DNA of 25,126 nucleotides from a virus. Its lineage: Duplodnaviria > Heunggongvirae > Uroviricota > Caudoviricetes. A program made the translations under genes and the position numbers. Shown here piece after piece: positions 1-25,126 of the stretch (positions within the stretch are counted from its first letter, which is position 1; each line of letters begins with the position of its first letter). The notes below the pieces were generated by a model. That model was given only the letters and a program-made list of their open reading frames with translations, searched no databases and was not told the DNA's origin. The stretch lies in IMG/VR virus record IMGVR_UViG_2740892271_000003; one strand, written 5' to 3'.

Positions 1-35
1 GAACAGGAGGGACAGCTGATAGAAACAGAAGCCAC
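1..35 (-). CDS. insA: IS1 InsA, N-terminal fragment only (truncated by window edge)
   Basis: Minus-strand translation from the GTG at 33..35 gives (M)ASVSISCPSCS, matching the start of IS1 InsA as I remember it. Confidence 0.6.
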   Translation of the reverse strand, partial: MASVSISCPSC

Positions 36-90
36 TGGAGCACCTCAAAAACACCATCATACACTAAATCAGTAAGTTGGCAGCATCACC
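1..90 (-). mobile_element. IS1 terminal segment (terminal inverted repeat plus start of insA); the element continues beyond the window start
   Basis: The reverse complement of 1..90 reads GGTGATGCTGCCAACTTACTGATTTAGTGTATGATGGTG...GTGGCTTCTGTTTCTATCAGCTGTCCCTCCTGTTC, which I recognise as the IS1 end followed by the InsA N-terminus. The outer end of the element is at position 90. Confidence 0.8.
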
Positions 91-472
91 AGCCTTCTTG
101 AGGCTACCACCTGTTTTCAGGTGTCATTCAGACGTGATTTGCCCCAGATTGGGAAAGCACGCTTTTTTCTCAGCTATCGTCCTCTTATTTTGCCGTTACA
201 TTTCTTTTTGCATTCTAATGATTAATTTACAATAATAATATCGGTAATTATTGAGTAATAATAAATTAATTATTGCAAATGTAATTTAATTCCATCTTCG
301 CGTTATATTCCAATCTTTAATCTCCGCATGGAACAAGTTGCATGCGTGACTATATTAAGACGACTTATAACCACCAAAACATTTGCTTTGCAAGCAAAAA
401 CAGTGACCATTGACTCTAAGAAAATTCCGATCTATTGTTAGGGTCATCAAAGTTACTTAACAGTATTCCGAA

Positions 473-574
473 ATGAAAATACAAAGCAAGCTAATTGTCT
501 TATTAAACATTATTATTGCATTTATATTATTTGAGCTTTTAGCTCAAAAATTTGGTTTGAGTACATTATTTTAA
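473..574 (+). CDS. Possible 33-aa hydrophobic small protein (MKIQSKLIVLLNIIIAFILFELLAQKFGLSTLF); speculative
   Basis: ATG at 473 and TAA at 572..574. A single predicted transmembrane-like helix with a charged N-terminus. No clear Shine-Dalgarno sequence; could be chance in AT-rich DNA. Confidence 0.15.
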   Translation: MKIQSKLIVLLNIIIAFILFELLAQKFGLSTLF

Positions 575-723
575 AGCAAGATAAACAATATCGGGCACTC
601 TAGTTTTTATAATTAACAATTAAACGTCCATAAAATGTTATTTACTTTTCTTCGCTATTGTCATATCTTAATATAGTGGCTTACGCCACTCTACTTTCAT
701 CACATTTTGTACGTTTATGTACT

Positions 724-753
724 CGCCATGAAGCTCTTTCATGGCGATTTTTT
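724..753 (+). terminator. Candidate rho-independent terminator on the plus strand
   Basis: A 9-bp perfect stem (cgccatgaa 724..732 pairing with ttcatggcg 738..746) with a 5-nt loop, followed by a T-run at 748..753. The minus-strand side has no U-tract, so it is unidirectional. Confidence 0.45.
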
Positions 754-839
754 ATTCTTAATCCAAGAACATACTCCCTACCTATAGCAAAATCACTTTT
801 TTAACAAAAGAATAACGTATTTAGGTAATCATTACGAAT

Positions 840-1387
840 TTACCCTATAGGTGCTACTGGCCATTCAATATCCGGTGCAGTTGATGTATCAACACGGTTC
901 AGCAACACCCGATACTTTTTCCAAGCTTCCAGCAACAAGGTTTCTTTCTCCGTTGCGATCTCCAGATCCACAGCATCCTGAAGCGGCGCTATATGCTCAC
1001 TGGCTACCTGCATCAGGCTGTTTTTTGTTTCTTCCGCCTCCCGGATCCGGAACAGTTTTTCTGCTTCCGTATCCTTCACCCAGGCTGTGCCGTTCCACTT
1101 CTGAAACTCCCCTTCCGGGGATAACCAGGTGACATTTTCCGGTAATGAGCCGAGTTCAGAAATAAATAACGCGTCGCCGGAAGCCACGTCATAAACCGTT
1201 TTACCCCGATGATCTTCAACGAGATGCCACGATGACTCATCACTGTTGAAAACAGCCACGAAACCAGCCGGAATATCTGGCGGTGCAATATCGGTACTGT
1301 TTGCAGGCAGACCTGTATGAGGCGGAATATATGCGTCACCTTCACCAATAAATTCATTAGTTCCGGCCAGCAGGTTATAAATTTTTA
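840..1387 (-). CDS. tfa: Tail fibre assembly protein Tfa, 5' end lost in the assembly gap
   Basis: Translation after the X-run ([67 protein letters not shown]...) matches lambda Tfa from about residue 13 onward. Stop codon at 840..842. Confidence 0.9.
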
Positions 1388-1517
1388 NNNNNNNNNNNNN
1401 NNNNNNNNNNNNNNNNNNNNNNNNNNNNNNNNNNNNNNNNNNNNNNNNNNNNNNNNNNNNNNNNNNNNNNNNNNNNNNNNNNNNNNNNNNNNNNNNNNNN
1501 NNNNNNNNNNNNNNNNN
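1388..1517. other. Assembly gap (130 N) covering the stf 3' end and the tfa 5' end
   Basis: A run of n characters in the sequence; it appears as X residues in the ORF track. Confidence 0.99.
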
Positions 1518-4376
1518 GCCACTGGTTAATGAGCCACTGATACCAACCTGATTAGTCCCGCTAACTTGAGTACTCCCTGCCGGAAACATTCCAGTAGGTT
1601 GACTCCCGCTATTCGTTCTGGGCCCAGTCTGACTATGTTGGTGGGCCCCAGCTGAACTTGTAGAGCCGCTCAGACTGTGCGTATGCGCCCCGGTGTTATT
1701 CGTGGATTTAGTGCCGTAATCAAACGACGATGTGGTTTTCGTCCCCAAATCCGTACTGGATGCGCTGGCGCTGTGGGTGTGCGATTTAATGCCATCCTGT
1801 TCCTGAGACAATACGGCACGACCACTGGCGGGCTTGCCCTTAATCGTCCAGCCACGCATATCAGGGATCACGCCTGACGGATAAGCGGCTGCAAGTTTCG
1901 GGTAAGCAGATTTGTCAAAAGTCTGCCCCTGCATCAGGGCATAACCAGACGGAACGGTATCTGATGGCCACGGGATTGGTGCACCGACTGGATAAAACTC
2001 TGCAGGAGGATGAGCCGAGGTGTAAAGCTGCGCCCACGGCGACCAGTTTGCGTCGGTCGTATCCCGTCGTGAACGAATAAATGCCGGAGCATGAGCACCG
2101 CTTGTACCACTCCAGCCGATGAGTAACTCACCTTCGCCAACGGCTGTCATCCCTTTCAGGTGAATGATATTTCCATACGCTGTTGGATATCCGTTGTTAT
2201 ACACCTCGTATAACTCAAGACCTGCTGCCCCCTGCGTATTGTCTGTCAGCGCGGCTACCCGACCTTTTGAAGCCAGATTAACTGATGATACTGCTGTTCC
2301 ACCTGACGGTAGCGCCCCGATCTCTGATGCCGTTGGCTTATTTCTGGAGTTATAGTCCCTTCGCCAGCCAGGTGAATAATCTGTTCCGTGATTAATATAG
2401 GTAAACTGGGCGTTGGTTGTTCCGCCACCGCTGGATGTGGTCGGAGTGGTAATGCGGATCGTCATCGCTGACTTTATCCCCATTACTTCAATGACAGCTC
2501 CGGCGAGATGAATATTACCGCAGCCAGTATCAGTAATGATTTTATTATTGCCATAAGACCAGGAACCCTTGCACATCCAGTATGGATGGTTAAATGCTCC
2601 CTGAGAATCCAGCCACTCGATAAACTGTGCAGTCGTCCAGTTTCCTGTTGTTGTGCTTACTGACCCACCGAAGGCACGGCAGGCACCAATATTTTTCGTA
2701 AAGGTGTCTTTGCCAGGGATATCCGCACCGTTCTGATCTTTCTGCAGACGTTTCTCAGCATTGTCATTGGCTGCTTTTACTGCCTTTGGCGTTGCCGCCA
2801 GCGTTTCAGACGTGCTGTTGGTCGCGCTGCTTAGCTGGATTATCCCTTTCTGTGCTGTCGTTGCATCCTGTGCGGTGTATTTCCCGTTAGCCAGGTCATA
2901 CGCGGCCTTAACGGCTTTTGGTGTTGCCGCCAGTGACTCGGAAGTGCTGTTAGTCGCACTACTGAGCTGTACTATCCCCTTTTTCGTCGTGCTCGCATCC
3001 TCAAGCGCCACGGCGGATGCAATATCCTCTGCCCGTTTTGCCGCTGTCTCAGCGCGCGTTGCTGCAGATTCCGCCGTACTTTTGCTCTGAGCTGCTGCCG
3101 TCGCACTACCAGCAGCCTCTGTCGCCTTCGTGGATGCCGTCGTGGCGCTGCCCTTCGCTGCTGACGCCTGTCTGGTCGCCTCATCTTTTGAAGCAGACGC
3201 CGATGATGCCGATGACGCCGCCGAACTGGCGGACGATGCGGCAGCCGTTTTTGAGGATTCTGCACGGGTTTCCGACGCTTTCGCGTTCGTTTCGGATGTC
3301 TTCGCTGCGGAAGCTGACCTCGCTGCTGCCGTGGCCTGCTCAGTGGCTTCGCCAGCCTTCGTTGTGGCTGTTGAAGCGGATGATGCGGCGCTTTCTGCCG
3401 ATTTTCCGGCGGCGGTGGCACTGGCTGAGGCCTGCCCGGCACTTGTTGACGCGGCGCTGGCAGACGACGCAGCCGCTGTTTTTGAGCCTGCCGCAGCTGA
3501 GGCACTCTGTCCCGCTGCCGTTTCAGAAGACCTGGCGTTCGTCTCGGACGTTTTGGCCGCCTTCGCAGAATTTGCAGCCGCCGTCGCCGAGGAAGCTGCG
3601 CTACTGGCGCTTGATGATGCGTTCGTTTCTGATGATTTTGCCGCCTCTTTTGAAGCCGACGCATCCCGGGCTGAGGTGGCAGCTTCTGACGCTTTCGTGG
3701 TCGCGGTGGATGCAGAAGTGGCTGCTGATTGTTGTGACGCTGCCGCATTCGTTTCTAACGTTTTCGCCGCACCGGCACTGGTAGCCGCCGCGCTTTTTGA
3801 GGACTCTGCAGCGGCAGCACTTTTTGAGGCTTCAGTGGCCTTTGTTGATGCCGTTCCTGCGCTGGAAGACGCTGACTGAGCCGACGAAGCGGCCTGTCCG
3901 GCTGACGTGCTGGCTGCACGTGCTGAATCTGCAGCATCAGTCGCATGGGTTGCCGCCTCACGGGCTGATGTGCTGGCATCGCTGGCTGATTTCTTCGCGG
4001 CTGCCGTGTTCTGTGCCACCGCGGACGCGTTACGCGCCACCTCTTCCACCATCAGCTCAAAACGGCGCAGTGCCTCCGGACGGGCATCATCCTCCGTCAT
4101 GGCACCGAGAAAATCATTCAGCGTACCGGGTCGGGAATCTTCATACACGGTGATGGTCCCGGCATGTGACGGCGGGAATCCTTCCACCAACAGAATAACG
4201 CTGTACTGACCGTACTCAACGTCCATGCTGTAACGCCCGGCTTCATCCGGATTTTCTGAGGCCAGCGTGTTCACCACCACCGTGGTGCTGTTACGTTTTG
4301 CTTTCAGCTGGATTGTGCAGTTCTGTACCGGTTTTCCTGTGCCGTCTTTCAGTACACCTGAAATCTTTACTGCCAT
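1518..4376 (-). CDS. stf: Side tail fibre protein Stf, long form; C-terminus lost in the gap
   Basis: The N-terminus [26 protein letters not shown]... matches lambda Stf. An Ala/Ser-rich low-complexity shaft, the [24 protein letters not shown] motif (two copies) and a His-rich HTHS/HQHS tip region are present. The ATG at 4374..4376 is preferred over the track's GTG at 4382 because it gives the lambda-like start. Confidence 0.9.
2776..2986 (-). repeat. Tandem duplication (two ~80-bp units about 130 bp apart) encoding the conserved tail-fibre motif KGI(V/I)[11 protein letters not shown](S/T)[11 protein letters not shown]
   Basis: Near-identical nucleotide stretches around 2776..2855 and 2907..2986 (ttttggcgttgccgccag...gctgtt.gtcgc.ct.ct.agctg.a.tatcccctt), and the protein motif is repeated in the Stf translation. 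Confidence 0.5.
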
Positions 4377-4383
4377 ATTCACC

Positions 4384-4414
4384 CCACAAAAAAGCCCGCC
4401 TGAACCGGCGGGCT
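4384..4414 (-). terminator. Candidate rho-independent terminator downstream of lom, just upstream of the stf start
   Basis: On the minus strand, the stem gcccgcc/ggcgggc (4394..4400 and 4407..4413) with a 6-nt loop is followed by a U-tract (plus-strand A-run 4388..4393). Confidence 0.5.
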
Positions 4415-4440
4415 GTCATAACACTGTGTTACCTGGCTAA

Positions 4441-4896
4441 TCAGAATTTATAACCGACACCCACGATGAAACCGTCAGTGCGCCAGAGACGTGTTGCTGT
4501 GGCGACCGTCATCACTTCCGGTCAGCACATCGTGCGTTTTCCCCTTATTGTCAGTTACGCGGATATAATCCCCGGAAAAAGTCGACACACGGCTGTAAGC
4601 CACACCCGCCATCGCATACGCGCTGAACCATTCATTCACGCGCACAGGCTGTAACGGGTCAGCTGGCGATTCTTGTCTCCTGCATAGCTGAATGACGTCA
4701 CCAGCCCCAGCGTATCCGTAAACTCATAACGGTATTTCACGTTAATCCCGTTCAGATCATCACTGCCGGGAACGTTGGTCCGGGCATGAAGATACCCCGC
4801 GCTCAGCGTGGACTGATGTTCAGACGCCCATGCAGGCGCACCGGATACGGCCAGGCAAATGGCTGCGGACAAAATGGCTGCACAAACTTTACGCAT
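4441..4896 (-). pseudogene. lom: lom (Ail/Lom-family outer membrane protein) remnant, disrupted by two internal deletions with frameshifts
   Basis: The N-terminal 84 codons (4646..4896, MRKVCAAILSAAICLAVSGAPAWASEHQSTLSAGYLH...NRQLTRYS) hit a stop at 4636. A second frame then encodes PVRVNEWFSAYAMAGVAYSRVSTFSGDYIRVTDNKGKTHDVLTGSDDGRHSNTSLA, and a third frame encodes the family's C-terminal strand WRTDGFIVGVGYKF ending at 4441. The total is about 456 bp, against about 621 bp expected for an intact lambda lom. Confidence 0.7.
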
Positions 4897-4917
4897 AATT
4901 ACCTCTCGCTTTTCTGC

Positions 4918-4944
4918 AATAAAAAAGGCGTCATTCCTGACGCC
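4918..4944 (-). terminator. Candidate rho-independent terminator between the J stop and the lom start
   Basis: On the minus strand, the stem ggcgtca/tgacgcc (4927..4933 and 4938..4944) with a 4-nt loop is followed by a U-tract (plus-strand A-run 4919..4926). Confidence 0.45.
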
Positions 4945-4966
4945 ATTTATTGGGGTTATAAATATT

Positions 4967-7900
4967 TCAACGAATACTGATGCCGGAAGCCGCTTTTTTG
5001 GTCACAATCACCGTACAGTCGGTGATATTGCCTGCCCCCTGATTGCCTTTCTGGAAAATCTTAAACTCCAGAGTGACGCTACCACCACCACTAGGCATAT
5101 CAATAACTGCACTGTAACTACCGGGAATGGCCCCTTTAGTTTCTCTGGATGCGATTAATACGCCGTTTTTGCGAACTTCAAAACCATAACCCGTGTATCG
5201 CGTGCCTCCTGGGTTATTTCCGCTCCCCGGATCGTCATACGCTATACCGTTAAAAATAATGGGCGGAATAATAATCTGGCGGTCAAAGTTATGATCATCG
5301 CTTATGGTGACTGTAACCGTCCCGTTTGGTGTTTCCGTGTTACCCCACGTACCAGCCTGTTTCGGAAATGATTTGGATACAGCTTTAACGAAGTCACCTC
5401 TGACCTGAGTCGCCTCCAGCATGCCCTTAATCGTACAGTTTTCATTTACCGTGACATTGTTGAGCGTCCCGGCGTTCGCATTCACACTGCCACTGATATC
5501 CGCATTTTTAGCGGTCAGCTTTCCGTCCGGAGTCAGGGAAAATGCCGATGGATTTCCACCGCTGGTAATGGTGGGGGCCGTCAGGCGTTTCAGGAACACG
5601 TCGTTCATGAATATCTGATCGCCCTGACCAACAAACATCGGTTTTGTGTTGCCATTCGCAGGATTAACCATCGCAATCCTGTCCGCCGCCAGCAGCACCT
5701 GACTCTGCATGCCGTCAGGGGTGTTCTCAATACCGGCACCAATACCCGCGATATAAAGGCGTCCGTCCTGCATCTGCTGCAGCTTCACAGCCCACATGCT
5801 GTTCAGGTTATTATTTGTATCAACCTGAACCTTCTGTATCTGCTGAATTGCCGCACTCTGGTCTTCCAGTTTCTTATTGACGGTCTGCGTGATTTCATTG
5901 CTGACATCCGTAATGGACGTCCTGATTTCAGCCAGGTCAGGCGCAAGCTGACCGTTATCAATCTGCGTCCACAGCTCCTGAGCCAGATGGGTTTTCCCTA
6001 TCTCGCCTTTGAAAAAATCCAGATAACCGGATGCATCATCACTCGGCTGACCAACAGCCTCCACGAATGCCGATTTGCCAACGGTGTTCACACTGCGGAT
6101 ATAAAAGTAATAATCATGGCCCGGTTTGATATTGATACTGGCGGCTATCCAGTACAGCGCCGTGCCAAGATAGCGTGCTGTGGTTTCAACCTGCCTGATA
6201 TCCGCAATCCGCTTTTCCGAGAACCAGAACTCAAACTGTACCGTCGGATCATAAACCGCAAGATGCGGCGTGGCGGTTATCTGAAAATAGCCCGGCGTCA
6301 GCTCAATCCGCGACAGCGCTGCCGGTGCGGCAATCCGGAACGATACCGACGCCGGATCGCCCTGCTGCCCCCACGCATTTACTGCCCGGACTGTCAGCCT
6401 GTAGTTCCCCAGCGCCAGTTGTGTGAAGCGGTAAGTGGTTTCCGTCGTCCGGGCCGTGCTGACCAGCCGCTCACTGCCGTCATCCGCTGTTACGGTCAGA
6501 CGGAGCAGGAAGCTCACGCCCTTCACCACCTTCGGCGTGTCCCAGCGCGCCAGCACCTGATATTCCCCGCTGTCTGCGGTGACTTCGGCAGTCAGGTGCT
6601 GCACCGCTGGCGGCGTGACACCATTCACCGTGCCGCTCTGGTCGCCGTCAAAGTGCGCCCCGTTATCCACGATGGCTTCTTTTTCCGGCACATGCTGCAC
6701 GGCGGTGATGGCATACGTGCCGTCGTCGTTCTCACGGATACTCACGCAGCGGAACAATCGCTGGTGCAGCGTCGGCAGCTTCAGCCCCCACACGCTGTAT
6801 TCAGCAACACCGTCAGGAACACGGCTCACTTTTACCTTCACGCCGTCGGTGACGGACTGGACCTCCACGCTGACCGGATTCCCCTGCCCGTCAACCAGGC
6901 TTATCAGCGTGGTGCCGGAGGATGGCAGCGTGATTTCACGGTCGAGCGTCAGCGTCCGGGTCTGGCTGTTCACCGCCAGCACGCGCCCGCCGGTGCGGAT
7001 ACCGGCATAGTCATCATCGCAGATTTCAATGACATCGCCCGGTACATGACGAAGCCCTTCAGCACCCACGCTGAAATCCACGGTCTGCGTCTCCAGCAGT
7101 TCCGTTTTAATCAGCCACAGCCCGGCGCGGTGTGCCTGCCCCCGGCTGGTACAGCCAAAGGCATCCATCTTCGTGACGTTACGACCGTAACGGACAATGG
7201 CCTGCGTATCCTCCACAAGCTCTGTCGCCGTCTCCCAGCCGTTATCCGGGTCAATCCAGTTCACCTCAACGGCATTATGGCGGTCTTTCAGGGCGCTGAA
7301 ACTGTAGCGGAACGGCGCGCCATCATCCGGCATCACCACATTACTGCGGTTATAGGCCCACACCTTATCCGACTGTCGGTCCTGCACGAACGTCAGCGTC
7401 TGCCCGTTCCATACCGGCATACAGCGCATCGCCGAGCAGAAATCACTGAGCACATCCCACGCCTTGCGCTGTGTGGTCAGCCAGGCATTACAGGTGATGC
7501 GCGGCTCCGTGCTGCCAAAGCCGTCCGGCACCGACTGGTCACAGTACTGGCCGATGACATACAGCGCCCATTTATCCACATCTGCCGCACCAAGACGTTT
7601 CCCCATGCCATAGCGCGGATGGGTCAGCATATCCCACAGACACCAGGCCATGTTGTTGCTGTATGCCGGTTTTAACGTTCCGTCCCAGATACCGCTGTAT
7701 TGCCGCGTCTGCGGATTATAGTTCGACGGCACCTGCAGAATGCGCCCGCGAAGATGATAATTACGGCTCACCTGCTGGCTGCCGAACTGCTCCGAATCCA
7801 CCTGTACGCCGACCAGTGCCGTGTTCGGGTAGCACTGTTTCACATCGATGATTTCGGTGTATGACGACCAGAGCGTTTTGTTCTGCAGCTGGTCTGTGGT

Positions 7901-8464
7901 GCTGTCCGGCGTCATTCTGCGCATCCGGATATTAAACGGGCGCGGCGGCAGGTTATCCACCACCACCGAGGCCAGATACTGCGAGGTGGTTTTGCCCTTA
8001 ATGGTGATGTCTTTTTCCGTCACCCAGCCACCGTTACGCTGTATCTGAACCAGCAGGCGAACTTCAGACGGATTCCTGTCTCCCTTTGAGGTGGTTTCCA
8101 CCAGTGCCTGTACACCGAAGGTAAAACGCAGTCGGTCAATGTTTGCCGACGTGATGGTCCGGGTGATCGGCGTGTCATATTTCACTTCCGTACCCAGCAC
8201 CGTCTCGGAGCCGGAGGATTCAAATCCCTCCGGCGGTGACTGCTCCTGCTCACCTGCCCGGAACACCACCGTGACGCCGGAGATGTTGGTATTCCCCTCA
8301 CTGTCCAGCACCGGCGTACTGTTCAGCAGCACGCTTTTTAATCCATCCACCGGACCTTCAACCGGCCCTTCGCTGATGGCATCGATCACACTCAGCAGCT
8401 GCGTGGACTTCAGGTTGTCCTTCGCTTCGCGCGGGGTATGCCCCTTACTGCTGCCTTTACCCAT
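4967..8464 (-). CDS. J: Central tail fibre / host specificity protein J (tip attachment protein), with a divergent C-terminal region
   Basis: 1165 aa. The N-terminal ~830 aa ([34 protein letters not shown]...) closely match lambda gpJ from memory. The C-terminal third departs from the lambda LamB-binding region. Confidence 0.95.
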
Positions 8465-8524
8465 TCGTCATGCTCCATAAACGATAAAACCGCCCGGAGG
8501 CGATTTCACATAAAACATTTTGCA

Positions 8525-9196
8525 TCAGCGACCAATCACCACAACCTGACCACCGTCCCCTTCGTCTGCCGTGCTGATCTCCTGAGATACCACACGTGAC
8601 CCCACGCGCATTTCACCATACAGAACAGGCATAACATTGCCCTGGGCAACCATGTTATCCAGTGAGGAGAAATAGGTGTTCTGCTTACCGTTATCCGTTG
8701 TCTGTGTGCGGGGAGTTCTGGCTTTCGGTGCCAGCATCTGAGCCACACCGCCGAGCACCATACTGGCACCGAGAGAAAACAGAATGCCGGTCATACCACC
8801 GGCACCAATGGCAGCCCCCCATGCTGCAAGGGTGGCTCCGGCGGTAAAGAATGATCCGGCAATGGCGGCTGCTCCCAGGACAATCTGGAATACACCACCT
8901 GACTTGGCCCCGGCGACTCTGGGAACAATATGAATCACAGCGCCGTCAGGCAGAGCCTCATGTAACTGTGCCGTTAATCCGGACGTGCTAACATCCTGCC
9001 CGGCAATACGCACCTGATACCAGCCGTCGCTCAGCTTCTGACGAAACGCAGGGAGCTGTGTGGCCATCGCCCGGATGGCTTCGGCACCCGTTTTCACACG
9101 AAGGTCGATGCGGCGGCCAAATCGTTGCAAATCCCCGTAAAGGCAGATGCGTGCCATGCCCGGTGACGCCAGAGGGAGTGTGTGCGTCGCTGCCAT
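8525..9196 (-). CDS. I: Tail assembly protein I
   Basis: 223 aa (MAATHTLPLASPGMARICLYGDLQRFGRRIDLRV...), matching lambda gpI. It overlaps the K 3' end by 103 nt, as in lambda. Confidence 0.95.
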   Translation of the reverse strand: MAATHTLPLASPGMARICLYGDLQRFGRRIDLRVKTGAEAIRAMATQLPAFRQKLSDGWYQVRIAGQDVSTSGLTAQLHEALPDGAVIHIVPRVAGAKSGGVFQIVLGAAAIAGSFFTAGATLAAWGAAIGAGGMTGILFSLGASMVLGGVAQMLAPKARTPRTQTTDNGKQNTYFSSLDNMVAQGNVMPVLYGEMRVGSRVVSQEISTADEGDGGQVVVIGR

Positions 9197-9837
9197 TTGT
9201 CGGTATACCTCTCTCGTTTGCTCAGTTGTTCAGGAATATGGTGCAGCAGCTCGCCGTCACCACAGTAAATGGCGGCATGATTCGGCACCGATGAACCAAA
9301 ACAGCACAGCAGCACATCGCCCGGCTGCGCCGCTGACAACGGCACCTGATACAGCCCTGTGGCCTCCAGATTATCCAGATAGAGATTCTGACCGTGACGC
9401 CACCAGTCATCCTCACGATGAAAATCCGGCATCTCAATCCCCGCCAGATGGTAAGCATCCCGGAACAGCGTGTAACAGTCCGTCACCCCGTGCTCAAAGC
9501 GCCGCCCGGTAAGATGTGGCACACAGCGGAACTTGTGAATCGCCCCCCGGCAGACCAGCCACCACGGCAAATCACTCTGCACCTGCAGCCGCCGGTCGGC
9601 CTCACTCAGCCAGGGCAGACCACCGGGGTGGCTGTGGACCAGTGCCACAATCTCACCCTGCATCTCTGCCTGCAGCCAGTCTTCCGGCGACATACGGAAA
9701 TACGCCTCCGGCTCACCGGAGATATTCACGCAGGGGAAATATCTTTCCCCCTCCGGCGTTCTTACCACGAAGCCGCACGACTCCGCTGGAGCACATCGCC
9801 GGGCGTGCGCCAGAATCGCTGATTCTGTCTCTGTCAT
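9094..9837 (-). CDS. K: Tail assembly protein K (MPN/JAMM plus NlpC/P60 domains); long ORF form
   Basis: The JAMM motif HSHPGGLPWLSEAD and an NlpC/P60-like Cys/His set are present. The ATG at 9837 lies 6 nt after the L stop. The classical 199-aa lambda annotation would correspond to a start near 9693. Confidence 0.9.
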   Translation of the reverse strand: MTETESAILAHARRCAPAESCGFVVRTPEGERYFPCVNISGEPEAYFRMSPEDWLQAEMQGEIVALVHSHPGGLPWLSEADRRLQVQSDLPWWLVCRGAIHKFRCVPHLTGRRFEHGVTDCYTLFRDAYHLAGIEMPDFHREDDWWRHGQNLYLDNLEATGLYQVPLSAAQPGDVLLCCFGSSVPNHAAIYCGDGELLHHIPEQLSKRERYTDKWQRRTHSLWRHRAWHASAFTGICNDLAAASTFV

Positions 9838-9842
9838 GGGAT

Positions 9843-10541
9843 TTACTGCGAAAGTTTGTTAATGGAAAGGAAGCCGCCAAAGTTGCCGACGTTATTGCGA
9901 AACTTACAGCCACTCAGGCATTTGCTGCATTTATCCTTCGTGATGTCGGACGTTGGCTGGTCATATTCATCCGCGACCGCCGGACCGTGATAACCGCACT
10001 CATCGCCGCGATAGGTCCAGGTGCAGGTGTTGGCCAGCATGATACGTCCCGGAAAAACAGCGCCATCTGTTTCCGTCGGCGTGGACAGTACAAAAGAGGC
10101 ACTCACCGCGCTCAGTTCGCTGCACTGCTCAATGCGCCAGCGGCTGATCACCTCCTGCTCCGGATCGGCGTCACTGTTTCCGTTGACGAAGTTCACCGCA
10201 TCCAGAAAACGGGCGTAAACCTTACGCCGGACCACCGTTCCGCCGACCAGACTCTGTAGATCTTCCGCCATCCCGGTGACCATACCGTACAGGTTAGAAA
10301 CCATCAGCGTGGGGCGCGTACTGGTGCCTTTGCCATTCAGTTCAAAACCACTCCCCTGAATGGGATACGGCTGATACTGTCGCCCCTGCCAGGTGACCGG
10401 CTCACCTTTTTCGTTCTGCTCATTACAGAAAAAATAACGTTCTCCACCGACCTCTGTCAGATCGATTTCCCAGAGCACCACGCTGGCCGACTGCTCCGCA
10501 CGGGTGCATTCATTCAGTGTTTCCTGCCGGATATCCTGCAT
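9843..10541 (-). CDS. L: Tail assembly protein L
   Basis: 232 aa (MQDIRQETLNECTRAEQSASVVLWEIDLTEVGGERYFFC...), matching lambda gpL. Confidence 0.95.
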   Translation of the reverse strand: MQDIRQETLNECTRAEQSASVVLWEIDLTEVGGERYFFCNEQNEKGEPVTWQGRQYQPYPIQGSGFELNGKGTSTRPTLMVSNLYGMVTGMAEDLQSLVGGTVVRRKVYARFLDAVNFVNGNSDADPEQEVISRWRIEQCSELSAVSASFVLSTPTETDGAVFPGRIMLANTCTWTYRGDECGYHGPAVADEYDQPTSDITKDKCSKCLSGCKFRNNVGNFGGFLSINKLSQ

Positions 10542-10870
10542 CAGTTCACCACCTGTTCAAACTCTGCGCTGAACTCAACACGCAGCATACTGACCCGCGA
10601 CGACCATTTTGCGCAGGTCACCTTTATCTGCCGCCACTCATAAGGCGGCGTCCACAGAAAGGCTTTCCAGCCCCCGTGCTCTTCCAGAAACGACTCCAGT
10701 ACCATGGCCTCCTCACGGGGGACAGAAAGCGTCACGCTGTACGTTTTCAGGTTGGCATTCAGCCCGGCAGGCGCTCGCTGGGAATAGCCATCACCAAAGC
10801 GCACCTTTCTTACAGAAGGGGCCGAAGCCACATCCATACCGGGTTTCACTTTCCAGCGGAAGGTTTTCAT
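10541..10870 (-). CDS. M: Tail assembly protein M
   Basis: 109 aa (MKTFRWKVKPGMDVASAPSVRKVRFGDGYSQRAPAG...), matching lambda gpM. Confidence 0.95.
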   Translation of the reverse strand: MKTFRWKVKPGMDVASAPSVRKVRFGDGYSQRAPAGLNANLKTYSVTLSVPREEAMVLESFLEEHGGWKAFLWTPPYEWRQIKVTCAKWSSRVSMLRVEFSAEFEQVVN

Positions 10871-13428
10871 CGTCCACCTCCGGAGAACAGGCCACCATCA
10901 CGCATCTGTGTCTGAATTTCATCACGGGCACCCTTGCGGGCCATGTCATACACGGCCTTCATCATCTGTGGACCTGGCAGACCATTCGTACCGTCGTTCT
11001 GAATCACCACGTGATTGTTCTGATTAAAATTAATGCCTTCAGCCCGCCGCATCTGCGCCGGACTTCCGGCACCGCCCACATAACCACCTTCCGCATAGCC
11101 GCGCATCAGCCGGTAGAGATTCCCCACGCCAATCCGGCTGGTTGCCTCCTTCGTGAAGACAAATTCACCACGGTGAACAATCCCCGCTGGCTCATATTTG
11201 CCGCCGGTTCCCGTAAATCCCCCGGTTGCAAAATGGAATTTCACCGCAGCGGCCTGAATGGCTGTACCACCTGACGCGGATGCGCCGCCACCAACAGCCC
11301 CGCCAATGGCGCTGCCGATACTCCCGACAATCCCCACCATTGCCTGCTTAAGCAGAATTTCTGTCATCATGGACAGCACGGAGCGGGTGAAGCTGCGCCA
11401 GTTCTGTTCACTGCCGGTCAGCATCGCCGCCATATTCTGTGCAATACCATCAAAGGTCTGCGTGGCTGCACTTTTAACCTGTGACATACTGTCCGTGGCG
11501 CTCTCTTCCCACTCACTCCAGCCGGACTTCAGGCCTGCCATCCAGCTCCCGCGAAGCTGGTCTTCAGCCGCCCAGGTCTTTTTCTGCTCTGACATGACGT
11601 TATTCAGCGCCAGAGGATTATCGCCATACTGTTCCTTCAGGCGCTGTTCCGTGGCTTCCCGCGCTGCCTGCCGGTCAGTCAGCCCCCGGTTTTTCGCATC
11701 AATGGCTGCCCGTTTTGCCCGTTGCTGCTGTGCGAATTTATCCGCCTGCTGCGCCAGCGCATTCAGGTGCTCCTGATACGTAACCTTGTCACCAAGTGCA
11801 GCCAGCTGGCGTTTGTACTCCAGCGTCTCGTCTTTATGCGCCAGCAGGGATTTCTCCTGTGCGGACAGCTGGCGACGTTGTGCCGCCTCCTCCAGTACCG
11901 CGAACTGACTTTCTGCCTTCCACAAATCCCGGCGCTGCTGGCTGATTTTCTCATTCGCTCCGGCATGCTTCTCCAGCGTCCGGAGTTCTGCCTGAAGCGT
12001 CAGCAGGGCCGCATGAGCACTGTCTTCCTGACGATCGCCCGCATACACCTTCACGCCGGACTGTTTCGGCTTTTTCAGCGTCGCTTCATAATCCTTTTTC
12101 GCCGCCGCCATCAGCGTGTTGTAATCTGCCTGCAGGATTTTTCCGTCTTTCAGTGCCTTGTTCAGTTCTTCCTGACGGGCGGTATATTTCTCCAGCGGCG
12201 TCTGCAGCCGTTCGTAAGCCTTCTGCGCCTCTTCGGTATATTTCAGCCGTGACGCTTCGGTATCGCTCTGCTGCTGCGCATTTTTGTCCTGTTGACGCTG
12301 TTGATCTACCCTCTTTTGGGCTGCATCCCGCTCCAGGCGTTTTTTTTCACGATCATCCCAGTAACGCGCCCGTGCTTCATCGTTAACGAAATAATCATCC
12401 TTGCGCAGATTCCAGATGTCGTCTGCTTTCTTAAACGCAGCCTCTGCCTTAATCAGCATCTCCTGCGCGGTATCAGGACGACCAATATCCAGCACCGCAT
12501 CCCACATGGATTTGAATGCACGTGCAGTCCTGTCTGCCCAGGTCTCCAGCGTGCCCATGTTCTCTTTCAGGCGGCGGGTCTGGTCATCAAACCCTTTCGT
12601 TGCGGCCTCGTTCGCCGCCTGCAATGCCCCGGCTTCATCGCCGGAACGCTGCAACTGAGCAACATACGCAATCTGCTCCGCCGTCACGTTATGGAACTGG
12701 CGTGCCATCGCCGTCAGCCCCGACGTCGGGTCTGTGGTCAGCTTCCCGAAGGCTTCAGCGACCTTGTCCACCTCCACGCCGGATGCATAGGAGAAACGCG
12801 CCACACTCTGGCTGATGGACGCAATCTGAGCCTCACCGCTTACCCCCGCCTTAACCAGTGCGCTGAGTGACTCGCTGGTCTGGTTAAACGTCAGCCCTGC
12901 CGCCTGCCCGGCTCTGGACAGGACCAGCATACGATCTGCCGTCAGTCCCGCCTGATTACCGGAAAGGACCAGCGTTTTGTTGAAATCGGACAGGGTTGAG
13001 TTGCCCTGATACCAGGCATACGCCAGCGCACCGGTCGCCACCGCCAGCGAGGTGGCCCCCACCATCGGCAGGGTGATCGCGCCGGCAAGCCCCCTGAACA
13101 TGGGGATCATCCCGCCGAAGGAGTCCTTAACCTGACCACCCTGTTGCAGCAGGATCAGCCAGGGATTCTGCCCCCCTGCAAGCTGCGTGGCCACGTCGGT
13201 GAACTGTGCAGGCAGCATACGCATGGCGGCTTTATACTGCCCGACGGAAATCCCCGCTTTCTGTGCAGCCAGCGCCTGTCGGCTCAGCGACTGTTCAACG
13301 ACTGCCGCTGTTTTTTTCGCATCACTTTCCGTACCGGAAAAATGACGCCTGACTCTGGCCATCTGCTCGTCAAATCTGGCCGCATCCAGACTCAAATCAA
13401 CGACCAGATCGCCTACCGGTTCAGCCAT
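10867..13428 (-). CDS. H: Tail tape measure protein H
   Basis: 853 aa (MAEPVGDLVVDLSLDAARFDEQMARVRRHF...), the same length as lambda gpH and near-identical over most of its length. Confidence 0.95.
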   Translation of the reverse strand: MAEPVGDLVVDLSLDAARFDEQMARVRRHFSGTESDAKKTAAVVEQSLSRQALAAQKAGISVGQYKAAMRMLPAQFTDVATQLAGGQNPWLILLQQGGQVKDSFGGMIPMFRGLAGAITLPMVGATSLAVATGALAYAWYQGNSTLSDFNKTLVLSGNQAGLTADRMLVLSRAGQAAGLTFNQTSESLSALVKAGVSGEAQIASISQSVARFSYASGVEVDKVAEAFGKLTTDPTSGLTAMARQFHNVTAEQIAYVAQLQRSGDEAGALQAANEAATKGFDDQTRRLKENMGTLETWADRTARAFKSMWDAVLDIGRPDTAQEMLIKAEAAFKKADDIWNLRKDDYFVNDEARARYWDDREKKRLERDAAQKRVDQQRQQDKNAQQQSDTEASRLKYTEEAQKAYERLQTPLEKYTARQEELNKALKDGKILQADYNTLMAAAKKDYEATLKKPKQSGVKVYAGDRQEDSAHAALLTLQAELRTLEKHAGANEKISQQRRDLWKAESQFAVLEEAAQRRQLSAQEKSLLAHKDETLEYKRQLAALGDKVTYQEHLNALAQQADKFAQQQRAKRAAIDAKNRGLTDRQAAREATEQRLKEQYGDNPLALNNVMSEQKKTWAAEDQLRGSWMAGLKSGWSEWEESATDSMSQVKSAATQTFDGIAQNMAAMLTGSEQNWRSFTRSVLSMMTEILLKQAMVGIVGSIGSAIGGAVGGGASASGGTAIQAAAVKFHFATGGFTGTGGKYEPAGIVHRGEFVFTKEATSRIGVGNLYRLMRGYAEGGYVGGAGSPAQMRRAEGINFNQNNHVVIQNDGTNGLPGPQMMKAVYDMARKGARDEIQTQMRDGGLFSGGGR

Positions 13429-13855
13429 ACCGGACTCCTCCTGCGATCCCTTCTGATACTGTCATCAGCATTACGTCATCCTCCGTCATGTCCGCCACAT
13501 CCGGGGAAGCGGGGATAACTTCATTCCCGTCCGGGCCAAAGCGGACACCTCCGGCAAGCCCTGCCGCTTTCTGCATCAGCACATCATCTTCAGGCTCTTC
13601 GTCAGCCTCGCGCCGGTTCAGCAGACTGAAATCCAGCGGATGCATCTCCGGATCGCTGAAAAACAGGCTGAGCACGGTGTACGTCAGCCCGGAAAAGTGC
13701 ATATCCAGCAGAACATCATGAAAATAATGGGTACTGTAAAAGCGGTGCCAGTCGGCATACTCCGTGGATGACATCCCGGCAAGCATGGCGCGCCAGTCGG
13801 GTCGCCCCATCTCACGCGCCAGTTTCAGGGCAAAACTCAGCTCACCGTCGAACAC
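13421..13855 (-). CDS. T: T frame of the G-T tail assembly chaperone (expressed by -1 frameshift from G, not from its own start)
   Basis: The ORF (…FDGELSFALKLAREMGRPDWRAMLAGMSSTEYADWHRF...) matches lambda gpT. It begins directly at the slippery site in the -1 frame relative to G. Confidence 0.85.
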   Translation of the reverse strand: MFDGELSFALKLAREMGRPDWRAMLAGMSSTEYADWHRFYSTHYFHDVLLDMHFSGLTYTVLSLFFSDPEMHPLDFSLLNRREADEEPEDDVLMQKAAGLAGGVRFGPDGNEVIPASPDVADMTEDDVMLMTVSEGIAGGVRYG

Positions 13856-14259
13856 TTTCCCGCAGAAACAGGCTCTGCAGGCCCGGCGTCCTCTGCCTGT
13901 TCAGGAGCATCATTCACCACAAACTCATACATACCGGACAGCCGGTACACCACGTTTTCAGCATGAGAAATTGCCTCTGTGGGCCAGGTGGTAAGCACTT
14001 CCTGCTCAATCTGTTTAACGGCTTCATTCATGGACGGCATCTGCGTCTTCTTCGGATGGTTATGCCACAGGGACATCGCAACCACAAAAGCGCCGGTTCT
14101 GATGGCGTCTTCCACAGTAAACTTCCGGTTGCTGTCTGACTCCGCCTGTTCTGCCTGCCGTTTCATCAGGTCGAGATGCTCAATACGCTGCAGGGCTGAC
14201 AGTTCAGAAAGCGTGACGGTCACACCGTTATGTTCAAATGATTCGGTTTTCAGGAACAT
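13837..14259 (-). CDS. G: Tail assembly chaperone G
   Basis: 140 aa (MFLKTESFEHNGVTVTLSELSALQRIEHLDLMKRQAEQ...), matching lambda gpG. Confidence 0.95.
   Translation of the reverse strand: MFLKTESFEHNGVTVTLSELSALQRIEHLDLMKRQAEQAESDSNRKFTVEDAIRTGAFVVAMSLWHNHPKKTQMPSMNEAVKQIEQEVLTTWPTEAISHAENVVYRLSGMYEFVVNDAPEQAEDAGPAEPVSAGKCSTVS
13855..13861 (-). promoter_or_regulatory. Programmed -1 ribosomal frameshift slippery heptamer G GGA AAG (G to G-T)
   Basis: The minus strand reads gcGGGAAAGtg, two codons before the G stop. The zero frame gives ...SAGKCSTVS*, and the -1 frame continues into T. Confidence 0.8.
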
Positions 14260-14274
14260 CGCTGACTCTCCGGA

Positions 14275-15015
14275 TTAACTGGCGGTGACGTTGATTTCTG
14301 CAACCGCAGCAAACTCACCATTACCAGATACGACCGGAATGTTGACCTTGCCTGCAGCAACACCTTTCACGGTGATGGTCATACCACTGACCGACACGGT
14401 GGCTTTTGTTTTATCCGCAGACACCGCACGGAAGCTCTTGTCGGTTGCGCCATCCGGCTGGAATGCCACGGTCAGCGTGGTGCTCTGCCCTTTCACTACG
14501 GAAGCACTGGCGGGTGTCACCGTCATGCCGGTCGTCGCCGTCACCGTGCTGCGATCTTCTGCCATCGACGGACGTCCCACATTGGTGACCTTCACCGTGC
14601 GGGTAATCACCTCCTTCGCCGTCACCGCCTTACCGATACTGCTGACCCAGCCACGGAACACATCGACCGTGCCGTTCGGGAAGCGGATTTTATAGGCACG
14701 GGTATCACCTTCATTAAACCACGCCAGCAGCGCCTGCTGCCCCTGCTCTCCGGGCATCCACGCCAGCGTGAAGCTGGTATCTCCGGCAGATTTCTGCCCC
14801 TGCCCGGTCGCAGTCCAGTCTGCATCTTCATCATCGAGATAGCTGTCGTCATAGGACTCAGCGGTCAGTTCGCCGGGCGTCAGGTCTTTAACTTTTGCCA
14901 GACGCGACCAGTCAACGTCTGAAAGCGGGTTCGCATAAGGGTCACCGCTCCCCTTATAAACCCACAGGGTGGTCCCGGCACCTTTCACCGGCATTGTAGG
15001 ATTTGGTACAGGCAT
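14275..15015 (-). CDS. V: Major tail tube protein V (with C-terminal Ig-like domain)
   Basis: [36 protein letters not shown]... matches lambda gpV (246 aa). The track ORF starts 10 codons upstream at 15045; the internal ATG at 15015 gives the lambda-length protein. Confidence 0.93.
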
Positions 15016-15022
15016 AGCGTCC

Positions 15023-15418
15023 TCACATTTCATAGATAATGACATAAGTCAGATCGGCTGAACTCCACAGGCCCGCATCATCGTCGCGCCGGTAGTCATA
15101 GCCGCTGGCCACCATACTGGTGATCAAATCTGACAGTGCCGGGATATCGCTCATCACAGGATAAATCCGGGACTCCATCCACGAATCCAGCTCTGAATCC
15201 GGCACCTGAGCAGGCAGGAAAACTTCAATATGCAGCTCCGCCTGCCAGGTATCGCTGTCCAGCTCTTCGCCCGTGTATTCAGCGCCGGTGAGATAAACGG
15301 CAATTGCCGGAAAATCTTCCTCATCAAAAACAGCGGGGCGACCATCAAAAAGCGTCGCCCCGGTGTCATGCTTCTCCAGTGCATCCAGTACGGCTGCACG
15401 GAGTTCAGTATGTTTCAT
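15023..15418 (-). CDS. U: Tail terminator protein U
   Basis: 131 aa ([36 protein letters not shown]...), matching lambda gpU. Confidence 0.95.
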
Positions 15419-15993
15419 CGCTTTATTACCATTCTCAGTTGATGCTGCAGCGCATAGCCCAGCTCTTTCGGAAGACGTTCACGCCGTATCCGTTCAATAT
15501 TCTGTTTAAACGCCGTGGTCAGCGGCACCGCCATCGGGATTTTCACCACATCAATGGGGTAACGGTTTTTCCCGGCCACACGCTGCATAACATGCCACCG
15601 GCCGTTTTTCAGTTGCTGAATAAACGCGCCGGGAATACGACGGTTACCCACCACAAGCACGCTGCCGCCACCTTTCAGGGATGAACGCTGCCCCTTTTTA
15701 TGACGCCTGCGGCGGGACAGGACAACCCGCGCATTACCCAGCTTGATTACGGGCAAATCCCCCCGGTTAACTTTGATTCTGGCCTGCGGATTTTTGACCG
15801 TGGCCCTTTTCAGCCTGGCCCTTTCCTTTACCAGTTTCCGGCGTACCTTTGTCTCACGGGCAACCTGTGACGCAGACTGCGATATCGCGGATGAAGCAAC
15901 GCGGTTAATGGCCATTGCGGCGGCACCGGGCACCGCCGTTTTGCTGATACGGCTGAGGTTTTCAACGGCCTGCTCAAGACCTTTTATGGCCAT
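15415..15993 (-). CDS. Z: Tail completion protein Z
   Basis: 192 aa (MAIKGLEQAVENLSRISKTAVPGAAAMAINRVASSA...), matching lambda gpZ. Confidence 0.95.
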   Translation of the reverse strand: MAIKGLEQAVENLSRISKTAVPGAAAMAINRVASSAISQSASQVARETKVRRKLVKERARLKRATVKNPQARIKVNRGDLPVIKLGNARVVLSRRRRHKKGQRSSLKGGGSVLVVGNRRIPGAFIQQLKNGRWHVMQRVAGKNRYPIDVVKIPMAVPLTTAFKQNIERIRRERLPKELGYALQHQLRMVIKR

Positions 15994-16004
15994 ACATCCC
16001 CCTT

Positions 16005-16358
16005 TCAGCGGCGACGGTTAACGGCAGGCGGTACGCCCCGTCCAAGCCAGAGATGACAACTTCCGCCATCATCCGGCGAAACCCGATCTACCCAGAAATT
16101 TTCCTCACCGATGGTCAGCGTGTCTCCACGCCGCAGCTGCCGCACCTCATCAGTCCGGACAAACAGGGACGGGCTGGAGCCTTCAACGCGCACGCCCTGT
16201 CCGGCATAGCTGATATTTTCAGGGTCATCAAAAACACCACGTATCACCGCACCTGACTGCTCACCGGATGTCATGGTGGCTGACGTTCCCATGTACCCGC
16301 GTATCGTTTCATCGGCGCGGGCAATGGCAGCATCGAACAGGTTATCGAAATCAGCCAC
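16005..16358 (-). CDS. FII: Head-tail joining protein FII
   Basis: 117 aa (MADFDNLFDAAIARADETIRGYMGTSATMTSGEQSG...), matching lambda gpFII. Confidence 0.95.
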   Translation of the reverse strand: MADFDNLFDAAIARADETIRGYMGTSATMTSGEQSGAVIRGVFDDPENISYAGQGVRVEGSSPSLFVRTDEVRQLRRGDTLTIGEENFWVDRVSPDDGGSCHLWLGRGVPPAVNRRR

Positions 16359-16369
16359 AGCGCCTCCCG

Positions 16370-16768
16370 TTATTGCATTCTGGCCAGGCCGCGCTCTGTC
16401 ATTTCGGCTGCCACACCGGCAGAGACACGAAACGCCGTTCCCGGCAGCACAAATGCCACAGGTTTATCCCGCGTGGCGTGAAGTGCATCAGTATGCAGCG
16501 TCACCAGTGCCACGACCGTGACCAGTTCAGCCGTATCCTGAATCACGGTATCCGGCTGCGCTGATACCACCTCATTTTCATGCCCGGTCAGCACATTTTC
16601 CCGGCTGAGAGGGGTGTCCTGACCGGCAGTTTCATCCGTGTCATCAAGCTCTTCTTCCAGCTCTGCCACACGAAGCGCCAGTTCTTCTTTCGTTCCCGTC
16701 AAACTGACATCGCGGTTCAATTGCTCACCCAGCTCCTGAAGACGGGCAATCAGTTCATCTTTCGTCAT
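16370..16768 (-). CDS. FI: DNA packaging protein FI
   Basis: MTKDELIARLQELGEQLNRDVSLTGTKEELALRVAEL... matches lambda gpFI (132 aa). The track ORF extends 13 codons upstream to 16807. Confidence 0.9.
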   Translation of the reverse strand: MTKDELIARLQELGEQLNRDVSLTGTKEELALRVAELEEELDDTDETAGQDTPLSRENVLTGHENEVVSAQPDTVIQDTAELVTVVALVTLHTDALHATRDKPVAFVLPGTAFRVSAGVAAEMTERGLARMQ

Positions 16769-16809
16769 GAACTCCTCCACAGAGAGAAAATGGCCCCGAA
16801 GGGCCATGA

Positions 16810-17835
16810 TTACGCCAGTTGAACGGACACGAACTCATCAGGATCAGCCAGCAGCATCAGCGGTGCTGACTGAATCATGGTGAACTCACGCGCCGGATCG
16901 CCGGTGGTCACCCAGTTTTTCGGGTAACGGGCAGAAGCGTTAATGCCTTCGCGCTGTGCGTCCGCATCCTGAATGCAGCCATAGGTGCGCAGACCGCGAG
17001 CCTGAGTGTTCCCCAGCACCATCGTGTTGTCCGGCAGGAAGTTCTTTTTGACGCCGTTTTCCACGTACTGTCCGGAATACACGACGATGGCCACATCGCC
17101 ATACATTCCCTTATAGGACACCGCTTTGCCCAGGTCTTTTACCGCTGTCTCCAGCTCGGAATGAGAGCCGCGACGGGTATCCAGCTTCTCCTTGACGGCT
17201 TTGAAGGAACGGAACAGCGCCCAGCCTTTCGGGTCAAACACGATGATATTCACCACACCGCTGGCGTTCAGCGCGTAGGCTTCGATATCGTCGGTCGGGT
17301 CATACGTGGACTTGTCACGCTTGCTCCACTCCGTGACGCCGGACTGTGTGATGTTGTTCGCCGCACTGCGGCCCATATCCACCTCAACCGGATCGAAGGC
17401 TTCACCGGTCATGGTGTATTTGCCCTTGAGCACGGCAGAAACTGCCTGCATCTCTTCGACCTGAGCAATGGCCAGCTCTTCGTCACGCATGTTCTGCATG
17501 ATGATGCGACGGCGGCGGTAAGCCGGGTCCGCCAGATTCTGCGGATCTTCATCCGGCAGGCGACGCAGGGTCATCTGCGGATTCACCTCATGCTTGGGTT
17601 TGACATATCCCGGCGTAAATTCAGAGGTGGAGCCGCCACGGGAACGGATAACCTCACCGGAAACAATCGGCGAAACGTACAGCGCCATGTTTACCAGTCC
17701 CGGAATTTGTGAGAGATAGACTTTCTCCGTAGTGAAGGGATAGCTCTCACGGAAAAAGAGACGCAGAAACAGCGGATCAAACTTAAATTTCTGCTCATTT
17801 GCCGCCAGCAGCTGGGCGGTTGTGTACATCGACAT
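16810..17835 (-). CDS. E: Major capsid protein E
   Basis: MSMYTTAQLLAANEQKFKFDPLFLRLFFRESYPFTTEKVY... matches lambda gpE (341 aa). The track ORF starts 9 codons upstream. Confidence 0.95.
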   Translation of the reverse strand: MSMYTTAQLLAANEQKFKFDPLFLRLFFRESYPFTTEKVYLSQIPGLVNMALYVSPIVSGEVIRSRGGSTSEFTPGYVKPKHEVNPQMTLRRLPDEDPQNLADPAYRRRRIIMQNMRDEELAIAQVEEMQAVSAVLKGKYTMTGEAFDPVEVDMGRSAANNITQSGVTEWSKRDKSTYDPTDDIEAYALNASGVVNIIVFDPKGWALFRSFKAVKEKLDTRRGSHSELETAVKDLGKAVSYKGMYGDVAIVVYSGQYVENGVKKNFLPDNTMVLGNTQARGLRTYGCIQDADAQREGINASARYPKNWVTTGDPAREFTMIQSAPLMLLADPDEFVSVQLA

Positions 17836-17890
17836 AAAAAAATCCCGTAAAAAAAGCCACACAGGCGGCCTTTAGTGATGAAGGGTAAAG

Positions 17891-18223
17891 TTAAACGATG
17901 CTGATTGCCGTTCCGGCAAACACGGTCCGTTTTTTCGTCTCGTCGCTGGCAGCCTCCGGCCAGAGCACATCCTCATAACGGAACGTGCCGGACTTGTAGA
18001 ACGTCAGTGTGGTGCTGGTCTGGTCAGCAGCAACCGCAAGAATGCCAACGGCAGCACCGTCGGTGGTGCCATCCCACGCAACCAGCTTACGGGTGGAGGT
18101 GTCCAGCATCAGCGGGGTCATTGCAGGCGCTTTCGCACTCAATCCGCCGGGCGCGGTTGCGGTATGAGCCGGGTCACTATTGCCCAGCGGCTGGTAATGG
18201 GTAAAGGTTTCTTTGCTCGTCAT
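17891..18223 (-). CDS. D: Capsid decoration protein D
   Basis: [40 protein letters not shown]... matches lambda gpD (110 aa). Confidence 0.95.
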
Positions 18224-18232
18224 AAACATCCC

Positions 18233-19532
18233 TTACACTGGTGTGTTCAGCAAATCGTTAACGGCATCAGATGCCGGGTTACCTGCAGCCAGCGGTGCCG
18301 GTGCCCCCTGCATCAGACGATCCAGCGCAGTGTCACTGCGCGTCTGTGCACTCTGTGGTGCTGCGGCCAGAATACGGCGGGCCGTTTCCACGGTCATACC
18401 GGGGGTTTCGGCCAGCACGCGTGCCTGTTCTTCGCGTCCGTGAGCCTCCTCACAGTTGAGGATCCCCATAATGCGACTGTTTTCTGCCGCAACCGCTGCG
18501 GTGATCTGCGCGTTCACGTCCGGCTGCGCCGCGCTGGCGTTCTCGCCCTCCGTCGCTTGCACCACGCCAGTAACGTCAGCCTGCGAAGCAGTGGCTGAAA
18601 CAGTTGTTGATTGAGTCTCTTTGGTCATTCGCCCTCCTGAGAGACGGGATTTACGTGCATCCAGTGCATCACGCATGACGGTGATCGCATCGGTACTGTT
18701 AACAAGTTCATCAGCCAGTCCGGCATCAATGGCCTCCTGACCGCTGTACACTGCAGCCTCGGTATCCAGCACAGCCTGCACGGACAGGCCGGTATATGCC
18801 GACACCTTCTGTGCAAACATCCGGCGGGTTGCATCCATCCGGGACTGCAATGTTTCCCGGACATCATCCGGTAGATGGCTGTAGGGGTTGCCATCCACCT
18901 TATGGCTGCCGCTGTAAATCAGCGTGATTTCCACGCCCTGTTTCTCCAGTGCAGCGCCGTAATTACTGTGAGCCATCATGACGCCGATGGAGCCTGTCCG
19001 GGCGGTCTGCGTGACCAGACGCCGGGAGGCGGCACTGGCAAGCAGCTGACCTGCGCTGCAGTTCATGTCATTGGCCAGCGCCCATACCGGCTTTATGTCA
19101 CGCACACGGGCGATGATGTCAGCGCAGTCAAATGCTCCCGCCACCATTCCGCCCGGTGTGTCCATATCGAGCAGAATGCCGTCCACCATCGGGTCGCTGG
19201 CAGCCTGTTGCAGACGGGCGATAATGCCGTTGTAACCGGTCATCCCCGAGTACGGCTGCAGCGCCCGCGTCCGGCTGACCAGCGTGCCGGACACCGGCAG
19301 CACGGCGATGCCGTTCATTACCTGATAACTGCGGGCCTGTCGTGGTCCGTCATCATCACCGGATAACGCCAGCGCCGCGGGTGCCTCTCCGGCAGTCAGG
19401 CTGTCGCCGGATACTGCATCCGTCAGGCAGCTGATCCCAAGCTGGCCTGCAAGCGCACAAAAGAAAACCCGCGCATAGGCGGGTTCAAGCATCAGCGGCT
19501 CATTAAAAGCCATGCTGGCAATATGCGGGAGA

Positions 19533-19552
<20 letters not shown>
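18233..19552 (-). CDS. C: Capsid assembly protease / scaffold protein C
   Basis: (M)TAELRNLPHIASMAFNEPLMLEPAYARVFFCALAG... matches lambda gpC (439 aa). The start is a GTG at 19550..19552 and overlaps the B 3' end by 20 nt, as in lambda. Confidence 0.9.
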
Positions 19553-23233
<3,681 letters not shown>

Positions 23234-23259
<26 letters not shown>

Positions 23260-23779
23260 TCAGCAACCCCGGTATCAGTTCATCCAGCGCGGCTGCTTTG
23301 TTCATGGCTTTGATGATATCCCGTTTCAGGAAATCAACATGTCGGTTTTCCAGTTCCGGAAAACGCCGCTGCACCGACAGGGGGATCCCGTCGAGAATAC
23401 TGGCAATTTCACCTGCGATCCGCGACAGCACGAAAGTACAGAATGCGGTTTCCACCACTTCAGCGGAGTCTCTGGCATTTTTCAGCTCCTGTGCGTCGGC
23501 CTGCGCACGCGTAAGTCGATGGCGTTCGTACTCAATAGTCCCTGGCTGGAGATCTGTCTCGCTGGCCTGCCGCAGTTCTTCAACTTCCCGGCGCAGCTTT
23601 TCGTTCTCAATTTCAGCATCCCTTTCGGCATACCATCTTATAACGGCGGCAGAGTCATAAAGCACCTCATTACCCTTGCCACCGCCTCGCAGAACGGGCA
23701 TTCCCTGTTCCTGCCAGTTCTGAATGGTACGGATACTCGCACCGAAAATGTCAGCCAGCTGCTTTTTGTTGACTTCCAT
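23234..23779 (-). CDS. Nu1: Terminase small subunit Nu1
   Basis: 181 aa (MEVNKKQLADIFGASIRTIQNWQEQGMPVLRGGGKGNEV...), matching lambda gpNu1. Confidence 0.95.
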
Positions 23780-23789
23780 TGTTCATTCC

Positions 23790-24090
23790 ACGGACAAAAA
23801 CAGAGAAAGGAAACGACAGAGGCCAAAAAGCCCGTTTTCAGCACCTGTCGTTTCCTTTCTTTTCAGGGGGTGTTTTAAATAAAAACATTAGGTTACGGCG
23901 AAGAAGAACGGAAACGCCTTAAACCGGAAAATTGTCATAAATAGCGAAAACCCGCGCGCCTTCCGCCCCGTAACCTGTCGGATCGCCGGAAAGGACCCGC
24001 AAAATGATAATAATTATCATCTACATGTCACAACGTGCATCTACGCCATCAAACCACGTCAAATAATCAATTATGACGCAGGTATCGTAT
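23790..24090 (-). other. cos packaging region (cosB with the R1-R3 Nu1-binding repeats, cosN, and the cosQ-side sequence)
   Basis: The reverse complement reads ...gatgataattattatcattttgcgggtcctttccggcgatccgacaggttacg | gggcggaaggcg | cgcgggttttcgctatttatgacaattttccggtttaaggcgtttccg...ggaaacgacagg...ctgtcgtttcc. This is collinear with the lambda right-end/left-end junction and the aaacgacag R-site repeats as I remember them. Confidence 0.8.
23957..23968 (-). other. cosN 12-nt cohesive-end core, variant relative to lambda
   Basis: Flanked by the conserved ...caggttacg and cgcgggttttcgc... sequences. The minus strand reads GGGCGGAAGGCG, where lambda has GGGCGGCGACCT from memory. Confidence 0.6.
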
Positions 24091-24167
24091 TAATTGATCT
24101 GCATCAACTTAACGTAAAAACAACTTCAGACAATACAAATCAGCGACACTGAATACAGGGCAACCTC

Positions 24168-24401
24168 ATGTCAACGAAGAACAGAACCCGCAGAACAACA
24201 ACCCGCAACATCCGCTTTCCTAACCAAATGATTGAACAAATTAACATCGCTCTTGTTCAAAAAGGGTCCGGGAATTTCTCAGCCTGGGTCATTGAAGCCT
24301 GCCGCCGGAGACTGTGCTCAGAAAAAAGAGTTTCGCCTGAAGCAAACAAAGAAAAGAGTGACATTACTGAATTGCTCAGAAAACAGGTTAGACCAGATTG
24401 A
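24168..24401 (+). CDS. Small ribbon-helix-helix-like DNA-binding protein (77 aa), hypothetical
   Basis: MSTKNRTRRTTTRNIRFPNQMIEQINIALVQKGSGNFSAWVIEACRRRL... has a basic N-terminal arm, then a beta-strand-like RNIRFP, helix, G-x-(S/N) turn and second helix, as in Arc/MetJ/CopG-type folds. AT-rich codon usage; the Shine-Dalgarno sequence is weak. Confidence 0.45.
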   Translation: MSTKNRTRRTTTRNIRFPNQMIEQINIALVQKGSGNFSAWVIEACRRRLCSEKRVSPEANKEKSDITELLRKQVRPD

Positions 24402-24458
24402 AGCAATTTAGATAATCGTGCAGACTACGCCCCCTCATATCACATGGAAGGTACTACA

Positions 24459-24869
24459 ATGGCTCAGGTTGCCATTTTTAAACAAATATTCGATAAAGTG
24501 CGAAATAATTTAAACTATCACTGGTTTTATTCTGAACTAAAACGTCACAATGTCTCACATTACATTTACTATTTAGCCACAGAGAATATTCATCTTGTTC
24601 TTGAAAACGATAATACGGTTTTAATAAAAGGACAGGGTAAGGTTGTAAATGTAAGATTTTCAAAAAATAAATGCCTTATAGAAGCCACCTTAAAAGGATT
24701 CAAATCAGGAGAGTTATCATTTTACGAATACAGGAAAAATCTTGCTACAGCAGGGGTTTTCAGATGGATTACAAATATCCACGAAAACAAAAGGTATTAC
24801 TATACCTTTGATAATTCATTACTCTTTACTGAGAACATACAGAACACTACACAAATATTTCCGCACTAA
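24459..24869 (+). CDS. Hypothetical 136-aa protein (possibly YbcV/DUF1398-like lambdoid accessory protein); the track's alternative start at 24444 gives 141 aa
   Basis: Frame verified across rows 24444..24869. A GGAAGG Shine-Dalgarno sequence lies 7 nt upstream of the ATG at 24459. AT-rich, on the strand opposite the packaging genes. The family assignment is from memory only. Confidence 0.6.
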
Positions 24870-24914
24870 ATCATAACGTCCGGTTTCTTCCGTGCCAGAA
24901 CCGGACTCGCTGGC

Positions 24915-25124
24915 ATGATGAAATATGTGTACCCGGTAACCCCGGTGTGCATCGTTTTTGATTATTCCCGCACACTCGCGCAGAAGGAGTTCCCCGTCGG
25001 GCTACGGTCTCTGTTAATACGGGAATACGGCGACGATTGGATTTGCCCCTATATTTCCAGACATCTGTTATCACTTAACCCATTACAAGCCCGCTGCCGC
25101 AGATATTCCCGTGGCGAGCGATAA
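24915..25124 (+). CDS. Doubtful 69-aa ORF (MMKYVYPVTPVCIVFDYSRTLAQKEFPVGL...)
   Basis: Open frame with ATG and TAA at 25122..25124. No good ribosome-binding site and no recognisable family; it may be non-coding phage backbone. Confidence 0.15.
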   Translation: MMKYVYPVTPVCIVFDYSRTLAQKEFPVGLRSLLIREYGDDWICPYISRHLLSLNPLQARCRRYSRGER

Positions 25125-25126
25125 CC

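Follow-up and report, generated by a model that had tools for sequence, protein, structure and literature searches.

The question raised by this locus is whether a 1180-aa open reading frame (ORF) on its minus strand corresponds to a real protein. The window, i.e., the whole stretch of DNA analyzed here (25,126 nt), contains only one run of Ns, located at 1388..1517 and exactly 130 nt long. The ORF list places an ORF at 840..4382 (minus strand, GTG start, 1180 aa) that crosses this run as X codons only. Translated from the ATG at 4376, it yields 953 residues of a side tail fibre protein (Stf), 44 X and then a part of Tfa ending in APIG and the stop codon; the two proteins are thus joined by nothing but the X residues of the N-run, as the initial annotation had stated. 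That annotation had regarded the ORF as an artificial Stf-Tfa fusion, and this is confirmed by a closed public contig with 100% identical flanks (L047), which encodes two ORFs. We consider, with a probability of about 0.93, that the 1180-aa ORF is artefactual, produced by a draft-assembly gap lying over the ordinary stf-tfa pair of a lambda-like prophage.

The stf and tfa genes flanking the gap

The genes of the minus strand follow the order terminase ... J, lom, stf, tfa. The stf gene sits downstream of J and lom and directly upstream of tfa on the same strand, an arrangement collinear with L003 and with lambda. The features of the locus are the following:

1518..4376, minus strand: 5' part of stf, codons 1-953 (translation; identity to lambda Stf)
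3975..4376, minus strand: Stf N-terminal domain, residues 1-134, the tail-attaching end (PF08400 phage_tail_N)
2763..3001, minus strand: PF03406 phage tail fibre repeat, two copies spaced 132 nt (profile search)
1842..1985, minus strand: collar domain, Stf residues 798-845 (PF07484 Collar, E 6e-12; 2XGF alignment)
1635..1784, minus strand: outgoing half of the HxH (histidine-rich) stem, Stf ~865-914 (phmmer alignment to 2xgf_A, E 3e-84)
1518..1634, minus strand: the larger part of the distal tip subdomain, Stf ~915-953 out of ~915-964 (gp37 counterpart 932-959)
1388..1517, no strand: N-run (unsequenced gap); 258 nt here in closed sequences with identical flanks
840..1387, minus strand: 3' part of tfa, from the second base of codon 12 through codon 193 to the stop codon, 840..842 (PF02413)

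The true start of stf is the ATG at 4376, which is also used by the RefSeq relatives, the GTG at 4382 chosen by the ORF finder being located two codons upstream. The assignment of the N-terminal ~950 aa to Stf proved correct for residues 1-953, which match PF08400, PF03406 and PF07484. The PF08400 match (E 1.2e-71) covers residues 1-134 and all 134 profile positions. There are two copies of PF03406 in the window vs. one in L001, L002 and L003, and the stf gene differs in length from those of L001 and L002 by 132 nt; the same interval contains the direct repeat D2 (2763-2869 / 2895-3001). The collar domain is equivalent to the first part of domain D10 of T4 gp37, and the outgoing half of the HxH stem corresponds to gp37 882-931, with the motifs HTH, HTH and HQH within residues 866-914. 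The returning HxH strand and the C-terminal collar strand fall under the Ns and are present in the 258-nt filler of the identical relatives.

By homology, Stf would be a trimeric fibre that docks on the tail by its N-terminal domain, and its Ala/Ser-rich shaft would lead to a gp37-like end, where a collar would be followed by a metal-binding HxH stem and, most distally, by a tip in contact with the receptor. The coordination of metal (iron) by the histidines and the trimeric needle fold are suggested by the sequence identity to 2XGF.

The C-terminal part of the ORF had been ascribed to Tfa from about its 13th residue, and it does begin at K13 when compared with lambda Tfa (MAFRMSEQPRTIKIYN...). 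It matches PF02413 (Caudo_TAP) with E 3.9e-44 over profile positions 1-130 of 131, and its C-terminus matches Mu TfaU (5YVQ). Once completed, the 193-aa Tfa is encoded exactly, as a protein of its own, by at least 1000 public contigs. Homology suggests that Tfa would be a separate chaperone aiding the trimerisation of the fibre end. NCBIfam gave no match for either of the two partial proteins. Downstream of tfa, only AT-rich DNA and IS1 are found.

The interval between the flanks in closed relatives

Four closed public contigs carry both flanks with 100% identity and have 258 nt between them: L047 is identical to window 1..1387 and 1518..4647, L023 to window 43..1387 and 1518..4647, and L004 and L006 to both flanks. 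Five further sequences match the flank ends exactly, and the spacing is 258 in 9/9 loci that have exact 28-mers on each side. Flank patterns 245-270 nt apart were matched 7 times in viral_contigs and once in metagenome_contigs, each match being 293 nt long, i.e., a spacing of 258. The filler is moreover the same sequence (0 mismatches) in L001, L002, L004, L006, L023, L033 and L047, where it occupies positions 1388-1645. To judge from these relatives, the real interval between window positions 1387 and 1518 is almost certainly their 258 nt.

The filler contains Stf codons 954-1027, a TAA that overlaps the tfa ATG (TAATG), tfa codons 1-11 and the first base of codon 12; the closed relatives therefore hold in it both the Stf C-terminus and the Tfa start, the two ends that the gap had been said to hide. 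In the window, this filler would encode the C-terminal 74 residues of Stf (1027 aa in all), followed by a TAA whose final A would be the A of the tfa ATG, and the first 12 residues of the 193-aa Tfa (MAFRMSEQARTI) would close the missing stretch. The two-gene reading predicts that the sequence across the gap would contain ...GTGAGGCTCGCATAATGGCATTCAG..., and the hidden remainder could be supplied with high confidence from the identical public contigs.

The two ORFs of L047 are Tfa (840..1421, 193 aa) and Stf (1421..4510, 1029 aa from the GTG or 1027 aa from the ATG), which share one base. Separate stf and tfa genes with this one-base overlap are annotated in L001, L002 and L003 (RefSeq) and in lambda (GenBank), and the TAATG stop/start is seen in L047, L023, L004, L006, L001, L002, L003 and lambda, whereas in the window it falls under the Ns. 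A closed, continuous in-frame gene, which according to the initial annotation would have meant one real protein, is thus not what the relatives contain: their closed sequences show two genes. The reconstructed 1027-aa Stf has no exact match in the protein collection, even though L047 encodes it; gene callers may have used the GTG start two codons upstream.

The fusion arises because the N-run is 128 nt short (2 mod 3) and its codons do not count as stops. In the true sequence, the tfa frame would differ from the stf frame, and the 130-N placeholder would slide tfa into the frame of stf; the N codons would then be translated as X, with no stop, so the ORF finder would continue through the gap. 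If N codons are allowed to pass as sense codons, an ORF finder fuses the flanks of a gap whenever their frames agree, which for an arbitrary gap length is the case one time in three.

It could be argued that the gap size is correct, and that a real 128-nt deletion of the stf end and the tfa start created a genuine in-frame fusion, whose product would probably be non-functional, in effect that of a pseudogene. At 130 nt, both parts do share a frame, and there is decay nearby in the same prophage copy, where lom has lost 83 nt in one deletion and 61 nt in another, at 4647/4648, which is specific to the window and may be real or a gap-closing error; since the latter deletion is private, a private deletion in stf/tfa is conceivable in principle. 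However, we consider this explanation very unlikely. Flank patterns 115-145 nt apart gave 0 matches in viral_contigs and metagenome_contigs, all closed sequences that carry the flanks have 258 nt between them, and a deletion alone would not create an N-run. In addition, the sizes of scaffold gaps are estimates. It is even harder to accept that the Ns are a deliberate base-for-base mask over a real 130-nt sequence: one collection does have some stretches masked as N, but such a mask preserves length, and the sequences with 100% identical flanks have 258 nt, not 130.

The artefact reading has practical consequences. The correct annotation consists of a partial stf (5' part) and a partial tfa (3' part) flanking a gap whose stated length is untrustworthy. 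Reading through N-runs in gene tracks generates a chimeric 1180-aa "protein" that would pollute protein databases and host-range predictions. The value of this result lies mainly in annotation quality and not in new biology.

Cause of the gap and location of the fibre tip

Repeats, recombination between fibre cassettes or population heterogeneity had been proposed as the reason for the gap. Only part of this proposal was sustained, as a dispersed repeat is supported, but local repeats and an invertible segment were not found. Among 5426 complete E. coli genomes, 3904 contain matches to the filler, at 6716 places in total and at most 6 per genome; therefore, the missing stretch, as a dispersed repeat shared by co-resident prophages, is the likely cause of the gap. 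Short reads would have been unable to place this repeat, and the scaffolder would have bridged two contigs with an estimated, inaccurate gap size. The first base of the window lies within IS1 and is also the first base of the L047 contig, a signature of draft assembly. The boundaries of the repeat cannot be deduced from the relatives, because the exact-identity blocks in other prophage variants run well past the gap on both sides.

Local repeats or an invertible segment were rejected as the cause because there are no local repeats, the GC content of the filler is 49%, and neither an inverted cassette nor a crossover site is present. No meaningful tandem or direct repeats were found around the filler in the closed relative. 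Within the window, neither the stf end nor tfa is part of an inverted repeat, and there is no match to a Gin/Pin-type (gix-type) crossover site at ≤3 mismatches and no long ORF between tfa and IS1 (94..839), nor a serine invertase gene there.

The gap had also been said to remove the receptor-recognition tip of Stf. The C-terminal end is lost, but, as judged by alignment to the gp37 tip structure (PDB 2XGF), most of the distal tip is still present at 1518..1634. In the fold of T4 gp37, the chain goes out to the tip and then returns, and its C-terminus does not coincide with the distal tip (PMC6957217). What is lost to the gap are the last ~11 residues of the tip and, beyond them, the histidine-rich stem on its way back and the final strand of the collar, together with the first 12 residues of Tfa. 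Similarly, the gap had been located on the most variable part of the locus; since the window retains the greater part of the tip-equivalent segment, the gap sits only partly on the variable segment and mostly on a highly conserved, multi-copy stretch. The tip segment is the sole stretch that aligns poorly with T4 gp37 and lambda Stf, and it is covered by a trough of low conservation (reconstructed positions 1561-1800) among 49 loci, a profile that is indicative only, as the loci were chosen for carrying an exact 28-mer of tfa, and not all of them are full-length. Window 1518..1634 is probably the variable, receptor-contacting segment, cut by the gap, and for host-range prediction most of this segment is still readable. 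The tip subdomain, ~50 aa long vs. 28 aa in T4 gp37, might conceivably specify a receptor different from those of lambda and T4.

The variability of this segment bears on the idea that the Ns reflect real population heterogeneity, i.e., alternative joins generated by recombination of fibre cassettes between co-resident prophages or by an invertible segment. The right edge of the gap lies within the segment that varies between prophages (reconstructed 1561-1800), a recombinase gene adjoins tfa in one relative (L002), and related copies are present several times per genome. Nevertheless, such heterogeneity is hardly probable given the lack of a crossover site described above, of any inverted fibre/tfa copy in the window and of a long ORF downstream of tfa. 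Besides, seven IMG/VR contigs, one metagenome contig and at least two complete genomes are collinear with both flanks, and each of them shows the same simple join. Taken more broadly, a heterogeneous culture with either an exchange of fibre-end cassettes or a private 128-nt deletion fusion, in which the Ns hide alternative joins, has a slightly better but still small chance of being the right explanation.

Comparison with known systems

Several systems share the architecture of this locus to different degrees. The invertible segments of Mu (G), P1 (C) and e14 (P), served by Gin, Cin and Pin, also contain the 3' end of a tail fibre gene and a tfa-type gene, but the window lacks an invertase, a crossover site and an alternative cassette in inverted orientation.

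The similarity to T4 gp37 is restricted to the tip (2XGF), where collar, stem and tip are nested insertions whose domain limits are taken from PMC6957217. The alignment (E 3e-84) pairs the last 234 residues of the reconstructed protein with chain residues 28-242, and the collar, the HxH motifs and the C-terminal residues are conserved. In contrast, the tip-equivalent segments (~50 aa in Stf and 28 aa in gp37) are unrelated in sequence, the chaperone is a lambda-type Tfa and not gp38, and the remaining fibre is unrelated to gp37.

A close parallel in organization is the Stf/Tfa pair of lambda (Ur-lambda), which occupies the same position after J and lom and has the same one-base overlap of the stf stop and the tfa start. 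The N-terminus of the window Stf is 81% identical to ORF-401, the gp37-like end is 70% identical to ORF-314, with the last 28 residues identical, and the completed Tfa is 93% identical to lambda Tfa. Nevertheless, the reconstructed Stf is longer (1027 aa) than the intact lambda Stf, which has 774 aa (PMC7291167). It carries an additional region in its centre and a second PF03406 repeat, and the segment of the tip that lies between the HxH motifs is different in both length and sequence. In lambda PaPa, stf is split by a frameshift, whereas the only disruption of the window stf is the assembly gap.

Finally, the fibre genes stfR/tfaR (Rac) and stfQ/tfaQ (Qin) of E. coli cryptic prophages match the filler at 92-96%, and the genes of the relatives are named tfaQ/tfaR in RefSeq. 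The stfR/tfaR and stfQ/tfaQ genes differ from those of the window in being other copies of the same family, and the existence of these copies makes the missing stretch a dispersed repeat. The genes under the artefact are thus ordinary and already known.

The fused reading frame and the two genes beneath it

The window contains a single N-run (1388..1517, exactly 130 nt), and its ORF listing includes a minus-strand ORF of 1180 aa (840..4382) that runs across it. The translation opens VNMAVKISG..., where the ATG at 4376 serves as start codon in lambda and in the RefSeq annotation of the relatives, extends for 953 residues to ...GISGSLTSG, continues with 44 X and closes with ...EWPVAPIG*. According to Pfam, the first part is a prophage tail fibre (PF08400 at 1e-71, two PF03406 and PF07484), i.e., the lambda-type side tail fibre protein Stf, and the last part is a tail fibre assembly protein (PF02413 at 4e-44), i.e., the chaperone Tfa, which starts at K13 when set against lambda Tfa (MAFRMSEQPRTIKIYN...). 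The initial annotation had considered this ORF an artificial Stf-Tfa fusion with Tfa entering at about residue 13; its coordinates for the N-run, the ORF and Tfa were all accurate on re-check, and the artefact call was correct, as relatives with identical flanks carry two separate genes.

When the flanks of the gap were used as query, the best matches in complete E. coli genomes spanned 128 nt more than the query. Among them were SCU-111 and SCU-152 (L001 and L002; about 98% identity), and pairwise BLAST aligned the flanks to both right to the gap edges, leaving 258 nt between. A 28-mer adjoining the gap, used as probe, recovered 49 IMG/VR contigs, and the spacing was 258 in 9 of the 9 loci also carrying the exact right-hand 28-mer, L001 and L002 included. 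Four of these loci share 100% identity with the window on both sides of the gap: the IMG/VR contig L047 over 1..1387 and 1518..4647, L023 over 43..1387 and 1518..4647, and L004 and L006 over their own whole length. The 258-nt filler has no mismatches across L047, L023, L004, L006, L033 and L001, and L002 has the same sequence. A base-for-base N mask would have preserved the length, and the two lengths (130 vs 258 nt) contradict such a reading.

The stated gap length was tested directly by scanning for flank pairs at two spacings. Flanks 245-270 nt apart gave 7 matches in viral_contigs and 1 in metagenome_contigs, all with a spacing of 258, and flanks 115-145 nt apart gave no match in either set. 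The latter result argues against a real 128-nt deletion producing a true Stf-Tfa fusion, which moreover would not by itself yield Ns; although the same prophage copy has private decay in lom, we consider such a deletion highly improbable.

With the filler inserted, Stf has 1027 aa, its TAA stop shares the last base with the A of the next ATG (GCATAATGGCA), and Tfa has 193 aa, beginning MAFRMSEQARTI followed by KIYN.... The ORF listing of L047 contains exactly these two genes, 840..1421 (193 aa) and 1421..4510 (1029 aa from GTG), and two genes with the same one-base overlap are annotated by RefSeq/GenBank in L001, L002, the related locus L003 and lambda. At least 1000 contigs encode a separate protein with exactly the completed Tfa sequence; the entries from E. 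coli, Shigella flexneri and Shigella sonnei call it tail fibre assembly protein.

The fusion itself follows from arithmetic on the translated ORF and filler sequences. Because of the TAATG overlap, tfa is one base out of phase with stf in the real sequence; the N-run is 128 nt (2 mod 3) too short, and thus the stf and tfa codons share a phase in window coordinates, the ORF running through the gap because N codons are rendered as X, not as stops. The same fusion arises with any placeholder whose length is 1 mod 3, which is a one-in-three accident. The 1180-aa ORF is not a real feature, and the underlying stf/tfa pair is ordinary and already known. In practice, stf and tfa should be annotated as two partial genes and the stated gap length should not be relied on, while the gap can be filled in silico with confidence.

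Origin of the gap

The filler has a GC content of 49% and, examined for local tandem or inverted repeats, contains none. Of 5426 complete E. coli genomes, 3904 contain filler-like sequences, 6716 copies in all and at most six per genome, and these copies sit in the stf/tfa pairs of other prophages, e.g., Rac and Qin. The first base of the window lies in IS1 and coincides with the first base of the L047 contig, and over the ~240 nt that follow, further IMG/VR contigs break off; such a pattern is the signature of short-read assemblies breaking in repeats. We infer that a dispersed repeat bridged by a scaffolder is the simplest account of the gap: the short repeat probably could not be placed, and the scaffolder would have joined two contigs with an estimated, inaccurate size. 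The window has no invertase, crossover site or inverted cassette, and therefore an invertible fibre segment is not supported. For heterogeneity of the population at the fibre end, though conceivable, the sequence offers no support.

The part of the fibre under the gap

In T4 gp37, the collar (residues 811-881 and 1010-1026), the stem (882-931 and 960-1009) and the tip (932-959) are each inserted in the one before (PMC6957217), and therefore the chain runs out to the tip and then back. The Stf elements were placed by mapping these limits through the alignment of Stf with 2XGF.

Elements of the Stf fibre end according to gp37 mapping (minus strand)
Outgoing stem: residues ~865-914, window 1635..1784
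Tip: residues ~915-964, of which 915-953 at window 1518..1634, remainder under the Ns
Returning stem: residues ~965-1010, under the Ns
Final collar strand: residues 1011-1027, under the Ns

Starting at Stf residue 954, the gap conceals ~11 tip residues, the complete returning stem with its four HxH motifs and the last collar strand, as well as Tfa residues 1-12. The tip, which probably contacts the receptor, can thus still be read for the most part. The proposal that the gap removes the Stf tip and the Tfa start holds for the Tfa residues and the few hidden tip residues, not for the bulk of the tip.

The 49-locus conservation profile, a biased sample and indicative only, is high over the stretch that reaches from the beginning of tfa across the final ~45 codons of Stf (1381-1560, 87-93% identity, in coordinates reconstructed with the filler replacing the N-run), falls to a trough at 1561-1800 and recovers at 1801-2100. 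On this evidence, the gap (reconstructed 1388-1645) would be about two-thirds conserved and one-third variable sequence, and its supposed position on the most variable part of the locus fits only the smaller portion.

Neighbouring sequences and known systems

The window is occupied by the minus-strand late genes of a lambda-like prophage, from terminase to J, lom, stf and tfa; more than 2000 complete E. coli genomes contain prophages that are collinear with it at ~97% identity. Window 1..93 is an IS1 end, annotated IS1A in relatives, separated from the tfa stop by ~750 nt of AT-rich DNA (94..839) with no ORF of at least 60 aa, no annotation in L003 and two imperfect inverted repeats (214-239/509-534 and 336-360/666-690). 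In 511 complete E. coli genomes, IS1, spacer and tfa are arranged in this way, with ~98% identity.

Within stf, a 132-nt duplication at 2763..3001 creates the second PF03406 repeat (44 extra residues), which L001, L002 and L003 lack. After the lom stop and ahead of the stf start, a GC-rich hairpin with a T-run behind it (4385..4425, minus strand GACAGCCCGCCGGTTCAGGCGGGCTTTTTTGTGGGG) resembles an intrinsic terminator; its conservation extends to lambda and all relatives aligned there. The lom gene (4441..4896, minus strand) is a pseudogene that shares with L047 and L023 an 83-nt deletion bounded by the direct repeat CTGGCG. A second deletion, of 61 nt at 4647/4648, is private to the window when compared with its 100%-identical relatives and could be real decay or else an assembly or gap-closing error; the longest lom ORF has 86 aa in the window vs 160 aa in L047 and 199 aa in L001/L003. 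The central tail fibre J (4967..8464, minus strand) has 1165 aa vs 1132-1137 aa annotated in L001/L003, and its C-terminal receptor-binding part aligns poorly to L003 from ~5641 to 5968.

Compared with lambda, the Stf N-terminus is 81% identical to ORF-401, the C-terminus 70% identical to ORF-314, and Tfa 93% identical to lambda Tfa. The T4 gp37 tip crystal structure (2XGF) aligns with the C-terminal 234 residues of the reconstructed Stf (E 3e-84), and Mu TfaU (5YVQ) with the C-terminal part of Tfa (1e-8). Stf would thus be a trimeric fibre, with the N-terminal domain as its docking end and a fibre end made of collar, metal-binding HxH stem and tip, whose folding a separate Tfa would assist. 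Of 5426 complete E. coli genomes, only 170 match this fibre-end allele over at least 80% of the 840-2300 query. The tip segment is the only part aligning poorly to both T4 and lambda. The gp37 tip has 28 aa vs ~50 aa in Stf between the HxH motifs, and the tip subdomain of lambda Stf differs in sequence. This allele may specify a different receptor.

What the first reader, a model, noticed from the sequence alone, without database searches (positions are those of the whole stretch)
4967..5980. Mosaic J: lambda-like body with a divergent C-terminal receptor-binding region
J tracks lambda gpJ closely for roughly the first 830 residues. It then departs, partially from about ...[12 protein letters not shown] and completely over the last ~150 aa, which end ...[21 protein letters not shown]. 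The lambda C-terminus is the LamB-binding determinant, so this phage is predicted to use a different outer-membrane receptor.
Basis: partly seen in the sequence, partly recalled or inferred. Interest (0 to 1): 0.45.

Follow-up and report, generated by a model that had tools for sequence, protein, structure and literature searches.

The report
Lambda-type J with phage-434 receptor domain
The tail-tip gene J of this lambda-like E. coli prophage is a common, already described modular recombinant whose receptor-binding end is the phage 434 type, so the phage most likely docks on the porin OmpC rather than LamB; this is ordinary.

Summary
J (window 4967..8464, minus strand, 1165 aa) is 97% identical to lambda gpJ over aa 1-805 and then diverges.

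- The divergence has two separate blocks, split by a conserved island (aa ~950-1010).
- Block 1 (aa 806-~949) is an alternative allele of the alpha-helical shaft and upper fibre. It carries a 28-aa helical insertion and is absent from both lambda and 434.
- Block 2 (aa ~1011-1165) is still homologous to lambda's receptor-binding domain (RBD), at 37% identity. It is 95% identical to the phage 434 J RBD, whose receptor is OmpC according to the literature.

The whole allele is 96% identical in DNA to J of viable phages (ev099, phi458, cdtI, Ayreon, mEp332, PhiR34_1). Its C-terminal 1 kb occurs in 1164 of 5426 complete E. coli genomes. Module swapping of the J specificity region is published (Maddamsetti 2018).

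Verdict: the 'different receptor' interpretation is supported, and the receptor can be named as OmpC. That assignment is inferred, not tested here. Already known; low interest.

The only slightly open point is what the long-shaft allele does. It reassorts independently of the RBD.

The parts
4967..8464 (-). Intact J gene (tip attachment / central tail fibre protein), 1165 aa plus stop
   Evidence: ORF, translation. Six Pfam gpJ domains lie in lambda order: FNIII-A_GpJ, Phage-tail_3, Ig_J, Ig_J_second, Phage_Tail_Tip, Ig_GpJ_C. DNA is 96% identical over 100% of its length to J of phages ev099, phi458, Kati, PhiR34_1, cdtI and Ayreon.
6050..8464 (-). Module 1, aa 1-805: hub domains plus two FNIII/Ig domains, lambda/434 type
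   Evidence: 97% aa identity to lambda and 98% to 434; only 75-76% to Stx2-1717 and PPompW J. The 30-aa bins are 90-100% identical. phmmer matches the lambda J chain 8iyk over aa 1-836.
5585..6049 (-). Module 2, aa 806-960 (true divergence aa 806-~949): alternative 'long' alpha-helical shaft (AHS) plus upper central straight fibre, with a 28-aa insertion relative to lambda and 434
   Evidence: 45-46% identity to lambda and 434 with 28 gap positions. 94-100% identity to phi458, cdtI, ev099, 1H12, Stx2-1717, PPompW and PhiR55_1. The AF2 single-sequence model of aa 800-905 has helices at 812-836 and 842-899, with block-mean pLDDT above 90 for roughly aa 850-899. The lambda AHS is residues 809-861 (PMC11101478). 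This DNA segment is found at 80% coverage or more in 65 phage records.
5435..5584 (-). Conserved island, aa 961-1010: lower central straight fibre ([12 protein letters not shown]...[10 protein letters not shown]), likely the crossover zone between the shaft and RBD modules
   Evidence: 90% identity to lambda, 86% to 434, and 74-98% to all other J proteins compared. This matches the start of the published 'specificity region', lambda residues 960-1132 (PMC6646904).
4970..5434 (-). Module 3, aa 1011-1165: Ig-like receptor-binding domain of the phage 434 type (predicted OmpC binder)
   Evidence: 95% identity to the 434 J RBD, with 7 substitutions: S1032A, Q1036K, A1037V, N1047D, I1136V, Q1138H, G1143R. 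97-98% to phi458, cdtI and ev099; 37-41% to the lambda, 1H12, 1717 and PPompW RBDs. Pfam Ig_GpJ_C over aa 1029-1164, E=3e-25. phmmer to the lambda RBD chain 8xcj gives E=6e-20.
4927..4944 (-). Terminator-like hairpin just downstream of J
   Evidence: Consensus scan only. The 434 record annotates a terminator at the equivalent place after J.

Best explanation
This is the central tail fibre / tip attachment protein J of a lambda-like Escherichia prophage, assembled by homologous recombination from three interchangeable modules.

- Module 1, aa 1-805: a lambda/434-type hub with two FNIII domains.
- Module 2, aa 806-~949: a 'long-shaft' allele of the alpha-helical shaft and upper fibre. Its helical part is 28 residues longer than in lambda or 434.
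- Module 3, aa ~1011-1165: a phage-434-type Ig-like receptor-binding domain. It follows a conserved lower-fibre segment (aa ~950-1010) that probably serves as the crossover site.

By analogy with lambda, the J trimer closes the tail tip. Its C-terminal domain docks on a trimeric outer-membrane porin, and binding is relayed through the beta-prism fibre and the helical shaft to open the tip.

Because the receptor domain is the 434 type, the porin is most likely OmpC, not LamB.

Shown here: the module boundaries, the identities, the intact ORF and the wide occurrence of the allele. Inferred: OmpC binding and the lambda-like trigger mechanism.
For: Module structure:
- Identity changes abruptly between modules at both protein and DNA level. 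Against lambda, nt identity runs 91-99% over aa 1-810 and then 52-68% over aa 811-930. Against 434, it is 87-99% nt over aa 1021-1165.
- The same long-shaft module (94-100% identical) sits next to three unrelated RBD types: the 434 type, the 1H12/1717 type and the PPompW/PhiR55_1 type. It also sits next to two hub types. Modules therefore reassort independently.

Receptor assignment:
- The RBD is 95% identical to 434 J.
- Lambda carrying 434 J binds OmpC, the 434 receptor (PMC3509688; PMC11101478).
- Two other natural non-lambda RBD types grafted onto lambda J also use OmpC: A8 and 1A2. The 1A2 C-terminus equals the PPompW type. The A8 RBD resembles the 1H12/1717-type RBD by my reading of the PDB 9wca alignment; no identity figure was computed (PMC11338833).

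Functionality of this J type:
- Near-identical full-length J (96% nt) occurs in phages that were propagated or induced: phi458, Ayreon on K-12, cdtI, and PhiR34_1 and mEp332 on MG1655 (PMC5764929; PMC9701743).
- Gene context is lambda-like: gpI and gpK lie upstream, and lom, stf and tfa lie downstream.

Recombination as the origin:
- Published phylogenetics conclude that the J specificity region (lambda residues 960-1132) circulates as an independent module (PMC6646904).
Against: - No adsorption or genetic data exist for this exact protein.
- Seven RBD substitutions relative to 434 include Q1138H and G1143R. These lie in a segment that aligns, by my own reading, near lambda residue ~1107, a position critical for receptor switching in lambda (PMC6646904). 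OmpC-allele specificity, or even porin choice, could therefore differ.
- I found no published receptor assignment for any phage carrying the long-shaft plus 434-RBD combination.
- The single-sequence AF2 model of the RBD was poor (pLDDT 48). The fold is therefore inferred from sequence homology only.
- The neighbouring lom gene is degraded, so the prophage may be partly decayed.
Confidence: 0.85

Rival explanations
1. The 434-like RBD in this allele recognises a porin other than OmpC (for example OmpF, LamB or another trimeric porin), because its few loop substitutions have shifted specificity.
For: Lambda J switches from LamB to OmpF with as few as 4 point mutations in this region (4-10 substitutions per evolved isolate; PMC6646904). 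The window differs from 434 at 7 RBD positions. Position 1143 is G, R or W among close relatives, which suggests a variable contact loop.
Against: 95% identity to an RBD with a known receptor. The variable positions are shared with phages that grow on K-12 (cdtI, Ayreon type). OmpC is also the receptor of two other natural J RBD types (PMC11338833), so OmpC is the prior for non-lambda J in E. coli.
Confidence: 0.1
2. The C-terminal difference from lambda arose by gradual in-place divergence under diversifying selection, not by module exchange.
For: The J specificity region shows elevated substitution and indel rates in nature (PMC6646904).
Against: DNA identity changes stepwise within one gene, from about 97% to 52-68% and back to 93% against lambda. 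The 'divergent' blocks are 94-100% identical to blocks in other phages that carry different partners on either side. That pattern is the signature of recombination.
Confidence: 0.03
3. J is a relic in a defective prophage and no longer functions in adsorption.
For: The adjacent lom gene carries two internal deletions and is truncated to 86 aa. Only the late region is visible in the window.
Against: The 1165-aa ORF is intact. It has the same length as J in viable phages and 97-100% aa identity per module. All lambda-like head and tail ORFs from nu1 to J have lambda-like sizes. lom is dispensable for phage growth (my background knowledge).
Confidence: 0.07

Closest known systems
Phage 434 central tail fibre J (UMO75286.1; also carried by lambda h434 hybrids)
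   Same: Hub and FNIII domains are 98% identical, the lower fibre 86% and the RBD 95%. The same receptor, OmpC, is expected.
   Different: 434 has the short lambda-type alpha-helical shaft. The window has the long allele: 46% identity over aa 806-960 and a 28-aa insertion.
J of phages phi458, cdtI, ev099, Ayreon, mEp332, PhiR34_1, Kati ('host specificity protein J', 1165 aa)
   Same: Same length and the same three-module architecture. DNA identity is 95.5-96.4% over the whole gene. For the three aligned here (phi458, cdtI, ev099), aa identity is 97-100% in the shaft and RBD modules. This is the same allele class.
   Different: For those three aligned phages, only scattered substitutions, for example D1077S, G1127R and I1136V. 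No receptor has been published for these phages as far as I could find.
Lambda gpJ (NP_040600; PDB 8iyk, 8xck, 8xcj)
   Same: Same domain order, a 97% identical hub, a conserved lower fibre and a homologous Ig-like RBD fold family.
   Different: The lambda RBD is 37% identical and binds LamB. Its shaft is 28 aa shorter.
Engineered lambda gpJ chimeras A8 and 1A2 (Brodel et al. 2024, PMC11338833; PDB 9wca)
   Same: They use the same principle: a lambda-type J body with a natural non-lambda C-terminal RBD retargets the phage to OmpC.
   Different: Their RBDs are of the 1H12/1717-like type (A8, judged by eye from the 9wca alignment) and the PPompW type (1A2). Natural RBDs of those two types are about 38-41% identical to the window's RBD.

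Membership tests
Lambda gpJ tip attachment protein family | Collinear gpJ domain set: hub domains, two FNIII/Ig domains, tail-tip fibre and C-terminal Ig RBD | tested here: met
   Pfam FNIII-A_GpJ, Phage-tail_3, Ig_J, Ig_J_second, Phage_Tail_Tip and Ig_GpJ_C are all above their gathering scores and in lambda order. phmmer E=0 to lambda J chains.
Lambda gpJ tip attachment protein family | Position in the tail operon: after K and I, before lom and stf | tested here: met
   Lambda_tail_I (8525..9196) and the JAB+NlpC/P60 gpK (9094..9837) lie upstream. An Ail_Lom remnant, stf and tfa lie downstream.
434-type J receptor-binding domain (OmpC-specific) | High sequence identity to the 434 J C-terminal domain | tested here: met
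   148 of 155 residues identical over aa 1011-1165, with 87-99% nt identity per bin.
434-type J receptor-binding domain (OmpC-specific) | OmpC-dependent adsorption or infection | not testable with these tools
   Known for 434 and lambda h434 from the literature (PMC3509688, PMC11101478). No data exist for this allele.
434-type J receptor-binding domain (OmpC-specific) | Ig-like beta-sandwich fold with bottom loops | tested here: inconclusive
   The single-sequence AF2 model is all-beta but of low confidence (pLDDT 48), so it was not used for a fold search. The fold is inferred from homology to the lambda RBD structure.
'Long-shaft' (long AHS) J allele | A 28-aa helical insertion in the alpha-helical shaft relative to lambda and 434 | tested here: met
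   Alignment gaps. AF2 helices at 812-836 and 842-899, with block-mean pLDDT above 90 for roughly aa 850-899. No solved structure covers the inserted residues (PDB matches skip query aa 31-60).

The most novel reading that the evidence does not exclude
The long alpha-helical-shaft allele (aa 806-~949, 28 extra helical residues, about 4 nm if fully helical) may be a functional module in its own right.

It reassorts independently of the RBD. It replaces exactly the segment that, in lambda, flips and converts from helix to beta-strand to open the tail tip.

It could tune fibre reach through O-antigen or capsule, or tune the trigger threshold. It could also alter recognition by J-sensing defences such as HepS. 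Its role has been noted as unexplained indel variation (PMC6646904) and, as far as I found, has not been studied.
Probability: 0.2. Interest if true: 0.45.

Novelty: already known. Interest (0 to 1): 0.12.

Why it matters
For annotation, it allows this prophage's J to be labelled '434-type RBD, predicted OmpC receptor' rather than 'lambda J-like'. That is useful for predicting host range and superinfection patterns, and for choosing natural RBDs for engineered lambda particles.

It adds nothing conceptually new. Modular exchange of the J specificity region and OmpC use by 434-type J are both established, and this allele is present in about a fifth of complete E. coli genomes.

Tried and rejected
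- Single-sequence AlphaFold2 of the RBD (aa 996-1165) gave pLDDT 48. That is too poor for a fold search, so I relied on sequence homology to the solved lambda J chains instead.
- I looked for published receptor data on phages with this exact J: Ayreon, phi458, cdtI, the PhiR phages and mEp332. I found none. The phi458 and cdtI papers themselves were not opened; they only appeared in search listings. The PhiR phages appear in PMC13190303, but only with ManYZ and tape-measure data.
- phi330 (OmpC, PMC12502783) has an RBD only 35-40% identical to 434 and lambda according to its authors, so it is not this type.
- I checked whether the Eligo 1A2 or A8 chimeras carry this RBD. They do not: 1A2 matches the PPompW type and A8 resembles the 1H12-like type by eye.
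- Antisense ORFs over the region (4859..5158 +, 5987..7675 +) were treated as the spurious ORFs expected opposite a long GC-rich gene. This was an assumption and was not checked.

Full report
**1. What is at the coordinates**

The finding (4967-5980) is the 3' third of a 3498-nt ORF on the minus strand, 4967..8464. It encodes a 1165-aa protein that begins [20 protein letters not shown] and ends [21 protein letters not shown].

Pfam finds the complete gpJ domain set in lambda order, all far above the gathering scores:
- FNIII-A_GpJ, aa 86-207
- Phage-tail_3, aa 330-498
- Ig_J, aa 610-714
- Ig_J_second, aa 718-818
- Phage_Tail_Tip, aa 872-1000
- Ig_GpJ_C, aa 1029-1164

Upstream lie gpI (Lambda_tail_I) and gpK (JAB + NlpC/P60). 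Further upstream are ORFs with the sizes of lambda L, M and H. Downstream lie a lom remnant, stf and tfa. The window as a whole is a lambda-like late region, about 97% identical to prophages in many complete E. coli genomes.

**2. Check of the observation**

BLASTP against lambda gpJ gives 82% identity overall. A codon-aware alignment in 30-aa bins gives these identities to lambda:

| aa range | aa identity | nt identity | note |
|---|---|---|---|
| 1-810 | 90-100% | 91-99% | |
| 811-930 | 13-53% | 52-68% | 28-residue insertion |
| 931-990 | 77-97% | | recovery |
| 991-1020 | 70% | | |
| 1021-1165 | 20-50% | | |

The first mismatches of the divergent block are at aa 806/807, and [12 protein letters not shown] starts at aa 816.

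- There are two separate divergent blocks, with a conserved island between them.
- The last ~150 aa are still homologous to lambda's RBD: 37% identity and phmmer E=6e-20 to the lambda gpJ713 chain 8xcj.

**3. What the blocks are**

Against phage 434 J the picture differs.
- The hub is 98% identical.
- The middle block is as divergent as it is against lambda (46%, with the same 28-aa gap).
- The C-terminal RBD (aa 1011-1165) is 95% identical, differing at seven residues: S1032A, Q1036K, A1037V, N1047D, I1136V, Q1138H and G1143R.

The receptor determinant is therefore the 434 type.

The middle block corresponds to lambda's alpha-helical shaft (AHS, lambda residues 809-861) and the upper part of the beta-prism 'central straight fibre', in the terms of the cryo-EM work of Ge & Wang (PMC11101478). 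A single-sequence AlphaFold2 model of aa 800-905 predicts helices at 812-836 and 842-899, with block-mean pLDDT above 90 for roughly aa 850-899. The extra 28 residues therefore lengthen the lower helix of the shaft. No solved structure covers the inserted residues.

**4. Evidence for module exchange**

I aligned ten J proteins. The long-shaft block is 94-100% identical in phi458, cdtI, ev099, 1H12, Stx2-1717, PPompW_EH2201 and PhiR55_1. These proteins nevertheless carry three mutually divergent RBD types (~38-41% identity to the window's RBD): the 434 type, the 1H12/1717 type and the PPompW/PhiR55_1 type. They also carry two hub types (98% versus 75% identity to the window's hub).

Conversely, 434 combines the short shaft with the 434 RBD. 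In the phage collection, 65 records hold the long-shaft DNA at 80% coverage or more, but only 25 hold long shaft plus 434 RBD together.

The conserved island (aa ~950-1010, [12 protein letters not shown]...[10 protein letters not shown]) coincides with the start of the 'specificity region' (lambda 960-1132). Maddamsetti et al. showed phylogenetically that this region circulates independently of the rest of J. They also noted unexplained nested indels upstream of it (PMC6646904).

Stepwise changes in DNA identity inside one gene, together with shared blocks in different contexts, argue for recombination rather than in-place divergence.

**5. Receptor inference**

Replacing lambda J with the 434 gene makes lambda bind OmpC, the receptor used by 434 (PMC3509688; PMC11101478 introduction).

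Two other natural non-lambda J C-termini grafted onto lambda also use OmpC, with OmpC-allele specificity (PMC11338833).
- 'A8': its PDB chain 9wca aligns to the window RBD better than lambda does, and by eye it resembles the 1H12 type.
- '1A2': its C-terminal DNA in that paper's supplement translates to the PPompW-type RBD.

OmpC is therefore both the specific expectation from 95% identity to 434 and the general prior for non-lambda J in E. coli.

This remains an inference. I found no receptor data for any phage with this exact allele. Two of the seven differences from 434 (Q1138H, G1143R; W in ev099) lie in a segment that aligns, by my reading, near lambda's residue ~1107. That position is critical for receptor switching (PMC6646904), so OmpC-allele range could differ.

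**6. Is the protein functional?**

The ORF is intact and has the same length as J of phages that were isolated or induced as infectious particles: Ayreon on K-12 (PMC5764929), the spontaneously induced phi458 (PMC9701743), cdtI, and PhiR34_1 and mEp332 with host MG1655 in their records. DNA identity to these is 95.5-96.4% over the full gene.

The neighbouring lom is degraded, but lom is not needed for phage growth (background knowledge).

**7. Mechanism**

This is inferred by homology to lambda (PMC11101478). A J trimer seals the tail tip. The three Ig-like RBDs insert their bottom loops into the extracellular face of a trimeric porin. Spreading of the RBD bases is relayed as a twist up the beta-prism. 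The helical shaft then flips and partly converts to beta-strand, the FNIII strings dissociate and the hub opens.

The window's J should work the same way on OmpC. The longer shaft changes the one element that undergoes the largest rearrangement. What that does is unknown.

**8. Novelty and score**

The allele is present at 80% coverage or more (mostly 90-99% identity) in 1164 of 5426 complete E. coli genomes and in at least 25 deposited phage genomes. The mosaic principle is published, and the receptor of the donor-type RBD has been known for decades.

This is an ordinary, correctly spotted feature: already known, low interest.

The only mildly open question is the function of the independently reassorting long-shaft module.

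Noticed in passing
window 4440-4896 (-), ORF 4636..4896: lom is a pseudogene. Relative to lom of 434, cdtI, ev099 and phi458 it has a 61-nt deletion at 4647/4648 and a second deletion of about 72-77 nt at ~4481-4486. This leaves an 86-aa product that covers only positions 1-83 of the 199-position Ail_Lom profile.
   Followed up: partly
window 840-4382 (-), N-run 1388-1517: The 1180-aa 'ORF' is an artificial fusion of the side tail fibre gene stf and the chaperone tfa across a 130-base masked run of N. The part after the Ns is 94% identical in DNA to the lambda tfa (orf-194) region. The stf body has a long Ala/Ser-rich repeat region.
   Followed up: partly
window 5582-5677 (-), J aa 930-961: The peptide equivalent to lambda J 902-933, which triggers the prophage abortive-infection nuclease HepS, is 25/32 identical here. 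It keeps the critical Phe (lambda F924 = F952 here). This phage would therefore probably still trigger HepS (PMC13043305).
   Followed up: no
L006-L009 and window 5585-6049: The long-shaft J module is shared at 94-100% aa identity by phages with three different RBD types and two hub types, including Stx2-converting phages. It behaves as an independent recombination unit of unknown function.
   Followed up: partly
window 24168-24869 (+): A low-GC (about 39%) segment next to the nu1/cos end carries two small plus-strand genes with DUF3950 and DUF1398 domains. These are probably prophage accessory ('moron') genes.
   Followed up: no
window 1-840: A low-GC (36%) stretch downstream of tfa has no ORF of 60 aa or more. 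About 80 bases at window 10-90 match, at 100% identity, a region of phi458 just upstream of an IS1 insA gene.
   Followed up: no

What the first reader, a model, noticed from the sequence alone, without database searches (positions are those of the whole stretch)
23944..23980. cosN cohesive-end core differs from lambda at 6 of 12 positions while the flanks are conserved
The flanking cosQ-side and cosB-side sequences match my memory of lambda almost base for base. The 12-nt core between them reads GGGCGGAAGGCG rather than GGGCGGCGACCT, so only the second half is replaced. The terminase genes Nu1 and A are near-identical to lambda, and lambda terminase nicking depends on the cosN sequence. This prophage may therefore be packaging-defective, may be a natural cos-specificity variant, or the difference may be a local assembly error.
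Basis: partly seen in the sequence, partly recalled or inferred. Interest (0 to 1): 0.5.

Follow-up and report, generated by a model that had tools for sequence, protein, structure and literature searches.

The report
Natural variant of lambda cohesive end
This lambda-like prophage carries a real, recurrent natural version of the 12-base sticky end whose second half differs from lambda's; the change lies in the half of the cutting site that earlier lambda work found tolerant of change, so it is probably harmless and fairly ordinary.

Summary
Read on the minus strand, the window has a complete lambda-type cos. Its 12-nt core (window 23957-23968) is GGGCGGAAGGCG, where lambda has GGGCGGCGACCT. 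Five positions differ (7, 8, 9, 10, 12), not six; C11 is kept.

It is not an assembly error. The same core occurs in 51 IMG/VR contigs, in roughly 70-100 complete E. coli records, in 23 PLSDB plasmids and in two deposited phage records.

It is not a co-evolved specificity variant. Identical Nu1 and gpA proteins sit next to both alleles, and no gpA residue tracks the allele.

All changes lie in cosN bp 7-12. Published lambda genetics found this half insensitive to sequence, because TerS bound at R3 positions TerL for the bottom-strand nick. The critical left half, both CG nick flanks, cosQ, R3/R2/R1 and their spacing are unchanged. N15, phiD326, Gifsy-1 and mEp213 also vary only in this half.

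The prophage is therefore most likely packaging-competent and makes virions with different sticky ends. This has not been tested.

The allele predominates in N15-like telomere phage-plasmids of Escherichia and Shigella that carry lambda-type heads. Verdict: a further natural allele of a known pattern; low interest.

The parts
23957..23968 (-). cosN 12-nt cohesive-end core, 5'-GGGCGGAAGGCG-3' on the minus strand (bp 1 = 23968, bp 12 = 23957)
   Evidence: Read directly. It aligns with the annotated 'cos site' of phage DE3 and with bp 1-12 of NC_001416.
23957..23962 (-). Variant right half, bp 7-12: AAGGCG where lambda has CGACCT. Five of six positions differ and C11 is kept.
   Evidence: The five changes travel together in 55 of 55 variant loci.
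23963..23970 (-). Conserved left half, bp 1-6 (GGGCGG), plus the CG (bp -2, -1) that flanks the top-strand nick site
   Evidence: Identical to lambda. Bp 1-5 were invariant in 119 loci found with a pattern that left the core free.
23955..23956 (-). CG (bp 13-14) flanking the bottom-strand nick site, unchanged
   Evidence: PMC4669245 reports this flank as highly conserved among lambda-like phages.
23992..23998 (-). cosQ heptamer GGGTCCT at -30..-24, the packaging-termination signal
   Evidence: Same sequence and same distance from cosN as in lambda.
23904..23920 (-). cosB R3 (bp 49-65, AAGGCGTTTCCGTTCTT), the TerS binding site that anchors TerL
   Evidence: Identical to lambda and at identical spacing. 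The R3 sequence is given in the supplement of PMC6092414.
23845..23860 (-). cosB R2 (AGAAAGGAAACGACAG, bp 109-124)
   Evidence: Identical to lambda.
23804..23819 (-). cosB R1 (CTGTCGTTTCCTTTCT, bp 150-165)
   Evidence: Identical to lambda.
23234..23779 (-). Nu1 (TerS), 181 aa
   Evidence: 178/181 identical to lambda Nu1. This exact protein occurs 6 times next to the variant cosN and 7 times next to the canonical one.
21334..23259 (-). A (TerL), 641 aa
   Evidence: 637/641 identical to lambda gpA. No residue is diagnostic of the cosN allele, and two identical gpA proteins are shared by both classes.

Best explanation
This is a natural allele of the right half (bp 7-12) of the lambda-type nicking site cosN. 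It most likely works as a normal cos.

Proposed mechanism:
1. TerS (Nu1) binds R3/R2/R1 of cosB, which are unchanged and at unchanged spacing.
2. TerS positions TerL (gpA) to nick the bottom strand between bp 12 and 13 by distance rather than by local sequence.
3. A second TerL nicks the top strand at the unchanged left half-site, CG^GGGCGG.
4. Virion chromosomes therefore carry 12-nt 5' ends reading GGGCGGAAGGCG. These anneal to each other about as stably as lambda's ends, but poorly to lambda-type ends.

The five-base block behaves as one haplotype. It has spread by recombination onto many lambdoid backgrounds. It is the predominant allele in N15-like telomere phage-plasmids of Escherichia and Shigella that carry lambda-type head and tail genes.

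Shown here: the sequence, its recurrence, its lack of coupling to terminase sequence, and the conservation of every other cos element.

Inferred from published lambda genetics, not tested on this allele: that nicking is efficient, that the nick positions are unchanged, and that this prophage yields infectious particles.
For: Recurrence:
- The exact core was read in every one of the eight sampled E. coli chromosomes and plasmids from different countries and hosts and in the deposited phage PhiR46_1; a ninth sampled record, p13TMH22-2, carries the one-base derivative GGGCGGAAGGTG.
- It is in 51 IMG/VR contigs.
- About 70-100 of roughly 3,500-4,400 E. coli records that hold this cos match the variant-core query at 95% identity or more (estimated from identity bands).
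- It is in 23 of 56 PLSDB hits.
- It has 19 distinct upstream contexts.

No coupling to terminase:
- I compared 31 variant-class and 41 canonical-class full-length gpA proteins. No residue is diagnostic; the largest frequency difference is 0.41, at residues 9 and 21, which are nearest to cos.
- Two gpA and five Nu1 proteins are identical between the classes, including the window's own Nu1.
- Conversely, TerLs only 64% identical to lambda gpA sit beside the canonical core.

Everything else in cos equals lambda: cosQ, bp 1-6, both CG flanks, R3/R2/R1 and spacing. The late genes Nu1 through J are full length.

Literature (PMC4669245):
- Mutations at bp 7-12 have minimal effect, whereas symmetric left-half changes are severe (citing Xu & Feiss 1991).
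- The asymmetry depends on cosB (citing Hang et al. 2001).
- Terminase measures its cut about 47 bp from the R site (citing Higgins & Becker 1994).
- Lambda TerL gave equal yields with the lambda and N15 cosN.
- Natural variation in N15 and phiD326 (bp 9, 12) and Gifsy-1 (bp 8, 9, 11) is confined to the right half. mEp213/LLS has GGGCGGCGCGCT (PMC12315714).

Carriers that look active:
- PhiR46_1 is deposited as a phage with a named host.
- pRHBSTW-00124_4 carries protelomerase, SopA/ParB and lambda-type late genes.

Calculated duplex stability: variant x variant -18.6 kcal/mol, against lambda x lambda -19.0.
Against: - No virion end sequence or cleavage assay exists for this allele in anything I could read.
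- The published tolerance data concern single changes or the 2-bp N15 difference, not five simultaneous changes. Those five remove the G at bp 10 that mirrors G3 in the left half-site.
- PhiR46_1 is deposited in prophage (telL..telR) orientation. I could not find its paper, so its propagation as virions is not verified.
- Many carriers are prophages of unknown activity. Some are clearly defective, for example L012.
- The variant creates a (CG)3 run across the bottom-strand nick site, so a shifted nick (10- or 14-nt overhang) cannot be excluded from sequence alone.
- The window's gpA has the rare L404R change, three residues from D401. Arg is, however, native at this position in a divergent TerL group.
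Confidence: 0.85

Rival explanations
1. The five-base change cripples bottom-strand nicking, so this prophage and other carriers cannot package their DNA. The allele would then be decay in cryptic prophages.
For: Five of six right-half positions are changed at once, more than any tested mutant described in PMC4669245. Some carriers are visibly defective: L012, L017, L045 and L052 gave no TerL match, and L012, the one examined by ORFs, has lost the TerL-to-E region. The window's gpA carries the rare L404R near the nuclease Asp.
Against: The block is one invariant haplotype found in 19 or more contexts, beside intact terminase genes 98-100% identical to those of canonical phages. Random decay would give scattered, heterogeneous changes and damaged neighbouring genes. 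It is the predominant allele in N15-like phage-plasmids of several Escherichia species and Shigella, and it is present in a record deposited as a phage. All late genes in the window are full length.
Confidence: 0.06
2. It is a packaging-specificity variant: the terminase large subunit has co-evolved to recognise the new right half, giving a distinct cos specificity class.
For: Lambda, 21 and N15 do have distinct packaging specificities (PMC4669245). The cosB positions bp 71, 97 and 137 are in linkage disequilibrium with the allele.
Against: Known specificity resides in TerS and cosB, not in cosN (PMC4669245). Here R3/R2/R1 are identical to lambda. Identical Nu1 and gpA proteins occur with both alleles, and no residue in either protein is diagnostic. 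The linked cosB positions lie outside the R sites and are not fixed.
Confidence: 0.03
3. It is a local assembly or sequencing error in this genome.
For: None beyond its rarity. About 2% of lambda-type cos sites in complete E. coli genomes carry it.
Against: The identical 12-mer is present in well over 100 independent records across four collections.
Confidence: 0.01
4. The allele is neutral for cutting but is maintained because it makes the cohesive ends incompatible with canonical lambda-type ends. It would act as a barrier to productive hybrid chromosomes between co-resident lambdoid elements.
For: The calculated lambda x variant end duplex pairs only 6 bp (-9.5 kcal/mol, against about -19 for matched ends). 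A mere 2-bp mismatch already cut viable yield about fourfold (PMC4669245). No intermediate alleles were seen between the two haplotypes. The allele is concentrated in one lifestyle class, the telomere phage-plasmids.
Against: Both ends of a normal chromosome come from the same element's cos copies, so mismatched ends arise only in special arrangements such as tandem heteroallelic prophages. Drift plus hitch-hiking in the phage-plasmid lineage explains the distribution equally well. Further drift is seen (GGGCGGAAGGTG; GGGCGTCAGGCG).
Confidence: 0.1

Closest known systems
Phage lambda cos (cosQ-cosN-cosB), cohesive end GGGCGGCGACCT
   Same: cosQ, bp 1-6, C11, both CG nick flanks, R3/R2/R1 and all spacings are identical. 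Nu1 is 98% and gpA 99% identical.
   Different: Bp 7, 8, 9, 10 and 12 differ (AAGGCG against CGACCT).
Phage N15 / phiD326 cosN (GGGCGGCGTCCG)
   Same: Natural variation is confined to the right half. G12 is shared. Feiss et al. 2015 found that lambda TerL uses the N15 allele as efficiently as its own. The window's allele is the common one in N15-like telomere phage-plasmids that carry lambda-type heads.
   Different: N15 differs from lambda at only 2 positions (9 and 12), has T9 rather than G9, and keeps C7 G8 C10. Its cosB has a single R3, and in this comparison its TerL is 87% identical to the window's gpA.
Salmonella phage Gifsy-1 cosN and mEp213/LLS cosN (GGGCGGCGCGCT)
   Same: They are further natural right-half alleles of lambda-like cohesive ends (PMC4669245; PMC12315714).
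   Different: They change different positions: 8, 9 and 11 in Gifsy-1; 9 and 10 in mEp213/LLS. I did not read the Gifsy-1 sequence here.
cos sites of E. coli PICIs (EcCICFT073 cos1/cos2)
   Same: They have lambda-like cosQ and cosN and are cut by lambda-like TerL.
   Different: The PICI sites carry the canonical core and lack the phage cosB. The window has the full lambda cosB with the variant core.

Membership tests
Lambda-type cos site of the lambda-like phages (12-nt 5' cohesive ends) | cosQ heptamer GGGTCCT about 24-30 bp upstream of the top-strand nick | tested here: met
   Window 23992-23998 (minus strand), same offset as lambda.
Lambda-type cos site of the lambda-like phages (12-nt 5' cohesive ends) | Conserved left half of cosN (bp 1-6 GGGCGG) and 5'-CG-3' flanking both nick positions | tested here: met
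   Identical to lambda. PMC4669245 names these as the conserved, selected positions.
Lambda-type cos site of the lambda-like phages (12-nt 5' cohesive ends) | Right half bp 7-12 identical to lambda. This is not a defining feature according to PMC4669245; it is listed because the finding rests on it. | tested here: not met
   Five of six positions differ. The literature reports that this half varies naturally and tolerates mutation.
Lambda-type cos site of the lambda-like phages (12-nt 5' cohesive ends) | cosB with R3-(I1)-R2-R1 at fixed distance from cosN, followed by the TerS and TerL genes | tested here: met
   R3, R2 and R1 are identical and there is no indel over bp 1-136. Nu1 and A are 98-99% identical to lambda. 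I1 was not scored separately.
Lambda-type cos site of the lambda-like phages (12-nt 5' cohesive ends) | Terminase actually makes 12-nt 5' overhangs at this site in virion DNA | not testable with these tools
   Needs virion DNA end sequencing or an in vitro cleavage assay.
N15-type cosN allele | Core GGGCGGCGTCCG | tested here: not met
   The N15 record reads GGGCGGCGTCCG. The window shares only G12 among the changed positions.
PICI cos (cosQ and cosN without phage cosB, followed by rpp) | No phage R sites downstream of cosN, and an rpp gene in place of terS | tested here: not met
   The window has lambda R3/R2/R1 and a full-length Nu1.

The most novel reading that the evidence does not exclude
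The AAGGCG block defines a second cohesive-end compatibility type among lambda-terminase phages, maintained by selection rather than by drift. It would mark the lineage of telomere (N15-like) phage-plasmids with lambda-type heads. It would limit productive end-joining, and so genome exchange through heteroallelic packaging, with canonical lambda-type chromosomes. The breakpoints of such exchanges would fall exactly at the nicks. This fits the stronger linkage of the allele to cosB-side positions than to cosQ-side positions.
Probability: 0.1. Interest if true: 0.45.

Novelty: new member of a known kind. Interest (0 to 1): 0.2.

Why it matters
The finding mainly closes a question. The odd sticky end is neither an error nor a sign of a dead prophage. 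It fits the established rule that only the left half of cosN and the nick-flanking CG pairs are sequence-critical.

Practical consequences are modest:
- Tools and annotators that locate cos by the lambda 12-mer will miss about 2% of E. coli lambda-type cos sites, and most of those on N15-like phage-plasmids.
- Virion ends of these phages should not anneal to lambda arms or to cosmid ends.
- Five simultaneous natural changes next to a lambda-identical terminase give the strongest natural case yet for the distance-ruler model of bottom-strand nicking. That model could be tested directly with lambda reagents.

Tried and rejected
1. PICI lead. Some variant loci (L012, L017, L045, L052) have an AlpA-like gene, then cos, then a 175-aa TerS-like gene, which suggested a PICI cos-rpp arrangement. 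Had the experimentally packaged EcCICFT073 carried the variant core, that would have been direct proof of cutting by lambda terminase. The supplement of PMC6092414 shows that cos1, cos2, phi4, phi80 and lambda all have the canonical core. The 175-aa protein is a full-length TerS, 47% identical to N15 gp1. In L012, the locus whose ORFs I examined, it sits in a prophage that has lost the TerL-to-E region; all four loci gave no TerL match. It matched no NCBIfam family.

2. Covariation between cosN allele and gpA or Nu1 residues. None was found.

3. Origin outside Escherichia. A scan of one genome per species found only one enterobacterial hit, Escherichia sp. E1V33. The other eight hits were in high-GC or otherwise unrelated bacteria and are best read as chance.

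4. Published mention of the 12-mer. No phage paper in the searchable library contains it. The survey by Vahanian et al. 2017 (Virology 509:140) could not be read, so I cannot say whether it lists this allele.

5. The paper describing the PhiR phages was not found.

6. The source genome was not identified. The best complete E. coli genomes match at about 97%.

7. By eye, I looked for an inversion or a templated origin of the block from nearby cosQ-side sequence. I found no convincing match.

Full report
**The observation**

The terminase genes of the window lie on the minus strand: Nu1 at 23234-23779 and A at 21334-23259. The cos site must therefore be read as the reverse complement. It reads ...GGGTCCTTTCCGGCGATCCGACAGGTTACG|GGGCGGAAGGCG|CGCGGGTTTTCGCTATTTATGACAATTTTCCGG.... 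The 12-nt core is at window 23957-23968.

I aligned it with phage DE3, whose record annotates these 12 bases as the 'cos site', and with lambda NC_001416, PhiR63_1, 2H10, Turner and an Stx1a phage. All of those read GGGCGGCGACCT. The window differs at bp 7, 8, 9, 10 and 12. C11 is the same, so the count is 5 of 12, not 6.

- cosQ (GGGTCCT, -30..-24) is unchanged.
- The CG pairs flanking both nick positions are unchanged.
- R3, R2 and R1 are identical to lambda.
- There is no indel between bp 1 and 136.

gpA is 637/641 identical to lambda and Nu1 is 178/181 identical.

Five mismatches in six adjacent bases do not fit the background divergence. The region has 13-23 mismatches in 391 nt, and the permutation p ranged from 1e-5 to 8e-4. 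The block is best read as one replacement event.

**Not an error, and not unique**

A 75-nt query centred on the site found a minority class of complete E. coli genome records with only 1-3 mismatches. The canonical class had 5-6 mismatches. The identity bands mix in some partial matches, so my estimate is rough: about 70-100 records out of 3,500-4,400 that hold this cos, or about 2%.

Every sampled member of the minority class that I read had the exact core:
- APEC E14033, strain 582, SBF22, CFSAN018748 and FHI_NMBU_03 chromosomes.
- Plasmids pAH01-1, RL465-III and pRHBSTW-00124_4.

One plasmid, p13TMH22-2, had the one-step derivative GGGCGGAAGGTG.

An exact-pattern scan of IMG/VR gave 51 contigs. 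Its first 120 loci held 115 canonical cores, 2 GGGCGTCAGGCG, 1 GGGCGGCGACCG, 1 GGGCGACGACCT and no AAGGCG variant, which fits a low frequency. Bp 1-5 and C11 were invariant among those loci.

The variant loci have 19 different sequences upstream of cosQ. The allele therefore sits on many recombinant backgrounds. The five changes always occur together, in 55 of 55 loci.

**No co-evolution with terminase**

From the fetched loci I extracted 31 variant-class and 41 canonical-class full-length (641-aa) gpA proteins. All are 96-100% identical to the window's gpA.

- No column separates the classes. The best frequency difference is 0.41, at residues 9 and 21, the part of the gene nearest to cos.
- Two gpA proteins and five Nu1 proteins are identical across the two classes.
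- The window's own Nu1 occurs 6 times with the variant core and 7 times with the canonical core.
- Conversely, TerL proteins only 64% identical to lambda gpA sit beside the canonical core.

The right half of cosN and the terminase sequence are thus uncoupled in both directions.

Only nearby cosB-side nucleotides are in linkage disequilibrium with the allele: bp 71, 97 and 137, all outside the R sites. That linkage is stronger than on the cosQ side.

**Why this is expected to work**

This part rests on the literature, not on tests here. Feiss et al. 2015 (PMC4669245) summarise the following:
- Many mutations at bp 7-12 have minimal phenotype, whereas symmetric left-half changes are severe. G2C lowers yield about tenfold; C11G has no effect (citing Xu & Feiss 1991).
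- The asymmetry depends on the proximity of cosB (citing Hang et al. 2001).
- Terminase measures its point of attack about 47 bp from the R site (citing Higgins & Becker 1994).
- Lambda TerL gave the same burst with the lambda cosN and the N15 cosN.
- Natural variation lies in the right half: N15 and phiD326 at bp 9 and 12, Gifsy-1 at bp 8, 9 and 11. cosQ, the left half and the flanking CG pairs are conserved.

I confirmed the N15 end as GGGCGGCGTCCG. mEp213/LLS is reported as GGGCGGCGCGCT (PMC12315714). Papers citing Vahanian et al. 2017 report conservation of the first four bases and of the two bases on either side. I could not read that paper itself.

The window's allele changes only tolerated positions and keeps every conserved one. 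The most likely mechanism is therefore the ordinary one. Nu1 on R3/R2/R1 positions gpA to nick the bottom strand between bp 12 and 13 by distance. A second gpA nicks the top strand at the unchanged CG^GGGCGG.

The calculated stability of the annealed variant ends (-18.6 kcal/mol) matches lambda's (-19.0). A lambda end against a variant end pairs only six bases (-9.5).

**Are the carriers active?**

- In the window, all late genes from Nu1 to J have lambda-like full lengths.
- PhiR46_1 (PV340565.1), a record deposited as a phage with host ECOR13, carries the allele. It is an N15-like linear plasmid prophage with annotated telL/telR, ParA/ParB and lambda-type head and tail genes.
- In PLSDB, 23 of 56 hits carry the allele. 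Most are non-mobilizable plasmids of about 34-51 kb, and seven are larger (62-91 kb); they come from E. coli, E. albertii, E. fergusonii and Shigella sonnei.
- One of these that I inspected, pRHBSTW-00124_4, encodes protelomerase, SopA/ParB and a full lambda-type late region.
- Most canonical-core 'plasmid' hits are mis-labelled chromosome pieces or lambda-sized records.

The variant is therefore the predominant allele of this phage-plasmid lineage. This argues for function but does not prove it. I found no virion-end data, and I could not find the PhiR paper.

**Caveats**

- Five simultaneous changes exceed anything reported as tested.
- The change makes a (CG)3 run across the bottom-strand nick, so a shifted nick cannot be excluded.
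- The window's gpA has L404R, which is rare (3 of 73) and lies three residues from D401. Arg is, however, the native residue there in a divergent TerL group.

**Verdict**

This is a real, recurrent, natural right-half allele of lambda cosN. It follows an already described rule. It is very probably neutral for cutting, and it gives sticky ends incompatible with lambda's. It is a new member of a known kind, unless Vahanian et al. 2017 already list it. Interest is low, about 0.2.

The most novel reading not excluded is that the allele acts as a selected cohesive-end compatibility type for the telomere phage-plasmid lineage. I put its probability at about 0.1.

Noticed in passing
window 22048-22050 (minus strand; gpA codon 404): gpA has L404R, three residues after Asp401 in the AGIDSQ motif. 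That this Asp is catalytic for the nuclease is from memory, not tested. The change is rare among near-identical gpA proteins (3 of 73: the window, L024, L058; all variant-cos). Arg is the native residue at this position in a TerL group 64% identical to gpA (AGIDSQRNRFEMY).
   Followed up: partly
window 23934 (bp 35 of cos, minus strand): A35C lies in the spacer between cosN and R3 (TATGAcAATTTT). C occurs here in only 8 of 178 related loci, against A in 158 and G in 12. It is absent from the other E. coli and phage records carrying the variant core that were aligned.
   Followed up: partly
PLSDB and E. coli records, e.g. CP056845.1 (L195), NZ_CP055252.1 (L009), PV340565.1 (L191): A family of roughly 42-47 kb N15-like telomere phage-plasmids (protelomerase, SopA/ParB, large primase) carries lambda-type rather than N15-type head and tail genes, with terminase almost identical to lambda's. 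They occur in E. coli, E. albertii, E. fergusonii and Shigella sonnei, and almost all carry the variant cosN.
   Followed up: partly
L165:5456 region and L179 (IMG/VR); L197 (p13TMH22-2): Further cosN alleles related to the window's: GGGCGTCAGGCG (G6T, C7, then the same AGGCG tail; seen once beside a lambda cosB and once beside a different cosB and TerS) and GGGCGGAAGGTG (C11T on the variant background). GGGCGGCGACCG (L116) and GGGCGACGACCT (L149) were also seen.
   Followed up: no
L012:3676-9736 (also L017, L045, L052): The variant cosN sits beside a different cosB and a 175-aa TerS that is 47% identical to N15 gp1 and 35% to Nu1, with an AlpA-like gene just upstream. In L012, TerL through the N-terminal part of the capsid gene E is missing and is replaced by an unrelated 253-aa reverse-strand gene. 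It looks like a recurrent deleted prophage, or possibly a satellite-like element.
   Followed up: partly
PLSDB hits H218, H220, H227, H231: 'Plasmids' of 48,499-48,502 bp (and one of 39,760 bp) with the canonical lambda cos are recorded for Salmonella, Paenibacillus, Stenotrophomonas and Alicyclobacillus. The sizes of three equal the lambda genome, which suggests lambda control DNA assembled as a plasmid.
   Followed up: no
window 24168-24401 (+) and 24444-24869 (+): Upstream of cos, on the opposite strand, lie a YlcI/YnfO-family ORF (77 aa) and a DUF1398 (YbcV/YdfO-like) ORF (141 aa). The same arrangement is annotated in E. coli strain 582. This points to a chromosomal DLP12/Qin-style lambdoid prophage rather than a phage-plasmid.
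   Followed up: partly
window about 23832 (bp 137 of cos): There is a one-base length difference from NC_001416 between R2 and R1 (AACG-GGC against AGCGAGGC). Most related loci, and the DE3 record, share the shorter form, so Nu1 starts at bp 190 rather than 191.
   Followed up: no

Follow-up and report, generated by a model that had tools for sequence, protein, structure and literature searches.

A ynfO-ydfO-type accessory region beside cos in a lambda-like prophage, probably composed of two independently inherited units

The AT-rich island immediately right of cos in the sequence analysed here (IMG/VR record IMGVR_UViG_2740892271_000003; the whole stretch of 25,126 nucleotides is hereafter called the window) is, by sequence comparison, a near-identical copy of ynfO-ydfO, a pair already known, though uncharacterised, from the cos-adjacent DNA of lambda-like E. 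coli prophages and of lambda. We consider it probable that its two genes, ORF1 and ORF2, represent a compact accessory region of the type found in the Qin prophage, that is, two independently inherited units placed head to tail and not a coupled module. The original prediction had likened the pair to a DNA-binding protein followed by an effector-sized protein, as in toxin-antitoxin, abortive-infection or lysogenic-conversion modules; a coupled toxin-antitoxin or abortive-infection module is unsupported by the data presented below, since the two gene families are inherited independently, a mosaic breakpoint separates ORF1 from ORF2, and ORF2 is preceded by a control block of its own.

Layout of the island

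ORF1 (24168-24401, plus strand) encodes 77 aa and ORF2 (24459-24869, plus strand) encodes 136 aa, or 141 aa if translation begins at an alternative upstream ATG at 24444; the 57-bp gap between them (24402-24458) and their shared direction are as originally described. Both genes are on the strand opposite to the packaging genes, again as predicted: the Nu1-type terminase small subunit (23234-23779, minus strand; a 181-aa ORF matching Pfam Phage_Nu1 with E = 2.4e-101) and terminase A are encoded on the minus strand. To delimit the cos region (23780-23998), we aligned the window with HK630 and with two prophages of E. coli. Within it, we take 23957-23968 (CGCCTTCCGCCC) to be the 12-nt core of cosN and AGGACCC at 23992-23998 to be cosQ, assigning the bases from the lambda pattern; the core implies a cohesive end GGGCGGAAGGCG that differs from that of lambda at 5 of 12 positions.

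The island interval has a GC content of 0.38, about 3.4 standard deviations under the backbone mean (0.555, s.d. 0.051, in 811-bp windows), which bears out the AT-rich character that had been attributed to the DNA next to cos. The segment from cosQ to ORF1 has a GC content of 0.379, ORF1 of 0.444, ORF2 of 0.314, and the DNA 3' of ORF2 (24870-25039) of 0.535. A second AT-rich patch, with GC down to 0.29, is located at about 200-800 of the window.

A hairpin at 24878-24906 (8-bp stem GTCCGGTT/AACCGGAC, 13-nt loop) had been proposed to mark the right boundary of the island. Relatives share this hairpin, with one compensatory change, a T-A pair of the window being C-G in Qin. Its predicted folding energy is -15.2 kcal/mol (z = -1.97), and 7 of 200 shuffled sequences folded as well as this. 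The boundary holds for composition but not for mosaicism, because homology of the ORF2 cassette to its relatives extends beyond the hairpin and ends at 25037/25038. A further reading, in which the hairpin is an intrinsic terminator, was rejected: it has no T-run and is therefore not a canonical intrinsic terminator, its loop is 13 nt long, and it was not flagged by the terminator scan. The phage sequence is broken 170 bp 3' of ORF2, outside the island, by an IS2 (IS3 family) end (25040-25126, minus strand) with 100% identity to annotated IS2 transposase-element ends on plasmids.

Family assignment of the two proteins

Profile searches, which had been proposed as a check alongside the original prediction, place both proteins in named families: ORF1 in DUF3950 and ORF2 in DUF1398, consistent with the labels that PGAP gives to close relatives ("YlcI/YnfO family protein" and "DUF1398 domain-containing protein", respectively). 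ORF1 scores above the family cut-offs of both PF13132 (72.8 bits vs. 25) and NF041551 (35.2 bits vs. 30), and carries the core motif I-R-F-P ... N-F-S-x-W ... C that is common to distant DUF3950 members; R16, F17, P18, N36, F37, S38, W40 and C45 are invariant among 28 sequences from both clades of the family. The core occupies residues 1-50, while the tail (residues 51-77) is lineage-specific and predicted to be disordered, with its last six codons corresponding to DNA that is non-coding in lambda. A scan of viral contigs with ORF1 returned only copies 97-100% identical to it.

ORF1 is likely a ribbon-helix-helix (RHH) DNA-binding protein, judging from its predicted fold. The NIRFP/NLRWP register of DUF3950 aligned with that of Arc in hhalign, as expected for this fold; the alignment itself was not significant (P = 0.0064-0.027, probability <6%). 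No RHH family was matched by ORF1 in Pfam even at E <= 10, DUF3950 profile searches of PDB sequences gave no matches or chance matches only, none of them RHH, and Foldseek found no useful match to the ORF1 model in the PDB.

The assignment of ORF2 is straightforward, and the fallback guess of the original prediction, that it might be a YbcV/DUF1398 protein, turned out to be right. ORF2 matches PF07166 over the complete profile (positions 1-119 of 119; 147.1 bits against a cut-off of 22, E = 3e-43) and the NMR structure of "ydfO" (PDB 2HH8) over residues 1-135 (E = 2.9e-67), being the orthologue of YdfO of Qin, YbcV of DLP12 and p78 of lambda (76% identity by tblastn); its DNA recurs at >=99% identity in some 1,060 complete E. 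coli records. AlphaFold2 modelled ORF2 poorly from a 16-sequence alignment (pLDDT 47), and a comparison of the N-terminal and C-terminal halves of DUF1398 for internal duplication gave a sensible register at only P = 0.012. We saw no conserved catalytic residues in DUF1398, and reading the ORF2 sequence by eye revealed no signal peptide or hydrophobic segment.

These last features bear on the labels "head protein" and "putative envelope protein" that several phage records carry for DUF1398 genes, the former being also the label of PHROG 413. If inherited at face value, such labels would make ORF2 a virion or envelope component, which we regard as extremely improbable: apart from having neither a signal peptide nor a hydrophobic segment, the gene is transcribed opposite to the late operon, is missing from the majority of phages that have the same head genes, also occupies chromosomal loci outside phages, and its lambda counterpart is non-essential (PMC10695390). 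The labels are very probably wrong.

Control block of ORF2 and mosaic structure

The DUF1398 gene is preceded by a block of about 78 bp that is conserved in four contexts (the window, Qin, lambda and DLP12). The block begins with a PdhR-box-like element, AACAGGTTAGACCAGAT (24382-24398, plus strand), which overlaps the final codons of ORF1, is the best match in the window with one mismatch, and is itself conserved in all four contexts; PdhR-like patterns overall are in no excess over chance in the window. The orthologous sites in K-12 are PdhR targets by gSELEX, and ybcV mRNA is down 10-fold in a pdhR mutant (PMC7660256). A sigma-70 promoter-like site, TAGACC-16-GATAAT (24389-24416, plus strand; 9/12 in a consensus scan), is a candidate promoter of ORF2 by its match to the consensus, and the strong Shine-Dalgarno sequence noted originally, GGAAGG (24446-24451, plus strand), is indeed present 7 nt before the ORF2 start and invariant in five aligned loci. 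The same kind of scan found no sigma-70 consensus promoter on the plus strand upstream of ORF1, where palindromes lie at 24005-24019 and 24066-24098. Since the terminator scan flagged no terminator between ORF1 and ORF2, the two genes may be co-transcribed by read-through in this compact arrangement.

The two genes belong to different mosaic blocks. The first (23969-24330, plus strand), 95% identical to the lambda right end by blastn against the lambda-type locus and with about 98% column identity over four loci, contains cosQ, the conserved DNA upstream of ORF1, and codons 1-54 of that gene. The second, the DUF1398 cassette (24385-25038, plus strand), comprises the control block, ORF2, the hairpin and the 3' flank, and is 82.6% identical to the lambda p78 region by blastn. 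The breakpoint of these lambda-like blocks (24330/24385) falls between ORF1 and ORF2, and in lambda the counterparts of the two blocks are separated by about 610 bp that include p79.

Distribution of the two families and the toxin-antitoxin hypothesis

Each family is commonly found without the other. In a protein-level search of 50,697 phage records, the DUF3950 core was present in 153 and DUF1398 in 43, and about 110 of the 153 records with DUF3950 had no DUF1398. All Stx-converting phages had DUF3950 only; in Stx2a_WGPS6, for instance, the gene occupies the same slot between lysis and packaging genes next to a different packaging module (HNH, TerS, TerL), with no DUF1398 gene following. In P4-like and PICI-like satellites of Klebsiella, Dickeya and Yersinia, DUF3950 is the sole gene on its strand at 10 of 10 loci, flanked on one side by the AlpA side and on the other by the primase operon. 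Among E. coli genomes we counted 9,549 places with the DUF3950 core vs. 3,860 with DUF1398, the counts being at the DNA level so that divergent DUF1398 paralogues may be missed. Conversely, DUF1398 occurs without DUF3950 as ycgX of K-12 and in Flavobacterium, where a genome scan with a Klebsiella-type member found a single locus at which the gene adjoins clpB and a thioredoxin-like gene; a stand-alone chromosomal DUF1398 gene is also conserved in Klebsiella aerogenes and Raoultella. Comparison of the same position among related phages, also proposed originally, found the slot both with and without DUF1398, and the moron-like character suggested for the island holds in that it is AT-rich, antisense to the late and packaging genes, and variable among related phages.

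These patterns are difficult to reconcile with a type II toxin-antitoxin system, in which ORF2 would be a DUF1398 toxin, neutralised by the C-terminal tail of ORF1, an autorepressing RHH antitoxin. The order, sizes and 57-bp spacing of the genes do resemble an operon with an RHH antitoxin first, the predicted disorder of the ORF1 tail would suit such a role, and ydfO shows a low transposon-insertion frequency in a TraDIS study. However, the obligate linkage expected of such a pair is absent, given the 153 vs. 43 phage records, the lone DUF3950 genes of satellites, and the lone DUF1398 genes such as ycgX and that of Flavobacterium, and some 530 bp with a gene on the opposite strand separate the pair in lambda and DLP12. 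Nor does ORF1 have a conserved region that tracks the supposed toxin: its tail differs in each lineage, whereas DUF1398 stays about 76% identical. The insertion-poor gene is moreover the supposed toxin, and the TraDIS list includes the true antitoxin genes relB, higA and hipB but not ynfO. Finally, neither protein had a match in PADLOC, lambda p78 is non-essential, and YdfO was produced alone for the 2HH8 structure, from which we infer that it is not strongly toxic. Taken together, we find a toxin-antitoxin system very unlikely.

Defence, phage functions and phenotypes of the orthologues

A role in anti-phage defence or superinfection exclusion, with ORF2 as an abortive-infection or exclusion effector and with or without ORF1 as its regulator, appears to us unlikely. 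The island does occupy one of the accessory sites at which temperate phages vary, is AT-rich and is transcribed antisense to the lytic genes, and the satellites that bear DUF3950 also carry known defence genes (KwaA/KwaB, for instance), if in another slot. A phage-resistant avian pathogenic (APEC) isolate (n = 1) had lost ydfO, so that, if anything, it was loss of the gene that accompanied resistance. Against it, PADLOC-DB v2 gave no match for ORF1 and only Csx23 for ORF2 (E = 0.023, 12.7 bits), the literature searched links neither DUF1398 nor DUF3950 to defence, the terms occurring in gene lists only, DUF1398 is also a stand-alone chromosomal gene in Klebsiella aerogenes, Raoultella and Flavobacterium, and the family has no conserved catalytic residues.

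Alternatively, ORF1 might serve the phage itself, as a DNA-binding factor, or through its antisense transcription as an insulator, at the junction of lysis and packaging genes, for example by keeping transcripts in the lysogen from reading through into the packaging genes or by acting at cos, with ORF2 as unrelated cargo. DUF3950 occupies the same slot beside two different packaging modules, is in satellites always a single gene antisense to the replication and packaging operon, and has its core, in the window, on the 95%-identical mosaic block that also holds cosQ and Nu1/A. The right end of lambda, from Rz to cosQ, is nonetheless regarded as non-essential, and the satellite gene adjoins the primase operon and not cos or terminase. 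Knock-down of lambda p78 gave a plating efficiency of 1.3-1.9, and both p78 and p79 are counted as non-essential (PMC10695390). This idea overlaps with our preferred explanation, from which it differs in the proposed target alone, and we rate it as rather unlikely.

An ionic-liquid cation raises ydfO expression 12- to 117-fold (PMC4077768), and the gene is also responsive to DicC. The same paper credits YdfO overexpression with oxidative-stress resistance, citing Wang et al. 2010, but ydfO is absent from the main text of the cited work.

A proposed model of the two units

Under our preferred explanation, that of two independently inherited units, the first unit would be ORF1, whose small, basic product would combine a core of some 50 residues with an RHH-like fold and most likely act as a dimeric DNA-binding regulator. 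The DUF3950 gene is a solitary fixture of enterobacterial mobile elements, always oriented against the surrounding lytic operon. Its product would be made in the repressed (lysogenic) state, presumably in the present element too, and may control its own promoter and possibly transcription across the junction. The second unit, ORF2, would be an optional moron cassette, in which an ORF of very low GC content is followed by a hairpin and preceded by a conserved block of its own with the PdhR-box-like element, the -10-like GATAAT and the strong Shine-Dalgarno sequence. The literature on its orthologues suggests that this unit is dispensable for lytic growth and that its transcript level is, as in K-12, PdhR-dependent and stress-responsive. 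The ORF2 product would be a small, soluble, cytoplasmic protein without conserved catalytic residues, probably neither a toxin nor a virion protein, which may bind a host component and thereby adjust host physiology. Of this model, the family assignments, the independent inheritance of the two units, the conserved control block and the mosaic junctions are results of the present analysis.

It is tempting to extend this model and hypothesize that DUF3950/YnfO proteins constitute an undescribed class of small RHH regulators of lambdoid phages and satellites, each encoded by a single antisense gene that silences or insulates a lytic operon while the element is integrated (in phages at the junction of lysis and packaging genes, in satellites at the operon from AlpA to primase), with DUF1398 as separate, PdhR-controlled cargo that modulates the host. 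We consider this broader generalization improbable at present; if true, it would concern, in both cases, uncharacterised genes of phage lambda itself.

The finding as such is an ordinary one, since thousands of E. coli genomes, K-12 included (ynfO/ydfO, ylcI/ybcV), carry annotated copies of these genes, as does lambda. Its useful outcome is negative, in that a pair that resembles a toxin-antitoxin or defence module should not be classed as such. The pair keeps some interest as a part of both the E. coli "y-ome" and the gene set of phage lambda, and two observations may guide experiments: DUF3950 is solitary and antisense in lambdoid phages and satellites alike, and a conserved block holding the PdhR-box-like element accompanies DUF1398 genes.

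Comparison with known systems

The closest known system is ynfO (b4533)-ydfO (b1549) of the Qin prophage of K-12, which, like the window, is divergent from a Nu1 homologue (nohA) and has genes of 234 and 411 bp, a 57-bp spacer, the upstream block, and the hairpin with its one compensatory change. The two differ in that Qin is a remnant whereas the window prophage has intact lambda-like structural genes, about a quarter of positions differ between the DUF1398 proteins, and only the window has IS2 170 bp 3' of ORF2.

Lambda (a YlcI/YnfO-family ORF, p79, p78 and bor) and DLP12 (ylcI, ybcW, ybcV and borD) similarly carry both families co-directionally in the interval between lysis genes and cos, with the ORF1 core and its upstream DNA 95-98% identical to the window and a DUF1398 protein about 76% identical behind the same upstream control block. 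Unlike in the window, their two genes have about 610 bp between them, including p79 or ybcW on the opposite strand, and their ORF1 counterpart is 64 aa long, with a different tail, vs. 77 aa; no bor gene is visible in the window before IS2. Compared with RHH proteins (Arc/MetJ/CopG), including RHH antitoxins, ORF1 has neither a significant sequence or profile match nor a conserved toxin partner.

With regard to morons, the record of expression in the lysogen is confined, for genes of the ORF2 type, to the orthologues in the cryptic prophages of K-12. The GC content of ORF2 (0.314 vs. 0.555 for the backbone) and its presence or absence at the same site among related phages are those of a moron, and the island shares with lambda bor and lom a location in the late region, a probably separate transcription, atypical composition, variable presence and dispensability for lytic growth, although bor and lom encode outer-membrane proteins whereas the ORF2 product is predicted to be cytoplasmic.

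Gene content and composition of the island

The window represents a lambda-like prophage whose structural genes lie on the minus strand. The packaging block, comprising terminase A (641 aa, minus strand) and the Nu1 protein (181 aa, minus strand, right limit 23779; Pfam Phage_Nu1, E 2.4e-101), is directly followed on its right by lambda-type cos DNA based on alignment. Right of cos lie the two plus-strand ORFs originally predicted there, ORF1 (24168-24401, 77 aa) and ORF2 (24459-24869, 136 aa), with a 57-bp gap between them and, as also predicted, a GGAAGG Shine-Dalgarno sequence 7 nt ahead of the ORF2 start codon. The island is indeed AT-rich, with a GC content of 0.379 from cosQ to ORF1, 0.444 in ORF1 and 0.314 in ORF2 against 0.555 on average for the backbone (sd 0.051), returning to 0.535 beyond 24870, and its moron-like character holds. 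The hairpin described at its right edge (GTCCGGTT-13 nt-AACCGGAC, 24878-24906) was confirmed and folds modestly better than shuffles (z = -1.97); since relatives remain homologous to the ORF2 region past it, up to 25038, the hairpin is a compositional edge and not a mosaic edge. Homology with related prophages ends at 25037/25038 and the terminal 87 bp (25040-25126) are an IS2 (IS3 family) end with 100% identity to IS2 ends annotated on many plasmids; IS2 thus lies ~170 bp downstream of ORF2, at a position where relatives run on towards KilA-N and lysis genes.

Three further observations concern the left part of the window. At the left end, the DNA downstream of the tail-fibre genes holds another AT-rich patch (~200-800, GC 0.29-0.30); a search of it for complete ORFs of at least 60 aa found none, and it could represent a further accessory or attachment-proximal region. 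A run of 130 Ns (masked or unresolved bases; 1388-1517) within a tail-fibre-like ORF (840-4382, minus strand, 1,180 aa) lowers the apparent GC content there. Finally, an 86-aa ORF (4636-4896, minus strand) matches the Ail/Lom model (199 positions; E 2.9e-44) over positions 1-83 only, and the lom gene downstream of J appears truncated.

Each protein belongs to a family that already has a name. ORF1 scores 72.8 bits against Pfam DUF3950 (cut-off 25) and 35.2 bits against NCBIfam YlcI_YnfO_N (cut-off 30). ORF2 covers the full Pfam DUF1398 model with 147 bits (cut-off 22) and also matches 'hypothetical protein ydfO', the NMR structure 2HH8 (E 2.9e-67), so that YbcV/DUF1398, offered originally as a fallback identity, is correct. 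Of 5,426 complete E. coli genomes, 2,629 contain ≥80% of the 1,347 bp compared, with PGAP applying these family names in them, and 1,063 records carry the ORF2 DNA at ≥99% identity. A literature search for a function returned none assigned to DUF3950 or DUF1398, and ynfO and ydfO of K-12 are still listed as uncharacterised (PMC11551758). The genes of the island are already known and annotated.

Evidence against a coupled gene pair

The original suggestion that the pair may represent a toxin-antitoxin or abortive-infection module is not supported, as the two families occur apart, their genes are separated in lambda and DLP12, and the ORF1 tail is lineage-specific. Specifically, when 50,697 phage records were surveyed by tblastn, the DUF3950 core turned up in 153 of them and DUF1398 in 43, with Stx1a-, Stx2a- and Stx2c-converting phages all carrying DUF3950 without DUF1398. 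The E. coli genomes showed 9,549 places for the DUF3950 core vs. 3,860 for DUF1398, counts that are DNA-level and therefore possibly miss divergent paralogues. Comparison of the slot across related phages, as originally suggested, found DUF1398 in lambda, DLP12 and Qin; in Stx2a_WGPS6 (packaging module HNH/TerS/TerL, not Nu1/A) and Lys8385Vzw (with an HNH-type gene annotated 'putative DNase'), the DUF3950 gene occupies the same slot at the lysis-packaging junction, divergent from the packaging genes, and no DUF1398 gene follows it in either locus. Conversely, DUF1398 occurs without DUF3950 as ycgX in K-12, as chromosomal genes in Klebsiella aerogenes and Raoultella (~1,000 contigs each), and in Flavobacterium (24% identical), adjoining a thioredoxin-like gene and clpB. 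Neither ORF matches PADLOC. A TraDIS list of low-insertion genes includes ydfO, and not ynfO, beside real antitoxin genes (PMC5821084), the opposite of what ORF1 as an antitoxin predicts; we suspect that the low insertion in ydfO reflects occlusion of AT-rich DNA by a nucleoid protein.

The mosaic structure of the locus agrees with the two genes not being coupled. Window positions 23969-24330 are 95% identical to the lambda right end and 24385-25038 are 82.6% identical to the region of p78, the lambda DUF1398 gene, and the ~610 bp between these blocks in lambda correspond to 54 bp here. A block of ~78 bp upstream of the DUF1398 gene, which starts with AGGT(C/T)AGACCAGATTGAA, passes CACATGGAAGGT and ends at the ATG, is kept in the window, Qin, lambda and DLP12, irrespective of the DNA further upstream. 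ORF1 homologues are similar only to about residue 50 (...CRRRL), beyond which the tail differs by lineage, and the last six codons of ORF1 (KQVRPD-stop) fall within this upstream block, a stretch that lies between genes in lambda. A tail made by a recombination joint would be unlikely to serve as a dedicated toxin-binding domain. On the co-occurrence counts, the slot comparison, the lone family members and this mosaic structure, the reading of ORF1-ORF2 as a coupled pair is not supported.

It was also observed that copies of a 14-nt direct repeat (TGCTCAGAAAAAAG / TGCTCAGAAAACAG; 24315-24328 and 24373-24386) flank the 54-bp segment standing in for the p79 region of lambda; the repeat may be a trace of the recombination that made the compact Qin-type arrangement.

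ORF1 and its relatives in satellites

The ribbon-helix-helix layout originally assigned to ORF1 is likely as regards the likeness of its fold, and no significant sequence, profile or Foldseek match was obtained. In the AlphaFold2 model (pLDDT 68 overall, 86-89 in helices), a basic, extended N-terminal segment precedes the helices (19-32 and 37-53) and the tail is disordered; the DUF3950 profile places NIRFP opposite NLRWP of the Arc repressor (sequence verified against 1ARQ) in the expected register. This alignment falls short of significance (P = 0.027, and 0.0064 when a more varied profile is used), and no Pfam ribbon-helix-helix family, PDB profile match or Foldseek match was found for ORF1/DUF3950; the fold is therefore supported but unproven. 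Upstream of ORF1, where the DNA does not vary among lambda-type and Qin-type loci, an imperfect inverted repeat (ATCAATTATGACG / CGTATTAATTGAT; 24066-24098; arms of 13 nt separated by 7 nt) is a possible operator site for the ORF1 protein.

A second DUF3950 clade (38-47% identical) is spread across Enterobacterales; in all ten loci examined the gene stands alone inside a P4-like/PICI-like satellite, and none of these loci had a co-directional partner for it. The satellites begin with integrase and AlpA, followed by DUF3950 on the opposite strand, then small ORFs and primase, with capsid genes present in some. A further, rather unlikely reading is that DUF3950 would be an antisense-encoded regulator common to lambdoid phages and satellites. 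The 63-67-aa satellite gene (e.g., L091, 3501-3704; L092, 5001-5204) is often unannotated or lies under a long opposite-strand ORF; the latter has no Pfam match (e.g., 324 aa, L092 4634-5608) and is probably a spurious gene call. One Dickeya satellite with DUF3950 (L097) carries KwaA/KwaB (Kiwa defence system; 5826-7224) in an integrase-proximal accessory slot, illustrating that the slot for defence cargo differs from that of DUF3950.

Regulation and possible role of ORF2

The conserved upstream block includes AACAGGTTAGACCAGAT (24382-24398), which of all sites in the window comes closest to a PdhR-type box and is overlapped by a promoter-like TAGACC-16-GATAAT. Genomic SELEX identified the orthologous K-12 sequences (ynfO>ydfO, ybcV/ybcW) as PdhR targets, and ybcV and ybcW mRNA was down ~10-fold in a pdhR mutant (PMC7660256). 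Further, an imidazolium ionic liquid raised ydfO mRNA 12-fold (arrays) or 117-fold (qPCR) in a growth phase-dependent manner (PMC4077768). DicC induction also alters ydfO mRNA. When lambda p78 was knocked down by CRISPRi, plating efficiency was 1.3-1.9 and the gene was scored non-essential (PMC10695390).

DUF1398 is a small family: a search of 1.84 billion representatives retrieved 189 at E ≤ 0.001, mostly fragments. The positions kept in distant members (L27, Y35, T41, N43, G84, Y114) are aromatic, glycine and structural, with no catalytic-looking set among them. The two halves of DUF1398 align weakly to each other (P = 0.012), which hints at a tandem duplication; the predicted model of ORF2 is unusable (pLDDT 47), and inspection of its sequence by eye revealed no signal peptide or membrane segment. 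We infer that ORF2 may be a small cytoplasmic binding protein modulating host physiology, which is the weakest step of our explanation.

The cos region

Of the 12 nt of the cosN core (23957-23968), 5 differ from lambda, while the flanks are ~98% identical. The predicted cohesive end is GGGCGGAAGGCG vs. GGGCGGCGACCT in lambda, and the ends of the two types should be incompatible; a prophage of E. coli strain 582 shares the window's variant, and the lambda type is found in strain LR-71-1 and in HK630. Directly right of cosQ, there is a perfect 7-1-7 palindrome (TGATAATAATTATCA, 24005-24019), identical to the Fur-box 7-1-7 consensus, TGATAATnATTATCA; shuffles of the window gave no such match, even allowing one mismatch. 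The palindrome is kept in lambda and HK630 as TGATAATGATTATCA and overlaps the region's best promoter-like site (GTGACA-16-TATCAT, 10/12, minus strand, 24031..24004), which is directed towards cos and Nu1.

Comparison with known prophages

Phage lambda and the K-12 prophage DLP12 carry both families at the same position, although there the DUF3950 and DUF1398 genes are ~530 bp apart with the opposite-strand p79/ybcW between them. The Qin prophage of E. coli K-12, in contrast, has a layout identical to that of the window, with nohA divergent, ynfO (234 bp), a 57-bp gap and ydfO (411 bp).
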